From positions 261,596 to 325,595 of the forward strand of contig JBAZJU010000001.1 of the NCBI GenBank assembly GCA_041651155.1: DNA of 64,000 nt, written 5' to 3'. The notes below the pieces were generated by a model that saw nothing but the letters and a program-made list of their open reading frames with translations, did no database searches and was not told the origin of the DNA. The translations under genes and the position numbers were made by a program. Shown in pieces: positions 1-64,000 of this stretch. This DNA is from Patescibacteria group bacterium (GTDB lineage Bacteria; Patescibacteriota; Patescibacteriia; CAIXNZ01). Within the stretch, counting starts at the first letter, position 1, and each line of letters opens with the position of its first letter.

Positions 1-231
1 ATTTATCAATTGGATTATTACAATTGCAATCCAAAGATTAACGGCCAGCATTATGACAGTCAGTAGCAAAACCAGAATTAAAATAGAAGGATTGCCAAAA
101 TATAAGGCCAAATAGTAAACCAGATATGGAATGATCATGATAATGACTGGGGTGATGAATTTTTGGAAATTGTCAGTGTAAAAATCCCAGCCTTTTTTCA
201 TTAAATCTGAGATTGGCATTAATTGTTGCAT
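1..231 (-). CDS. hypothetical membrane protein (N-terminal part; continues beyond window start)
   Basis: ATG at 229-231 on minus strand; hydrophobic stretch (LVYYLALYFGNPSILILVLLLTVIMLAVNLWIAIV); no track ORF because truncated. Confidence 0.4.
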   Translation of the reverse strand, partial: MQQLMPISDLMKKGWDFYTDNFQKFITPVIIMIIPYLVYYLALYFGNPSILILVLLLTVIMLAVNLWIAIVIIQLIN

Positions 232-304
232 AGGTTTGTATGATTAGGTTTTATTAGGTTAAATGAGGTTTGATGAAGTTATATAAGGTTGCTTTAGGTT
301 TGAA

Positions 305-913
305 TTATTCAATGATAGTTATTTTGCGTTTAATTATTTCCATAATTTGCGCCTGGACTTCTTCAATTGTTTGGTTGGCTTTGATTATATGCCAGCCAAA
401 GTCCTGGGCGATTTCCGCAAAAGCATTATTAACTTTAGCCAGAGTTGCGGTGTTTGTTTCATGTATATTATTTTTATCCAAATCTTCAGGGAATGATTCT
501 CCTTGAAATAATATGCCAAGGTCTTCTTTTATGAGATGTGAGTTCAATTTGTAAAGCAAGTTTTTATCAATGCCGGCGACCATGCCCCAGGCAATGCCAG
601 TGCCAATATAATCTTCAGCCACTATCCAGGTGCCTTTATTTAATTTTTCCGCTAATTTCGGCTCATATTGAGTCCTATTTAAAACCTGCAGCATTTGAAA
701 TTCGCGGGCTGTAAATTGGTTGGGATTGCCTTGTCTCAGATACTCATTAATTAAACTGCCTGAAGGTTCCAGGTTATAAATCGCATATTTTAAATATTCC
801 GCGTTTTTGCTTTGTTTAATAATTAAATTTTCCACGAGTAATTTAGCCTGGGTTGATTTGCCTAGGTTGTTTATGCCGTAAAGAACGATGAATTTGCCTT
901 TTTGGTTTTTCAT
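305..913 (-). CDS. thymidylate kinase-family nucleotide kinase (second Tmk-like paralog)
   Basis: P-loop FIVLYGINNLGKSTQAKLL resembling Tmk N-terminus; 202 aa; sits in dNTP-metabolism cluster. Confidence 0.55.
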   Translation of the reverse strand: MKNQKGKFIVLYGINNLGKSTQAKLLVENLIIKQSKNAEYLKYAIYNLEPSGSLINEYLRQGNPNQFTAREFQMLQVLNRTQYEPKLAEKLNKGTWIVAEDYIGTGIAWGMVAGIDKNLLYKLNSHLIKEDLGILFQGESFPEDLDKNNIHETNTATLAKVNNAFAEIAQDFGWHIIKANQTIEEVQAQIMEIIKRKITIIE

Positions 914-1088
914 AAAATGGAATTATGAATTATGAGAGCCCGGCTTCGGCTCAGGCTGTTTTATTAGTCTTTTCTTAAGTGAGCAAAAGCCGAGACGAGC
1001 TGAAATCTGAAATTTGGATTTGTTATCAAATTACTATAATTTTAACAAAATATGCTAATTTTAGCCAGCCTTCGCAGGCCGAAGCCTG

Positions 1089-1526
1089 CTACGGCATGCA
1101 TAGGCCTGTGGTACCAAATCCTCCGCGCGAAGGTTCATCCATTGATTCAACTTCATCAAAATCAAAGTTTTCACATTTGATGAGGACTAATTGGCAAAGG
1201 CGTGTACCTTTGTTGATGCGGACTAAAGAGTCAGTAAAGTTTCTTACAGCAAAGTGATATTCATCATCATTACCACAGTAATCACGATCCATAATCCCAA
1301 CGCCATTAATACCCTGGATCCCTAATTTATGAGTTGATGATCTTGGAGCTAGCAAAATAAAATAACCATCAGGAATTTTTATGGCTACATTCATAGGGAT
1401 ATAGGTAATCTCTTTTGGTTTAATTTCAACATCAAGGCGGGAACAGAGATCAACGGCAACGGCTCCGGGAGTTTTATGAATTGGCAGTGGAAGGGATGGG
1501 TCTAATCTTTTAATTTTTATTCTCAT
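1089..1526 (-). CDS. dut: dUTP diphosphatase
   Basis: 145 aa; dUTPase motifs (AVAVDL, LAPRSS, C-terminal GGFGTTG). Confidence 0.85.
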   Translation of the reverse strand: MRIKIKRLDPSLPLPIHKTPGAVAVDLCSRLDVEIKPKEITYIPMNVAIKIPDGYFILLAPRSSTHKLGIQGINGVGIMDRDYCGNDDEYHFAVRNFTDSLVRINKGTRLCQLVLIKCENFDFDEVESMDEPSRGGFGTTGLCMP

Positions 1527-1679
1527 AAATTTTTACGTTTTAAAATTCCAAATGACAAATTTCAAATAACAAATAAAATTCAAATCTCAAATTCTAAATT
1601 ATAAAAACCGTTTGTTTCGGTGTTTGTATTTTGTTATTTATCTGGTGCTTGTGGTTTGGATTTTGTGATTTTTTTAAAT

Positions 1680-2354
1680 TTAAATTAAATGACTAATTGT
1701 CTGCCAAAGCAGGGTACTAATTTCATCAATAGTCAAAAGTTGATTTTCTGGAGCGCAGTCAATTGTTATCCAATTATATTTATCAGCCACATAACGATAA
1801 GCCTCGGCTGCATTTTTCAAATGTTCCAAATCAGCTTCATGGATGTCTCTTTTTTTATCACCTATGTAATCGCGCTGGCCTTTTTGGCCAACTAGTTCTT
1901 GCCCAATTTCCGGTGGCAAATATAAAAGAATATTCAAGTCAGGTTTTGGAATGCCAAATAAATTATATTCCAATTCAAATAGCCATTCTAAAAATTTATC
2001 CCTTTCTTGCAGATCTGAAATTTTGCCAGCCTGGTGGCCCATATTGGATGAAACATAACGATTACTGATCACAATATTGCCTTCATCCAGCCATTTTTTT
2101 ATTTGAGAAGAAGAAGCATAGCGATCGCAGGCATAAAAAATAGACGCTCGGTAAGGGCCGACATCATTAGCTGAGCCAAAATTTCCATTCAAATATTCTT
2201 CAACCAAGCCAGCGCTTTTTTGGCCATATTGGGGAAAATCAATCATTTTGACTTGATGGCCTGATTGTTCTATTTTTTCCACTAACAATTTTGTCTGGGT
2301 TGCCTTGCCAGAGCCATCAGTGCCGTCAATCACTATAAAAAATCCTTTTGACAT
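1680..2354 (-). CDS. tmk: thymidylate kinase
   Basis: 224 aa; GFFIVIDGTDGSGKATQ P-loop, Tmk-type fold signature. Confidence 0.85.
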   Translation of the reverse strand: MSKGFFIVIDGTDGSGKATQTKLLVEKIEQSGHQVKMIDFPQYGQKSAGLVEEYLNGNFGSANDVGPYRASIFYACDRYASSSQIKKWLDEGNIVISNRYVSSNMGHQAGKISDLQERDKFLEWLFELEYNLFGIPKPDLNILLYLPPEIGQELVGQKGQRDYIGDKKRDIHEADLEHLKNAAEAYRYVADKYNWITIDCAPENQLLTIDEISTLLWQTISHLI

Positions 2355-2357
2355 AGA

Positions 2358-3746
2358 TTATATTTTTAATTCGCGATCCTGCTGATAGGTCAGATTATTT
2401 TTTAAGGCTAATTCAGCTTTCATTAATTCTCTGCCCAAATCCAAAGCATGCAAGATCTCGCTGATAAAAGTAAAAATTTGGTTATTAATTTCTGTGGCAG
2501 TTGCGCCTGAAAATTTTTGGATAAATTGGCCGGTGGGAGAATAGTGGCTGACGATTATTTTATCGTTTTCAAGTTGAATTTCAAAACTGCCTCTTGGGTC
2601 TTGGACGCATTCAGTGGGTGGTTTATGTTTGGCCACTGTTTCAGCGGCTGCTAAAAAATCTCTTTCGTAAATATGCGCCGAATTGGAAATAAAACAAAGT
2701 TTGCCCATTTTAACGCCTAATGCGTCAGCAATTTCTTTTTGGACTTTGCGCAAAGCAAAACAGTTTTGCGGCCAGGCTCTATACATATCATTAGAACGCA
2801 TATAGGTGGTTAAATAAAGTTTATCGCCCTGAATTAAGGCATTAACTAAATTGATGCAAGGACTTTTTGGGTTTCCAGTGTCTTTCATCACATCCCAGGT
2901 AAAGGCAATGGCGCGGCGGCTATAGCTATTAGCTTTTAAATCATTGATCAGGGCTTCAATCTGGTTAATGCCGTTAAAATTTCTTAAACGGCTGCCATAA
3001 GTGTATTCCACGCCTTCAAAAATGCGGTCAGTCATTAATTGCGGATAGTAATTTTCCAGATCTTGTTTGTTAAAATAAAGATAATCTGTCAGGTAAGGAT
3101 TGTCAGGGTCTTCATCACTGATTATGGTTGAGACATTGATTAATTCACGCTGCATTTCAGAATACTGGCACATTTTATTAACCCCAAATTTTAAAACGCG
3201 ATCCAAGATTTTTAACCACAAGTCAGCAATCTTTTTGTCTTCCAAGCGGAAGCATATTTCTTCAGAAGGGAAATCAATCTTTTCCCTTTGGGCTTGATCA
3301 GGAAAGTCAATTATTTCAGGCAGCCAGGCTGGGCTATTTTGGGGCTGCTCGCTAAGGAAATCATTAATTTTTTCCTCTGGAATAAAATGGGTGTTATTTT
3401 TAAACCAGTCAATAAATTGTTGGGTTTTTTCCGCTGGTATTTCTTTGTGTAAAACTTCCTGTCCTTGCCCTGCAGCTAGAAAATTTTCAAAAAATTTGAG
3501 ACTGCCGGAAAGGTCTTTGCCTGTCACAATTAATTTGGAGATTTTTGGATTTAAAAAAATATTGCGGATAATATAATTAATGCCTTCTTTGCTGTAAAGC
3601 TGGCCAATGGCGCCAATTTTGGCTTTATTGTCAGGAGAAATTAAATCATTAATGTGCTCTTTTTTGCTCCAGCCCGTAATAATGCCAAAATATCCTTCGG
3701 TTGAAGGTATTAAAATTTGGTTATTATAATATTTTGGCCAAGTCAT
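2358..3746 (-). CDS. thymidylate synthase (ThyA)-family enzyme with roughly 240-aa N-terminal extension
   Basis: C-terminal half has ThyA-like RRAIAFTWD ... PCINLVNALIQ...LYLTTYMRSNDMYRAWPQN (catalytic Cys context); 462 aa is far longer than typical ThyA. Confidence 0.6.
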   Translation of the reverse strand: MTWPKYYNNQILIPSTEGYFGIITGWSKKEHINDLISPDNKAKIGAIGQLYSKEGINYIIRNIFLNPKISKLIVTGKDLSGSLKFFENFLAAGQGQEVLHKEIPAEKTQQFIDWFKNNTHFIPEEKINDFLSEQPQNSPAWLPEIIDFPDQAQREKIDFPSEEICFRLEDKKIADLWLKILDRVLKFGVNKMCQYSEMQRELINVSTIISDEDPDNPYLTDYLYFNKQDLENYYPQLMTDRIFEGVEYTYGSRLRNFNGINQIEALINDLKANSYSRRAIAFTWDVMKDTGNPKSPCINLVNALIQGDKLYLTTYMRSNDMYRAWPQNCFALRKVQKEIADALGVKMGKLCFISNSAHIYERDFLAAAETVAKHKPPTECVQDPRGSFEIQLENDKIIVSHYSPTGQFIQKFSGATATEINNQIFTFISEILHALDLGRELMKAELALKNNLTYQQDRELKI

Positions 3747-3749
3747 ATT

Positions 3750-4310
3750 TTAGCGAGTTAATTGTCGGATTATATTTTCAATTTGGCGCTGTAAATCTTC
3801 AGCGGTGCCGTTATTATCAAGATGAAATTCGGCGATTTTTGCCACTTCTTTTATTTGTAATTCAGCTTCTTTTTGTTCATCATCTTGGAATTCGGCAAGT
3901 GTTTTTTTGTTGTCATCAGTATTCTCACCCCGCCTAATAATGCGCTCAAAACGAATTTTTTGCTCAGCATTAATTTCTATAAGATGAAAATTTGGCATTT
4001 TTTGAAGATATTTAATATCAGCTTGGCGGCGAACCCCATCCAAAACAATTATATGCGCAGAAGAGTTTTTAACATCATTAGCAATAGTTTGAGCCATTAA
4101 ATCATCGCCAAAAGTTTTCCTTAAGGCTGAAGAGGCAGCCTGCATATTTTCACGGCTTTGAGGAATGTAAAAACGGTCTAGGACATCACGCAACATGCTG
4201 GAAAACCGAAAAATTTGCGCCTGGTGTTTGTCTTTGAGATAATTGCATGCCGTGCCTTTGCCTGAAGCAATCGGGCCGACAAATCCCAGAATAATTTTAT
4301 TGTTTGTCAT
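3750..4310 (-). CDS. P-loop (d)NMP/nucleoside kinase-like protein
   Basis: GFVGPIASGKGT Walker A; start refined to MTNNKIILGF (ATG 4308-4310) 13 nt after dCMP deaminase stop; track ORF extends further upstream. Confidence 0.5.
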   Translation of the reverse strand: MTNNKIILGFVGPIASGKGTACNYLKDKHQAQIFRFSSMLRDVLDRFYIPQSRENMQAASSALRKTFGDDLMAQTIANDVKNSSAHIIVLDGVRRQADIKYLQKMPNFHLIEINAEQKIRFERIIRRGENTDDNKKTLAEFQDDEQKEAELQIKEVAKIAEFHLDNNGTAEDLQRQIENIIRQLTR

Positions 4311-4791
4311 ATTTTTCAATTTCATCTTCAAAAAAAATAAGTTCCACCCCGGCGCATTTAAACATTTCTTCGCTTTCTTTGCCGGCATGATATTTTTTTT
4401 CGCTGACAACGCGTTTAATGCCGGCGTTAATAATCATTTTGGCGCAGGTTGAACAAGGCGTCATTTTGCAGTACAATGTCGCGCCATTTATGGAAACGCC
4501 CAGTTTAGCTGCCTGCACAATGGCATTTTGTTCAGCATGAGTAGTCCGAACACAATGTTGCGTCTGGCTGCCGTCTTCATGGACCATGGTTTTCATTTGG
4601 TGCCCGATTTCATCGCAATGAGGCAAGCCTTTGGGCGAGCCAACATAGCCAGTGACCAGAATTTGTTTATCGCGGGCAATTACGCAGCCAGAGCGGCCTC
4701 GATCACAAGTTGCTCTTTCAGCCACTGTTTTGGCAATATCCATAAAATATTTGTCCCAGGAAGGCCTTTGATATTTTGTTTCTTCAGCCAT
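4297..4791 (-). CDS. dCMP deaminase (ComEB-like)
   Basis: HAEQNAI ... PCSTCAKMI zinc-binding cytidine/dCMP deaminase motifs; 164 aa. Confidence 0.8.
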   Translation of the reverse strand: MAEETKYQRPSWDKYFMDIAKTVAERATCDRGRSGCVIARDKQILVTGYVGSPKGLPHCDEIGHQMKTMVHEDGSQTQHCVRTTHAEQNAIVQAAKLGVSINGATLYCKMTPCSTCAKMIINAGIKRVVSEKKYHAGKESEEMFKCAGVELIFFEDEIEKYDKQ

Positions 4792-4879
4792 AGGAATTAA
4801 AAATAATTAATAAAAAATAAAATTTAAGGTGATTATATTTTAGCAGAAGAATTTATAAAAATAAAGGGGATAAATACAA

Positions 4880-4912
4880 AAAAACGCCCCGCAGTGCGGA
4901 AGCGTTTTTTTT
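4880..4912 (-). terminator. intrinsic terminator downstream of rplA
   Basis: aaacgc-ccgcagtgcgg-gcgttt hairpin followed by T-run on the transcribed (minus) strand. Confidence 0.5.
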
Positions 4913-4914
4913 GC

Positions 4915-5619
4915 TTAAATTTGGACTCGGATGCCAGGACCCATGGTTGAAGAAAGTGTGATGTTTTTGATAAAAATTCCTTTAGTGCTTGCAGGTTTTA
5001 GTTTGTTTAAAGCTTCTACTACAGCCTGATAATTTTCCTGTAGTTTTTTATCATCAAATGAGGCTTTGCCAATACTTAGGTGGATATTGCCGGTATCATC
5101 ATTTTTAAAGCTAATTTTGCCTTTGGCCAATTCTTCAATAGTTTTTTTCAGGTTGTTTGTAACCGTTTCTGTTTTAGGGTTTGGCATCAAGCCTTTTGGG
5201 CCTAAAATTTTGGCTACTTTGGCCAGATCTTTCATCATTTCCGGCATGGTGACCAAAATATCAAAATTTATCTTCTGTGTTTTGGCAATCTCGTCAATTA
5301 TTTCCTGTCCGCCAACAATATCAGCGCCAGCTGCCTTGGCTTCTTTTTGCTTTTCAGCCGGCGCCACCACAGCAATTTTGATTTTTTTGCCTGTGCCATT
5401 AGGTAAAAGTACCGTACTTCTGATTTGCTGTTCGCTTTTGGCCGGATCTATGCCGGTTTTGATTGCAACGTCAATTGATGAATCAAATTTGGCAGTGGCA
5501 GTGTCTTTTGCCAGTTTAATTGCTTCTTCAAAGGAGTAAGCTTTTGTTTTGTCAATCTTGGCGTTTAATTCGCTAAATCTTTTAGAATGAGGTGCTTTTT
5601 TTGTTCGTCCTCTTCGCAT
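4915..5619 (-). CDS. rplA: 50S ribosomal protein L1
   Basis: 234 aa; characteristic L1 sequence (KFDSSIDVAIKTGIDP...). Confidence 0.9.
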   Translation of the reverse strand: MRRGRTKKAPHSKRFSELNAKIDKTKAYSFEEAIKLAKDTATAKFDSSIDVAIKTGIDPAKSEQQIRSTVLLPNGTGKKIKIAVVAPAEKQKEAKAAGADIVGGQEIIDEIAKTQKINFDILVTMPEMMKDLAKVAKILGPKGLMPNPKTETVTNNLKKTIEELAKGKISFKNDDTGNIHLSIGKASFDDKKLQENYQAVVEALNKLKPASTKGIFIKNITLSSTMGPGIRVQI

Positions 5620-5955
5620 AAATTTTTTATGATTAATTTTGTTAAAAGTGATTATACTTGTTGTATGTATGTGGCTCTACGGATTACAGATATGTACAGA
5701 TATACAAATCAGTTATGTATTCGTAAATCTGTATCTATCTGTAATCTGTAGTAACAAAAAACTGATGTCGCAATACACCAGTCTTTAAGTAAATAGGGTA
5801 GTAGTATTGCGTGGTGCAAGCGAAAGGAAAATTCTTTCTCCCACTTATTTAATGCTGAATGCTGAATTCTGAAATAATATTTTAGTTTTGTGATTTGAGA
5901 TTTATATTTTGATATTTTTTTGAATTTTGTGATTTGTCTTTTGAATTTTAAAAAT

Positions 5956-6381
5956 TTAGCCTTCAACTGTCAAACCCATTTGTCTGGCAGTGCCTTCAAT
6001 AATCTTCATAGCTGCTTCAATGTTATCAGTATTCAGGTCTGGCAGTTTTTTTTCTGCTATCTCCCTGATTTGAGCTTTAGTAACTTTGCCTACCTTTTCT
6101 TGAAGCGGTTTGCCTGAACCTTTGGCAATGCCAGCGGCTTTTTTAAGAAGTTCAGCAGCAGGTGAAGTTTTTAAAACAAAATCATAAGTGCGGTCATCAT
6201 AGACTTTTATTTCTACCGGGATAATATCGCCCATTTTATCTTTAGTCGCTTCATTAAATCTTGCGCAAAATTCAGCAATATTTAAGCCATGCTGGCCTAA
6301 AGCTGGTCCGACTGGAGGTGCAGGATTGGCCGCACCAGCTGGAATTTGTAATTTGATAATTGTTTTGATTGGTTTTGGCAT
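5956..6381 (-). CDS. rplK: 50S ribosomal protein L11
   Basis: 141 aa; [32 protein letters not shown]. Confidence 0.9.
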
Positions 6382-6517
6382 AGGGTAAATTGGGTTAATT
6401 GAACCACAGATTTATACTCACAGATTGCACTGATTTTTTTAATGAGAAGCCCATCTAATGGCATTAAAAAAATGATTTATCTGTGGAAATCAGTGAACGA
6501 AATCAGTGGTTCCATTA

Positions 6518-7060
6518 TCATATCTTTTTTATCTGTAGAAAGTCAAGTTCAACCGGGGTTTCGCGGCCAAACATAGAGACCAGGATTTTGACTTTGCCGC
6601 GCGCTTCATCAATGGCAGTAACTTTGCCTTCAAAATTTTTAAACGGCCCATCTGTAATTTTAACCGGCGAACCTTCAGAAACATCAATTTTGAATTTCGG
6701 TTCTTCTTGGCCCATTCTTTTCAATAAGCCCTGGACTTCTGTTTCAGAAACCGGAGTCGGGCTTGCGCCTGAGCCGACAAAACCAGTAACATTAGGTGTG
6801 TTTCTGACCACATACCAGGAATCGTCAGTCACATCCATATTAACCAGCAGATAGCCTGGAAAAATTTTTTCAATCACGGTTTTTCTTTTGCCGTTTTTTA
6901 TCTTAATTTTTCTTTCAGTTGGAATAATAACATCAAAAATTTTATCTTCCATGTCCATTGACTCAATCCTTTGTTTTAAATTGTCCGCGACGCTTTCTTC
7001 ATAGCCGGAATAAGTGTGGATTACATACCAGCGTTTGCCGCGGGATATTTGTTTTGCCAT
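6518..7060 (-). CDS. nusG: transcription termination/antitermination factor NusG
   Basis: 180 aa; NGN + KOW layout (WYVIHTYSGYE ... KVKILVSMFGRETPVEL). Confidence 0.85.
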   Translation of the reverse strand: MAKQISRGKRWYVIHTYSGYEESVADNLKQRIESMDMEDKIFDVIIPTERKIKIKNGKRKTVIEKIFPGYLLVNMDVTDDSWYVVRNTPNVTGFVGSGASPTPVSETEVQGLLKRMGQEEPKFKIDVSEGSPVKITDGPFKNFEGKVTAIDEARGKVKILVSMFGRETPVELDFLQIKKI

Positions 7061-7155
7061 AGAGTAATTGGGTTAATTGAACCACTGATTAATATTCACA
7101 GATTACACGGAGATTATCTGCGTAATCCGTGAGCAAAAATCCGTGTTTCAGTTTC

Positions 7156-7347
7156 CTATTTAATTATTAATTGGACGCCCAAAGATAACAGATAATCAGC
7201 CAGGCCAATAAAAGCGGCTAAGCCCAAGCTAATGCCAATCACCAAAAGAGTATAGTTGACTGTCTGCCTTCTGGTCGGCCAGGTAACCTTTTTTAATTCG
7301 GCGATTGAATCTTTGATGTAATCTGTTATTTTTTGAAAAATGTTCAT
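7156..7347 (-). CDS. secE: preprotein translocase subunit SecE
   Basis: 63 aa, single C-terminal TM, conserved KVTWPTRRQ; canonical secE-nusG-rplK-rplA order. Confidence 0.75.
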   Translation of the reverse strand: MNIFQKITDYIKDSIAELKKVTWPTRRQTVNYTLLVIGISLGLAAFIGLADYLLSLGVQLIIK

Positions 7348-7608
7348 ATATCTGAATTATGAATTATGAAATCTGACCTTCGTCAGCCGAAGCTCCGCAC
7401 CGCGGAGCGAAGGCTGAGATATGAAATTAGATAAGTAATTCTTGGTTTTTAAAAAGACCCTGGCAGGTCTTGTATACTTATATTATAAACTATTTAAAGA
7501 TATTGTCAAGCTTTTATTTTTGGAAGCTTTTTATTTGACAAATTATGGGATTTATGTAAACTAAAGACAAGAACCTTTGGTTCTTTTAAATTCAAAAGGA
7601 GGAAGAAA

Positions 7609-8343
7609 ATGAAGCACATGATATCAAGATTTGTTGTTTTGGGGCTGTTGGTAATTCTTATCGCCCTTGTCACTTCAAATGAAGTTCGTTCAAAGGGTAA
7701 ACAGGATTTTCCCACAATATCGCCATCCGAAAGTTACGTTGACTTTTTAGGAATGGTGAAACTTCAAGCCATGGATGCTCTGATTCAAATAGACAAAGAA
7801 GCGTATGAAAAGAGTAAAAACGGAGAGAAAATATTGCCTCCCCAGACTGAATTCGTAATGCAGTATCTTCTGGATACAGATGCTAAGGTCTGTCCAACTT
7901 GCTCAGCCGATCTTCAGAAAATACTGACCGTACTTTTTTTTAACTCAAAACTCGCAGAAGAAAAGAAGATTACGTTCACACTTTTATTGAGATCAAATGA
8001 AACAGAATCATTTGATTTCGTAGCTTCCGTTCTGGCCAGGGTTGCTTATGAACATGGCGGCTTTCAGCGCGGTTCATTTGCGACATCAGAAGAGCTTGTC
8101 TCACTTTTGCACAGGATTAATTTTTCCTATGGAAGTGAAATTCTCTTTTCCGATCTTGGCTTTCCAGATGATGTAGTAACGATACTGGAAAAAAATGTGG
8201 GTAAGGTTTTCCCATTCGTTTTTATTTGGGGCCCGGCCAGTGACACTGAATTCAAAGAAAGAAAAATAATTTATCTGGGCATCCATGAAAAAGTCAATTG
8301 GTCTAAACTTGACCAGATAATTACTGATAATACTCCCCAATAA
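7609..8343 (+). CDS. hypothetical secreted/membrane-anchored protein
   Basis: 244 aa, N-terminal hydrophobic signal/anchor; RBS aaaggagg upstream; codon usage noticeably more G/C-rich than neighbours. Confidence 0.5.
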   Translation: MKHMISRFVVLGLLVILIALVTSNEVRSKGKQDFPTISPSESYVDFLGMVKLQAMDALIQIDKEAYEKSKNGEKILPPQTEFVMQYLLDTDAKVCPTCSADLQKILTVLFFNSKLAEEKKITFTLLLRSNETESFDFVASVLARVAYEHGGFQRGSFATSEELVSLLHRINFSYGSEILFSDLGFPDDVVTILEKNVGKVFPFVFIWGPASDTEFKERKIIYLGIHEKVNWSKLDQIITDNTPQ

Positions 8344-8359
8344 AATAATTTAGAATTTA

Positions 8360-8390
8360 AAAGCGGTCTCCCAGTGCGGGATCGCTTTTT
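8360..8390 (+). terminator. intrinsic terminator
   Basis: aaagcggtctcccagtgcgggatcgcttttt hairpin plus T-run. Confidence 0.5.
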
Positions 8391-8445
8391 ACTTGAAAAG
8401 GTTTGATTTTAATATATAATTAAGATATAAATTTTAATTCTATCT

Positions 8446-9282
8446 ATGGAAAATAAATTTGAAGACCGCAACCAAAATATAAATTTTCCTCCCCAAAAAG
8501 TATTGCATGCTTTTAATCTTACTGGAGACCCCATTCTCTTAAGTGGCGGACAAGGTAATTCTTTCCTTGTTGATAATGTCGTTTTAAAGCCTACAAAAGA
8601 TGTGCAGGAAGCTTCATGGCTGGCTGAAATTAATAACAGTCTAATTAGTAATGAATTTAGAGTACCTAAGCCAATTCGTGCAAATGATAATTCCTGGGTT
8701 TTTGAAGGCTGGACAGCAAACACGTTTTTATCAGGCGAACATATCCCTGGCAATTATTCTGGGGTGATTGATGTTAGTAAAGTTTTCCATAAAGCTTTAA
8801 TTGGCATACCTAAACCTGATTTTTTTGATCAGAGAAACACGGTGTGGTCTGTGGCTGACAAAATCGCTTGGGGGGAATTACCGCTTCCTGATTTTGCATT
8901 GACCAATAATCCTTTACTGAAAATTTTTAAGTTACTTAGAAAAAATGAATTACCTAACCAACTTATACACGGTGACATGGGTATTGGCAATGTCTTATTT
9001 GATAAAAAATTACCTCCGGCAGTAATTGATTTTAGTCCTTATTTCAGGCCTGCTGATTTTGCTATTGCCATAATGATGATTGATGCACTCGTTTTTGAAA
9101 ATGCAGATAAATCAATTCTGAATCTAGGCAAAGATTTTAAGGATTTTAATCAGTTGCTCCTGCGAGCTTTAGTCAGACGTATTTGTGAATATATCGGACA
9201 TCAGACGCACAAAGAGGCTAGTAAGGATTTTTCACCGGAAATCATTAAACATTTGCAGATTATAGATATTATTAGTAAATAG
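8446..9282 (+). CDS. phosphotransferase (APH/choline-kinase-like) family protein
   Basis: HGDMGIGNVLFD ... IDFS (Brenner HGDxxxxN + D motif); 278 aa. Confidence 0.55.
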   Translation: MENKFEDRNQNINFPPQKVLHAFNLTGDPILLSGGQGNSFLVDNVVLKPTKDVQEASWLAEINNSLISNEFRVPKPIRANDNSWVFEGWTANTFLSGEHIPGNYSGVIDVSKVFHKALIGIPKPDFFDQRNTVWSVADKIAWGELPLPDFALTNNPLLKIFKLLRKNELPNQLIHGDMGIGNVLFDKKLPPAVIDFSPYFRPADFAIAIMMIDALVFENADKSILNLGKDFKDFNQLLLRALVRRICEYIGHQTHKEASKDFSPEIIKHLQIIDIISK

Positions 9283-9359
9283 GTGTTTATTGCTTTAGCG
9301 TATTTTGGGCTATTTTTTGCGTTAATTGTTACTTTTTTGATAAAATATCCAAATTGCAG

Positions 9360-9390
9360 TTGACAGAAACATAAAATTGGTATATAATTA
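9360..9390 (+). promoter_or_regulatory. sigma70-like promoter (TTGACA-N17-TATAAT) upstream of typA
   Basis: ttgacagaaacataaaattggtatataat read directly. Confidence 0.5.
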
Positions 9391-9464
9391 AGAGCATAAA
9401 TGATAAATTTATCCAGCTGAAGTCAGCGGATTTTTTTATTTTTTAAATTCTTAGGCACTATTTT

Positions 9465-11279
9465 ATGATTAATATTAGAAATGTCGCAATCATCGCCCAT
9501 GTGGACCACGGCAAAACAACGCTGGTGGATGCTTTGCTGCGCCAATCAAAAACCAATTTGAATAAAGATGTGGTTGATACAGAACTAATCATGGACAGCA
9601 ACGAATTGGAAAAAGAACGCGGTATTACAATTTTCTCAAAAAACGCCTCAGTTATTTGGCAGGATGTGAAAATAAATATTATTGATACTCCTGGCCATGC
9701 TGATTTTGGCGGGGAAGTGGAGCGCGTTTTAAATATGGCTGACGGCTGTCTGCTTTTGGTTGACGCCAAAGAAGGGCCAATGCCGCAAACAAGATTTGTT
9801 TTGAAAAAAGCTTTGGAAATGGGCTTAAAAATTATTGTCGTAATCAATAAAATTGATAAGCCAGATGCTCGGCCTGATTTTGTTTTGGATAAAACTTTTG
9901 AATTGTTTATTGAACTGGGAGCTGATGATCAGGCTTTAAATTTTCCTGTTATTTACGCTGCAGCCAAACAAGGCAAAGCAGGCTTAGACAAAGACTTAAA
10001 TAAAATGACAGATATTAGTCCGGTTTTTGAAGCAATTTTAAAACATATCCCGGCGTTTTTAGGCGATTCTGACTTACCTTTACAAATGTTAGTTACAAAT
10101 ATCACTGGTGATAATTTTAAAGGCCGAATTGCAATCGGCCGGGTGCATAATGGCAAGATTAAAGCAGGCCAGGACGTAATGCATATCAATAGACTGGGCC
10201 AGATGGCTAAATATCGTTTGGTTTCGCTTATGACTTTTAAGGGTTTGGGCAGAATTGAAACAGCAGAAGTTCAAGCAGGCGATATTGCAGCCATTGCCGG
10301 AATTGATGATATTAATATCGGTGAAACCATTGCTGACACAGAAAATCCCAAAGCCTTACCGCTTTTAAATATTGATGAGCCGACAATTAAAATGGGCATT
10401 ATGGTTAATGATTCGCCATTTGCCGGCAAAGAAGGCAAATACAGTACTTCCAGGCAGATTAAAGAACGTTTATATAAAGAATTAGAAACTGACATGGCTT
10501 TGCGCGTTGAAGACGGTTTAAAAGGGGATTGGGTAATTTCTGGCCGCGGTGAATTACATTTAGCAATTGTGATTGAACGCATGAGGCGTGAAGGCTATGA
10601 ATTCCAGGTTTCACGTCCGCAGGTAATCAATAAAGAAATTGATGGTAAAAAATTAACACCCTATGAGCGGGTATTTATTGAAGTGCCTGAGGCTTATTAT
10701 GGTTCAGTCATGCAGAAATTAGGCTCTCGCAAAGGCGAATTAAAGGACATGAAAACTATTGAAGGTATTGTTTATTTAGAATTTATCGTACCGACTCGCG
10801 GTTTATTTGGTTATCGCAGTGAATTTTTAACAGACTCTCATGGCATGGGAATTATTAATACAACTTTTTATCAATATCTGCCTGATCCAAATAATTGGAA
10901 AGAAAAAGAGCAGGGCTCATTGGTTGCCCACGAAAGCGGTGTGACTAATTTATACGGTTTGCTTAATGTTCAAGACCGCGGTGTTTTATTTTACGGACCG
11001 GCTGTTCCGGTTTATGAAGGCGAAGTGGTTGGCCAAAATTCCAGGCCTGGAGATATTAGGGTAAATGTTTGTAAAACCAAACAATTATCAAATATGCGTT
11101 CTAAAGGTGATGGTTCGGCTGACCATTTTAATACTCCAAAAATAATGGACTTGGAAGACGCGCTTGAATATATTGGCGATGATGAATTGGTTGAGGTTAC
11201 GCCAAAAAATGTGCGTATTAGAAAAATTTATTTAAATGCGCTGACTGCAAAGAGAATGGCGCAGGCTGGTAAGGATTAA
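9465..11279 (+). CDS. typA: translational GTPase TypA/BipA
   Basis: 604 aa; AHVDHGKTT, DTPGHADF, NKIDK G-motifs and BipA length. Confidence 0.9.
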   Translation: MINIRNVAIIAHVDHGKTTLVDALLRQSKTNLNKDVVDTELIMDSNELEKERGITIFSKNASVIWQDVKINIIDTPGHADFGGEVERVLNMADGCLLLVDAKEGPMPQTRFVLKKALEMGLKIIVVINKIDKPDARPDFVLDKTFELFIELGADDQALNFPVIYAAAKQGKAGLDKDLNKMTDISPVFEAILKHIPAFLGDSDLPLQMLVTNITGDNFKGRIAIGRVHNGKIKAGQDVMHINRLGQMAKYRLVSLMTFKGLGRIETAEVQAGDIAAIAGIDDINIGETIADTENPKALPLLNIDEPTIKMGIMVNDSPFAGKEGKYSTSRQIKERLYKELETDMALRVEDGLKGDWVISGRGELHLAIVIERMRREGYEFQVSRPQVINKEIDGKKLTPYERVFIEVPEAYYGSVMQKLGSRKGELKDMKTIEGIVYLEFIVPTRGLFGYRSEFLTDSHGMGIINTTFYQYLPDPNNWKEKEQGSLVAHESGVTNLYGLLNVQDRGVLFYGPAVPVYEGEVVGQNSRPGDIRVNVCKTKQLSNMRSKGDGSADHFNTPKIMDLEDALEYIGDDELVEVTPKNVRIRKIYLNALTAKRMAQAGKD

Positions 11280-11405
11280 AAATCTTGTGGAGACGGAATC
11301 TAATTCCCAATTGGGAATTGGATTCCTAGAACTCTCAAAAATGTGGTATAATATTTGTAAGCCAATAAGCCAATAAGCCATTGGCCATTGGCCATATAAA
11401 TTTTT

Positions 11406-12167
11406 ATGATAAATTACCAGGAATTAAAAAAAATAGGCCTATCAGACAAAGAGGCTAAATTATATTTGACTTCTTTGCAGCGCGGTCCGGAAACAGCGCC
11501 GACTTTGGCAAAGTTGTCAGACATTGTTAGACCGACTGCTTACGTGATTATTGATAGTTTAACGAAAAAGGGCTTAATGAGTTCTACTGCCAAAGGAAAG
11601 AAAACTTTTTATACTGCTGAGTCGCCAGAGCATCTTTTGAGCCTGATACGTCTGCAAAAAAGAGAAATTGAAGAAAAAGAAAGGGAAATTTTTAAATTGA
11701 TTCCGCAATTAGAGTTGCTTGCCAATATAAAAGGGGAAAAGCCTAAAGTCAGGGTTTTTGAAGGTAAAGAAGGCTTAAAAGCAGTCATAGAGAGTATTTT
11801 AAAAAGCAAGACCAAAATTATTTACAGTTTCATGCCAGCTGATCGGCTTTTTGATTTATTCCCAGCGGATGAACATAAAGAATTTATGGCCAGTCCCCGA
11901 GTCAAGAAAGGAATTAAAGGGAAGCTTTTATATACCAGTAAAAATGGACATATTTATAAAGCTAAAGATCCGCAAAATTTACGCGAGGCAACTTTTATTG
12001 ACCAGAAAGATTTTCCTTTTGATTGCGGGATTGATATCTATGACGATAATATTGCTTTTTACACGTATAAAGGAGCAATAATGGGGGTTGTAATTGAGAA
12101 TACAGATATTGCCAATACGATGAAAACAGTTTTTAATATGATTTGGGAAAAATATAATAGAAAATAA
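11406..12167 (+). CDS. TrmB-family transcriptional regulator
   Basis: N-terminal wHTH resembling TrmB (LSDKEAKLYLTSLQRGPETAPTLAK), 253 aa. Confidence 0.55.
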   Translation: MINYQELKKIGLSDKEAKLYLTSLQRGPETAPTLAKLSDIVRPTAYVIIDSLTKKGLMSSTAKGKKTFYTAESPEHLLSLIRLQKREIEEKEREIFKLIPQLELLANIKGEKPKVRVFEGKEGLKAVIESILKSKTKIIYSFMPADRLFDLFPADEHKEFMASPRVKKGIKGKLLYTSKNGHIYKAKDPQNLREATFIDQKDFPFDCGIDIYDDNIAFYTYKGAIMGVVIENTDIANTMKTVFNMIWEKYNRK

Positions 12168-12187
12168 TTTTTTTTGCGTAGAATCCT

Positions 12188-12218
12188 GAAAATGTCAATA
12201 GCTATTGACATTTTTTTT
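12188..12218 (+). terminator. 13-bp perfect inverted repeat + T8 (terminator, possibly also an operator)
   Basis: aaaatgtcaatag/ctattgacatttt then tttttttt. Confidence 0.5.
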
Positions 12219-12783
12219 AATTTATGGTAGAATACCAGATTGATTGTCGGAGGGGAGATACTTTTGGGCAAGGAGGTGAAATAATCATGGGAGCAGGATG
12301 AAATATCTCAAAGATGCCTAAAGGGCTGAGAACATGAACAGATTTAGTTAGTATAAAAAGTAAACCACTAGCTGACAAAATTAAAGGATTGTCCTTTGGC
12401 AAAATCAAGAAGCAAAACATGACAATAAGGAGAAGCGTACTTGAAAAAAAGAAGCAGACTCTGTCGTCTGGGCCGTTATAATTAAAGAAAAAATGGTTTG
12501 GCCTAGGCTGACTTATATGCGATGATTCAGTCCATATCCCATCAGGCTTATCAGAAGCAAGCCAGTAGATAAAGAATTAATGGGGTGGATAGAGAATCAA
12601 GTACTCAACGAGCAAAATGGCTTTCGGAAATTTCGCAAATGCGAAAAATCCGGAAGCCATTTTTTCTTTTCTAAAATTTTTTTTCAAATGTACAATCTAG
12701 TATAAATTGACTTTAATTTAATACAAATAACCTTTATTTTATGAGCCTTTTTAGCATTATTTTGAAATTTGGTATAAGGGGGC

Positions 12784-12818
12784 TTGACAAATTTTTTTAC
12801 TTATGCTAAGATGCTATA
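12784..12818 (+). promoter_or_regulatory. strong sigma70-like promoter at left edge of the Rsr island
   Basis: TTGACA aatttttttacttatgc TAAGAT gc TATATT. Confidence 0.55.
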
Positions 12819-12819
12819 T

Positions 12820-13828
12820 TAACTAAAAAAAGTTTCTGGAAAAAAAGTTAGCAGAGGGAATAGTACAAATAAGATTTTGCAGCATTGATCCCGAAAGCCC
12901 CAAGAATTGGGGATCAATCTGGTCTTATTTGCACTATCCTCTTTGTTAAAACAAAGAGTCCCATGCTTATCGCCGCTCTTTAAAAAAATAATTTCACTGC
13001 GTGCTTTTGCAGCTTTATAGAATTAAGGCTCCAGAATGGACGCAGTGAAAAATGCTGGTAGGAAAATTTTTCCTGCGGCTTGCCAAAATGAACTGGGAGT
13101 ATTTCCTACTCCCGAATCCTGGGTCACCTTGTTAATTATTGTCCTTAGATTATTGATCAGAGCAAATAAGTCCTGTAAAAAGGATAAATCAAAGATAAGC
13201 CAGGAATCTCAGTCGCTTGAAAAAGCAGCTGATTGGGAGAGGGAAATCTCCGACGACTTATCTGCGATTTCAGCAATGATTATTTGCTTAAGGGATAAAA
13301 CCCGTGATCAATCGGAGGACTGCATAACGAGGTTACTTCAAAAACAATGAAGCTGGGCTTTCTCAGTTCATTTGGCAAGCACTAAACGCAAGTAAAAACA
13401 GTTAGTCGTTATAGCAAGAGATGACTAAACTGTTTTTACTTGGAGGAACAGCAATACTCTGGATTTCTTGCAGCTCTTTATCCCGCAAGGGAAACCTTAA
13501 TTTCTTTTTGCCTTCACTCTTTTGCTAAGAGCGATCATGCTCGCGGTGATTTCCCGGCAAAAGACTTGGGCTGCGAATTGAGGTTACTCCAATAAAAGAT
13601 TAATAACAGAGATCTGTTGCCAGAGTGTTGGCTGTTCCAAATTTTAAAATATCAAAGGGCTTTTACGCCCTTTTCTTAAACTCTATAATTTTTGTTGCTA
13701 TGTAATCCTTCGCGCTACATAGCAGAATAAAGGATTGTAGGATTTAAAAAACACATTAACTAAGCTAGTGTGCAAGGTACATTACAATTTTCAACCAACT
13801 AATAACTTAGGACAAAAGGAGGTCCCAG
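12820..13828 (+). ncRNA. about 1-kb ORF-poor structured transcript upstream of the Ro60/Rsr gene; candidate Y-RNA-like RNA(s), boundaries unknown
   Basis: no credible long ORF; many stable hairpins (12884-12918, 12996-13050, 13094-13112, 13395-13443 16-bp stem, 13665-13682, 13700-13726); immediately 5' of a TROVE-domain gene. Confidence 0.3.
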
Positions 13829-15508
13829 ATGAAGAATATTGCGAGATTGATTAAGTCAGTAAAGGCTGCCAACCAGGGCTCTCAAACTCATCCCAATAGG
13901 GAAGGGGCTCCGAGTTTCTATCGGAGTATAAAAGAGCAGGTTGTGCAGATCCTCACCACTGGGACCTTAAGCAACACCTTTTATGCCTCGACCGAGCAAC
14001 TCGGCAGGGAAGCCATAGAGGTTTTGTTGCAGGCAAGGCAAGAGTGTCCGGAATTTTTGGCTAAGGCCGTTGCCTATGCCAGGAATGAGGGACTACTCAA
14101 GTCAATGCCGGTCCTGGGGCTAGCGATGCTCTCCGGAGAGAGAAAGGCCAAGCAATACTTCCAGGCCACTTTTAATCAGGTAGTAAAAACGCCGGATGAT
14201 TTGAGGGCATTTGTACTGCTCTGCAAATCAGGCGTTATACCTGGGCGAAAGGGCTTGGGCGGGATGACTCGTGATGCGGTGGCGAACTGGCTGGGAAATC
14301 TTTCAGAGTATCACACGATGAAATACGGTTCGGCCGTTTCTCGTGAGATTACACTCAGAGATATACTTCGCTTAGCTCACCCCAAACCGCAAAACGAAGC
14401 TCTCTCCGAGCGTTTCGGCTACTTGGTTTCAGGGAAGCGGGCTTTGAGTGCAAACTCTGGTCTTAATCCCCAGATTCGCATGCTGGAAACTTTGAAGCGG
14501 GCGACTACTGAAGAAGAGACGCTGAACCTCGTGCGCGAGGGTAAGCTGCCTTTTGAAGTAGTCATTCCTGCGGTTAAAGCGACCACGCCTGCAATCTGGT
14601 CAGCTCTGCTTCATAACGCGCCCTACTTTAACTTGCTGAGAAATTTGGTGACGTTCACGCGCCATCAGGTTTTTTTAAGCGAGGCAGAGGTAGAGTACGC
14701 TGTGCAGCGGCTGACTGACGCCAGAGCTGTCGAGCGTTCGAAAGTGTTGCCGTTCCGGTACTTCCAGGCCTGGCAGCAGTATGTGGCGATGGAAAATCCA
14801 GACAGCCTGATCGCAGATGCACTGCGACAGGCTTTGGAGCTTTCCTTTGTTAACATGCCATCGCTGGGTTCTTGCCAGATTGCGATCGGTACTGATACTA
14901 GTGGTTCAATGGGCAGTCAGGTCTCTGAAAAGAGCTCGACTCGTTTCATTGATATCGCAGGTATCTTTACCGGTGCATTACTGCGCAAGGCAGAAGGCCG
15001 GGTTATTCCTTTACCTTTCGACACCGAGATCCACATCAACCATGGTCTTTCTGGCCGTGATGAAATACTCACGACTACTGATAAGATCAGCCATTGGTGT
15101 GGCGGTGGCACTGCGGTTGGCGCGCCGATACAGTTCCTACTTGATCGACGGATTTCCGTTGATGTCTTTATTGGCATCACTGATCAGGAGGAATGGGCGT
15201 ATGGCGGCGGATATCCCTGTCGTGGGAGTTTCCTTGACTTGTGGCACGAGTACCGCAAGCAGGTTAACCCTCATTGCAAGGCATATCTGGTAACCATTGC
15301 CCCGTATCGAGACGCGGTTGCACCGCAGGGCGAGGAAGGTATTCGTTTCACCTACGGATGGAACGACAGCGTGCTCGGTTACATTGCCAATGATCTGGCA
15401 GGCGGCGCAAGCCAAATCCAGGCCATTGAGCAAATGGAGCTTGAGTTCGTTGGGGATAACGGTCCGCTTTCCGAGACCGCTAGCGAGGACGCGCAGATTG
15501 AAGATTAA
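13829..15508 (+). CDS. rsr: Ro60-like TROVE-domain protein with C-terminal vWA/MIDAS domain (Rsr ortholog)
   Basis: 559 aa; RBS aaaggagg; helical N-terminal domain, then IAIGTDTSGSMGS (DxSxS MIDAS) as in Ro60/Rsr; G/C-rich codon usage. Confidence 0.7.
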   Translation: MKNIARLIKSVKAANQGSQTHPNREGAPSFYRSIKEQVVQILTTGTLSNTFYASTEQLGREAIEVLLQARQECPEFLAKAVAYARNEGLLKSMPVLGLAMLSGERKAKQYFQATFNQVVKTPDDLRAFVLLCKSGVIPGRKGLGGMTRDAVANWLGNLSEYHTMKYGSAVSREITLRDILRLAHPKPQNEALSERFGYLVSGKRALSANSGLNPQIRMLETLKRATTEEETLNLVREGKLPFEVVIPAVKATTPAIWSALLHNAPYFNLLRNLVTFTRHQVFLSEAEVEYAVQRLTDARAVERSKVLPFRYFQAWQQYVAMENPDSLIADALRQALELSFVNMPSLGSCQIAIGTDTSGSMGSQVSEKSSTRFIDIAGIFTGALLRKAEGRVIPLPFDTEIHINHGLSGRDEILTTTDKISHWCGGGTAVGAPIQFLLDRRISVDVFIGITDQEEWAYGGGYPCRGSFLDLWHEYRKQVNPHCKAYLVTIAPYRDAVAPQGEEGIRFTYGWNDSVLGYIANDLAGGASQIQAIEQMELEFVGDNGPLSETASEDAQIED

Positions 15509-15871
15509 CCATGGGGTTAGTCTTCACTTCCAAATGGAAGTCCCACATCAGACTGCGCGAAGCTCTGTTTCCGCATTGCGGAGATCTTTACCTTTACTGC
15601 GGTTAATGTGATGCCACACGTTTTCTGCGGTTCTGTGTGATGACCAGAGAGCACCCTGGGTCTAAAAGACCGAAACCAATTGTTTAGACTTTAATGTCTG
15701 ACAATTGTCCCAAATGGGATCAGGGATAAATTAAGTGGGAGAACGTAGATTCTTCCAGGGTGACAAAAAGTCACCCTGTTCATTCAAAGCTTGTAAATAC
15801 TTGTAGGTTTTGAAGGTAACATCAGATTTGCTGGTGTTAAAAAGTAAATTGAAAAAATAGGGAGGTGCTAA

Positions 15872-16921
15872 ATGATTTATACAGATACAGCTTTACTAAA
15901 TTTAAATCCTGCAGATTTAGCGCAAGCAGATGACGCGGAAATCAATGCGCTTAGAAAACTTCTGCACCAAATGTGGGATGAGAGCAAGGGAGATGATAAA
16001 AAATACCATCGAGCTATTTGGGAACTCTGGGGTAGCTTATCTTATCCTTTCACGTCCACGGAAGTTGCTGAATATCAGGCAGAGAGAGAACTCACGCCTC
16101 GCCAGGCTTGGATTAAAAACTATAACGAGCGATTTAAGCCGGATAGTGATATTCTTTGCCTTAGCGATGCCGAGTTCGATGAAGTCTTTCGGCTTCTGCT
16201 TCGGCCTTATTCGGAAATTTATCAGCGTCTTGATGAACTAACGTCAAAACGCTGGAATCCTTTCCAGGCTGAATATTTGTATGAACTTGAACATATGACT
16301 TTCCCGATCTGTAAGCGGGATAGCTGGCTGGTCAGCAAAATCATGCAATATGATTTGGATGACTATAAAACCAGGATACTTCCTCACCTCGGTCTTAAGA
16401 CCGAATGGCAGGAAGAGTCTGATGCCGAATATGAGGAATATCTTCTTGAGCTTTCTAATCGTAGCCTCTGGAGAAAATCTATTGACAAACTGAGATCTTG
16501 GAAATGGAGAATTAAATCTCTGTTTCAGAAACGTGAAAGTCCCTGGGAGCAACCTGGCATTCAGCAAGCCCTAACAGGCAGCATCTATGAGCAATCTCCG
16601 AGTGCATATGTACAGCTTAGATTCAGACGGGGTTATCACGAATTACCTGATCTAGTTTTTGTTCCCTTGGTACCTCTGGAATATTTCCGTCTTTCGTTCA
16701 ATGGGCATGCTCTCTGCGGGTATGCTTACGGTCCTTGTTATTCTGAATATGGCATGCTTGACATGCTCGACAATTTTACCGGCAATGACGATGATTGGCG
16801 ATTCATGGACGGTTTTAGTTACGAATTCAATCCGGTCAATTCATTTCCATGGAAGGATGAATTACCGGGTAATCCTGACCGCCTTTCGAATGATCATCGC
16901 ATTGAATGCCGTTATTATTGA
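15872..16921 (+). CDS. hypothetical protein (Trp/Tyr-rich), co-oriented with rsr
   Basis: 349 aa ORF with RBS gggagg; followed by terminator hairpin. Confidence 0.5.
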   Translation: MIYTDTALLNLNPADLAQADDAEINALRKLLHQMWDESKGDDKKYHRAIWELWGSLSYPFTSTEVAEYQAERELTPRQAWIKNYNERFKPDSDILCLSDAEFDEVFRLLLRPYSEIYQRLDELTSKRWNPFQAEYLYELEHMTFPICKRDSWLVSKIMQYDLDDYKTRILPHLGLKTEWQEESDAEYEEYLLELSNRSLWRKSIDKLRSWKWRIKSLFQKRESPWEQPGIQQALTGSIYEQSPSAYVQLRFRRGYHELPDLVFVPLVPLEYFRLSFNGHALCGYAYGPCYSEYGMLDMLDNFTGNDDDWRFMDGFSYEFNPVNSFPWKDELPGNPDRLSNDHRIECRYY

Positions 16922-16930
16922 TTATTTGCA

Positions 16931-16976
16931 CCCCACCAGATCAGCCCTCGGGCCTCTGGTGGGGTTATTCATTTTC
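16931..16976 (+). terminator. intrinsic terminator
   Basis: ccccaccaga...tctggtgggg 10-bp stem then T-rich. Confidence 0.5.
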
Positions 16977-17074
16977 AAACCTCCTTGGGTGCTGTGAAAA
17001 AATGGAACAAAGAAGTGGTTTCCCAAACAGCAACCCTTAACAATTGGCTAGAATGCCAATGAGGAGGTAAAATT

Positions 17075-17659
17075 ATGTGGAGTGATAATGGTTTAGCGAG
17101 TGAGCATCTTCAACCAAATTTTCCTAAAAATGTTTGGAGAGCTCTCTACCGGCATCTATGTGGGATTGATCCTAATTGGTGTACAGCTCATTTCATATTC
17201 GATGAAAAATGTGAGATCATTAGGTCATTCTTTAATGGTCCAAAATTTGGAGATTTTGGATCTTTAGTAAAACTCCCTAAACTTCTAAGGGGACAATTTT
17301 TTGAACGGTTGAAAACATACATGTTAGCACATCCATATAAATCTAACATTGTCGGCGATACCCGTTATGGTATCAAATTCTATAACCCTAGCTACAAAAT
17401 TGAACTCATCAATGGCCGAACGGAAATTGTCTTTGAACATTGTGTTGAGGGAATTGTTCAAAACTATAACCCTCAAAAACATACTTTTGAGATTCAAAAT
17501 CTGCGCGACATGTTTAGCGGGAAATCTGAAATGAGGGTTATTGATGGGAAGACATGGAATCAGTCCTGGAAAATGACAATGCAGGAACTTAAGCAACAGC
17601 TTAAGGATGATGGCCCTAATTTTCAGGCAACTGAAATATGCTATTTACCCCCAAAATAA
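17075..17659 (+). CDS. hypothetical protein
   Basis: 194 aa ORF with RBS gaggagg. Confidence 0.5.
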   Translation: MWSDNGLASEHLQPNFPKNVWRALYRHLCGIDPNWCTAHFIFDEKCEIIRSFFNGPKFGDFGSLVKLPKLLRGQFFERLKTYMLAHPYKSNIVGDTRYGIKFYNPSYKIELINGRTEIVFEHCVEGIVQNYNPQKHTFEIQNLRDMFSGKSEMRVIDGKTWNQSWKMTMQELKQQLKDDGPNFQATEICYLPPK

Positions 17660-17673
17660 TCAATTAGCCGCAA

Positions 17674-17706
17674 AGCCCTGAACTCAACGAAGTTCAGGGC
17701 TCTTTT
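17674..17706 (+). terminator. intrinsic terminator (right edge of island)
   Basis: agccctgaact/agttcagggct 11-bp stem + tctttt. Confidence 0.55.
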
Positions 17707-17787
17707 AATTATGTCAGAGTTACAAAAAAGCAGACACAAATGTCTGCTTTTAAAATTTACCTGCTAAAGCAGGGTATAAAAATAATT

Positions 17788-19905
<2,118 letters not shown>

Positions 19906-20105
19906 AAATTGTTATAAGCAAATAAGCGACGGATTTGGCATCGCTTTCTAAGATAATTATATCATAGATTAGAGTATGGCTCAAGTTTGATTTTTACTAA
20001 GTAAAGTTAAAATGGTATAATGTAATTGATAAATACAAAAGACAAAATTCAAAAGATAAAATAAATCTAAATACAAAAATTCAAAATTTAAAATTAGGAT
20101 GTACT

Positions 20106-20948
20106 ATGATTCCAGAGGATAAAATATATGAAAAGCAGCTGGGGTTTTCTTATTGGTATGTGACCCACAAGCTTTTGTTAAAAACTATTATAACTATTAT
20201 TTTGTTAGTTATAAATTTTGGTTTAATTGCGTATTTTCTTTTTTTAGCGATTTTTAATCTGGCTATTTTTCAAAAAAGCTATCAGGCTATTCTGAACGAT
20301 TTAGTTTCGGCCAATCCTGACTATGCCATCTTGCGCCAGTTTAATTTGCCGCCTGAAATCAAAGTTGAGAGTATTACTACGTTGCAAAATACTGTCGGTT
20401 ATGATATTGTAGCGGAAATCAGCAATGCTAACGACAAATGGTACGCGACTTTTGATTATCAGTTTAAAATAGGCGCTGAATTAACTCCTGTTAGAAAAGA
20501 ATTTATTTATCCGGGGGAAACAAAGAAAATTGTTAATCTGTCGGTCGTGGACGGAAATTTAGCTTCTGAAGCGGTTATTTCCAATGTAATCTGGCAAAAG
20601 GAAATTGATTTTGCCCAGCTGTATCAGGAAAAATTTAAATTTAATATTAAGGATGTGAAATTTATTCCTGCCCAGGAACTTGGCTTGGGAGAGAAAGTCC
20701 CGGTCAGCCGCGTTAGTTTGACGATTGAAAATTTAAGCGCCTATAATTACAAAAATATAAATTTATTAATCACCTTGAGCTCTGGCGGTCAGCCGGCTGC
20801 CCTTACTCAATTTCCGAGCAGTACGCTTGCTAGCGGCGCCTCTAGAAATTTGGATATTAATTTTTTCCAGCGTTTGCCCAAAATTGACAAGGTGGAAGTT
20901 ATCCCAGAAGCGAATATTTTTGATGAGTCTATATTTTTGAAATATTAA
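20106..20948 (+). CDS. hypothetical membrane protein upstream of ftsW
   Basis: 280 aa; one N-terminal TM helix. Confidence 0.45.
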   Translation: MIPEDKIYEKQLGFSYWYVTHKLLLKTIITIILLVINFGLIAYFLFLAIFNLAIFQKSYQAILNDLVSANPDYAILRQFNLPPEIKVESITTLQNTVGYDIVAEISNANDKWYATFDYQFKIGAELTPVRKEFIYPGETKKIVNLSVVDGNLASEAVISNVIWQKEIDFAQLYQEKFKFNIKDVKFIPAQELGLGEKVPVSRVSLTIENLSAYNYKNINLLITLSSGGQPAALTQFPSSTLASGASRNLDINFFQRLPKIDKVEVIPEANIFDESIFLKY

Positions 20949-20966
20949 GCAGGGGTCTTTGATTTT

Positions 20967-22070
20967 ATGAAATTGAATAGAATAAATGTAATTTTCCAAA
21001 AATTTGATTGGCTGCTTTTAATCACTATTTGTCTTTTAACCATCTTGGGCCTGGTCATTATTTACAGCGTCGCCACTGGCAGCGGCACGGATCAGAGCTT
21101 AATTAATTTTAAAAAACAAGTAGCTTTTTTTATTTTAGGCATTTTTTTGCTTTTTTTTGCGGCTATTTTTTTTGATTATAGAATTTTGATAAAATATAAT
21201 TTTTTAATCTATGGGTTGGGCGTTGTTTTGCTTTTGGCTGTTTTAATTTTTGGCAGGACTATCAGAGGTACGACCGGCTGGTTTAATTTGGGAATTTTTG
21301 CTTTCCAGCCTGTTGAATTTGTTAAAATTTTCATGATTATTTATTTAAGCAAATATCTCAGTGATAAGGCCAAATACATCAGCCAATTTAAATATCTTGT
21401 GTTAAGCAGTTTGGGCGTGATTTTAGTTATGGTGCTGATTGCCCTGCAGCCTGATTTTGGCTCTGCCTTGATTATTTTTTGTTTATGGCTAGTTTTGATT
21501 TTGCTGACTGGCATAAAAAAAAGCCATCTCCTGATTTTAATTGGTTTATTCCTGATCAGCAGCGTAGTGCTATGGTTTTTTGTTTTTCAGGGTTATCAAA
21601 AAGAAAGGATAAAAGTTTTTATTGATCCCAGTCTTGATCCTCTAGGTCGGGGCTATAATGTGAGCCAGGCAATAATTGCTGTCGGCTCCGGGCAGTTATG
21701 GGGCAAAGGCCTGGCTTTTGGCTCCCAAAGCCAGCTAAAATTTTTGCCTGAAAGCCAGACTGATTTTATTTTCGCAGTCTTAGCGGAAGAATTGGGCTTG
21801 GCTGGCGTGATCCTGTTTTTAGGCTTATTAGCTTTTTTGTTTTTACGCTTAATTAAAATTGCCAAAAATTGCAGGGATAATTTTGCCATGTACATAATAG
21901 TCTCTATAATTTCACTTTTTTTTATCCAGACTATTGTTAATGTCGGCGGCAACTTGGGTATTTTGCCTTTAACCGGCATTACCTTGCCCTTTATGAGTTA
22001 TGGCGGCAGTTCCTTAATAGCTAATTTGCTTTTAATCGGGTTGGCAGAATCAATTGTTGTCCGCCAATAA
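20967..22070 (+). CDS. ftsW: SEDS-family peptidoglycan glycosyltransferase FtsW/RodA
   Basis: 367 aa polytopic membrane protein with SEDS conserved blocks. Confidence 0.8.
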   Translation: MKLNRINVIFQKFDWLLLITICLLTILGLVIIYSVATGSGTDQSLINFKKQVAFFILGIFLLFFAAIFFDYRILIKYNFLIYGLGVVLLLAVLIFGRTIRGTTGWFNLGIFAFQPVEFVKIFMIIYLSKYLSDKAKYISQFKYLVLSSLGVILVMVLIALQPDFGSALIIFCLWLVLILLTGIKKSHLLILIGLFLISSVVLWFFVFQGYQKERIKVFIDPSLDPLGRGYNVSQAIIAVGSGQLWGKGLAFGSQSQLKFLPESQTDFIFAVLAEELGLAGVILFLGLLAFLFLRLIKIAKNCRDNFAMYIIVSIISLFFIQTIVNVGGNLGILPLTGITLPFMSYGGSSLIANLLLIGLAESIVVRQ

Positions 22071-22180
22071 ATTCTTTCAATTAGCTTGTGGTTGTTGACA
22101 AATTTATAAAAATATTTTAAGATGATTAAATAAATTGCCTTTTGGCAGAAATTATTGAATGTAAAAATTAATTAAACATT

Positions 22181-22876
22181 ATGACAAATTTTTCAATTAA
22201 AGCCCAAGCCAGAGAATTAATAGGTAAAAAAGTTAAAAGTCTAAGGATTAAAGGCTTAATTCCAGCTGTTTTATTCGGGCACAACATAAAAAATCAAAAC
22301 CTTACAGTCAAGCGAAACGAATTTTTGAAAGTATATGGCCAAAGCGGCGAGAGTAATTTGGTAGATTTGCAGATTGATGAGAAAAAACCAGTTAAAATTT
22401 TGGTTCATGATTTACAAAGAGATCCGGAAAATGATGAAATAATTCATGCTGATTTTTATCAGATCAGTGAAGATGAAAAATTAAAAACAAGAGTTAAATT
22501 GGAGTTTGTCGGCGAAGCGCCGGCAGTCAAAGAATTGGGCGGCGTGCTGGTTAAAAATTTGGATGAAATTGAAATTGAATGTTTGCCTAAAGATCTGGAA
22601 CTTTTAGGTGAGTTAAAAGTTGACTTATCGTCTTTAAAAACCTTGAATTCCGCAGTTCATATTAAAGATCTGGAAGTCCCAAATCAAATTAAGATACTTG
22701 CTTCACCCGATGAAGTTGTCGCTTTGGTCGCCGAGGTCAAGGAAGAGGCTGTGGTTGAAGCGAAACCCATTGCTGAAATAGAAGTGGTGAAAAAGGAAAA
22801 GGAAGGTGAAGAAGCTAAAGAGGGGGCGGTTGGGGAGAAATCTGATGCCAAGGGCGGCAGTAATGAAAAAAAATAA
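22181..22876 (+). CDS. rplY: 50S ribosomal protein L25 (Ctc form)
   Basis: 231 aa; L25 N-domain (RIKGLIPAVLFGH) + acidic/lysine tail. Confidence 0.8.
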   Translation: MTNFSIKAQARELIGKKVKSLRIKGLIPAVLFGHNIKNQNLTVKRNEFLKVYGQSGESNLVDLQIDEKKPVKILVHDLQRDPENDEIIHADFYQISEDEKLKTRVKLEFVGEAPAVKELGGVLVKNLDEIEIECLPKDLELLGELKVDLSSLKTLNSAVHIKDLEVPNQIKILASPDEVVALVAEVKEEAVVEAKPIAEIEVVKKEKEGEEAKEGAVGEKSDAKGGSNEKK

Positions 22877-22956
22877 TTTTTTGCTTAAATATACTCCACT
22901 GGCTGGGGTATATTTAAAATATATAAAATTTTAAAATTACAGTTAGTTAAAATAAT

Positions 22957-23988
22957 ATGAAAAAACTTTTTTATCTTATTTTGGCTCTGAGCATTCTCGG
23001 GCTCAGCGGCTGCGAATTAGTCAGGATTTTAAACTACAAAATGATCAGCAGTCCGAATTTAGTTTTGAGGCAAAATATTGAACCGGAGATAATTCGCCGT
23101 AAAATTGACGGCCAGGAAGTAAAATCAGAAGCTGAGGCAAATTTATATCCAGTGGCCATCATGGTTGAGAATGCCGCTGATTCATGGCCAGCCAGCGGAT
23201 TGGATAAAGCAAATTTAGTATTTGAAGCCATTACCGAAGGGTCTATTCCGCGTTTTGTGGCGCTCTATGCGAATTCTGAGGAAATAAAAAAAATCGGGCC
23301 AGTGCGTTCTGCCAGGCCATATTATTTAGACTGGATAGATCCTTATGAACCACTTTATCTCCATGTCGGCGGATCTCCCGATGCTTTGGCTAAAATAAAA
23401 AGCGGCAATTGTGCTCTTACTGATTTGAATCAATTTTGGAATGCCCAAAACTTTTGGCGGGATAAATGGCGCTATGCTCCGCACAATGTTTATACTTCTT
23501 CGGAATTGATTAAACAGGCATTGGCAGATAAAGAATTAACTGCGCCAACTGATTATCAGACGTGGCCCTATAAAAAAGATTTAGAATTAGAAAAACGGCC
23601 GGAGCAGGTTAATGACATTGCTATTAATTATGCCCAGCAATATTACAAAGTAAGATGGCAGTATAATCGCGAGGAAAATAATTATATCCGTTATCAAAAT
23701 GGCGATATCCATAAAATGAGCGATGGGGAATGGATTAAAGCCAAAAATGTAATTGTCCAGGTCAATGATATGATCGTGCTTGATGAGGTGGGCCGAAAAA
23801 AAATCACCACCACTGGCGAAGGCAAAGCCTGGATTTTTAGAGACGGCGAAACTACTGCCGGCCAATGGAAGAAAGATGATATAAAATCAATCATAAAATA
23901 TTACGATAATAATGGCAAAGAAATTGAATTAAATGGCGGCACGACTTGGGTAGAAGTAATTCCCAACGAAGATTTCTTAAGATATTGA
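22957..23988 (+). CDS. DUF3048-domain lipoprotein (YerB-like)
   Basis: lipobox LSGC; PVAIMVENAADSWPASGL...FEAITEGSIPRFVALY typical of DUF3048. Confidence 0.55.
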   Translation: MKKLFYLILALSILGLSGCELVRILNYKMISSPNLVLRQNIEPEIIRRKIDGQEVKSEAEANLYPVAIMVENAADSWPASGLDKANLVFEAITEGSIPRFVALYANSEEIKKIGPVRSARPYYLDWIDPYEPLYLHVGGSPDALAKIKSGNCALTDLNQFWNAQNFWRDKWRYAPHNVYTSSELIKQALADKELTAPTDYQTWPYKKDLELEKRPEQVNDIAINYAQQYYKVRWQYNREENNYIRYQNGDIHKMSDGEWIKAKNVIVQVNDMIVLDEVGRKKITTTGEGKAWIFRDGETTAGQWKKDDIKSIIKYYDNNGKEIELNGGTTWVEVIPNEDFLRY

Positions 23989-24157
23989 TGCTGAATTACG
24001 AAGTCAGAATTATGAATTATGAGATATGAGATATGAAATTTGGTAGTTTTAAAATTCCTAAAATCCGGGAATTTTTTATTTAGATCAAGATTGACATTTA
24101 GTTTGTGTTGTGCTAAATTTTAGTAAAATAAATTTAAAAAACAAGGAGGTGATTTTC

Positions 24158-24592
24158 TTGGAGGAAAGAAAATTTAAAGTATCAGCGCATATCAGAGTAA
24201 AATCCGATGTGCAATCCGGCATTACTATTGCGCCACCAATGGAAACAAAGATAGATAGTTATATCCAGCCCTTGGCCAGATTATTTCAGCACGTAAAAGC
24301 AGAATTTGAAGAGAATTTCAAGGGCATTAAAGTGGCTGAAGTAACTAATATCAGAATTAGCATAAGCCAGGAAAGACAATTTGCACTAAGCGCGCATCTA
24401 TTTGTCCAAATACCGGAATTGTTTACCTGTTCAATTGATAAAAAAACCGGCGATCAAAAATTTGAACTAAGCCGGCTCTTTGAGCAATTTGAAGAGGTGG
24501 CAAAAACTCTTTACTCTGACTTTGAAGCGATCGTTTATTTAAGGGTTTTGCCCATAAACAAATTGGGCGAATCCACTGGAATTAAATTTTAA
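24158..24592 (+). CDS. hypothetical protein (probable TTG start)
   Basis: RBS aaggaggtg 6 nt before TTG at 24158; track ORF begins at 24110 without RBS. Confidence 0.4.
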   Translation: MEERKFKVSAHIRVKSDVQSGITIAPPMETKIDSYIQPLARLFQHVKAEFEENFKGIKVAEVTNIRISISQERQFALSAHLFVQIPELFTCSIDKKTGDQKFELSRLFEQFEEVAKTLYSDFEAIVYLRVLPINKLGESTGIKF

Positions 24593-24651
24593 AAACCTTT
24601 TGGGCTTAAGGAAGCGAAAAGGTTTTTTAAAATAGGAAGAAATTTTAAGTT

Positions 24652-24722
24652 TTATTTTGTAATGGCAAGAGCCCGATCATGTCCGCAAAAATCCTTTATG
24701 ACTTTAAATTTATATTTTGGGC
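24652..24722 (-). pseudogene. remnant of a prmC 3' end (about 23 codons, PKYKFKVIKDFCGHDRALAITK*)
   Basis: translated minus strand closely matches the C-terminus of the intact prmC (PKYKVQIIKDLCGHDRAVIISKF*). Confidence 0.45.
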
Positions 24723-24834
24723 CGTTATTTTTATTCTCAATAAAAGCAATTGAATTGTGTTGACTTAATAATTTAAAATAGTTAAGATGTGCTTAGGATT
24801 TAATGCCGAGTACTTTAAAAAGGAGGAAACTGAG

Positions 24835-25365
24835 ATGTCAATAACTGAGCTAAAAAAACCCGGTGAGATTGTAAATTTTAAAATCACCAAACCTGACTCA
24901 AAAAAAATTTATTGGGTGCAAGCCCTGGTCAATGGCGTTTACGGGGATAATCTGGTAATTGAGGGAGGATGGTTTGTCCTGGAGGGCAAAAAATGGTATC
25001 CGGTCAATTGCGGTCATCAATATGAAATAGGAACAACGCCACCCCAACTTTTCCCCACTGCTAAATTATTAAAAACAGGGATTGATTTTCCTCCAGAGAT
25101 TCCCAAGATTAACCAGGCAGTAAAGATTAGCTGGGATGAACCCACTATTCCCGATAAATTTGATTCATTTGAAATCGGTTCCCTGGTGCGAGTCAGGCAA
25201 AAGATTTGCCTTAAAGGCAAAGAAGACATCGTATTGATTGATGTCACAAATCCTCGCCAGGTCGGGTATTCAAATAAACCGCAACGAGTATTTTTTGCCA
25301 AAAACAAATTTTTCGTTAATGACTTTCGAGGGCGAAGTTGTCCTGCGGAAATAACGCTTCTCTGA
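24835..25365 (+). CDS. hypothetical protein (inserted between the prmC remnant and prmC)
   Basis: RBS aaaaggagg + ATG at 24835; TTGACT-N17-TAAGAT promoter at about 24762-24790. Confidence 0.5.
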   Translation: MSITELKKPGEIVNFKITKPDSKKIYWVQALVNGVYGDNLVIEGGWFVLEGKKWYPVNCGHQYEIGTTPPQLFPTAKLLKTGIDFPPEIPKINQAVKISWDEPTIPDKFDSFEIGSLVRVRQKICLKGKEDIVLIDVTNPRQVGYSNKPQRVFFAKNKFFVNDFRGRSCPAEITLL

Positions 25366-25397
25366 AAGCAAAAAAAGGCCTCAGCAAATGGGGTCTT

Positions 25398-26282
25398 TTA
25401 AAATTTTGAAATTATTACTGCGCGATCATGGCCGCAAAGATCTTTTATGATTTGAACTTTGTATTTTGGCAAGGCTTGCTTAGCCAGATTTTTAATTCTT
25501 TGTCCTTGTTTGTGTCCGATTTCCAGAAAAATCGCTTTTGGTTTTAAATTATATTTTTGCACCTGGGCAAAGAGCTGACGAAAATATTTTAAGCCGTCAG
25601 ATCCGCCGTCATAAGCTAGTTTGGGCTCAAATTTTAAGCCAATTGTATCTGAGGAGGGGAGAAGGTTCTCTTCTTTTTTATCAAGGTAGGGGAGGTTGGC
25701 TGTGATGATGGAATTCTGAATGACGAAAGCCGAATTCTGAATTTTGTTAAGTGGTTGGAGAAGATTGCCCTTGAGAAACTTAATTTTTGCTTTATTGTCT
25801 TTGGCATTTTGTTTGGCGATATTTAAAGCTTTGGCTGAAATGTCTGTGGCAAGAAATTTAGTGTTTTGGATGTTTTTAGCTAAGGCAATGATAATTGCGC
25901 CTGAACCGACTCCTATTTCAATAATTCCGATTACGGATTGCTGATTACGGATTGCTGATTTGTGGTATTTAATTATTTCTTCAACCAAGATTTCTGTTTC
26001 TGGGCGGGGGATGAGGACGTTTCTATTAACTTTAAAGTCAAGGCCGTAGAATTCCTTATGCCCGAGAATATAGGCGATTGGCTCGCCTTTGAAACGGCGT
26101 CTAAACAATTTTTTAAATTGGTTAAATTGAGAATTTGTTAATTTTTTTTCTGGGTATTCAAAAAGATATTCTTTGGGTTTGGTCAAAACTTTTGTTAAAA
26201 GAAGTTCAATATCTAAAATTGGGCTGCTTGATTTCGCTTTTAAGTGTGCTGAATAAATTTTGATAATTTGTTTGATTTGCAT
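25398..26282 (-). CDS. prmC: release-factor glutamine N5-methyltransferase PrmC/HemK
   Basis: SAM motif IIEIGVGSGAI and NLPY (NPPY-like) motif; start taken at MQIKQII (track start 26333 lies inside repeat element T1). Confidence 0.7.
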   Translation of the reverse strand: MQIKQIIKIYSAHLKAKSSSPILDIELLLTKVLTKPKEYLFEYPEKKLTNSQFNQFKKLFRRRFKGEPIAYILGHKEFYGLDFKVNRNVLIPRPETEILVEEIIKYHKSAIRNQQSVIGIIEIGVGSGAIIIALAKNIQNTKFLATDISAKALNIAKQNAKDNKAKIKFLKGNLLQPLNKIQNSAFVIQNSIITANLPYLDKKEENLLPSSDTIGLKFEPKLAYDGGSDGLKYFRQLFAQVQKYNLKPKAIFLEIGHKQGQRIKNLAKQALPKYKVQIIKDLCGHDRAVIISKF

Positions 26283-26286
26283 ATAA

Positions 26287-26386
26287 CGATTGTAAAACGG
26301 TTGTAAGATTGTAGTAATACAGTTGTAGGACATTGTAAAACAATTGTATTACTATGTCTTACTATTATCTTACAATCACCAATTTA
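26287..26386. repeat. TTGTAAGACAA-unit palindromic element T1
   Basis: gattgtaaaacggttgtaagattgtag...tgtcttactattatcttacaatc; direct units then their reverse complements. Confidence 0.6.
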
Positions 26387-27457
26387 TTCATCAGCTTCTT
26401 TGAGGGCATTAATTATTGGCGCAAGATCTCCATCCAAAATTTTCGGCATATTGTGCCAGCTTTCTTTGATGCGATGATCCGTAATTCTGTCCTGAGGAAA
26501 ATTATAGGTCCTGATTTTTTCCGCGCGCATGGCAGTGCCGATTTGGATTTTTCTTTTGGCTCTGAGTTCTTTCATCTTTTTTTCTTCTTCATAGGCAAAG
26601 AGGCGTGAACGCAGAATTTCCATGGCTTTTTCTCTGTTTTGCAATTGAGATCTTTCATCCTGGCAGGAAACTACGATGCCAGAAGGATTATGCACGATTC
26701 TAACAGCTGAATATGTGGTGTTAACACTTTGCCCGCCGTGGCCGCCTGAGCAAAAAGTATCAATTCTTAAATCTTTCGGGTCAATTTTAAAGTCCACCTC
26801 TTCAATAATCGGCAAAACTGCGACTGAAGCAGTTGAGGTATGGACACGGCCGCTTTTTTCAGTTGCCGGCACTCTTTGGACTCTATGAACGCCGCTTTCA
26901 TATTTCATGTCTCCGTAAACATCATGCCCTTTGATTTCAGCAATGACTTCTTTCAGGCCGCCGATTCCAATTTGATTGGACGAAAGCATTTGCACGCTCC
27001 AGCTTTTGCTTTCCGCATAACGGGAATACATGCGAAAAAGTTCAGCGGCAAATAAAGCTGCTTCATCTCCGCCTGCGCCAGCTCTTATTTCTAAAATCAC
27101 ATCTTTTTTATCATGCGGATCTTTGGGCTTGAGAAATAATTTGATTTCATTTTCAATTTTTGCTTTTTCAGGAATAAGCTTGGACAGCTCTGATTCAGCC
27201 AGTTCTTTTAACTCTTTTATTTTCAATGATTCATTGGCCTCATCAATGCCCTGATCAATTTTTTGCAATCTAATGATTTTTTTGTATACGTCATTATAAT
27301 CTGCAAATTCACGGCTGATTTTTTTATATTCTGCCGCATTATTAATAATAGCAGGATCCTGGAGCTGCTTTTGGAGTTGGTTGTATTTGTCTAGGATTTT
27401 TTGATATTCAGGGTTGTTCATAGGATGTGGAATATCTGAAACACGGATTAATTTCAC
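26384..27457 (-). CDS. prfA: peptide chain release factor 1
   Basis: GGQ motif ([12 protein letters not shown]) and PAT tripeptide (RF1-type). Confidence 0.9.
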
Positions 27458-27674
27458 AGATTAACACTGATAAATAATTCTCGTTGGTATCTGTGAAATC
27501 AGCCCGCCTTGCTCGCTATTAATTCGGATTATTAAGAAAATAAAGGGATCAAGGCAAGCGAGGCAGGTGATAAAAAATCCGTGGTTTTATTATAACACAA
27601 AACCCCCATTTAGTCGGGGGTTATGTTTTATAACAATAACCTCCTTCGCGTAAAAACGAAGGTAGGGGTAGTAG

Positions 27675-27959
27675 TTATTTTTTTGTTTTCTTGGCTTTTT
27701 TCGCAGACTGGGCAGCTTTTTTAACCTTTTTGCCTTTTCTGGCAATGGCTAATTCAGCTTTTTTTGCCACTCTTTGTTTGAATCTATCAACGCGGCCGGC
27801 AGTGTCAACCAGCTTTTGTTTGCCGGTATAAAATGGATGGCAAGCTGAACAAAGTTCAACTTGTATTTCAGGCGCAGTTGAGCCCACTATAAATTCATTG
27901 CCGCAGGCGCAAATTACCTTGGCTTTGTCATAGTATTTCGGATGGATTTCTTTTTTCAT
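27675..27959 (-). CDS. rpmE: 50S ribosomal protein L31 (with Lys-rich C-terminal tail)
   Basis: [10 protein letters not shown]...CxC...[13 protein letters not shown]. Confidence 0.8.
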
Positions 27960-29079
27960 AATGGTGATTAATTTTTGAATATATTAAACTTATCATAAAA
28001 AATAATATTTGGCAAGTAGGTGTACAAGATGAGTACATAGGTAACACTTTAGAATATTGAAGGGGTGTTTGGTAATTTAAGGAATAATGAGGCCTGCGGA
28101 AATTGTATTCAATAAGCCATTCGGTCAAGGCCTTGTTGAATTGCTTAACATCGGGATTAAAGTTACCCATGTCCAGAAATTCAGTTTCCAACGTCTGGTT
28201 AAACCTTTCACAGTCGGGGTTGTCCTTTGGGGTTCTGATTCTGCTGAAGTACTGCTTGATGCCAAGCTTCAGGCAAGCCTGTTGAAAGTACTTTTTAAAT
28301 TCAGTTCCGTTATCATGGCCGACTCGGGGAATCTGTCCATCCAGCAAATAATTGAACCTGTAAAGAAAATCCTCTCCATTTTTTGAAGTCTTGGTATGAT
28401 AGGATCTGGCATAAGCAAATTTACCATATTTATCTATCGCTGTAAAAACATAACGCTTTAATTTCAGCCGGTAAATTGTAATCGTATCAAGGCAAATGAT
28501 ATACCCCGCTTTTTTCTTGTAACTCGGCAGCTTGCCCACTAGTTCGATTGTTCTTTTCTTCCTCCCCATTTTCTTCGTTTGAGCCCGTTTTTTGCTGGTT
28601 TTATCCGTTTTGGAGTGATTGTAATACAAGCGGTACTTTTTGATTGTATACTGGACTTTCCAGGCGCTGATTTTGACCCCGAATTCACTCTCGTAAATCC
28701 TAGCAATTTTTTCCTTGCCGTACCTGATACGATCTTTGCGTAAGGCAATAATCCTGCTTTCTTCTAAAGGCGTAATTTCTCTGTGCCGAACATGCTTAGG
28801 CGCTCGGGATCTGTCTGCCAGCTTGTATAGGCTGTAAAGGTTGTCTTCATCAAATTCCTTAAACCATTTGTAGAATGTTTTAGGGGCGATGTCAAAATGG
28901 CGGCTGGTTTCCGCGGGGCTATGGTCATAGCTGTAAATTATCCAATCAAGACGCTGCTTTGCCTCTTTTGAGACCTTAAGTATCTTGGCTACCTTACGCC
29001 ATCTTTCAAATTTATTTAAAAGCTTTATTTCGGGAACAAGATAATATGGAGCTATTTTTTTAACATGTGGTGCTAGCAT
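27928..29079 (-). CDS. IS481-family DDE (rve) transposase
   Basis: N-terminal HTH with YKWFKEF...[10 protein letters not shown]...SP; DDE core DNGTEF ... [16 protein letters not shown]; ORF has no stop inside the IS and runs about 31 codons past the IR into the rpmE start. Confidence 0.8.
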
Positions 29080-29171
29080 AGTTGATGAGATTAGGTATTT
29101 AACCCTTCATTTTGCCCTTTTTGCCTATTTTAGGCAATCTAGAAGTGTTACCTATGTATCTCATCTTCCGC
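28021..29171 (-). mobile_element. IS481-family insertion sequence (about 1.15 kb) with about 28-bp imperfect terminal inverted repeats
   Basis: IR caagatgagtacataggtaacactt at about 28024-28050 matches reverse complement of about 29140-29168; possible 8-9-bp direct repeat gcaagtagg / gcagtagg flanking. Confidence 0.65.
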
Positions 29172-29358
29172 AGTAGGCAAGATGATTGAGGCTAAAATTT
29201 GTGGGAATAAACTGCTTAAGCCTTGCATCAATTTTGTTTCTGTGATAAGATTCAAATCAAGTTTTATTTAATTTTAATTACTCATTTAATCTCCCACATC
29301 TGGTATTTTTCCTTGCCCTAATCGGGTGAAGCCGGATGGAGGTTAGAAAGGAAAAACT

Positions 29359-30066
29359 ATGACAAAAATCCCTGATATTTTGGAGCTTTTAAAGGCAGGC
29401 GCGCATTTTGGCCATCAATCATCTCGCTGGCACCCAAAAATGGAACCTTATATTTTTGGCGTTCGCAACGGCGTTCATATTATTGATCTAGAAAAAACAG
29501 CTCAAAAATTGCAAGAAGCCCAGGATTTTATTAAAAAGGTAGTTTCTAATAATGGGACTATTTTATTTTTGGGCACAAAAAGACAAGTTCAGCCGATTTT
29601 AGAGCGTGAAGCAAAAAGATGCGGCATGCCATATATCAGCCAGCGCTGGATCGGCGGCTTTTTAACTAATTTCCCAGTGGTCATTAAATTGACCAAAAAA
29701 TATAAAGATCTGGTTAAAAAAAGAGATAGCGGTGAATTAAGCAAATACACTAAAAAAGAACAGATTAATTTTGAAAAAGAAATCGCCAAGCTTGAGTCAA
29801 TGGTTTATGGTGTCAAAGATATTGAAAAAATCCCTGATGTAATTTTTATCTGGGATGTAAAAACTGAGAAAACAGCGGTTAAAGAGTCAAAAGTAAAACA
29901 CGTGCCAATTATCGGCATTTGCGATACCAATACCAATCCTGAAGACATTGCTTGCGTTATTCCGATCAATGATGATGCGACCAAAACCATTGAATTGGTT
30001 ATGACTTATATTGCTGATTGCGTGATTGATGCCAAGGGCAAAGTCGCAGAACCAGAGAAAAAATAA
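29359..30066 (+). CDS. rpsB: 30S ribosomal protein S2
   Basis: 235 aa; LLKAGAHFGHQSSRWHPKM. Confidence 0.9.
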   Translation: MTKIPDILELLKAGAHFGHQSSRWHPKMEPYIFGVRNGVHIIDLEKTAQKLQEAQDFIKKVVSNNGTILFLGTKRQVQPILEREAKRCGMPYISQRWIGGFLTNFPVVIKLTKKYKDLVKKRDSGELSKYTKKEQINFEKEIAKLESMVYGVKDIEKIPDVIFIWDVKTEKTAVKESKVKHVPIIGICDTNTNPEDIACVIPINDDATKTIELVMTYIADCVIDAKGKVAEPEKK

Positions 30067-30091
30067 AAACTAAATATTAATTTTAAAAAAT

Positions 30092-30679
30092 ATGAAAATT
30101 GATTTGGAATTAATTACAAAATTAAGAAATCAGACTGGTGCTGGCGTGGTTGATTGCCGGGAAGCTTTGATTGAAGCTGAAGGAGATATAGACAAAGCCA
30201 TTGCTATCTTAAGAAAAAAAGGCGCAAAAATCGCCAGTAAAAGAGAGGCTAAAGAGGCGAGTGAAGGCATTATTTATGCTTATATCCATGCTAATGGCAG
30301 AGTTGGAGCTTTGGTGGAATTAAAATGTGAAACAGATTTTGTCGCCCAAAACCAGGAATTTAAAAATTTAGCCCATGACCTGGCCCTGCAGATTGCCGCT
30401 CAAAGCCCGTTATATGTTGCGCCTGAAGATGTGCCAGAAGAAATATTGAACAAAGAAAAAGATCTTTATAAAGAGCAATTAATACTTGAAGGCAAGTCTG
30501 AAAAAATGCTGGATAAGATAATTGAAGGCAAAATAAATAAATGGCATGAAGATGTCTGCCTGCTCAAGCAATCTTTTATTAAAAATGAAGATATTACCAT
30601 TGAGGATTTGATAAATGAAAAAATTGCCAGTTTAGGTGAAAAGATCAAAGTCGGCGGTTTTTGCCGCAAACAAATTTAA
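30092..30679 (+). CDS. tsf: elongation factor Ts
   Basis: 195 aa; LRNQTGAGVVDCREAL UBA-like N-terminus. Confidence 0.85.
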   Translation: MKIDLELITKLRNQTGAGVVDCREALIEAEGDIDKAIAILRKKGAKIASKREAKEASEGIIYAYIHANGRVGALVELKCETDFVAQNQEFKNLAHDLALQIAAQSPLYVAPEDVPEEILNKEKDLYKEQLILEGKSEKMLDKIIEGKINKWHEDVCLLKQSFIKNEDITIEDLINEKIASLGEKIKVGGFCRKQI

Positions 30680-30800
30680 AACACTGATTTTGTTCACAGA
30701 TTGACACTGATATTTGTAAATATCCATGATAATAATCAGCGGTTCCAGGTTTTTATCATATGCAGATTCGTGATTTATTCGTTAAATTCGCATTATATTT

Positions 30801-31595
30801 ATGAAGATAGCTGAAGTCCAATTTAATTTATGGGAAACGCCAGGCCAATTTTTATTAAACGAATTGGATTTAAAAATTGGCGATTATGTAATTGTGGAAA
30901 CTGACACAGCAGTTGAAATAGGAAAAATTATTGAAATTAAAGAAATGGATGATAAAACAGCAACTCAGTCAGTTACCCCGATAAGCAGAAAAGCCACCTT
31001 AGCTGATTTGGAAAGTCTGGAAAAATATGAAAAGAGCAAAGAAGAGACGATGGATATCTGCAAAAAAATGATAATCAAAAACCAGCTGGCAATGAAGCTG
31101 ATTGACATCCATTATTCTTTTGATGATAAGAGAATTACCTTTGCCTTTATTGCTAATGGCCGCGTTGATTTCCGGCCTTTGGTCAAAGATTTAACCAGGC
31201 AATTTCAAAAAAATATTCGCCTTCAGCAGCTCGGGGTTAGAGATGAGGCCAAAATTGACGGCGATATCGGCGCTTGCGGGATTGATCAGTGCTGCAAAAC
31301 GCACCTCAAAGTTTTAGGCAATGTGAGCGCTGACCAGGCGCAATTGCAGCAAGTTTCTCATCGCGGGGCAGAAAGATTATCAGGCATCTGTGGCCGTTTA
31401 AAATGCTGCCTGCGTTATGAAAATGATTTGTATAAAGAATTATCAGCCAAATTTCCAGCCATTGGCAGTAAAGTTAAAACCCCGCGAGGCAAGGGTGAAG
31501 TGGTAGATTGGCATATTTTAAAACAAACAGTAAATGTCAGGCTGGCCGATGATCCTGATTCAATTGTTGATGTGCCTATTGATAAAATTAGTTAA
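30801..31595 (+). CDS. PSP1-domain protein (RicT/YaaT-like)
   Basis: GDYVIVETDTAVEIGKI N-terminus and CGRLKCCLRYE cysteine motif. Confidence 0.6.
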   Translation: MKIAEVQFNLWETPGQFLLNELDLKIGDYVIVETDTAVEIGKIIEIKEMDDKTATQSVTPISRKATLADLESLEKYEKSKEETMDICKKMIIKNQLAMKLIDIHYSFDDKRITFAFIANGRVDFRPLVKDLTRQFQKNIRLQQLGVRDEAKIDGDIGACGIDQCCKTHLKVLGNVSADQAQLQQVSHRGAERLSGICGRLKCCLRYENDLYKELSAKFPAIGSKVKTPRGKGEVVDWHILKQTVNVRLADDPDSIVDVPIDKIS

Positions 31596-31687
31596 GATGC
31601 TTTTAAAAAGGTTAAAAATCCTCTATACTATAAATAGGGGATTTTTATAATCCTAAAAAGTCGCTTTAATTATCTCAATAAAAAAAT

Positions 31688-31996
31688 ATGTCAAACAATT
31701 TAGATAATAAAAAACCAATTAAGCCTCAAGATTCCCAGGCAGTCTTATTTTTAAAGCTGCTTATCTTGCTTGTAATTGTAACATTGCCCGTGGCTTTTAT
31801 GTTTTTGGATTTGTCTCGCACTTTTTTTATGGTGAATAACGGAATAGCTGGTTTAAATATTCAGGCTAATTCCAATATGTCCAAAGGCACTGTTAATGAA
31901 TTTAATATCCAGGTGCCTTTGCCAGCTAAGGCCGCAGATATTAATTCAGTGCCAAAAGAAGAACTTGATTCTCTTTTCCCTGAACTTAAAAAATAA
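31688..31996 (+). CDS. hypothetical small membrane protein
   Basis: 102 aa, one TM helix. Confidence 0.35.
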   Translation: MSNNLDNKKPIKPQDSQAVLFLKLLILLVIVTLPVAFMFLDLSRTFFMVNNGIAGLNIQANSNMSKGTVNEFNIQVPLPAKAADINSVPKEELDSLFPELKK

Positions 31997-32022
31997 ATAC
32001 TTAATGATTAAAGCAAAAATTA

Positions 32023-33032
32023 TGACAAAGATAGTCGCAATTAATGGCTTTGGCCGGATTGGCCGCCAGGCCTATAAAGCGGCGATTGATCTTAAATCCA
32101 AATTTAAAGTAGTGGCTGTCAATGACTTAACCGATCCAGCGACTTTGGCTTACCTTTTAAAATATGATTCAGTCTATGGACAATGGAAAGGGCATAAGGT
32201 TTCAGCCACTAAAGATTCTATTATTGTTGATGGCAATAAAATCCAGGTTTTTGCGGAAAAAGATCCCGGCAAATTGCCCTGGAAAAAGTTAAAAATTGAC
32301 GTGGTTATTGAATCAACTGGTTTTTTTACTGAAAAGGAGGGCGCGAGCTTGCATTTGAAAGCAGGTGCGAAGGCAGTTGTTATTTCAGCGCCGACCAAAT
32401 CTGAAGATATAAATACTTTTGTGATTGGCGCAAATGAAAAAAAACTGAAAAAAGGTGAACAAATTATTTCCAATGCTTCTTGTACTACAAATTGCACTTC
32501 GCCCGTGATGTCTGTTTTAATGAACCGTTTTGGCGTAAAAAAAGCCATGTTAACGACTGTTCATGCTTATACCGCCACTCAAAAGCTCGTTGATGGCCCT
32601 GATGCCAAAGATCCAAGACGGGGCAGGGCAGCTGCGGTAAATATTGTGCCCTCAACCACTGGCGCTGCAAATGCGGTTATCCAGACTTTGCCTGAACTTA
32701 AAAATAAATTTGACGGTCTATCAATCAGAGTACCTGTTATAACAGGATCATTAATTGACGTGACAGCGCTATTAAAGAAAAAAGTTACTGTTAAGCAAGT
32801 TAATGATGCATTTATTAGTGCGTCAAAAAATCCATTATATAAAAAAATAATTGGTGTGACTTATGATCCGATTGTTTCCACTGACACAATCGGCACGACC
32901 TTGTCTGCGATTGTTGATTTGGGTACAACGAAGGTGGTTGACGGGGATTTGGTCAAGGTTTTGGCTTGGTATGATAATGAATATGGATATTCATGCCGTT
33001 TGGCTGAAATGGTGGAAATGGTGAAGATCTGA
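32023..33032 (+). CDS. gap: glyceraldehyde-3-phosphate dehydrogenase (type I)
   Basis: MTKIVAINGFGRIGR start (track ORF begins upstream at 31896); SNASCTTNC active site. Confidence 0.9.
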
Positions 33033-33176
33033 ATTATGAACTCTGAATTATGAATTATGAAATATTGATATATTAAGCGCTTCAGTAAAATGGGGCGCTT
33101 TTTCTTGACAATAAAAAAAATACGTGTTTAGATTTATTTAAGAAGAATACAATTGATCTTTAAAAAGGAGGAAAAA

Positions 33177-33593
33177 ATGGATCTAAGGGATAAATTAGGG
33201 ATTGTTTGTATTTTTTTAATGGTATTGGCTTTTGGGTTGGCTGGTTTTTTACATGTATATGAAAAAAAAGTTCTTCCCGAAGTCAAAGACGCAAAACAAT
33301 ATTTTGAGAATTACAAACAAAAAAATCCAGTGCCCAAAAATTGTAATGCAGAAGGGCCGATTGACACCAATGACTGGGAACAAAAAGCCAAGGTCTACAC
33401 TTATGTTTATCAATGTGAAAAAGGAATAACCCCAGACGGCCGTTTGAAGGAATTAGAGATAAAATATCTCTTTGTCGTCTGTTCATCGCAGGGTTCAAAT
33501 CTCAAACTGGATATTATTCCCAGATTTGAAAATCATCTGGATCTCGTGCCAACCAAGGATAATGTTGTTTGTGGCTCAAAAGGGCCAATCTGA
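33177..33593 (+). CDS. hypothetical membrane-anchored protein
   Basis: RBS aaaaggagg; start MDLRDKLGIVCIFLMVLAF. Confidence 0.4.
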   Translation: MDLRDKLGIVCIFLMVLAFGLAGFLHVYEKKVLPEVKDAKQYFENYKQKNPVPKNCNAEGPIDTNDWEQKAKVYTYVYQCEKGITPDGRLKELEIKYLFVVCSSQGSNLKLDIIPRFENHLDLVPTKDNVVCGSKGPI

Positions 33594-33674
33594 AAGAAGT
33601 TAACTGGCGAATAAGGAAATGCATTAAGCGTTTCCTTTTTTATTATCTCAAATTTTGATATAATTAGAGCAGTT

Positions 33675-34736
33675 ATGAATAAAACCAAATTAAATCAATT
33701 TGTTGATTATTTAGTAAAAAATAATCTAGTTTATGCGCCACAATATAATGTTGAGGGATATTTGCATTTGGCTGAATTAAAAAATGCCAAAGATTTTTAT
33801 TTGGGCTCAGAACTTCCGCTTGATTCCTGGAAATGGTACATGTTGCCGCCTTATCAGAAAATGTTTGATTATGAGGGACAAAATTTTAAAGAAAGCTTGC
33901 CCGTCTTGGCCGAGGCCAGGTCTAAGATTAAAAGTCAGATTTTTCTTGGCGTTTCAATTCTAGATTTACAGGCCTTAACTTTGCTAAATCAGGTTTTTGA
34001 GCAAGACCCTTATTATCAGGAAATTAAAAAGAAAACTTTGGTTATTGGCACAAGTCATGTGCCCAAAGAAAATTTTTATAAATATTTTGCCAAGTTTGAG
34101 GAGGATAAACTTGAACATCTGCAGTTTGATATTTTTCTGGCAGTGCAAAAAAATGATTTTAAAATTTATACTGGCTCAGAAGACGGACAGCGACTTTTGG
34201 ATAAGTTTTCCGCCAAAGGCGGATCCGCCTCTGGCGGAGGCTATAAAAATTACCAGCATATTGAATATGCAGGACCAATCAGGGAAGAAGGGCTAGATGC
34301 TCAAATGGTTTCAGTCATGGATGGCATGCAAAATTTCCATAACCAGAAAATTTGGGATGATCTGGGTAAACGCTGTATTCAATGCGGCAAATGCACCATT
34401 GCCTGCCCTGTTTGTTTTTGTTTTAGGATTTATGACCAGTCAAATTTAGCTAAAGATTCTGGTAGCCGAAATCGCTGTTGGGACACTTGTTTTTATAATG
34501 AATTTACCCAGGTCGCTGGTCCAGCGCCGTCTGCACCAAAACATCGGCTTATGACTACCACCGCTCAGAAAATTTATTTTTGGTACGAACATCACTTTGT
34601 CAGAACACCAGCAACCTTTTCTTTGCCTGGGTGCGTGGAATGCGGACGCTGTACTAGGACTTGTCCGGCAGATATAGATGTCTTTCAGACGCAAAGAGAT
34701 ATATTGAAAGCGAGAGAAAAGAAAGCGAAGAAATGA
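33675..34736 (+). CDS. hydB: group-3b [NiFe] hydrogenase beta subunit-like (two 4Fe-4S ferredoxin motifs)
   Basis: CIQCGKCTIACP and CVECGRCTRTCP; 353 aa; similar size/order to sulfhydrogenase HydB. Confidence 0.6.
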   Translation: MNKTKLNQFVDYLVKNNLVYAPQYNVEGYLHLAELKNAKDFYLGSELPLDSWKWYMLPPYQKMFDYEGQNFKESLPVLAEARSKIKSQIFLGVSILDLQALTLLNQVFEQDPYYQEIKKKTLVIGTSHVPKENFYKYFAKFEEDKLEHLQFDIFLAVQKNDFKIYTGSEDGQRLLDKFSAKGGSASGGGYKNYQHIEYAGPIREEGLDAQMVSVMDGMQNFHNQKIWDDLGKRCIQCGKCTIACPVCFCFRIYDQSNLAKDSGSRNRCWDTCFYNEFTQVAGPAPSAPKHRLMTTTAQKIYFWYEHHFVRTPATFSLPGCVECGRCTRTCPADIDVFQTQRDILKAREKKAKK

Positions 34737-34824
34737 GGAGGTTTGTGTAAATGGTTCGGTTTAATGATTAATTAATAATTTTTAATTTTTAAAGAATTTT
34801 TAATAATTTAATGATTAAATTCTT

Positions 34825-35205
34825 ATGGGGGAAAAGAAAAATGGCGTATTTGATTTAGAGGAAAGAACTGGTAAATTCGGCGAAGAGATTATTGATTTTG
34901 CTAAGACTTTGCCTGAAACAATTATCAATAAACCATTAATTAATCAATTGGTAAGATCAGGAACTAGTCTTGGTGCAAACTATATGGAAGCCAACGGCGC
35001 AGAATCAAAGAAGGATTTTGTTCATAAAATTTCAATTTGTAAAAAGGAATCGAAAGAAACAATGCATTGGTTGAGAATGCTTGCTAAAGCTAACCCGGCC
35101 AGGAAAGAAGATTGTGGCAAGCTTTATCAAGAAGCGCACGAATTAACCAAAATATTTGTCAAAATATTAAGTTCATGTAAGAAAAATGGTAATAAGGATA
35201 ATTAA
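34825..35205 (+). CDS. four-helix-bundle protein (23S rRNA intervening-sequence protein family)
   Basis: LVRSGTSLGANYMEANG...SKKDFVHKISICKKESKETMHWL family signature; flanked by AT-rich inverted repeats. Confidence 0.6.
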   Translation: MGEKKNGVFDLEERTGKFGEEIIDFAKTLPETIINKPLINQLVRSGTSLGANYMEANGAESKKDFVHKISICKKESKETMHWLRMLAKANPARKEDCGKLYQEAHELTKIFVKILSSCKKNGNKDN

Positions 35206-35282
35206 ATCATTATAACATTAGCCATTGATTAAAAATTAATAATTAATAATTAGAAATTAGACCCGACATTTATTGATTAACT

Positions 35283-36095
35283 ATGTTAAACGAATACAAG
35301 ACCTACAATTGTAAAATTCTAAAGATAGATACAGAGAGTATTGGTTCCAAGACCTTTACTTTAAGTTTGCCTTACAAAGGTTTTTTATTTGAGCCAGGAC
35401 AATATGTTATGGCTTCACTCCCAGGGTTTGGTGAGGCGATTTTTGGAATTGCATCAAACATGGAAAATAAAAAGTCCATGCAAATAACTGTTAGAAAAGT
35501 AGGAACATTAACTTCAGAACTGCATAATAAGAAAATAGGGGATATAATTGGCATTCGCGGTCCATATGGCCATGCTTTTCCAATTGATTTGGCTAAAGGT
35601 AAAAATGTGCTTTTGGTGGCTGGCGGCATTGGCATTCCACCGTTGCGACCAGTAATTTTGGATGCTGTAAAATATCCGAAAAAATATAAGAAGGTCTATA
35701 TTTTTTATGGCTGTCGTGATGAGAGTTTGTTGAATTATACAAAAGAGTATAAAGAGTGGAAAAATGTTTGCGATTTAAGTATAACTTTGGATAATCCTGA
35801 AACTAAAAAGTACCGTAAAGGAGTGGTAACAACATTGTTTGATTTAAAAAATATTCCCGCAGATGCCGTAGCTTTCATGTGTGGTCCGCCGATAATGTAT
35901 AAATTTGTTATCCAGAAATTGATTGCCAAAGGATTAAAACCAGAAAATATTTTTGTCTCTTTGGAGCGCCATATTGATTGCGGACAAGGCGTTTGCCAGC
36001 ACTGCGCTATTGGCACAAAATATGTGTGCAAAGATGGGCCGGTTTTTTCTTATGCGGAACTTAAGGATTTTAAAAGTTGGCTTGGTCCGATTTAA
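35283..36095 (+). CDS. hydG: hydrogenase gamma subunit-like FAD/NAD(P)-binding oxidoreductase with C-terminal 2Fe-2S motif
   Basis: FNR-like fold (GIRGPYGHAF, LLVAGGIGIPPLRP) + CGQGVCQHCAIG. Confidence 0.6.
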   Translation: MLNEYKTYNCKILKIDTESIGSKTFTLSLPYKGFLFEPGQYVMASLPGFGEAIFGIASNMENKKSMQITVRKVGTLTSELHNKKIGDIIGIRGPYGHAFPIDLAKGKNVLLVAGGIGIPPLRPVILDAVKYPKKYKKVYIFYGCRDESLLNYTKEYKEWKNVCDLSITLDNPETKKYRKGVVTTLFDLKNIPADAVAFMCGPPIMYKFVIQKLIAKGLKPENIFVSLERHIDCGQGVCQHCAIGTKYVCKDGPVFSYAELKDFKSWLGPI

Positions 36096-36150
36096 TCCCG
36101 AATTATGAAAGCCGAAATCTGAATTTTGGATTTAATTTTTAAAATAAAAT

Positions 36151-36846
36151 ATGAAAAATTTTAAAATCATTTTAATTTTATTTGTAACGATAATTTTTTT
36201 AAGCGGCTGTAATTTGGTTGTCAAGCCAGTTAATAATGTTAATTTGAACCAGAATATAAATCAGCCGGTCCAAAATGAATTTAATTTTTTTGCCACAGGC
36301 AATATGGTGAAAAATAATCCTGGCTTAAAGCCAGACACCTGGTATTTGGTTTATGAAGAGCCGGGCGCGCCAGCTTTGACAATGGAATTAAAATTTGATC
36401 AAAATAGCAAATGTAATGTTGAAAACACCCAGGTTCTATGCGCCTCAATTAATTCAGCTGACTTTTTCCAGCAGGGTGAACAGGTGACAGTTAAAGGGAC
36501 AAAAAGCGATAGTTTGGTTTTAGTGGCAGAAGTGACAAAACAGCCGATAAATACATCTGCGGGGAGTCAGACCGTTACCTTGGCTGATAACAATAAAACC
36601 ATAACCCTAAAAATCGGTGAGACGTTTTTATTAAATTTAGGTGAATTTTATAATTGGGATATTAGCATCAGCGATCAAAATATTATTAGCCGGGTAGTAA
36701 ATATTTTGGTGATCAGGGGAGCGCAGGGTGTTTATAAAGCCAAAACTGCAGGCACAGTTACGCTGAGTGCGACGGGTACCCCGACCTGCTACCCTCAATG
36801 CCTGGCGCCGTCAATCTTATTCAAGTTAAATATTGAAGTAAAATAG
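36151..36846 (+). CDS. hypothetical lipoprotein
   Basis: lipobox FLSGC; 231 aa. Confidence 0.45.
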   Translation: MKNFKIILILFVTIIFLSGCNLVVKPVNNVNLNQNINQPVQNEFNFFATGNMVKNNPGLKPDTWYLVYEEPGAPALTMELKFDQNSKCNVENTQVLCASINSADFFQQGEQVTVKGTKSDSLVLVAEVTKQPINTSAGSQTVTLADNNKTITLKIGETFLLNLGEFYNWDISISDQNIISRVVNILVIRGAQGVYKAKTAGTVTLSATGTPTCYPQCLAPSILFKLNIEVK

Positions 36847-37554
36847 ATGAAGAGCCATTACCCACAAATTAAGTTTGTAATTGATTATAAAAAAGATACA
36901 GAGAATGCAATTGATTTTTTAAAAAGAAGAAAAGGTCACCCCTTTATTAAATGGTTTTTACCACAAAATTTTCAGTATGTATTAGAAAGTAGTTTCTCAG
37001 AAAAGGAGAGAAATAAAATTCTCAGGGCTTATACAAAATTTATTTTTGCAGTAAAAAAACAGGAAATTGTTAAGGGCACGCAAGAAGCGAGAGAAAATTG
37101 GGATAAAGTAAAAGATAGATATTTTAAATTAGTTGATAAAATTTTTTACGGACGGAAGTGGCCAAAAGGCAAATATCTAGCAATTGTTACAATTTATGGC
37201 ATGTATCCTAGAGATATAAAAAATAAAATGTTTTCTTTTCCTTTTTGGCATCGCTTGCCAAAATTTTCCAATTCAGTAATTGCCCACGAAATGCTGCACT
37301 TTATGTTTTTTGCTTATATTAAAGATAGATATGGACTAATTGAAGGAAGCAAAATTAAGAATAAAAATCCCGAATATTTATGGCAGGTTTCAGAGGTATT
37401 CAATGATGTAATTGAAAGATGGGCACCGCATTATAGAATTTTTAAGCGCGGCTCCAAGCCCTATCCCGGAACACAAAAGATGTATGATAAAATGAAAGCT
37501 GATTGGAAAAAGTCTTCGGATCTAAATAAATTGCTTGATAAGTGGTTAAAATAA
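36847..37554 (+). CDS. hypothetical protein with HEMLH (HExxH) motif
   Basis: 235 aa; SVIAHEMLHF. Confidence 0.4.
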   Translation: MKSHYPQIKFVIDYKKDTENAIDFLKRRKGHPFIKWFLPQNFQYVLESSFSEKERNKILRAYTKFIFAVKKQEIVKGTQEARENWDKVKDRYFKLVDKIFYGRKWPKGKYLAIVTIYGMYPRDIKNKMFSFPFWHRLPKFSNSVIAHEMLHFMFFAYIKDRYGLIEGSKIKNKNPEYLWQVSEVFNDVIERWAPHYRIFKRGSKPYPGTQKMYDKMKADWKKSSDLNKLLDKWLK

Positions 37555-37558
37555 ATTT

Positions 37559-37957
37559 ATGCAATATAAAAAACATCCAGAACGAGTTTACCGGCATCTA
37601 TTATCCATGCCCGTGATTTATTTTATGATTATTCCCTTGGTTCTTTTTGATCTATGTTTGGAAATGTATCACCAGATTTGTTTCCGGCTTTATAAAATTC
37701 CCATTGTTAAGCGTTCAATGTATATAAAAATTGACCGCCAGAAATTAAAATATTTAACGCGCTGGGAAAAAGTTAATTGCGCTTATTGCGGTTATGCCAA
37801 TGGCTTAATGCATTATGCTTCAATTATTGCAGCTAAAACTGAGAAATACTGGTGTGGCATTAAGCATGCCAAAGATCCGAATTTTATACCGCCGGAACAT
37901 CATAAGAATTTTTTAGAATATGGCGATGCCAAAGCTTATGAAAAATTAAGTAAATAA
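37559..37957 (+). CDS. hypothetical membrane protein
   Basis: 132 aa; TM segment; CAYCGY motif. Confidence 0.35.
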   Translation: MQYKKHPERVYRHLLSMPVIYFMIIPLVLFDLCLEMYHQICFRLYKIPIVKRSMYIKIDRQKLKYLTRWEKVNCAYCGYANGLMHYASIIAAKTEKYWCGIKHAKDPNFIPPEHHKNFLEYGDAKAYEKLSK

Positions 37958-37962
37958 AATAT

Positions 37963-38439
37963 ATGTTTAAGCCAAAGATTTTTGAAGGGGGGAGGAGTGA
38001 GCCTTTGCAGAAGAGCGCGGAATTTAAGATAGTAAAAATTAGAAATTCAGTAATTGAGGAGGAGAAGATTTTTGAAAAATTTGAAATATTAGGCTTGATT
38101 AAAAATATTGCCAAAGAAGAGGATATTGAAGATGATCAACTTGAAATCACAGAGGAATATTATGATCGGAATAATAAATTGGTTGGCTTAAGAGTTTATG
38201 TGAAAGTTGGCAGGGCTAAAGGCGTGGGGTGGGGCAGTATATTTTATGAATATATGGTTAAAGGCGTTCACGAAGGACTTGGTTCTAGTGCGGATTCTTC
38301 AATTTGTAGAATATACGGGACTATAGATAATCCGGATGTCCCTGATCAGGGCGGTATTGTTGGAGAATATAAAGATGGGAAATGGGAATTAAGGCCAGGC
38401 GTGATTGCGCCAAAAGCAACAAATCTTCACTTGTTGTAG
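37963..38439 (+). CDS. hypothetical protein
   Basis: 158 aa ORF. Confidence 0.35.
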   Translation: MFKPKIFEGGRSEPLQKSAEFKIVKIRNSVIEEEKIFEKFEILGLIKNIAKEEDIEDDQLEITEEYYDRNNKLVGLRVYVKVGRAKGVGWGSIFYEYMVKGVHEGLGSSADSSICRIYGTIDNPDVPDQGGIVGEYKDGKWELRPGVIAPKATNLHLL

Positions 38440-38526
38440 CAAGCTATGCTTTTGCGAAGGTAAATGTAAAATAAGTAATTTAAAATAAAATAAAAGCTGG
38501 ATCAGATGATCCAGCTTAAGGGGGTT

Positions 38527-38850
38527 TTACGCCTGTGTTTGCAGCAGCCTTAGTTGCTTTCTGCGTTCTCTTTCCCTTTGCCGTTTTTCTTCTTTTTCCA
38601 TTTCAGAAGCTGCTTCCTTAATCGCGGCAATGGTTTTGCCTTGTTTGCCCTGGCCGACGCAAAAGCTGACTTTCAGTGGGTCTTGACCCTCTTTAATCGG
38701 ATTTTTGTGCTTTGGCAGGGTAAAAGGCGGAGGAAGATTAAAGATTTGTCCGCAAAATATGCAGCGTACTTCCTCTTTTTGCGGCGGCACGGGTACGGGT
38801 TTTTGATCGTTTTTTTCCAAAATTCCCTCCTTGGTTGATTTTTTTGCCAC
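38527..38850 (-). CDS. hypothetical Cys-containing basic protein
   Basis: 107 aa; CIFCGQ ... C-terminal Lys/Arg/Glu-rich tail. Confidence 0.35.
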   Translation of the reverse strand: MAKKSTKEGILEKNDQKPVPVPPQKEEVRCIFCGQIFNLPPPFTLPKHKNPIKEGQDPLKVSFCVGQGKQGKTIAAIKEAASEMEKEEKRQRERERRKQLRLLQTQA

Positions 38851-38913
38851 AGTCCCTTTGTAGCGCCTTAATTGTATATAATAATATAAGCGTTTGTCAA
38901 TTTTATTAAATTT

Positions 38914-39132
38914 ATGTGTTTAAGCATCCCATATAAAATAAAAAAAATTATCGGACAAAAAGCAGTCGTAAGTACTGCCAATAAAAAAAGCAGGGAAGTA
39001 AGTTTGAATTTATTAAATAAAGTTAAAGTCGGGGACTGGATTTTAGCTCTAAATAATTTTGCGATCCAAAAGATTGCAGCTAAAGAAGCAAATCAAATTA
39101 TTAATTTATATAATTATGAAAAAAGTAAATAA
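38914..39132 (+). CDS. hypC: [NiFe] hydrogenase maturation factor HypC/HupF
   Basis: MCLSIPYKIKKI (MCLAIP signature), 72 aa. Confidence 0.7.
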   Translation: MCLSIPYKIKKIIGQKAVVSTANKKSREVSLNLLNKVKVGDWILALNNFAIQKIAAKEANQIINLYNYEKSK

Positions 39133-40027
39133 GGGCTTGTATCTGGTTTTGGGCACTGCATTAATTTCAGGCGTTTCGGTTTTTCTTAATAAATTTGCGG
39201 TATCAACAGTCAGTAATTCTGATATTTTTACCACTAGCAAAAATTTGATAGTTGGCATAATTTTAACTGCCTTGATTGTAACTCCTTTTTTGTTTAATAA
39301 GTTAAGAAAAATTGCTAAAGATGATTGGGTAAAATTAGGCCTAATAGGAATTATTGGCGGCAGCGTGCCCTTTCTTTTATTTTTTAAGGGTTTAAGCATG
39401 ACCAGTGCTACTAGCGCTGCATTTATTCATAAAACATTATTTGTTTGGGTCAGTTTATTGGCCATCTGGTTTTTAAAAGAAAAAATAGGCAAATTGCAAT
39501 ATTTGGCTTTGGCTTTATTATTTTTAGGTAATTTAGCGCTGTTAGGCTTTAAATTTTTTAATTATGGCTATGGCGAACTTTTAGTTCTAACTGCGACTTT
39601 GATGTGGACAATTGAATTTGTGATAGCCAAAAAAGTTTTAAAAAATGTTGCCTCAGAGATCGTGGCTTGGGCCAGGATGTTTTTTGGTTCAATGATACTA
39701 CTTGCTTATTTATCAGCTACAGGTCAGATTCATACTCTAGTCTCTTTAAATTTAAACCAATGGATTTGGGTGATAATCAGCTCAGTTTTATTGTTAGGTT
39801 ATGTTTTAACGTGGTATAAGGCTTTGAAATATTTGCCAACGGTAACCGTGACATCAATTCTAGTATTAGCTTCGCCGATTACAACCAGTTTGGAAATTAT
39901 ATCTAGCCATAAGTTTAATATTTATCAAATTGGGGGATCTTGCTTGATTACTTTAGCTTGCATATTAATAATTTATTCTGTAAGGAAAATCAAAGATGTC
40001 CAAGTTAATTCCCCAAAATTCAATTGA
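39116..40027 (+). CDS. EamA/DMT-family transporter
   Basis: 10-TM pattern, duplicated EamA-like halves; start MKKVNKGLYLV. Confidence 0.55.
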   Translation: MKKVNKGLYLVLGTALISGVSVFLNKFAVSTVSNSDIFTTSKNLIVGIILTALIVTPFLFNKLRKIAKDDWVKLGLIGIIGGSVPFLLFFKGLSMTSATSAAFIHKTLFVWVSLLAIWFLKEKIGKLQYLALALLFLGNLALLGFKFFNYGYGELLVLTATLMWTIEFVIAKKVLKNVASEIVAWARMFFGSMILLAYLSATGQIHTLVSLNLNQWIWVIISSVLLLGYVLTWYKALKYLPTVTVTSILVLASPITTSLEIISSHKFNIYQIGGSCLITLACILIIYSVRKIKDVQVNSPKFN

Positions 40028-40775
40028 AGGTGTTTTGCGCTGCGCCAGATATGCATTTATGCCCAATTATTTCGCCTATTGCGGGCCTGATAAAAACAAG
40101 GCGCTCTTTGAGTATTGCAGCCAAAATTATTTTGAGCCGACTTTACAAAATATTTTGTCAGAATTTGAAGTAATGCACCCTTATTTAAAATTAATTGCCA
40201 GAGAAAATAGGATTAAAGATGAATTTGACCCAGAAGTTGTTGAGGCCTATTGGCTTGGCAATAATTTAATTGAGAATGTGCAAATTAAAAAGTTGTACAG
40301 GCATTTTACAGAGGATAAAAATCTAAAAGCAAAATTGCCAACTTCTGTGGCAGAAAAAGTTTTAGGTTTAGCGCCTCAAATGACAAAGCCGCATCATAAT
40401 TTTCATGTCATGAATATCTGGTTGCGCGCCGGTAAGGTAAATATTATGCACACCTTGAAATCAATTGATGAATGCAGGATTTCCTGGGGTAAAATTAAAA
40501 AAATAAAAAAATCATCCATTTTGGTTGATTACAAGCCTTTAATTATAAAAGATGATAAAATAACTTTAGGCGATACATTAGAACGAGAAGTTTTAACCCA
40601 GTTTGCGGATAAAGGATTTGTTAAAGATTTAAAAATCGGGGATATTGTGACAATTCACTGGGGCTGGGTCTGTGAAGTAATTAATAATTCACAATTAAAT
40701 AATTTGCAAAAATATACACAAGAAAGTTTGAATATTTTTAATGAGCAGGGGAAGGAATTTATATGGGGAGGGTGA
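39996..40775 (+). CDS. hypothetical protein
   Basis: 259 aa ORF. Confidence 0.4.
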   Translation: MSKLIPQNSIEGVLRCARYAFMPNYFAYCGPDKNKALFEYCSQNYFEPTLQNILSEFEVMHPYLKLIARENRIKDEFDPEVVEAYWLGNNLIENVQIKKLYRHFTEDKNLKAKLPTSVAEKVLGLAPQMTKPHHNFHVMNIWLRAGKVNIMHTLKSIDECRISWGKIKKIKKSSILVDYKPLIIKDDKITLGDTLEREVLTQFADKGFVKDLKIGDIVTIHWGWVCEVINNSQLNNLQKYTQESLNIFNEQGKEFIWGG

Positions 40776-40842
40776 AGAAGGTAAATTGATAGTAAGACAA
40801 TGGTAAGACAATTGTAAGACAGTGGTAAGACAATGGTAAAAA
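40770..40842. repeat. TTGTAAGACAA-unit element T2 (direct-unit half)
   Basis: tagtaagacaatggtaagacaattgtaagacagtggtaagacaatggtaaa. Confidence 0.6.
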
Positions 40843-40866
40843 AATTATAAAATAAAAACAAAAATC

Positions 40867-41250
40867 ATGGAATTAAATAATTTGGAAATCTATAAATTGG
40901 CTGTGGAAATTGCCGAAGAATGCTGGCCAATATATTCAGAATTTGATTGGCAAACCAAGAAGTTGATGGGCGATCAATGGATGCGGGCGGTTGATTCTAT
41001 GGGAGCTAATATTTCTGAAGCAAATGGCCGTTATCATTTTTTGGACAGAAATAGATTTTATTACGTCGCTCGCGGTTCTTTAAAGGAGTCTGTCCATTGG
41101 ACTAATACTTTATATAAACGTGAAAAACTTACTGAAATGCGATATAACTCAATATTTGGGAAGCTTAAGAATTTGGATGTAAAATTAAATAATGCGATAA
41201 CTTCTACCTATAAGACGAAACAAGACGAAGGGCAACGGAATCGTTTGTAA
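40867..41250 (+). CDS. four-helix-bundle protein (23S-IVS protein family)
   Basis: AVDSMGANISEANGRYHFLDRNRFYYVARGSLKESVHW signature; flanked by T2 and T3. Confidence 0.6.
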   Translation: MELNNLEIYKLAVEIAEECWPIYSEFDWQTKKLMGDQWMRAVDSMGANISEANGRYHFLDRNRFYYVARGSLKESVHWTNTLYKREKLTEMRYNSIFGKLKNLDVKLNNAITSTYKTKQDEGQRNRL

Positions 41251-41350
41251 GACGATTGTAAGACTATTGTAAGACAATGGTAAGGCAGCTGTAAGATCGT
41301 GGTAAAACAATTGTATTACAATATATTACCATGGTATTACAATCGTTTTA
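41241..41350. repeat. TTGTAAGACAA-unit palindromic element T3
   Basis: tgtaagacgattgtaagactattgtaagacaatggtaagg...caattgtattacaatatattaccatggtattacaatcg. Confidence 0.6.
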
Positions 41351-41374
41351 TTCGCCTAATTCCAAGCAAACATT

Positions 41375-42157
41375 ATGAAGTCAAAAAACAGATTAAAACC
41401 CCACGTCGCCATCTTCGGACTAACAAGCTGTGAAGGTTGTCAATTCTCTCTCTTGGATTTGCATGAGAAATTTTTAGAATTAACCAGCTATATTGAATTG
41501 GATGAATTTAGATTAATTGAGGATGAAAAAGAACGCTCACATTATGATATTGCTTTTATTGAAGGCAATCCTGTGACCACGGAGAATTTGCATATTTTAA
41601 AACGCATTAGGAAAATTTCAGATGTGGTGGTTGTTTTAGGCAACTGCGCTGATTTAGGCGGGGTTTGGGAAATAAAAAATTACCATGATTTTAAAAAAAT
41701 AGGCTGTTATGTTTACAAATCATGCAAGACAATTGAAAATAGGGAAGTAGTAGAAGTGCCCAAGGCCATTAAGGTTGATTATGTAATTCCTGGCTGCCCG
41801 ATTAATGCCCAGAATTTTTTAGATTTGGTATATAATCTTATAAACAAAAAACCCTGGGCTTTGAAGATGAATCCGGTTTGCTGGGAATGCCAGATTAATA
41901 AAAACCCTTGCCTTTTGCAGGAAGGGAAGATTTGTCTGGGGCCAATTGCTTTAGCTGGCTGTAATGCAGTCTGTTTGAATTCGCGTCAGGAATGCTGGGC
42001 GTGCCGGGGAATTTTAGATCAATCAGATGAGAAAATCAGGAATTTGATTAAGATTTTACAAAATCATGGTTATAGCCTGGCTGATATTTTAGAGAAAATG
42101 GAATTTTTTGGAGCACGAGATAGAATTGAAGCTGCCATGAAAAAGGCAAATGACTGA
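41375..42157 (+). CDS. hydD: [NiFe] hydrogenase small (delta) subunit-like
   Basis: N-terminal GLTSCEGCQFSLLDL, GNCADLGG; multiple Cys clusters; 260 aa. Confidence 0.65.
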   Translation: MKSKNRLKPHVAIFGLTSCEGCQFSLLDLHEKFLELTSYIELDEFRLIEDEKERSHYDIAFIEGNPVTTENLHILKRIRKISDVVVVLGNCADLGGVWEIKNYHDFKKIGCYVYKSCKTIENREVVEVPKAIKVDYVIPGCPINAQNFLDLVYNLINKKPWALKMNPVCWECQINKNPCLLQEGKICLGPIALAGCNAVCLNSRQECWACRGILDQSDEKIRNLIKILQNHGYSLADILEKMEFFGARDRIEAAMKKAND

Positions 42158-42211
42158 GGAAATAAAGCTAAGAGACTTGACAATCATTATATTAAATTGT
42201 ATACTCCATTC

Positions 42212-42390
42212 GCGGAACAAACTGCAGCCCAAAAAGCGGCATACGGGAAGCTGTATAAGTTTCGCAACCCTCCTTTTGTAGCGCTGAGTCCTAGGTCTCG
42301 GGAAATGACTGTCGCCCAACAGTCATATATCAGGGCGGGCTCAGCGCTGAAAACTCTGGGGGAACATTAATTGTTCCCCCTTTTAAATTT
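42212..42390 (+). ncRNA. candidate sRNA unit 1 (own promoter TTGACA-N17-TATACT at 42177-42205; intrinsic terminator 42358-42390)
   Basis: promoter and gggggaacattaattgttccccc+TTTT terminator read directly; structured core gcgctgag...atgactgt/acagtcat...ctcagcgc. Confidence 0.45.
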
Positions 42391-42456
42391 CTTATGTTAA
42401 AACTTGCTTGGAAGCGTCTTATTGACAAAGTTTCCAAAATGTATATAATTTAGATG

Positions 42457-42592
42457 AAGCCTGTTGTCACTGCAGGCTTCTCCTCAAAGCGCTGAGCTTA
42501 GATCTCGGGTATGACTGCTACCGTCACATATTCAGGCTGGGCTCAGAGCAAGCAAATTCGGGAGAGCGTATTATCGCTCTCCCTTTTAAATT
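42457..42592 (+). ncRNA. candidate sRNA unit 2, paralogous to unit 1 (promoter TTGACA-N16-TATAAT at 42423-42450; terminator 42560-42592)
   Basis: shares about 65-nt conserved core and identical TTTTAAATT tail with unit 1; 5' hairpin gaagcctg/caggcttc. Confidence 0.45.
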
Positions 42593-42607
42593 ATTAAAAA
42601 AGAAAAA

Positions 42608-42636
42608 GGCGAGATTGCTCTCGCCCTTTTATTTTT
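42608..42636. terminator. bidirectional terminator (ggcgagattgctctcgcc flanked by A/T runs)
   Basis: hairpin with T-run on both strands; follows minus-strand gene 42647-43099. Confidence 0.5.
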
Positions 42637-42646
42637 TAGTTCTTAG

Positions 42647-43099
42647 CTATGCCGCTAATGTTTTTCTGGTTGATTTTCCTTCTTTGAAGGCTTGTAACGA
42701 GCTAAGAAGATTTTCCCTTATTTGCCAGTTGCTTTTGTCTGCCATTTCAATGGCTTTGCCAGTTTGAACGATAAGCGCGGCTACTTGTTCTTCAAGTGAT
42801 CGCTCAGCTGGAAAACGTTTGGCATAAGGGCCGGGAATTTCGTTGTCGTGGTCTGTCCCGCAATTGCATGTTCCACCATCATCGATAAACGAGCCGCATC
42901 TAGCGCATCGATTACCGAATCGACCAGGATATGATGCCCGGTTGAATTCGATGAGGAAGGGTTTTTCGCCGATAAATTCTGCAAGAGCATTAAATACCGG
43001 CTGGGTTTGATGTTTACACCGAGTCCCTCTCTGGAGCAAGGAAATGGCGCAGGCACATAAGGTGCCTAACTTTTCCGCGTGGTTGGTCGCAGCAACCAT
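42647..43099 (-). CDS. hypothetical Cys-rich protein
   Basis: 150 aa; CARCGSFIDDGGTCNCGTDHD cluster; G/C-rich codons. Confidence 0.45.
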   Translation of the reverse strand: MVAATNHAEKLGTLCACAISLLQRGTRCKHQTQPVFNALAEFIGEKPFLIEFNRASYPGRFGNRCARCGSFIDDGGTCNCGTDHDNEIPGPYAKRFPAERSLEEQVAALIVQTGKAIEMADKSNWQIRENLLSSLQAFKEGKSTRKTLAA

Positions 43100-43333
43100 T
43101 TTAAATACCTCCGGTTTGTTGTTAATGTTTTTCTTTTGCTAATGGTATTAGCACTAGCAAAGAGCTTCTTTGCTTTTATCATAATAATTACTTAAAATTT
43201 TGTCAAATTTGGGTTTTTAAAGATTTTTGGTATAATGTTTATAGAATAAAGCAGTAAGAATTTAGAATATAGAAGAAATTCGTAATTGTTGTATTCTTTG
43301 TTCTATATTCTTAATTCTTAATTCTAAAAAAAT

Positions 43334-43561
43334 ATGACTGAATTTTTATCATTTGACTTGCAAACAGCTTACAATGAAATCAAAAAACGCGCTGAAGAGG
43401 CGCCAGTGACTAATAAAGAGGCCTGGGATGAAATGGTTGATGATTATATTACTGAAAGGTTAGAAGTTGGGGAATTAGATTTGGATAATGACAGCCAGGG
43501 GATGATTGAAGAACTAAAGTCAATGTGGTCTGAATATGAAAAAAATCTGAATATAAGATAA
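43334..43561 (+). CDS. hypothetical small acidic protein
   Basis: 75 aa ORF. Confidence 0.35.
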   Translation: MTEFLSFDLQTAYNEIKKRAEEAPVTNKEAWDEMVDDYITERLEVGELDLDNDSQGMIEELKSMWSEYEKNLNIR

Positions 43562-43612
43562 CAGAACCACGAAATTTTATCACTAAATAACACGAAAATT
43601 AATTTAATGTAA

Positions 43613-44851
43613 ATGAACAAGTGGTTAAAAATTTTAGTTATTGTTTTTGTCATTCTTGCCATCGGGCTAGCTGGTATTGTTATTTATTTTTATCCGCAGA
43701 TTGGGCCGGCTTTTGGTCAGCCAGTGGCAGATGTGAGTAAATTATTAAATGCGAATAATAATACGAATGTAAATAATAATGCGAATATTGCGAATGATGC
43801 GAATGTCGCGAATGTGGTTCCGGAAGTTATAACGCCAACTGTTCAGGGTCCATTTACGATTTTGGGTAATTTTAAAATTGATGTATTTGCCAAGGATTTG
43901 AATACGCCAAGAGTATTGCTTTTTGATGATCAAGGTAGTTTGCTGGTTTCAGCCATGGGCGAGGGCAAGGTTTATGCAATTAAATCCGATGGCTCAAAAG
44001 TTGTCATAGCTTCAGGTTTGAATAATCCGCATGGTCTGGCCATTGATAACGGTTATTTATATATTGCTGAAACAAACAAAGTCAGCCGTTATACTTATGA
44101 TTCAGCCAACTTAAAATTAGGCAATAAAGAATTTTTGTTTAATTTGCCAAGCGGAAGCGGACATTTTACCAGAACATTGCAATTTGGCCCCAATGGATTT
44201 TTATATGTGTCAGTTGGCTCATCCTGCAATGTTTGCCATGAAACTGATGAGCGCAGAGCTACGATTTTAAAATATGACCCGTCCAATTGGTCTTATGAAA
44301 TTTTTGCTAAAGGCTTGAGAAATACTGTTTTCTTTATTTTAAATCCCAGGACCAAGCAGTTTTGGGGCAATGATATGGGGCGTGACAATTTGGGCGATAA
44401 TTTGCCGCCAGATGAATTTAATATTTTAAGTGCTGGCAAAAATTATGGCTGGCCAATTTGTTATGGCCAGAAAATTAATGATCGCAATTTTGATAAAAAT
44501 GTTTATATCCGTGATCCTTGCGCTGATTCAGTGGCACCGATTTATGAATATGGCGCGCATAATGCGCCGCTTGGCCTAACTTTCATTGATTCAAAAAAGT
44601 TCCCAGCAAGTTGGCAAGGAGATTTACTTGTAGCATTACATGGTTCCTGGAATAGTTCAGTACCAGTTGGTTATAAAGTTGTGCATTTGAAAATTGATGG
44701 CAATAAAGTTGTCAGCTCTGAAGATTTTATAACTGGATTTTTAACTTCAGCTGGAGTAATTGGCAGGCCTGTTGATTTGGTGTTTGGGAAAGATGGTGCG
44801 CTTTACCTCTCTGATGACAAAGCAGGGGTAATTTATCGGATTTATCGGTAA
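43613..44851 (+). CDS. PQQ-dependent sugar (glucose/sorbosone) dehydrogenase-like beta-propeller protein, membrane-anchored
   Basis: N-terminal TM, Asn-rich linker, then NNPHGLAID...KNYGWPICYG family blocks. Confidence 0.55.
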   Translation: MNKWLKILVIVFVILAIGLAGIVIYFYPQIGPAFGQPVADVSKLLNANNNTNVNNNANIANDANVANVVPEVITPTVQGPFTILGNFKIDVFAKDLNTPRVLLFDDQGSLLVSAMGEGKVYAIKSDGSKVVIASGLNNPHGLAIDNGYLYIAETNKVSRYTYDSANLKLGNKEFLFNLPSGSGHFTRTLQFGPNGFLYVSVGSSCNVCHETDERRATILKYDPSNWSYEIFAKGLRNTVFFILNPRTKQFWGNDMGRDNLGDNLPPDEFNILSAGKNYGWPICYGQKINDRNFDKNVYIRDPCADSVAPIYEYGAHNAPLGLTFIDSKKFPASWQGDLLVALHGSWNSSVPVGYKVVHLKIDGNKVVSSEDFITGFLTSAGVIGRPVDLVFGKDGALYLSDDKAGVIYRIYR

Positions 44852-44855
44852 TAAG

Positions 44856-44940
44856 ATGATTGTAAAACAATGGTAATATGGTGGTAAGACAGTGGTAAAA
44901 CAATTGTATTACAATATCTTACAACTGTCTTACAATCGTC
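44856..44940. repeat. TTGTAAGACAA-unit palindromic element T4
   Basis: gattgtaaaacaatggtaatatggtggtaagacagtggtaaaacaa|ttgtattacaatatcttacaactgtcttacaatcgtc. Confidence 0.6.
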
Positions 44941-45045
44941 CATCCCTTGACATTTTTATAAAAATGAACTAAGCTAAAATATCAAGAGTTCTTTAAGGCA
45001 TCAGTTTATACTTAATTCTAAACAAAGTAAATAAGGAGGTAAATA

Positions 45046-45342
45046 ATGTTAATAGATGAAAAAGATGAAAGGTGTTCTGAAGAGTCAATAATCATGAGTG
45101 GATGTAAAAAGCGAGATGAATTATGGGAATCTCTGCATATGAATAAAGAGGCAAATAGCCCATTAACAGAAGTTGAATGGGATATGTTAATGAAGCATGT
45201 CGAGGAGTGTGATATTTGTAGAGAGTCATTCGCGGCATTTCATCAACTCCTGGAAACACATGGAAAGGAGATAGTGGAGGGTATGATAGATGATTGGCCG
45301 GAATTAAGGAGAGAAATACTATCTCCGAAATGTCTTCATTAA
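45046..45342 (+). CDS. small zf-HC2 (anti-sigma ZAS-like H-x3-C-x2-C) protein
   Basis: LTEVEWDMLMKHVEECDIC; RBS aaggagg. Confidence 0.45.
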   Translation: MLIDEKDERCSEESIIMSGCKKRDELWESLHMNKEANSPLTEVEWDMLMKHVEECDICRESFAAFHQLLETHGKEIVEGMIDDWPELRREILSPKCLH

Positions 45343-45381
45343 GGAGTCAGTTTCTTAGGAATAAAATATAATGTAAAATTT

Positions 45382-45407
45382 AGCTAGCGGGAAATGCTAG
45401 CTTTTTT
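45382..45407 (+). terminator. intrinsic terminator
   Basis: agctagc gggaaat gctagct + tttttt. Confidence 0.5.
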
Positions 45408-45718
45408 ATTTGCGTAAATTTGGTAAGGCGAAAACGCCAAGAAACGGAATGACAGACTTTAGTCTGTTACTTAAAATAGGAATTTGGTAGTTTGTGTTTT
45501 ACCTGGGTTCAGTACAACCTCCCCTGAGCCACTCCTTTTTTAAGGAGGTAAAGCGAGGATAAGAATTTTGTATATTTGTAGAAGATTCGTAATTTTGTAG
45601 GAATCCCTTGACATTTTCATAAAAATGAACTAAGCTAAGATATCAAGGGTTCTTTAAAAAGCATCATTTGATGCTGAAAGTTTGAGTACAAAAAAGATAG
45701 TCTAAAAAGGAGATAATT

Positions 45719-45955
45719 ATGTCAGAATATAAAAAATGCCCAGAAAAGGAGAAAATTATGGCTTCCTTTGGCAAGAAATCTAATTTTGAATTAACAGATG
45801 AGGAATGGGATAAAATTCGTGAACATACAAAAGAATGCAGTATATGCAAAGCAAATAATGCAAAAGTAGAAAAAAAATTTTTTCACGGAATTGAACCCGA
45901 TGCCCTCCGGCAACCATTAAAAGAGATTGAAAATTCTCCTCACAATGATGACTAA
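45719..45955 (+). CDS. small zf-HC2-like protein, paralog of 45046-45342
   Basis: LTDEEWDKIREHTKECSIC; preceded by a near-identical copy of the upstream region of the first cassette. Confidence 0.45.
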   Translation: MSEYKKCPEKEKIMASFGKKSNFELTDEEWDKIREHTKECSICKANNAKVEKKFFHGIEPDALRQPLKEIENSPHNDD

Positions 45956-46049
45956 GTAAATTTTAACAAAAAAATGTGAATAAGAGCTACTTTTTAATAA
46001 GTAGCTTTTTTGTTATGCAAATATAAGGTATAATAAAAGCAAGATTACT

Positions 46050-47318
46050 ATGTCAAAAACAAAAACAATTAAAATCAACCACATTGCCAAAATGGAAGGG
46101 CATACTGGATTTGTGGCTTCAATTTTGGAAGGAGATGTGATAAAGGCGAAATTGGAAACATTAGAAGGCGCGCGTTTGATTGAGGGCATACTTTTGGGTC
46201 GGGATTATTTTGAAGTGCCCATGATTACTGCCAGAATCTGCGGCATTTGTCCGATTGTGCATTTTCTTTCAGCCACGCATGCGATTGAACATGCTTTTGG
46301 CATTAAAGTTTCCAGCCAGACCATTGCTTTGCGCAAAGTCATGGAACTTTTGCAGATAATCCATTCCCATTCTTTGCACATGTTTTTTCTGTCTTTGCCT
46401 GATTTTTTTGGCATTGAAAATGATTTGAATTTTATAAAAAAATATCCCAAAGAAACCCAGGCGACTTTGCGAGTGCGCCAATTTGCTATAAGTATGGTTG
46501 AATTAATTGGTGGACGTATTGTTCATCCTTTAACCATTGAAGTCGGCGGGTTTAAAAAATTGCCATCTATTCAGGAAGTAAATAAATTATTGAAAAATTA
46601 CAATTCTCTTTTGGCTGATGCGATTTTTATTGCTGAATTTGCGCGCAAAATAAAATATCCAAAATTTAGCCGGGAAACAGAATTTATTGCCCTGGATAAT
46701 AAAAAAGAATATGAAATTTTATGGGGTGACATTATAACCAGTAAGGGGAAAAAATATACTGTTAAAGAATTTCAGCATAAGATCAAGGAATTTCACCAGC
46801 CGTTTGAAAATGTTAAAAGAGTAAGTTTGGATAAAGAGCCTTATTTTACCGGTGCTTTGGCGCGTATAAATTTGAATCATGATAAATTAAATCCCCAGGC
46901 TAAAAAACTCTGGCTGGAGGCAAAACAAAAAATGCCTTGTTATAATACTTTTTATAATGTCTATGCCCAAGCAGTGGAAATCGTCCATTGTCTGGAAGAA
47001 ATTAATAAAATTTTTAAACAACTGGGTAAAATTGACCAGAAAAATATTAAAGTTAAGGTTAAGCCCAAAGCAGGCGTGGGTTATGGCGCGGTTGAAGCGC
47101 CGCGGGGAATTTTACTGGATTATTATAAATTTGATAAAAATGGCAAAGTTCTTGAGGCCAATGTGATTACGCCCACGGCGCAATTTTTGGCCAATTTAGA
47201 AGCTGACTTAAAAGCATATTTGCCCAATGTTTATAAATTGCCGGTTCATGAGCGCAGGATAAAAATTAGGGCTTTGATTCGGGCGTATGATCCGTGCATC
47301 TCTTGTGCGACACACTAA
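46050..47318 (+). CDS. hydA: [NiFe] hydrogenase large (alpha) subunit
   Basis: N-terminal RICGICP and C-terminal DPCISCATH nickel-binding motifs; 422 aa. Confidence 0.8.
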   Translation: MSKTKTIKINHIAKMEGHTGFVASILEGDVIKAKLETLEGARLIEGILLGRDYFEVPMITARICGICPIVHFLSATHAIEHAFGIKVSSQTIALRKVMELLQIIHSHSLHMFFLSLPDFFGIENDLNFIKKYPKETQATLRVRQFAISMVELIGGRIVHPLTIEVGGFKKLPSIQEVNKLLKNYNSLLADAIFIAEFARKIKYPKFSRETEFIALDNKKEYEILWGDIITSKGKKYTVKEFQHKIKEFHQPFENVKRVSLDKEPYFTGALARINLNHDKLNPQAKKLWLEAKQKMPCYNTFYNVYAQAVEIVHCLEEINKIFKQLGKIDQKNIKVKVKPKAGVGYGAVEAPRGILLDYYKFDKNGKVLEANVITPTAQFLANLEADLKAYLPNVYKLPVHERRIKIRALIRAYDPCISCATH

Positions 47319-47368
47319 ATTTACACCCTGCTTTAGCAGGCCCACTAAAGTGGGGAATAAAATTTAAT

Positions 47369-48094
47369 ATGTTTAGATTCTTTCTTCCCACCACAATTGA
47401 AGACCCACAGAACATAGTCATTTCTGATAAAGATATTATCAAGAAAATCACCAAAGTTTTGCGTCTAAAAATTGGTGATTCTTTGTTTTTGTTTGATAAC
47501 ACTGGTGAGGAATACGAAGTGATATTTAGTGAGCTAAAAGATAAAAAAATTTTTTGCCGTTTAATTAGGAGGATTGAAATTGACAGGGAACTGCCAATTG
47601 AAATAGTTTTATATCAAGCACTCTTAAAAAAAGACAAATTTGAATGGGTTTGTCAGAAAGCAACTGAAATTGGAGTTAAGAAAATTGTGCCTGTAGTAAC
47701 GGAATTTTGTGTGGTCAATGAATTGAACCAGAATAAAATTAGTCGTTATAAAAAAATAATTGAAGAAGCCACAATGCAAAGCGGAGGGAAAATTCCGCCA
47801 GTTTTTGAGCCAGTAATTAAATTCGCAGATGCTGTAAAGAATTTAAATCCCCGAGATTTGAATTTAATTTGTTATGAACAGGAAAAATCCAATAATTTAT
47901 TAGATATTTTAAGAACTCATGGCAATAAGACAATAAACATATTTATCGGATCTGAAGGCGGCTTTTCGCAGTTTGAAATTGATCTAGCGCGGCAGAATTC
48001 TTTAATTCCGGTTAGTTTAGGAAAAAGAATTTTACGCGCAGAAACTGCGGGAATTGTGGCGTGTGGGATAATATCTCAACTATTCGTAGATTAG
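47369..48094 (+). CDS. rsmE: 16S rRNA (uracil1498-N3)-methyltransferase RsmE
   Basis: start MFRFFLPTT (track ORF begins upstream at 47294); C-terminal LGKRILRAETAGIVA. Confidence 0.7.
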   Translation: MFRFFLPTTIEDPQNIVISDKDIIKKITKVLRLKIGDSLFLFDNTGEEYEVIFSELKDKKIFCRLIRRIEIDRELPIEIVLYQALLKKDKFEWVCQKATEIGVKKIVPVVTEFCVVNELNQNKISRYKKIIEEATMQSGGKIPPVFEPVIKFADAVKNLNPRDLNLICYEQEKSNNLLDILRTHGNKTINIFIGSEGGFSQFEIDLARQNSLIPVSLGKRILRAETAGIVACGIISQLFVD

Positions 48095-48119
48095 TAGCTA
48101 ATTAGTAGATTAGTAACCT

Positions 48120-48374
48120 ATGCATGATTTACATCTTGCCAACCAAATAATGAAACTCATTTTAGAATACGCCCAGAAGAATAAACTCAAAAAAGTTACT
48201 GGCGCGGTTATTGGATTAGGACAAATTACTGAACATGGTTCAGAAATCGCGCCAGAGAATTTGGAATTTAATCTTAAAATGCTGGCCCAAAATACTTTGG
48301 CAGAAGATTTAAATGTTGAGATTAAAATAATTAAAGGGGATAGTTGGGTTTTGAATGAAATAATTGGTGAATAG
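48120..48374 (+). CDS. HypA-like N-terminal domain protein lacking the C-terminal zinc finger
   Basis: MHDLHLANQIMKLILEYAQKNKLKKVTGAVIGLG resembles HypA N-terminus (MHE..SL); no CxxC pairs; 84 aa. Confidence 0.4.
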   Translation: MHDLHLANQIMKLILEYAQKNKLKKVTGAVIGLGQITEHGSEIAPENLEFNLKMLAQNTLAEDLNVEIKIIKGDSWVLNEIIGE

Positions 48375-48487
48375 CGAAAACGGCACGAGACCTGTACTTT
48401 ATAGCGGACTTTAGTCCGCGAAGGCCTGGTATTACCTTACGGGGACTAAAGTCCCCTGTAAATTATTATTATACGGCGTTTTCGCCC
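48374..48487 (+). other. about 114-nt structured element (closing stem gcgaaaacggc/gccgttttcgc enclosing two 7-bp hairpins), possible complex terminator or ncRNA
   Basis: hairpins gcggacTTtagtccgc (48404-48419) and ggggactAAagtcccc (48441-48456); T-run after closing stem. Confidence 0.35.
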
Positions 48488-48516
48488 TATTCCATTTTTT
48501 CTGTTATAATATACTT

Positions 48517-49716
48517 ATGAAATTAAGAACTCTTAAAGCTCTCAAAAATTTAAAAGGCAAGACTGTTTTGGTTCGCGTTGATTATGATGTTGAAATTAAA
48601 AATGGAAAAGTTATAGAGCCAGAAAGAATTGAACGCAGTTTTCCAACCATCAACTTTTTATTGAAAAATAAAGCAAAAGTTGTTTTAATGGCTCATCTGG
48701 ATAGGCCGGGAGGAAAAATAATTAAAAAGCTAAGCTTAAAGCCAGTAGCAGTTTATCTGGATAGTATTGCCAAAAAACCGGTTCAGTTTATTGACGATTG
48801 TATTGGCGAAAGGGTAAAGCAAAAAGTCGCCAAAATGAAAGCCGGGCAAATTTTGCTTTTAGAAAATTTAAGATTTTATCCGGGCGAAGAAAAAAATGAC
48901 GCAAAATTTGCCCAAGAATTAGCTTCATTGGCTGATATTTATGTTAATGACGCCTTTGCCAATTCTCATCGTACTCACGCTTCAATTGTTGCGATAACTA
49001 AATTTTTGCCTGCTTACGCCGGTTTTAATTTATTAAAGGAAGTGATAAATTTGAGCAAATTGCTCAAGGGGTTTAAAAAGCCAGCCACAGCGATAATAGG
49101 CGGAGTAAAGATTGAGACAAAGATTAAGGTGATTGAAAATTTTTTAAAAAAATACAATTATGTTTTAATTGGCGGGGCATTGGCCAATAATTTTTTGAAA
49201 GCCCAGAAAATTAATATCGGCAAGTCAGTTTATCAAAAAGAATTTGTTGGTTTGGCTAAAAAGTTAATGCTAAAAGCCAAAGGCAAATTGATTCTGCCGC
49301 TTGATGTGAGGATTTGTAATAGCTTAAATGGCCATGGCAAGATTTTAATCAAAAAAATTTCAGAACTAAATAAAATTAAGTCCAAGAATTTTTATATAGT
49401 GGATATCGGTTTACGCACAGAATTAAACTTTGCGCGCCATTTTAATCAGGCAAAAACTTTAGTTTGGAATGGGCCGATGGGCATGTTTGAAATTCCAGAA
49501 TTTAGCCATGGCAGTGATTTTATCGCTCAGCAATTTGCCATAATCTCCAAAGGACCGTCTTTTGGAGTTGCTGGCGGAGGAGAGACGATTGCCTTGCTAG
49601 ATAAATTAAAATTAAAAACCTGGCCTGATTTTGTGTCTACTGCTGGTGGAGCCATGCTGGAATTTTTGGAAGGCAAAGTTTTGCCAGGGATTAGACCGCT
49701 TTTAAAAAAATCTTAA
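48517..49716 (+). CDS. pgk: phosphoglycerate kinase
   Basis: 399 aa; PGK N- and C-domain blocks (MAHLDRPGG, GGGETIA). Confidence 0.9.
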   Translation: MKLRTLKALKNLKGKTVLVRVDYDVEIKNGKVIEPERIERSFPTINFLLKNKAKVVLMAHLDRPGGKIIKKLSLKPVAVYLDSIAKKPVQFIDDCIGERVKQKVAKMKAGQILLLENLRFYPGEEKNDAKFAQELASLADIYVNDAFANSHRTHASIVAITKFLPAYAGFNLLKEVINLSKLLKGFKKPATAIIGGVKIETKIKVIENFLKKYNYVLIGGALANNFLKAQKINIGKSVYQKEFVGLAKKLMLKAKGKLILPLDVRICNSLNGHGKILIKKISELNKIKSKNFYIVDIGLRTELNFARHFNQAKTLVWNGPMGMFEIPEFSHGSDFIAQQFAIISKGPSFGVAGGGETIALLDKLKLKTWPDFVSTAGGAMLEFLEGKVLPGIRPLLKKS

Positions 49717-49748
49717 TTCTTAATACTTAATTCTTAATTTTAAAACTT

Positions 49749-50516
49749 ATGCTTCCAAATTTCAAAGAAAATCCATTATTGTCTGTTCTTTTGTCATTGT
49801 TTATTGTAGTTTTGGGCATTGCCATTGGCTTATGGGCCTGGAACATGTCCAAGCAGCATTATTACATTGGTAAAAATCCAGACATTCAGAGAACCATTAG
49901 TATTATGGGTGAAGGCAAAGTAACTGCTATTCCTGATATTGCTTTAGTTTCACTTGGCTTATCTACCCAAAAAGCCAAAGTTGCTGATGCGCAAACAGAG
50001 AATTCAAGGACAATTAACTCCTTAATAGATAAATTAAAAGCTTTGGGCATTGCCAATGAAGACATTCAAACTACTGATTATTCTATTTATCCAAACTATG
50101 ACTATAGCAATGGCAAGCAGACTTTAACCGGCTATACTGTTTCTCAGAATGTGCAGGTTAAAATAAGACAAACTGACAAGGTTGATGATGTTTTAAAAAC
50201 TGCCGGTGATTTGAATTTAAACCAGATTGGAGGTTTGACTTTCACTATTGATAATCCTGAAAAATATAGACAGGATGCAAGAATTTTAGCCTTAGAAAAT
50301 GCTAAACTAAAAGCCGACGCCTTAGCCCAGGTTATGGGTGTTAAATTAGGCAAAGTTATTTCTTTTAGCGAAAGCGGTTCTGGCGTGCCCACACCTTATC
50401 CAATTTATGCAAAATCAGACTCGGTAGGTATAGGCGGGGGAGCGGCAGCACCTACAGTTTCAGCTGGCAGCCAGGATATCATAATTGATGCCACGATTAG
50501 CTACGAACTTGATTAG
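49749..50516 (+). CDS. SIMPL-domain (DUF541) protein
   Basis: N-terminal TM then SIMPL-like blocks. Confidence 0.55.
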   Translation: MLPNFKENPLLSVLLSLFIVVLGIAIGLWAWNMSKQHYYIGKNPDIQRTISIMGEGKVTAIPDIALVSLGLSTQKAKVADAQTENSRTINSLIDKLKALGIANEDIQTTDYSIYPNYDYSNGKQTLTGYTVSQNVQVKIRQTDKVDDVLKTAGDLNLNQIGGLTFTIDNPEKYRQDARILALENAKLKADALAQVMGVKLGKVISFSESGSGVPTPYPIYAKSDSVGIGGGAAAPTVSAGSQDIIIDATISYELD

Positions 50517-50639
50517 TGAAAGAGTAAAATGGGTAAAAGGGGTCATCCTACGCTAAAGCTTCGGATGACAGGTAAAAATGGAATTAATATAATAAATTTA
50601 TTTAATCACAAATTTATTTTTTGTATATTTGTATTAGAT

Positions 50640-50683
50640 TTGCCTTCGCAAACCGTAGTTTGCTACGGCAAACGAAGGTTTGT
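50640..50683. repeat. 44-bp palindromic repeat A1 (identical copy at 52058-52101)
   Basis: ttgccttcgcaaaccgtagtttgctacggcaaacgaaggtttgt. Confidence 0.75.
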
Positions 50684-50696
50684 AATTTTGTAGTGT

Positions 50697-51959
50697 ATGT
50701 TAAATTCCAGAAAAATAAAAAAAATTCACGCCTTGGAAATTTTGGATTCACGCGGGAACCCCACTCTTAGTATTAAAGTTGAATTGTCTAATGGTATTGT
50801 GGGCAAGGCCAGTGTGCCATCCGGGGCATCAACAGGCAGTCACGAAGCCTGGGAATTACGTGATAATAATAAAAAGCGCTATCAAGGAAAGGGAGTATTA
50901 AGAGCTGTAAAAAACGTAAATGAGGCTATTGATTATTTATTGAGAGGCATTGAAATTACTAAGCAACAAGATATTGATAAATTAATGATCAAGCTGGATG
51001 ATTCAAAAAATAAAAAAGATTTGGGTGCCAATGCGATCTTAGGAGTTTCTTTAGCCTGCGCCAGAGCCGGTGCCTTGTCATCGGGTCAGCCATTGTATGC
51101 TTATCTTCGTGATATTTATAATGTGCATTATAAGAATTATTTACTGCCTATTCCAATGATGAATGTCTTAAATGGCGGCGCGCATGCAGACTGGGCTTTG
51201 GATTTGCAGGAAATCATGATTGTGCCTAAATTTAAAACAATGGCAAAACGCGTCCAAGCTGGCAGTGAAATTTTTCAGGCCTTAGGAGGCATCTTAAAAC
51301 AAAATGGTTTTAAAACAATGGTTGGAGATGAAGGCGGTTATGCTGTAAATTTGCCAAAAAATGAAAAAGCCTTTGATTTTCTTTTGGCTGCAATTAAAAA
51401 AGCAAAATATAGAGCTCACAAAGATATTGGTTTGGCAATTGACGCAGCTGCTACCGGATTCTATTTACCGCAAAAAAAAGTTTATAAGATTAATGGTAGA
51501 AAATTAATGGCCAGAAAATTAATTTCGTTATATGAGAAGTGGAAGAAAAAATACAAATTGATTTCTATTGAAGACGGTTTAGCTGAAGATGATTGGCAAA
51601 ATTGGAAAATTTTAACTAAAAAATTAGGGGAAAAATGCATGTTGGTTGGCGATGATTTATTTGTGACAAATACTGATAGATTAAGAAAAGGGATTGAACA
51701 AAAAGTTGCCAATGCCATTTTAATTAAACCAAATCAAATCGGTACTCTAACTGAAACTGTGGCTGCTATTTATTTGGCAAAGATGAATAATTATAAAGTA
51801 ATTATTTCCAATCGCAGCGGTGAGACTTGCGACTCATTTATTGCTGATTTAGCCGTGGCAGTCAATGCTGAATATATCAAAGCAGGCTCATTGTCACGCA
51901 GTGAAAGATTGGCAAAATATAACCGCTTAATGGAAATTGAAGAAGAATTGGGGAAATGA
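50697..51959 (+). CDS. eno: enolase
   Basis: 420 aa; HALEILDSRGNPT, SHRSGETCD. Confidence 0.9.
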   Translation: MLNSRKIKKIHALEILDSRGNPTLSIKVELSNGIVGKASVPSGASTGSHEAWELRDNNKKRYQGKGVLRAVKNVNEAIDYLLRGIEITKQQDIDKLMIKLDDSKNKKDLGANAILGVSLACARAGALSSGQPLYAYLRDIYNVHYKNYLLPIPMMNVLNGGAHADWALDLQEIMIVPKFKTMAKRVQAGSEIFQALGGILKQNGFKTMVGDEGGYAVNLPKNEKAFDFLLAAIKKAKYRAHKDIGLAIDAAATGFYLPQKKVYKINGRKLMARKLISLYEKWKKKYKLISIEDGLAEDDWQNWKILTKKLGEKCMLVGDDLFVTNTDRLRKGIEQKVANAILIKPNQIGTLTETVAAIYLAKMNNYKVIISNRSGETCDSFIADLAVAVNAEYIKAGSLSRSERLAKYNRLMEIEEELGK

Positions 51960-52057
51960 CAAATCACAAAACTCTAAAGACAAAATAAAAAAAAATTATA
52001 AATCTAAAATTCAATTTTTTGTTATTTAATATTTGTGTTTTAAATTTATTTTGTCTT

Positions 52058-52101
52058 TTGCCTTCGCAAACCGTAGTTTGCTACGGCAAACGAAGGTTTG
52101 T
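52058..52101. repeat. 44-bp palindromic repeat A2
   Basis: exact 44/44 match to A1. Confidence 0.75.
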
Positions 52102-52200
52102 CCTTTGTTCTTTTGAATTTTCATATAGAAGCCACGGCGATTTTTCAGCTGCGGTTTTTTTATTTGAAAATAATAGCATTTTGAGGTAGAATATAGATAT

Positions 52201-53775
52201 ATGAAACAGGACAAAAATATTGATTTTTTGCCTATAGTTTTAGTTATATTAGATGGCTGGGGCATTGCGCCAGCTTCAAAAGCCAATCCAATTTCTCAGG
52301 TTAAAAAGCCAAATTGGGATTTTTTTAATAAAAAATTTTCCCACACCGAATTGATTGCTTCTGGCTTAAAAGTCGGCTTGCCAAAAAACCAAGATGGCAA
52401 TTCAGAAGCAGGCCATATGAATATCGGCGCTGGCAGGATAGTTAAACAAGAGGCAGTCTTGATTGATGAAGCCATTAAAAATGGAACATTTTTTAGAAAT
52501 CCAGCGTTATTAGAAGCAGTCAGTTGGGCTAAGAAAAATAAATCAAATTTACACTTAATGGGTTTATTATCCAATGGTGAGAGTGCTCATTCTGACCCGC
52601 TTCATTTGTACTCGCTTTTGGAACTAATGAAAAGAGAAAAATTTGAACGAATTTATTTGCATCTTTTTACTGATGGACGCGATTCATCACCGCATGCAGC
52701 TTCACGTTTGGTCAGTAAACTGATAAATAATTTTAAAAATCATGAAACAATATCAACTATCGTGGGACGCTTTTATGCAATGGATCGCATAAAAAAATGG
52801 TCAAGAACAGAAATGGCCTATAATGCCATGGTTTTAGGCATTGGCCTGGCATCTGATAATCCTTATAAAGCCGTGAGTGAAGCCTATAATCGGGGAGAGA
52901 CAGATGAATTTATTTCTCCGATAATAATTTTAAATCCCCAAAAGAAACCCAAATTTATAAACGATAATGACGCGGTTATATTTTTTAATTTAAGGTCTGA
53001 TCGTGCCAGACAAATGGCTAAGCCTTTTGTCCAAAAACAATTTGAAAAAGATAATCTGGGCGCATTTAAAAGAAAAAAAGTTTTAAAAAATGTAAAGTTT
53101 ATTGCCCTGACTGATTTTGGCCCGGATTTAGACAGCATAATGACTGCTTTTCCTAGCGTGATTCTAAAAAATACCTTGCCTTTGGTTTTAAAAAAGTATC
53201 GCCAGCTATATCTGGCAGAACGAGAAAAATACGCTCATGTCACATATTTTTTCAATGGCGGACATGGCCAGCCTGTTAATGGCGAAAAATGGCTGGTGAT
53301 TCCATCTCTTGGAACGAATTATTTAAAGCATCCTCAGATGTCAATTCATCCTTTAACTAATATAATTTTAAAAAATTTGCAAAATAAAAAATATGATTTT
53401 ATAGCAGTAAATTTTGCGAATGCGGATATGATCGGTCACACTGGTGATTTCAAAGCAGCGCTTAAAGTTATAAAAATTATTGATACTTGTTTAGGAAAAA
53501 TATACAAGGCTGTCTCTAAGGCAAATGGCACCTTGCTGATAACCGCTGATCACGGCAATATAGAGGAAATGATTAATTTAAAAACAGGGGAGGAGGATAC
53601 GGAACATAGCGCAAATCCCGTGCCGTTTATTATTATTAACAACTATTGGCAAAATAAATTAAAATTAAAAAACAGCGGCATCTTGGCAGATATTGCTCCT
53701 ACTATTTTACAGCTTACTGCAGTTAAAAAACCCAAGGAAATGACAGGTACGGGATTAATAAAAAATAAAGTATAA
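52201..53775 (+). CDS. gpmI: 2,3-bisphosphoglycerate-independent phosphoglycerate mutase (copy 1)
   Basis: 524 aa; ILDGWG, SEAGHMNIGAG, ADHGN. Confidence 0.85.
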   Translation: MKQDKNIDFLPIVLVILDGWGIAPASKANPISQVKKPNWDFFNKKFSHTELIASGLKVGLPKNQDGNSEAGHMNIGAGRIVKQEAVLIDEAIKNGTFFRNPALLEAVSWAKKNKSNLHLMGLLSNGESAHSDPLHLYSLLELMKREKFERIYLHLFTDGRDSSPHAASRLVSKLINNFKNHETISTIVGRFYAMDRIKKWSRTEMAYNAMVLGIGLASDNPYKAVSEAYNRGETDEFISPIIILNPQKKPKFINDNDAVIFFNLRSDRARQMAKPFVQKQFEKDNLGAFKRKKVLKNVKFIALTDFGPDLDSIMTAFPSVILKNTLPLVLKKYRQLYLAEREKYAHVTYFFNGGHGQPVNGEKWLVIPSLGTNYLKHPQMSIHPLTNIILKNLQNKKYDFIAVNFANADMIGHTGDFKAALKVIKIIDTCLGKIYKAVSKANGTLLITADHGNIEEMINLKTGEEDTEHSANPVPFIIINNYWQNKLKLKNSGILADIAPTILQLTAVKKPKEMTGTGLIKNKV

Positions 53776-53782
53776 TCAATAT

Positions 53783-55372
53783 ATGAAATTAAAAAATCGT
53801 CCAGTTGTTTTAGTTATATTAGACGGCTGGGGTGTTGCGCCGGCATCACCTGGCAATGCCATTACTCAAGCTAAAACGCCAAATCTGGATAAATTTATCG
53901 GTACTTATCCAGCAATGACTCTTGTTGCGTCTGGCGATGCTGTTGGTTTGTCTTGGGGTGAAATGGGGACTTCAGAAGTCGGCCATACCAATATAGGTTC
54001 AGGTACAATTTTTTATCAAAGCTTGCCGCTTATAAGTAAAACTATTGCAGACGGCGCTTTTTTTACGAATCAGGCTTTTTTAGATGCTGCAAATCACGTC
54101 AAGAAATACAAATCAAAATTACATCTGCTTGGCCTGGTTAGCAATGGAGGTGTGCATTCTCATATAGACCATTTATACGGTTTATTGGAATTTGCCAAAA
54201 AACAGCAAATAAAAGAAGTCTATATACATGTAATTTTGGATGGCCGAGATTCAATTTTTAACAGCGGTTTAGGTTTCGTTAAAGAGCTTTTAGCAAAGAT
54301 TAAGGAATTAAAAGTAAATGCTAAAATCGCCACCATTTCCGGACGTTTTTATGCAATGGATCGCGATAATCATTGGGAAAGGTTGCAAAAAGCCTTTTGG
54401 GCCATGACCAAAGGCGAGAGTGAACAAAAATTTTCTGATCCGATTAGGGCAATTGAAGCTTCTTATGAAAATAAAATTTATGATGAAGAATTTATTCCGA
54501 CTGTGATTACCAATAAAAATAGGCCAGTCGGCCTGATAGAAGACAATGATGCTGTTATTTTTTTTAATTTTCGGGCAGACCGCGCTCGGCAATTGACTCA
54601 GGCCTTTGTCTTGCCTGATTTTAGCAAATTTGAACGCCCAATTAATTATAAAAATTTGTTTTTTGTCAGTATAATGCAATATGACAAGGATTTGCCTGTA
54701 GATAAAATTGCTTTTTTTTCAGCGGAAATTACCAACCCTTTAGCCAAAGTTTTAAGTACGGCAGGCTTAAAACAATTACATATCGCTGAGACTGAGAAAT
54801 ATGCGCACGTAACTTTTTTCTTTAATGCCGGAGTGGAAGCGCCCTTTCCTGGAGAAGATCGGATTGTTATCCCGTCTCCGCGTATTGCGTCATATGCTGA
54901 CAAGCCAGAAATGTCAGCCTCAAAGGTTACGGACGAAGTATTAAAAGCCATTGAAGCAAATACCTATGATTTTATAGTTATAAATTTTGCCAATGCTGAT
55001 ATTGTAGCGCACACCGGCAATCTAAAGTCAACCATTAAGGCTTGTGAAATAATTGATAAATGTTTAGGCAAAATAGCAGCCTTGGTTTTAACAAAAAATG
55101 GAGTAGTTTTGGTTACGGCTGATCATGGCAATGCTGAGGAATTACAAAATATAAAAACAGGGGAAATTGATAAAGAACACAGCACAAATCCCGTCCCATT
55201 TATTATCATCGGGCATGATTGGGAGGGAAAAAATTTAGGCTTGCCTGATAGCATGGGCTCTGACTTAAGCTTGGTCACTCCGTCGGGTGTGCTCTCGGAT
55301 ATTGCGCCAACAATTTTAAAATTAATGGGTGTTAAAAAACCGCCGGAAATGACCGGGACTTCTTTGATATAG
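53783..55372 (+). CDS. gpmI: 2,3-bisphosphoglycerate-independent phosphoglycerate mutase (copy 2, tandem paralog)
   Basis: 529 aa; ILDGWG, SEVGHTNIGSG, ADHGN. Confidence 0.85.
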   Translation: MKLKNRPVVLVILDGWGVAPASPGNAITQAKTPNLDKFIGTYPAMTLVASGDAVGLSWGEMGTSEVGHTNIGSGTIFYQSLPLISKTIADGAFFTNQAFLDAANHVKKYKSKLHLLGLVSNGGVHSHIDHLYGLLEFAKKQQIKEVYIHVILDGRDSIFNSGLGFVKELLAKIKELKVNAKIATISGRFYAMDRDNHWERLQKAFWAMTKGESEQKFSDPIRAIEASYENKIYDEEFIPTVITNKNRPVGLIEDNDAVIFFNFRADRARQLTQAFVLPDFSKFERPINYKNLFFVSIMQYDKDLPVDKIAFFSAEITNPLAKVLSTAGLKQLHIAETEKYAHVTFFFNAGVEAPFPGEDRIVIPSPRIASYADKPEMSASKVTDEVLKAIEANTYDFIVINFANADIVAHTGNLKSTIKACEIIDKCLGKIAALVLTKNGVVLVTADHGNAEELQNIKTGEIDKEHSTNPVPFIIIGHDWEGKNLGLPDSMGSDLSLVTPSGVLSDIAPTILKLMGVKKPPEMTGTSLI

Positions 55373-55395
55373 GAAATAGGTAATATGAAATATGT

Positions 55396-55509
55396 CCGGC
55401 TTCGGCTCATTAATATCTAATAGGATGAGAAATTTGCGAACTCATGCCGAGACGAGTAATATGGATTGGCCTTCGCCAACCGAAGTTGGCTTCGGCCAAC
55501 GAAGGTTGG
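55396..55509. repeat. composite repeat: ccggcttcggctca...gccgagacgag element plus CCTTCG...CGAAGG palindrome (A3)
   Basis: shares 14-mer and 11-mer with 936-1000; A3 = ccttcgccaaccgaagttggcttcggccaacgaaggttgg. Confidence 0.6.
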
Positions 55510-55572
55510 AAGATTTTAAAAATATAATATTCCTTTCCGTATTTCATATTACTTATTTCTTATTACATTCAT

Positions 55573-56439
55573 ATGCCCGAATTACCAGAAGTTGAGACAA
55601 TTAAACGCGGCTTGCAAAAAAGTATTGTTGGGAAAATTATTTCTGATTTTTCTTGTGATTGGCAGAAAATGATTAATTATAAAATTGCTGATTACAGATC
55701 GCGGATTAAAGGTTTGAAAATTATAAGCTTAAGGCGGCGGGCAAAGATGCTGATTATTGATTTAAGCAAATCACGGCATATTTTAATCCATTTAAAAATG
55801 ACTGGCCAATTAGTTTACGGCAGTAAAGTAAAATGTTTAGTCGGCGGGCACCCGATCAAAGAAGGTTTTGAATGTCTGCCGAATAAATTTACCCATGCGA
55901 TTTTTACGTTCACTGACAAAAGCCATTTGTATTTTAATGATATTCGCAAATTTGGCTGGTTGCGGCTTTATAACAGCAAACAGTTAATTGAACAATTAAA
56001 TAAAATGAAATTAGGACCAGAACCTTTATCTGCAGAATTTACTTTAGATTATTTGCAGTCGGCCATGAAAAAACGGCCAAATAATAAAATCAAGCAATTA
56101 TTAATGGATAATAAAATTGTAGTAGGCATAGGAAATATTTATAGCGATGAAGTATGTTTTTATGCCAGAGTCAGACCAGACCGCAAAGTCAAAAGTTTAA
56201 CAGCTAAAGAGATTAAATTAATTTATCAGGGCATTGGAAAAATTTTAACTGCGTCTATTAAAGCCCAGGGCACGACATTTAGCAATTATCGCAATGCCAA
56301 CGGGGAAGCAGGCGCTTATTCCAAGCAATTAAAAGTTTATGGCCGTTATGGCGAGAAATGCAAGCATTGTGGGACTATAATTAAAAAAATGACAATTGGT
56401 GGCAGGACATCATCATATTGCCCTAAAGATCAGAAATAA
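55573..56439 (+). CDS. mutM: formamidopyrimidine-DNA glycosylase
   Basis: MPELPEVE N-terminus; C-terminal zinc finger CKHCG...C. Confidence 0.85.
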   Translation: MPELPEVETIKRGLQKSIVGKIISDFSCDWQKMINYKIADYRSRIKGLKIISLRRRAKMLIIDLSKSRHILIHLKMTGQLVYGSKVKCLVGGHPIKEGFECLPNKFTHAIFTFTDKSHLYFNDIRKFGWLRLYNSKQLIEQLNKMKLGPEPLSAEFTLDYLQSAMKKRPNNKIKQLLMDNKIVVGIGNIYSDEVCFYARVRPDRKVKSLTAKEIKLIYQGIGKILTASIKAQGTTFSNYRNANGEAGAYSKQLKVYGRYGEKCKHCGTIIKKMTIGGRTSSYCPKDQK

Positions 56440-56443
56440 ATTT

Positions 56444-56785
56444 ATGGCTCAAGAAATTGCTTCAATTTCACTTAATAAGGATTTTGAGAGCATTAAAAAG
56501 ACAGATGACAATGGCATTGAATACTGGCAAGCAAGAGAATTAATGCCAATTTTAGGCTATAAAAAATGGGAAAATGCTGAAGAAGTCATTGGGAGGGCTG
56601 CTAGAGCTTGTATTAATAGCGGGCAGGCTGTGGATAACCATTTTCTCCAATTCAGGAAAATGGTTGATATTGGCTCAAATACAGTGAGGGGAATAACGCT
56701 AGAAAATTTACCTCCAGAAAAACATATCATGGAATTGAAAAACGATAAAAAGAAAATATTAAATGCAAAGAATAGAAAAATATAA
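56444..56785 (+). CDS. DinD-like (BRO-N domain) protein
   Basis: YWQARELMPILGYKKWENAEEVIGRAARAC resembles DinD N-terminal region. Confidence 0.45.
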   Translation: MAQEIASISLNKDFESIKKTDDNGIEYWQARELMPILGYKKWENAEEVIGRAARACINSGQAVDNHFLQFRKMVDIGSNTVRGITLENLPPEKHIMELKNDKKKILNAKNRKI

Positions 56786-56789
56786 ACTT

Positions 56790-57206
56790 ATGGTTTACAA
56801 TGATAATTTTACAACTGAAACAAAGGGCTGTTGTGATGTCCGGGATATTACCAGCCAAGTTAAAAAGATAATTGAAGATTCAAAAATTCAAAATGGTTTG
56901 GTTTTAGTTTTTGTCACAGGCTCAACCGCTTCCATCTCAACCATGGAAATCGGAGCAGAATTAGATAAGGATTTAAAGGAAGCGATGGAAATAATCGCGC
57001 CAGAAGGCAAGCATTACAACCACGATGATAAATGGCAGGATGGCAATGGATTTTCCCATATTCGCTCAACTATTATTGGCACACATTTAACATTGCCATT
57101 AATTAATGGCGAGCCTGTTTTGGGCAACTGGCAGCAGATTGTTTTACTTGATTTTGATAATAAAAAAAGGGACAGGCTAGTAACTGTCCAGATTGTGGGG
57201 GAATAA
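56790..57206 (+). CDS. YjbQ-family (UPF0047) protein
   Basis: CCDVRDITSQV...GLVLVFVTGSTASI...GNWQQIVLLDFD. Confidence 0.6.
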   Translation: MVYNDNFTTETKGCCDVRDITSQVKKIIEDSKIQNGLVLVFVTGSTASISTMEIGAELDKDLKEAMEIIAPEGKHYNHDDKWQDGNGFSHIRSTIIGTHLTLPLINGEPVLGNWQQIVLLDFDNKKRDRLVTVQIVGE

Positions 57207-57209
57207 GAT

Positions 57210-57292
57210 ATTATTGTAATACAATTGTAAAACAATAGCAAAAAGATTGTAAGACAATTGTTTTACCAAAGTATTACTATTGTCTTACCATT
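57210..57292. repeat. TTGTAAGACAA-unit palindromic element T5
   Basis: attgtaatacaattgtaaaacaat...gattgtaagacaattgttttacc...ctattgtcttacca. Confidence 0.55.
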
Positions 57293-57295
57293 TTT

Positions 57296-57712
57296 TTATA
57301 TTAACAATGCAACAATAATTCCTAAAATAATTCCAGCCAACGCTTGCCAGTAGGTATGCCCCAATCGTTCTTCCAGAAAAGGATATTTATCTTCTTTGTA
57401 ATCAGGCAGATCTTTAATCAGCATATTGAGAATTTTAGCGTGCTTGCCCAGCATTTGGCGCAAACCAACAGCATCGCGAATTACCACAAAAGCCAAGGTT
57501 ATGCTGATAACAAAGGGAATAGATAAAAAACCGCTTAGCAAGCCAACTTCAGTCGCTAAGGCTGATACCAGGGCTGAATGAGAAGAAGGAAACCCGCCAT
57601 AAGAATTAAAGTTTTTCCAGGAAAATTTACCCCTTGTTGAATCAACGATTACTTTAATTAATTGGGCGATGATTAAAGCAATAAATGGCGTTAGAAGAAT
57701 TTTATAAGACAT
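57296..57712 (-). CDS. divergent PAP2-family membrane protein
   Basis: GGFPSSHSALVSALA motif; 138 aa. Confidence 0.55.
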   Translation of the reverse strand: MSYKILLTPFIALIIAQLIKVIVDSTRGKFSWKNFNSYGGFPSSHSALVSALATEVGLLSGFLSIPFVISITLAFVVIRDAVGLRQMLGKHAKILNMLIKDLPDYKEDKYPFLEERLGHTYWQALAGIILGIIVALLI

Positions 57713-57785
57713 ATTTTTATTCTAAAATACTAAAACACAATAACATTAAAATACTAATACTATTATAGCAAAATTTAAAAAAAAT

Positions 57786-58835
57786 ATGAAGAAATTTTTA
57801 CTTATTATTTTAATTATTTCATTGGTTATATCCTTAGGCTGGATATTTAAAATTGTTTTTATTAGTCAGGCTGGTAATGGTGAAATTAAGAATTTTAATA
57901 TCAGTCAAGGAGAGGGTGTGCATCAAATCAGCCGAGATTTGAAAACTGCAGGCTTAATTGATAATTCCTTTATTTTTGAAACTTATTTGTGGGCAATCAA
58001 AGGAGGCAATAAAATTTTAGCTGGTGAGCATACCATTAATGCTTCGTGGAGCATTAGACATTTGGTAAATGCATTGATTTCTGGTTCAGACTTGGAAAAC
58101 GAGCGAGTAATAACAATTTTAGAGGGCTGGAATTTGCGCGACATAGCAAATTATTTTGTTAAAATTGGAGTTATAACAGAAAGCGATGAATTGTATGGAT
58201 TAGTGGGTTATCCGGGAGTTGATTATACTAATAATTATACGCTGCCTAATCCTACGGATTTTTCAGCTGACTATGAATTTTTAGCAGAAAAACCTAAGAA
58301 TTTAAGTATTGAAGGATATTTATTCCCTGATACTTATCGTGTTTTTAAAAATGCCAAGCTTGAGGATATAATTAAAAAAATGTTGGATAATTTTGACCAT
58401 AAAATAACTTCTGCTATGGCTGGACAAATAGAAAGTCAGGGGAAGAAGTTATATGACATTTTAACTTTGGCCTCAATAATTGAAAAAGAAGCCAAAACAC
58501 TGGAAGATAAAAAAAGAGTGGCAGGGGTGTATTATAATCGTTTAGAAATTGGCATGGCTTTACAGGCTGATCCGACCGTTAATTATATAACAGAGAAACA
58601 AACTGATCGTCCTTCAAGCGAAGATTTGCAGACAGACAATCTTTATAATACATACAAATATCCTGGTCTGCCTCCCGGTCCGATTTGCAATCCAGGACTT
58701 GATTCTATTATGGCTGCAATATATCCTGAAAAAAATGATTATTATTATTTTATAAATACGCCTGATGGAAAAATGATTTTTGCTAAAACATTTGCAGAAC
58801 ATAAGCTAAATAGGGAAAAATATTTTAATGACTAA
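57786..58835 (+). CDS. mltG: endolytic murein transglycosylase MltG/YceG
   Basis: N-terminal TM; LQADPTVNY and GLPPGPICNPG blocks. Confidence 0.8.
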   Translation: MKKFLLIILIISLVISLGWIFKIVFISQAGNGEIKNFNISQGEGVHQISRDLKTAGLIDNSFIFETYLWAIKGGNKILAGEHTINASWSIRHLVNALISGSDLENERVITILEGWNLRDIANYFVKIGVITESDELYGLVGYPGVDYTNNYTLPNPTDFSADYEFLAEKPKNLSIEGYLFPDTYRVFKNAKLEDIIKKMLDNFDHKITSAMAGQIESQGKKLYDILTLASIIEKEAKTLEDKKRVAGVYYNRLEIGMALQADPTVNYITEKQTDRPSSEDLQTDNLYNTYKYPGLPPGPICNPGLDSIMAAIYPEKNDYYYFINTPDGKMIFAKTFAEHKLNREKYFND

Positions 58836-58880
58836 TTAATTAAGTAAAAAGTTTATAAAGTGGGAGGTTTTTAAAGAATT

Positions 58881-59225
58881 GTGAAAATAAATAAATTTGA
58901 GTATATTATTGCATGGCAAAAAAGTAAGGAATTAGTTATAATTATTTATGATGCCTTTAGGGAATGTATTGATTATGATTTTGCCAGACAAATTAAACAT
59001 GCAGTAATCTCTATAATGAATAATATAGCCGAAGGTTTTGAGAGAAAGACCAATAAGGAATTTATTAGATTTTTATACATGGCAAAAGGTTCTTGTGGGG
59101 AAGTAAGATCAATGCTTTATTTAGCCTTAGAACTAAAATATATTTCAAGAGTAGATTTTGAAATATATTATGAAATGTCTTTGGAAATATCCAAAATCTT
59201 ATCCGGCTTAATAAAATCTTTATAA
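58881..59225 (+). CDS. four-helix-bundle protein (23S-IVS protein family)
   Basis: SIMNNIAEGFERKTNKEFIRFLYMAKGSCGEV family signature. Confidence 0.6.
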   Translation: MKINKFEYIIAWQKSKELVIIIYDAFRECIDYDFARQIKHAVISIMNNIAEGFERKTNKEFIRFLYMAKGSCGEVRSMLYLALELKYISRVDFEIYYEMSLEISKILSGLIKSL

Positions 59226-59258
59226 ACTTTAAAACTTTATACTTTAAACTAAAAACAC

Positions 59259-59837
59259 ATGCTAGACAAAAAATTTTTTGCGAAATTAAAAAAAGATTAT
59301 AATTCCTATGATATTGGCCGCAGGATTATAATTAAGCACAGTAATGACATCTTGAAGCTGGCAAAACAAGCCATCTTTGCCTTGCACCGCGACAACATTG
59401 CTGAAGCTGAAAAGAATTTTAAAGAATCAGAAGAACTGCTAAAATATTTGGGCACTAAGATTAAGCAAGAAAAAGGCTTGGAATACGAGGGTGCATTTTT
59501 GGCAGCTCAAGAAGAATATTGTGAGGCCAAATTGCTTTATCAGTTTTTAAAAACAGGTAAAATTGGCGCCTTGCCTGGAGTTAAATTTGATGAAAATACT
59601 TATTTAGGCGGCTTAAGCGATTTTACCGGCGAATTAGTCAGGCGCGCGGTTTTTTTAGCCACCAGAAGGCGGTATAAAGAAGTAGCAGTCTGTGAACAGG
59701 CAATTGAAGATGTGGTTCATGAATTAATCCAGTTTAATTTGATCGGACCTTTGCGTCCCAAATTTGACCAGTCCAAAAATAATTTGCGAAAGATTGAGGA
59801 GATAATGTATGATTTGGAGATAAAGAAAAGACATTAA
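59259..59837 (+). CDS. hypothetical protein (tentatively translin-like)
   Basis: 192 aa helical protein; GGLSDFTGELVRRAV reminiscent of translin-family motif; weak. Confidence 0.3.
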   Translation: MLDKKFFAKLKKDYNSYDIGRRIIIKHSNDILKLAKQAIFALHRDNIAEAEKNFKESEELLKYLGTKIKQEKGLEYEGAFLAAQEEYCEAKLLYQFLKTGKIGALPGVKFDENTYLGGLSDFTGELVRRAVFLATRRRYKEVAVCEQAIEDVVHELIQFNLIGPLRPKFDQSKNNLRKIEEIMYDLEIKKRH

Positions 59838-59882
59838 ATTGGTAAAAAAGAAAAGGCCCTTGTCGGGCCTTTTTAAAGTAAA

Positions 59883-61052
59883 CTATTTATTTTTGGGATC
59901 TCTTTTTTTGAGATGTTCCAATAATGCAGTATTATTACCTAGGCTTATTTTATAGATACTGACCGAGGTAATAATTTTACCCAATTTTTTCATCTCATCA
60001 GTTTGAATTTCTCTTCTCCAAACTTTGAGGAGTTTTTTTTCTACCTCATTGATGATTTTCCAGTATTGGCCGAGTAAATCGTGCTCCAAAGCATGTTTTT
60101 GAAAAGTTTTGAGTTCTTCGAGCGAGCGCATATCTATTTCCCCAACACCATATTCAGCTATTAGTGATTTGAGCACGTCAATTATGCCCTCGGTATTAAC
60201 TTCATATGATTTAGGCTTGAATTCTAGCACGAAGAATTTATCGTTGTCGACGAGATCCGTTGCATCTTGTGTATTAAAGTCAGGAAGTTGTATCTCTTCA
60301 AACATCAGGTCAATATTTTCATCGGAATCGTCAGCGGGAACACCTTCAATCTCGGCTTTTTTTAGGCGAGCTTCAATTGACGCGATGCTTTCTTTTTTTG
60401 GCAACGGCAGGCGTACTTCTAGGGGCTCATAGCTATCAAGATATTTGGCGTAGAGCTTGTCAAAGTCACTTAATCGTTCCGATGTTAAATTTTGGAATTC
60501 AAGTTTTAGCAGTTTTTTGAATTCAGCCGCATCAGTTTTGATTCTGTAGTTGATGATTTTTTTTATGGCACTGCCCATTTCTTTGCGAAAGACTATGACA
60601 TTCCTTTTTGTCGTGAGTTGATCTTGCAGCCCTCTTGTGTCCACCATGTAGGTTTCAATGATGGCACGTATGGTTGTAATGCGATCAATCTCCAAAAGGC
60701 GAATTGCATCTGCCTCATTCCGTTCCTCAGGAAGGCGATTCTCTAGCGCAAGATGATCCCACATATGCAGCGTTAAATCCGTGTGCAGCACTTCTTCCCA
60801 GATTTCTCTGTTATTGATGCCATAATGTTTCATTAAGGCATCAATTAATTTTAGTGCCTCCCACCTGGTTACCCAAGAGCCGACATTAAATAAGATTTGA
60901 GCAACCCCTTCCCATTTTTTTTTGAAGGTCAGTATCGCTAAGTTTAAGTCGTCGTATTGGATATCCTTCAATATTTGGATGGCGTCTCCCATCTCTATTT
61001 TTGATTCAAGGGCTAAACCAAAGATTTTTAATCTTGCTCGTTCTGAAATCAT
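59883..61052 (-). CDS. hypothetical protein
   Basis: 389 aa ORF, no recognisable motif. Confidence 0.4.
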   Translation of the reverse strand: MISERARLKIFGLALESKIEMGDAIQILKDIQYDDLNLAILTFKKKWEGVAQILFNVGSWVTRWEALKLIDALMKHYGINNREIWEEVLHTDLTLHMWDHLALENRLPEERNEADAIRLLEIDRITTIRAIIETYMVDTRGLQDQLTTKRNVIVFRKEMGSAIKKIINYRIKTDAAEFKKLLKLEFQNLTSERLSDFDKLYAKYLDSYEPLEVRLPLPKKESIASIEARLKKAEIEGVPADDSDENIDLMFEEIQLPDFNTQDATDLVDNDKFFVLEFKPKSYEVNTEGIIDVLKSLIAEYGVGEIDMRSLEELKTFQKHALEHDLLGQYWKIINEVEKKLLKVWRREIQTDEMKKLGKIITSVSIYKISLGNNTALLEHLKKRDPKNK

Positions 61053-61221
61053 TTTTTCCTCCTTGGCATTTAGTGCCTTTTGTTATCCATTGCCCAAGGG
61101 CAAAAGACGTTAATTGTATTGTTAAATTGCATTGTTTAACTCATTCATTAATGATTAAAATTATCATAAATTTTATAGTTTGTCAATATCATTAATATTT
61201 GCTAAGATTATACTAAATTAT

Positions 61222-61779
61222 ATGACTGAAAGAATTGAAAAAGTTTTAAAAAAACTGGAGGAATTAAATAAAGCAGGCGGCCAGTGGAATATCTCCAGGG
61301 AAACTGGTCTTTTTTTGCATAAATTAATTTTAGAAAAGAAGTCCGAAGTAATGGTGGAAATTGGCGCTTCTAATGGGTATTCTACAATTTGGTTGGCAGA
61401 TGCTGCGCAAAAAGTTAACGCTAAATTAATAACTTATGAGTTTGTACCGGAAAAAGTGCGCGATTTAGTTTCTAATTTACAAAAAGCTGATTTGATAAAA
61501 TACGTGCAAATAATTCCTGATGATGCCAATAAAAGGTTAGGGGAATTAGATGAAAGAATTGATTTTGTTTTTTTAGATGGCAGGAAAAATGAATATTTAC
61601 AGCAATTAAAACTACTGGAGCCAAAATTGAAATCGGGCGCTATTATTATTGCTGATAATGCCATTTCCCATAAGCACGTCATGGAAGATTATCTTTATTA
61701 TGTAGAGAATGAGAAAGCATATCAAAGCGAATTAAAGGATATTGGGGCTGGTTTGGAAATAAGCATTTATCAAGGATAA
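61222..61779 (+). CDS. class I SAM-dependent O-methyltransferase (caffeoyl-CoA OMT-like)
   Basis: VMVEIGASNGYSTIWLA ... VFLDGRKNEY. Confidence 0.6.
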   Translation: MTERIEKVLKKLEELNKAGGQWNISRETGLFLHKLILEKKSEVMVEIGASNGYSTIWLADAAQKVNAKLITYEFVPEKVRDLVSNLQKADLIKYVQIIPDDANKRLGELDERIDFVFLDGRKNEYLQQLKLLEPKLKSGAIIIADNAISHKHVMEDYLYYVENEKAYQSELKDIGAGLEISIYQG

Positions 61780-61853
61780 GCTGTTGCCTTGTCCTTTTTC
61801 TTTTTTCCAAGTATGATGAAAATAGAAGAATTAAAGTGAAGGGAGGAATTCAC

Positions 61854-62057
61854 ATGGCTAGTAAGCCTGAAAAAAAAGGAAAGTCGGATGAAGCAATAGC
61901 TGAGCAAGTAAATGCCTGGATTTCGTCACCAGAGGGTAACGCAGCCTTAGAAAAGGCGATAGCAGACTGTGATCAGACAGTTGCCGAGCTTAATAAAAAA
62001 CGTTCATTTAAACCGTCTGAACTTTTAAAAACATTTGGCCCAGTTGAGGGACAATGA
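61854..62057 (+). CDS. hypothetical small protein
   Basis: RBS gggagg; 67 aa. Confidence 0.35.
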   Translation: MASKPEKKGKSDEAIAEQVNAWISSPEGNAALEKAIADCDQTVAELNKKRSFKPSELLKTFGPVEGQ

Positions 62058-62085
62058 TGAAAAAATAAATCTGGAGGAGGACTTA

Positions 62086-62250
62086 ATGGCTAAGAGATCT
62101 AAAAGTGGTGAATCAAGAAAGACAAAGGGTAATCGGTCATTAGCGAATGGGCTGAAAAAAGCGGCTGAAAGATCAGAAAAATTAATAAATAGATTTGAAA
62201 AATCGTCTCGTGTTGACGAGAAAAGTTTAAATGAACCAATGACAATCTAA
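62086..62250 (+). CDS. hypothetical small basic protein
   Basis: RBS ggaggagg; 54 aa, Lys/Arg/Ser-rich. Confidence 0.35.
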   Translation: MAKRSKSGESRKTKGNRSLANGLKKAAERSEKLINRFEKSSRVDEKSLNEPMTI

Positions 62251-62456
62251 ATGCAATTAGGATGAGGCGCTAGCCTTGTCCTTTTTCTTTTTTAAAGGTA
62301 AGATTACTTTATGAAAATAAAAAAAATTCATTTCCAAAACAAATTTGATTACATTTCCGCTGGTGAGCAGGATTATTTAGGCCGTTTGAAAAAATATTTA
62401 GAGTTAGAAATTTTAAAAGTGAATGAATATTATAAATAATAAAATGCAGCTAATTT

Positions 62457-63107
62457 ATGTTTAAAAATAATGAGAATTTTTGCACGCTCTATCTGGTTAG
62501 ACATGGAGAGACGGAGTGGAATAAAAACGGAATTATTCAGGGTCAATTAGATTCTCCACTCACCAATGAAGGAATAAAACAAGTTCAACAAACGGCTAAT
62601 GATCTAAGGGATATTCATTTTGACGTTATTTTTTCTTCAGATTTACATCGGGCTCGAAAATCCGCGGAAATAATAAAGCTAGAAAGACAACTGGCTATCC
62701 AGACCTCAAGAGCTTTAAGGGAGCGAACATTTGGTCACTATGAAGGAACCCCTGGAGAAAAATACAGAGAAAAATTTCAGCAGCTTTTTGAAATGGTTAA
62801 GAAACTTTCTGACGAGGATCATAAGGCATTTAAGTTTGATGATGATATTGAAAGTGATGAGGAAGTCATTGGCAGGTTTATAACTCAATTAAGAGAAATT
62901 GCCGTTGCTTATCCCAATAAAACTGCAATTGTAGTTACTCACGGCGGTTGTATTAGGACATTTTTAATGCACATGGGATATATTAAATATAGTGAATTAC
63001 CGGTTGGCGCCTTCTTAAAAAATGCCGGCTATGTAAAAGTTCTATGTGATGGCATTGATTTTTTTATCCAAGAAGTAAAAGGCGTTAATAAGCAAACACA
63101 AAAATAA
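62457..63107 (+). CDS. histidine phosphatase (phosphoglycerate-mutase-like) family protein
   Basis: LVRHGETEWN catalytic motif. Confidence 0.7.
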   Translation: MFKNNENFCTLYLVRHGETEWNKNGIIQGQLDSPLTNEGIKQVQQTANDLRDIHFDVIFSSDLHRARKSAEIIKLERQLAIQTSRALRERTFGHYEGTPGEKYREKFQQLFEMVKKLSDEDHKAFKFDDDIESDEEVIGRFITQLREIAVAYPNKTAIVVTHGGCIRTFLMHMGYIKYSELPVGAFLKNAGYVKVLCDGIDFFIQEVKGVNKQTQK

Positions 63108-63119
63108 AAAAAGGGATTT

Positions 63120-63569
63120 TTAGTCCCTTTTTAGGTGCATTTCATTAATTTGCATAATTCGTCGGAAGTGCCTTTTCTCACGGGAGAATTTTGTAGTAAG
63201 CCAAATCCCAATGATTCTGATGATTTGTTCTTGGCTCATTTGTTTGGCACCCAAGCATAAGACATTAGCATTATTATGTTCACGGCTTAGTCTGGCTACC
63301 TCTTCGTTGTAGACCAGGGCTGCTCTGATTCCCGGGTAGCGATTAGCTACAATTGACATGCCAATACCTGTTCCACAAATTAGAATGGCTCTATCCATTT
63401 CACCTTTGAGAACTGCCTCAACTGCCGACTGTGCGAATTGAGGATAATCAACTGGTTCATCTGAAAAACAGCCGAAATCTACTACGTTTACTGGGGAATT
63501 TTTTAAAGCAGCTTTGACTGCTTCTTTCACTTTAAATCCGCTATGATCACTTGCAATTACTATTTTCAT
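63120..63569 (-). CDS. rpiB: ribose-5-phosphate isomerase B
   Basis: KIVIASDHSGF ... ILICGTGIGMSIVANR. Confidence 0.85.
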   Translation of the reverse strand: MKIVIASDHSGFKVKEAVKAALKNSPVNVVDFGCFSDEPVDYPQFAQSAVEAVLKGEMDRAILICGTGIGMSIVANRYPGIRAALVYNEEVARLSREHNNANVLCLGAKQMSQEQIIRIIGIWLTTKFSREKRHFRRIMQINEMHLKRD

Positions 63570-63618
63570 TTTAATCCTCCTTTACTTGACCTTAAATCAA
63601 CTAATAAATATTGTCAAT

Positions 63619-64000
63619 ATGCGAAAAATTAAAAAAACAATAGTTATTTCACTAGGCGGTTCATTAATCTCGCCTTATGAAATTGATGTTGATTATTTAA
63701 AGAAATTCAAAAAGATAATTGAGAAGTTTGTTAAGCGGGGTTTTCGCTTTGTGATCGTGACCGGTGGCGGAAAAATTTGTCGCAAATACAATCAGGCAGC
63801 CAGGGAATTAAATAAAAAAGTGAAACCAGTTGAATTGGACTGGCTGGGAATTAAAGCAACTAAAGTAAATGCAGAATTAGTCAGGGTGATGTTTGCTAAG
63901 AAGGCGTATTTTAAAGTTATTGATAAGCCCGACACAAAAATTAAAGGATCTCAACCGATTATAATTGCTGGGGGCTGGAAGCCAGGCGCTTCTTCGGATA
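63619..64000 (+). CDS. pyrH: amino-acid-kinase family protein, probably UMP kinase (5' part; continues beyond window end)
   Basis: IVISLGGS ... VIVTGGG motifs; truncated by window. Confidence 0.55.
   Translation, partial: MRKIKKTIVISLGGSLISPYEIDVDYLKKFKKIIEKFVKRGFRFVIVTGGGKICRKYNQAARELNKKVKPVELDWLGIKATKVNAELVRVMFAKKAYFKVIDKPDTKIKGSQPIIIAGGWKPGASSD

Follow-up and report, generated by a model that had tools for sequence, protein, structure and literature searches.

A tandem pair of predicted sibling small RNAs with an anti-Shine-Dalgarno-like linker downstream of hydD in a Patescibacteria genome

The hydD locus and its two RNA units

The window, a stretch of 64,000 nucleotides (64 kb) with approximately 36% G+C from a 293-kb contig of a metagenome assembly, contains hydD (41375-42157, + strand), which encodes the small/delta subunit of a group-3 [NiFe]-hydrogenase (Pfam PF01058) and whose product best matches the NCBIfam model sulfhyd_HydD, at a score under the cutoff of that model. 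On the same strand, hydD is followed by two predicted RNA units (42177-42592), with no terminator between hydD and unit 1 in the window, and then by a convergent ORF on the minus strand (42647-43099), outside the RNA genes, that encodes a Cys-rich protein of 150 amino acids and has its own terminator (42603-42630). The hydrogenase gene hydA is located at 46050-47318, and between hydD and hydA are the convergent Cys-rich ORF, an ORF of 75 amino acids, a GSDH-like gene and ORFs of 98 and 78 amino acids; searches of Pfam and NCBIfam assigned no family to the small ORFs. The original prediction was correct in placing the pair of units right after hydD, but its description of the hydrogenase locus as interrupted needs amendment: the order hydD, minus-strand ORF, 75-aa ORF, (GSDH-like gene), hydA recurs in relatives, and therefore the interruption is ancestral for the clade and not a recent event. 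The minus-strand Cys-rich ORF also follows hydD in three loci without the RNA (L003, L018 and L037, of which the sequences were read, not aligned). The HydD homologues are from organisms named Candidatus Buchananbacteria, Parcubacteria or Patescibacteria, and the hosts, which belong to the Candidate Phyla Radiation (CPR), are reduced, uncultivated and probably symbiotic.

Two promoter-to-terminator modules are present, as originally predicted. The promoter of unit 1 consists of a -35 box TTGACA (42177-42182) and a -10 box TATACT (42200-42205) separated by 17 nucleotides, matching the consensus at 11 of 12 positions, and the unit of L089 that is orthologous has the same promoter (TTGACA-N17-TATACT). 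The promoter of unit 2, TTGACA-N16-TATAAT, matches at 12 of 12 positions and is located at 42422-42449, one nucleotide before the coordinates first given for it (42423-42450). Sites that match the consensus at 11 or more of 12 positions number three in the interval 40000-45000, two of which belong to units 1 and 2 and the third (43206-43178, - strand) is approximately 80 nucleotides upstream of the neighbouring minus-strand gene. The intrinsic terminator of unit 1 (42358-42389, with the stem GGGGGAACAUUAAUUGUUCCCCC at 42358-42380) and that of unit 2 (42560-42592, with the stem GGGAGAGCGUAUUAUCGCUCUCCC at 42560-42583) have different stems and the same UUUUAAAUU tail, and the identical sequence TTTTAAATT, noted from the outset, is found twice, directly after each of them. 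The terminator of unit 2 is of a type, GGGAGAG(U/C)G, that also occurs in 10 of 16 units from related genomes.

Folding of each unit on the + strand from its predicted +1 to its U-tract gives one architecture for both: a hairpin at the 5' end, then a CU-rich linker that is unpaired, a long hairpin in the centre and, last, the terminator. The 5' domain of unit 1 (42212-42265) is closed by GCGGAAC/GUUUCGC from the predicted +1, is 82% identical over 76 nucleotides (blastn) to positions 3332-3403 of L089, and contains GCAUACGGGAAGC, which it has in common with the first unit of L089 and of which the variants GCGUACGGGAAGC and GCGAAUGGGGAAGC occur in a more distant group of units (subfamily B, below). 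It is followed by the linker (42266-42279), within which CCCUCCUUUU (42268-42277; mean probability of being unpaired 0.93) is the candidate seed, and by the central hairpin (42281-42347), of which the base GCGCUGAG/CUCAGCGC is a helix conserved in 18 units and the interior contains an inner hairpin, AUGACUGU/ACAGUCAU. In unit 2, the 5' hairpin GAAGCCUG(U)...CAGGCUUC (42456-42480, from the predicted +1) overlaps the CU-rich candidate seed region CUUCUCCUCAAA (42477-42488; mean probability of being unpaired 0.80), of which UCCUCAAA (42481-42488) is unpaired in the fold, and the central hairpin GCGCUGAG...CUCAGAGC (42489-42549) has one mismatch in its outer stem. On comparison with the family described below, the seed region of unit 2 reads as a degenerate version of the family seed. 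The minimum free energy (MFE) is -73.0 kcal/mol for unit 1 (z = -6.15) and -60.3 kcal/mol for unit 2 (z = -5.94), and none of 200 shuffled sequences folds as well in either case.

The core that the two units were said to have in common comprises 69 alignment columns, of which 51 are identical and 8 are gapped (84% identity over ungapped columns); its outer stem (unit 1, GCGCUGAG/CUCAGCGC; unit 2, GCGCUGAG/CUCAGAGC, with the mismatch) and its inner hairpin both fold as claimed. The core contains a single ATG ORF, which a net indel of 4 nucleotides shifts in frame between the two units. No further copy of the core was found in the 64 kb by pattern, and a covariance model searched with filters off returns these two units alone. 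The original prediction did not contain the 5' hairpin of either unit, nor the unpaired, CU-rich sequence immediately before each core (unit 1, CCCUCCUUUU, 42268-42277; unit 2, CUUCUCCUC, 42477-42485). The core is a structural hairpin, and the functional element is likely to be the stretch just 5' of it, which resembles an anti-Shine-Dalgarno (anti-SD) sequence.

A fast-evolving family of units in related genomes

Homologous loci were fetched through HydD, and the intergenic regions that follow hydD were read by eye and then with a covariance model; blastn of the units against the syntenic loci returned terminators only, even at 94% identity of HydD. Each of the closest relatives (L009, L089, L090, L091, L093, L106, L109 and L158, with HydD 88-94% identical) has one to three units of the family in tandem right after hydD, and the pair in the window is one case of a tandem array that varies in copy number from one to three. 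An alignment of 18 units from nine loci, the window included (alignment A3), has a common plan: a promoter; a 5' hairpin that begins at +1 and is variable; (A)CCCCUCCUUUU(G), which is unpaired; a long hairpin of hypervariable interior, the base of which (GCGCUGGGCC/GGCCCAGCGC) is conserved in sequence; and a terminator. All 18 units have, suitably spaced from the 5' hairpin, a -35 box with TTGAC and a hexamer that resembles a -10 box, and the promoters of the type-A units, the window units and the L089 units are near-consensus. A G+C hairpin with a U-run is found at the end of 15 of the 18; there is no separate terminator hairpin after the central hairpin in the second units of L091 and L158, and a U-rich run follows directly in the second unit of L093. 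In the arrays of relatives, the terminator tail abuts the -35 box of the next unit (TTTAAATTTGACA; CCCTTTTAAATTTGACA), a layout that explains why TTTTAAATT is common to both units of the window.

The alignment of homologues, which had been named as a check on the original prediction, bears it out. Across the 18 units, pairing is kept in 98.4% of the cells of the central stem base and the terminator helix, and 8 of the 19 pairs have two-sided, compensatory changes; the covariation score is 0.221 compared to 0.111 +/- 0.011 for shuffled alignments, none of 500 of which reached it, and control helices slid along the alignment are 37-51% paired. Two-sided changes affect 5 of the 9 pairs of the terminator helix across the family, and the base of the stem has 3 invariant pairs of 10, with most of the others nearly so. 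In the five units from five genomes that have the type-A 5' hairpin, all 12 base pairs of this hairpin are kept everywhere and six of them vary on one side only, G-U with A-U or U-G with C-G; the comparison that includes this hairpin covers 37 pairs, of which 7 are compensatory. One-sided changes between G-U and A-U preserve pairing only in an RNA transcribed from the + strand, which argues for a + strand transcript. The covariance model R1 gives the units 47-132 bits on the + strand (91.2 and 90.7 bits for the window units) and no more than 31 bits on the - strand.

A small protein encoded across the core in relatives, named at the outset as the finding that would speak against RNA genes, was not found: no ORF is conserved on either strand, the ORFs of 15 or more codons vary in position, frame and sequence from unit to unit and none is preceded by a Shine-Dalgarno (SD) sequence, and the indels in the core between units are not multiples of three. 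The expectation that the units belong to no known RNA family was also correct, in that Rfam 15 has no match at the gathering threshold either in the whole 64-kb window or in the 18 homologous loci, and the matches at E <= 10 in the interval 42100-42700 are below threshold and touch terminators only. Thus, every test that can be made on sequence supports the original prediction of two paralogous, non-coding small RNA (sRNA) genes with their own promoters, and at this level the units have three general attributes of trans-acting, base-pairing sRNAs: their own promoter and terminator, no conserved ORF and a covarying structure.

More distant relatives (HydD 79-89% identical) have one promoter-RNA-terminator module at the position after hydD, which cannot be aligned by BLAST to the window units yet keeps a C-rich motif of the CCCUCC type. 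Among these diverged positional homologues, the motif is within the linker in L010, L011, L019, L095 and L008, in a hairpin loop and partly paired in the MFE fold in L004 and L012, and partly paired in L005. Subfamily B consists of L010, L011, L019 and L095, which have a close variant of GCAUACGGGAAGC in common with unit 1 of the window and the first unit of L089. The covariance model finds L008, L019, L095 and L010 weakly (18-31 bits). In approximately 1 Mb of related loci there are 25 strict promoter-to-terminator modules of 60-260 nucleotides, of which 20 contain CCUCC or CUCCU, and 18 of these 20 are the post-hydD units of the close clade; outside the post-hydD position, the same 1 Mb gives marginal matches to the model at most (24 bits or less, E of 0.027 or more). 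No unit follows hydD in L003, L013, L015, L017, L018, L037, L073, L092 and L094. Judged from these sequences, the RNA family is confined to one Buchananbacteria/Parcubacteria-like clade of Patescibacteria and is fast-evolving. L072, from distant Patescibacteria, has three promoter-RNA-terminator modules after hydD that have no visible sequence resemblance to the family.

The interiors of the central hairpins, which are 36-48 nucleotides long, can be sorted into discrete types, conserved between genomes, which are combined with differing 5' hairpins and terminators. Unit 1 of the window has the 5' domain of the first unit of L089 with a terminator of the type found in the first units of L158 and L091, and the terminator of unit 2 is the commoner GGGAGAG type. 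The interior that both window units have in common is seen in no other unit of the set, an indication of duplication or gene conversion specific to this lineage.

The anti-Shine-Dalgarno-like linker and its predicted targets

The consensus of the linker just 5' of the central stem, (A)CCCCUCCUUUU(G), contains CCUCC in 15 of 18 units and CUCC in all 18, always 2-9 nucleotides before the stem and with a mean probability of being unpaired of 0.60-1.00; unit 2 of the window and the second units of L091 and L158 have CUCCU only, without the full CCUCC. This C-rich stretch has the sequence of what we take to be the anti-SD tail of 16S rRNA, CACCUCCUUU (the general bacterial tail, not that of the host itself), and the second unit of L109 contains CACCUCCUUU exactly. 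RNAalifold, applied to subfamily B, predicts pairing between the seed and AAGGGU, which is conserved within the 3' half of the RNA; this prediction could be an alternative fold that masks the seed or an artefact of the alignment.

The five longest perfect complements of the unit 1 linker in the 64 kb are 9-11 nucleotides long, are all on SD-type motifs with GGAGG, and sit 5-8 nucleotides before a start codon; at least three of them are SD sites of called genes, at 13829 (rsr, 11 nucleotides), 7609 (10 nucleotides) and 33177 (9 nucleotides). Any strong SD sequence is a complement of the seed, so that predicting targets within 64 kb does not discriminate, and neither the window nor the loci of relatives yielded a specific, conserved target. 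A separate candidate is the extreme 5' end of a minus-strand mRNA (38853-38866), with a predicted promoter at 38900-38871 and an ORF at 38527-38850, against which positions 42271-42284 of unit 1 could form 14 base pairs with -27 to -29 kcal/mol. It was set aside as a lead only: to form, the duplex would need nucleotides that are sequestered by the central stem, its frequency by chance is estimated at approximately 0.1-0.2, and the relatives have no comparable site.

Of 61 genes of at least 100 amino acids in the window, 8 (approximately 13%) have GGAGG at -20 to -4 and 12 have any four-nucleotide SD core; those with an SD sequence mostly have an extended one, A-rich and then GGAGG. A TATAAT-like hexamer ends 4-13 nucleotides before the ATG in 16 of the 61 genes, compared to 9% of random ATGs, which suggests that these genes, about a quarter, are transcribed as leaderless or near-leaderless mRNAs.

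The interpretation that we favour, with somewhat better than even confidence, is that the two units are independently transcribed, non-coding sibling sRNAs of approximately 175 and 135 nucleotides that act in trans by occluding ribosome-binding sites through the anti-SD seed. In the proposed mechanism, the hairpin at +1 probably protects the 5' end; the single-stranded seed would pair with the extended SD sequence AAAAGGAGG on mRNAs; competition with the 30S subunit would then prevent initiation of translation; and decay of the mRNA would possibly follow. With GGAGG before only approximately 13% of the genes in the window, and with a quarter of the genes leaderless-like, the seed would address a discrete, SD-dependent subset of genes and not all genes, and the flanking bases together with the variable hairpin interiors may give each sibling a partly different specificity.

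A wider role can be imagined but is rather unlikely, namely that the array is a set of dedicated mimics of the 16S rRNA tail and a global switch for SD-dependent translation in a CPR bacterium of which the genes are mostly SD-less or leaderless. In that case the RNAs would compete with ribosomes for the few AAAAGGAGG sites, including that of rsr, a gene of RNA quality control; the whole SD regulon would be turned up or down together, with the copy number of one to three setting the dose and the hypervariable hairpin interiors adding targets specific to each sibling. If this were true, the translatome would be partitioned by mechanism of initiation and not by pathway.

Alternative explanations and similar RNAs

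The conserved GCGCUGGGCC base of the stem and the interior types are not explained by a model that considers only the seed, and may indicate binding of a protein. It is conceivable, though unlikely, that the units are altogether protein-binding or sponge RNAs, which would titrate or guide an RNA-binding protein through GCGCUGGGCC/GGCCCAGCGC, the C-rich strand or both; a KhpA/B-type protein with a poly(C)-binding KH domain might, for example, be the partner, and CCUCC would then be a site for protein and not a seed for mRNAs. The conservation of the stem base in sequence, with 3 of its 10 pairs never varying, and the conservation of interior types between genomes, which implies constraint, are consistent with such a function, and multi-copy arrays are typical of titrating RNAs, among them CsrB/C and RsmX/Y/Z. 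However, no candidate partner is linked to the locus, of which the neighbouring ORFs have no family; each RNA has one C-rich site whereas sponge RNAs have many repeated sites; and the motif equals the anti-SD sequence and has SD sequences as its best complements.

Still less probable is that the units are cis-acting elements of the hydD transcript, such as 3'-UTR stabilisers, or stacked terminators or insulators that separate hydD from the convergent Cys-rich gene, with incidental promoters and no function in trans. Read-through from hydD into unit 1 is likely in the window, where no terminator separates them, and the position after hydD is conserved, but the promoter elements recur at suitable positions in 18 of 18 units, a terminator of hydD itself precedes the unit in L009, L010, L011, L019 and L095, many relatives manage without any unit, and neither a conserved unpaired seed nor a 5' hairpin from +1 is needed for termination.

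Bacterial Y RNAs can be multi-copy, with a conserved stem and variable loops, and are normally encoded beside rsr; their 5' and 3' ends pair into the stem that binds Ro. An orthologue of Ro60/Rsr is encoded 27 kb upstream in the window (13829-15508) and could have the units as Y-RNA-like partners, for which the multi-copy state, the conserved stem and the variable loops would be suitable, and the SD sequence of rsr is the longest perfect match to the unit 1 seed. This relationship is nevertheless very improbable: the ends of the units are unpaired in the folds and the 3' end is a terminator, no Y_RNA or Yrl model matches even at E <= 10, the units are linked to hydD and not to rsr in all relatives, and a better candidate for a Y RNA is the structured intergenic region of 286 nucleotides directly after rsr (z = -5.15).

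That the units encode small proteins, as the short ORFs of individual units (of 21 and 27 codons from ATGACU, for instance) might suggest, or are copies of a MITE-like mobile or repetitive element, as their tandem repetition might suggest, is largely refuted, the ORFs being inconstant and without SD sequences, as described above, the 64 kb containing no further copy, and the units having no terminal inverted repeats or target duplications. No member of the family was found in phages, plasmids or viral contigs by blastn or, in IMG/VR, by patterns and model: the stem pattern gave more than 120 chance palindromic matches there, none of which the model confirmed as family; the best IMG/VR match (L211, 26.5 bits, E = 0.008) was almost as good on the other strand; and the one match to a pattern of seed plus stem in viral contigs was rejected by the model. 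A TIGR array or CRISPR-like guide array was also considered and rejected, since promoter and terminator are present in every unit and no Nop/Tas-like or Cas gene is nearby.

The tandem or multicopy sibling sRNAs PrrF1/PrrF2, OmrA/B and Qrr1-5 of Proteobacteria are products of tandem duplication of promoter-to-terminator modules in which all but the conserved seed diverges. The units after hydD are similar in the duplication of whole modules and the kept seed, but differ in that PrrF1/PrrF2, OmrA/B and Qrr1-5 are Hfq-dependent and have different seeds and unrelated sequences. sRNAs with C-rich motifs are also known from Firmicutes, where the RNAs of the RsaE/RoxS type are terminator-bounded and Hfq-independent and four copies of LhrC are adjacent. 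LhrC of Listeria monocytogenes blocks the SD sequence of lapB with unpaired UCCC/CU-rich motifs (PMC4132741), and the discussion section of the same paper ascribes targeting of SD sequences by C-rich unpaired motifs to sRNAs of the RsaE/RoxS type. Like LhrC1-5, the family has several homologous copies, each with a hairpin, a single-stranded stretch and a terminator, and an unpaired CU-rich motif; unlike LhrC, which is induced through LisRK and has three redundant UCCC sites per RNA, it has one CCUCC and a long hairpin with a conserved base, belongs to another phylum, and has neither homology to LhrC in sequence or structure nor an Rfam match to it at any threshold. The match to the RsaE model (23.6 bits, compared to a gathering threshold of 79) covers only the terminator of unit 2 and the next terminator and does not indicate homology. 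In alpha-rhizobia, where AbcR1/2 are siblings, ar14/NfeR1 has variable stems and an ultraconserved unpaired anti-SD motif, CCUCCUCCC, and silences ntrB at its ribosome-binding site (PMC10746234). The family resembles ar14/NfeR1 in its conserved unpaired anti-SD motif, which reads CCCUCCUCCUUU in the second unit of L090, and in stems that diverge in sequence; NfeR1 has three hairpins with the motif in the unpaired part of each, whereas the family has a single motif in the linker between hairpins, and it differs further from ar14/NfeR1/AbcR in having no homology to them by Rfam and a host genome that is largely SD-less. The resemblance to LhrC, RsaE and ar14 is best described as functional, a CU-rich unpaired anti-SD motif, and not as homologous.

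The RNA family is new, being absent from Rfam, and is of a known kind, tandem sibling sRNAs with an anti-SD seed. It is a clean example of rapid sRNA evolution, in which copy number changes between close genomes and 5' domains, interiors and terminators recombine as modules, and only the seed of approximately 10 nucleotides and the base of the stem stay fixed. Searches of the literature found no description of regulatory sRNAs in Patescibacteria/CPR. The class of mechanism is familiar, and it is the phylum, the comparative evidence and the SD-poor background that make this case useful. With GGAGG before about one gene in eight, an anti-SD seed would define a small regulon that can be tested, and a family backed by synteny, covariation and strand-specific wobble pairs would open post-transcriptional control in Patescibacteria/CPR to study.

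Translation signals and the Ro60/Rsr region

Among the 61 window genes of at least 100 amino acids, GGAGG is present in 8 and any four-nucleotide core of the Shine-Dalgarno (SD) sequence in 12, and a TATAAT-like hexamer ends 4–13 nt 5' of the ATG in 16, compared to a background of 9%. Judged by these sequence signals, the genome appears to be largely SD-independent, and because TATAAT-like hexamers at this distance exceed background, many leaderless or near-leaderless mRNAs are suggested.

An orthologue of Ro60/Rsr, with TROVE and Ro60 vWA domains and a weak NCBIfam Rsr match, is encoded at 13829–15508 (+) in a patch with a GC content of 0.50 versus 0.36 for the window. The gene has a strong SD, located within a hairpin. 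The 363-nt intergenic region that follows, which includes 15509–15790, is strongly structured when folded, with a 286-nt stretch at -101 kcal/mol (z = -5.15). This region has no Rfam match at E ≤ 0.1, and is a candidate Y-RNA-like noncoding RNA.

Surroundings of hydD and complementarity to unit 1

Four direct repeats of 22 nt, built on TTGTAAGAC, lie at 41245–41350, between a 23S-IVP-like gene and hydD; the first three copies are spaced 11 nt apart, and an imperfect inverted repeat of 32 nt overlaps them. Together the copies may serve hydD as an operator or a regulatory array. A comparable TTAC-rich repeat occurs 3' of hydD in a relative's locus (L108).

Convergent to hydD is a Cys-rich ORF of 150 amino acids (42647–43099, minus strand; motif CARCGSFIDDGGTCNCG) with GGAGG as its SD, for which there is no family match in Pfam or NCBIfam and no relative in the PDB. 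By eye, in unaligned sequences, a minus-strand Cys-rich ORF convergent to hydD is also present in relatives, both those that carry the sRNAs and those that lack them.

Unit 1, the first of the tandem candidate sRNA genes after hydD, is complementary over 14 bp (nucleotides 42271–42284) to the 5' end (38853–38866, minus strand) of a minus-strand mRNA with a promoter (TTGACA, 38900–38895; TACAAT, 38876–38871), a leader that also carries a strong SD, AAGGAGGG, and an ORF at 38527–38850. No comparable site was found in the relatives searched.

Other RNA modules in related loci

In the close relative L091, a further near-consensus promoter and a different structured RNA (1100–1270) lie ahead of the sRNA array; this RNA forms the hairpins GGUACUUUUUG...CAAAAAGUACC and CUGGGGGCC...GGCCCCCAG and lacks the anti-SD-like CCUCC seed. 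In L072, a distant Patescibacteria locus with a HydD 46% identical, three promoter-RNA-terminator modules (4765–5403) directly follow hydD, and no sequence resemblance to the hydD-linked sRNA family was seen in them. The position after hydD may be a recurrent site of noncoding RNA genes.
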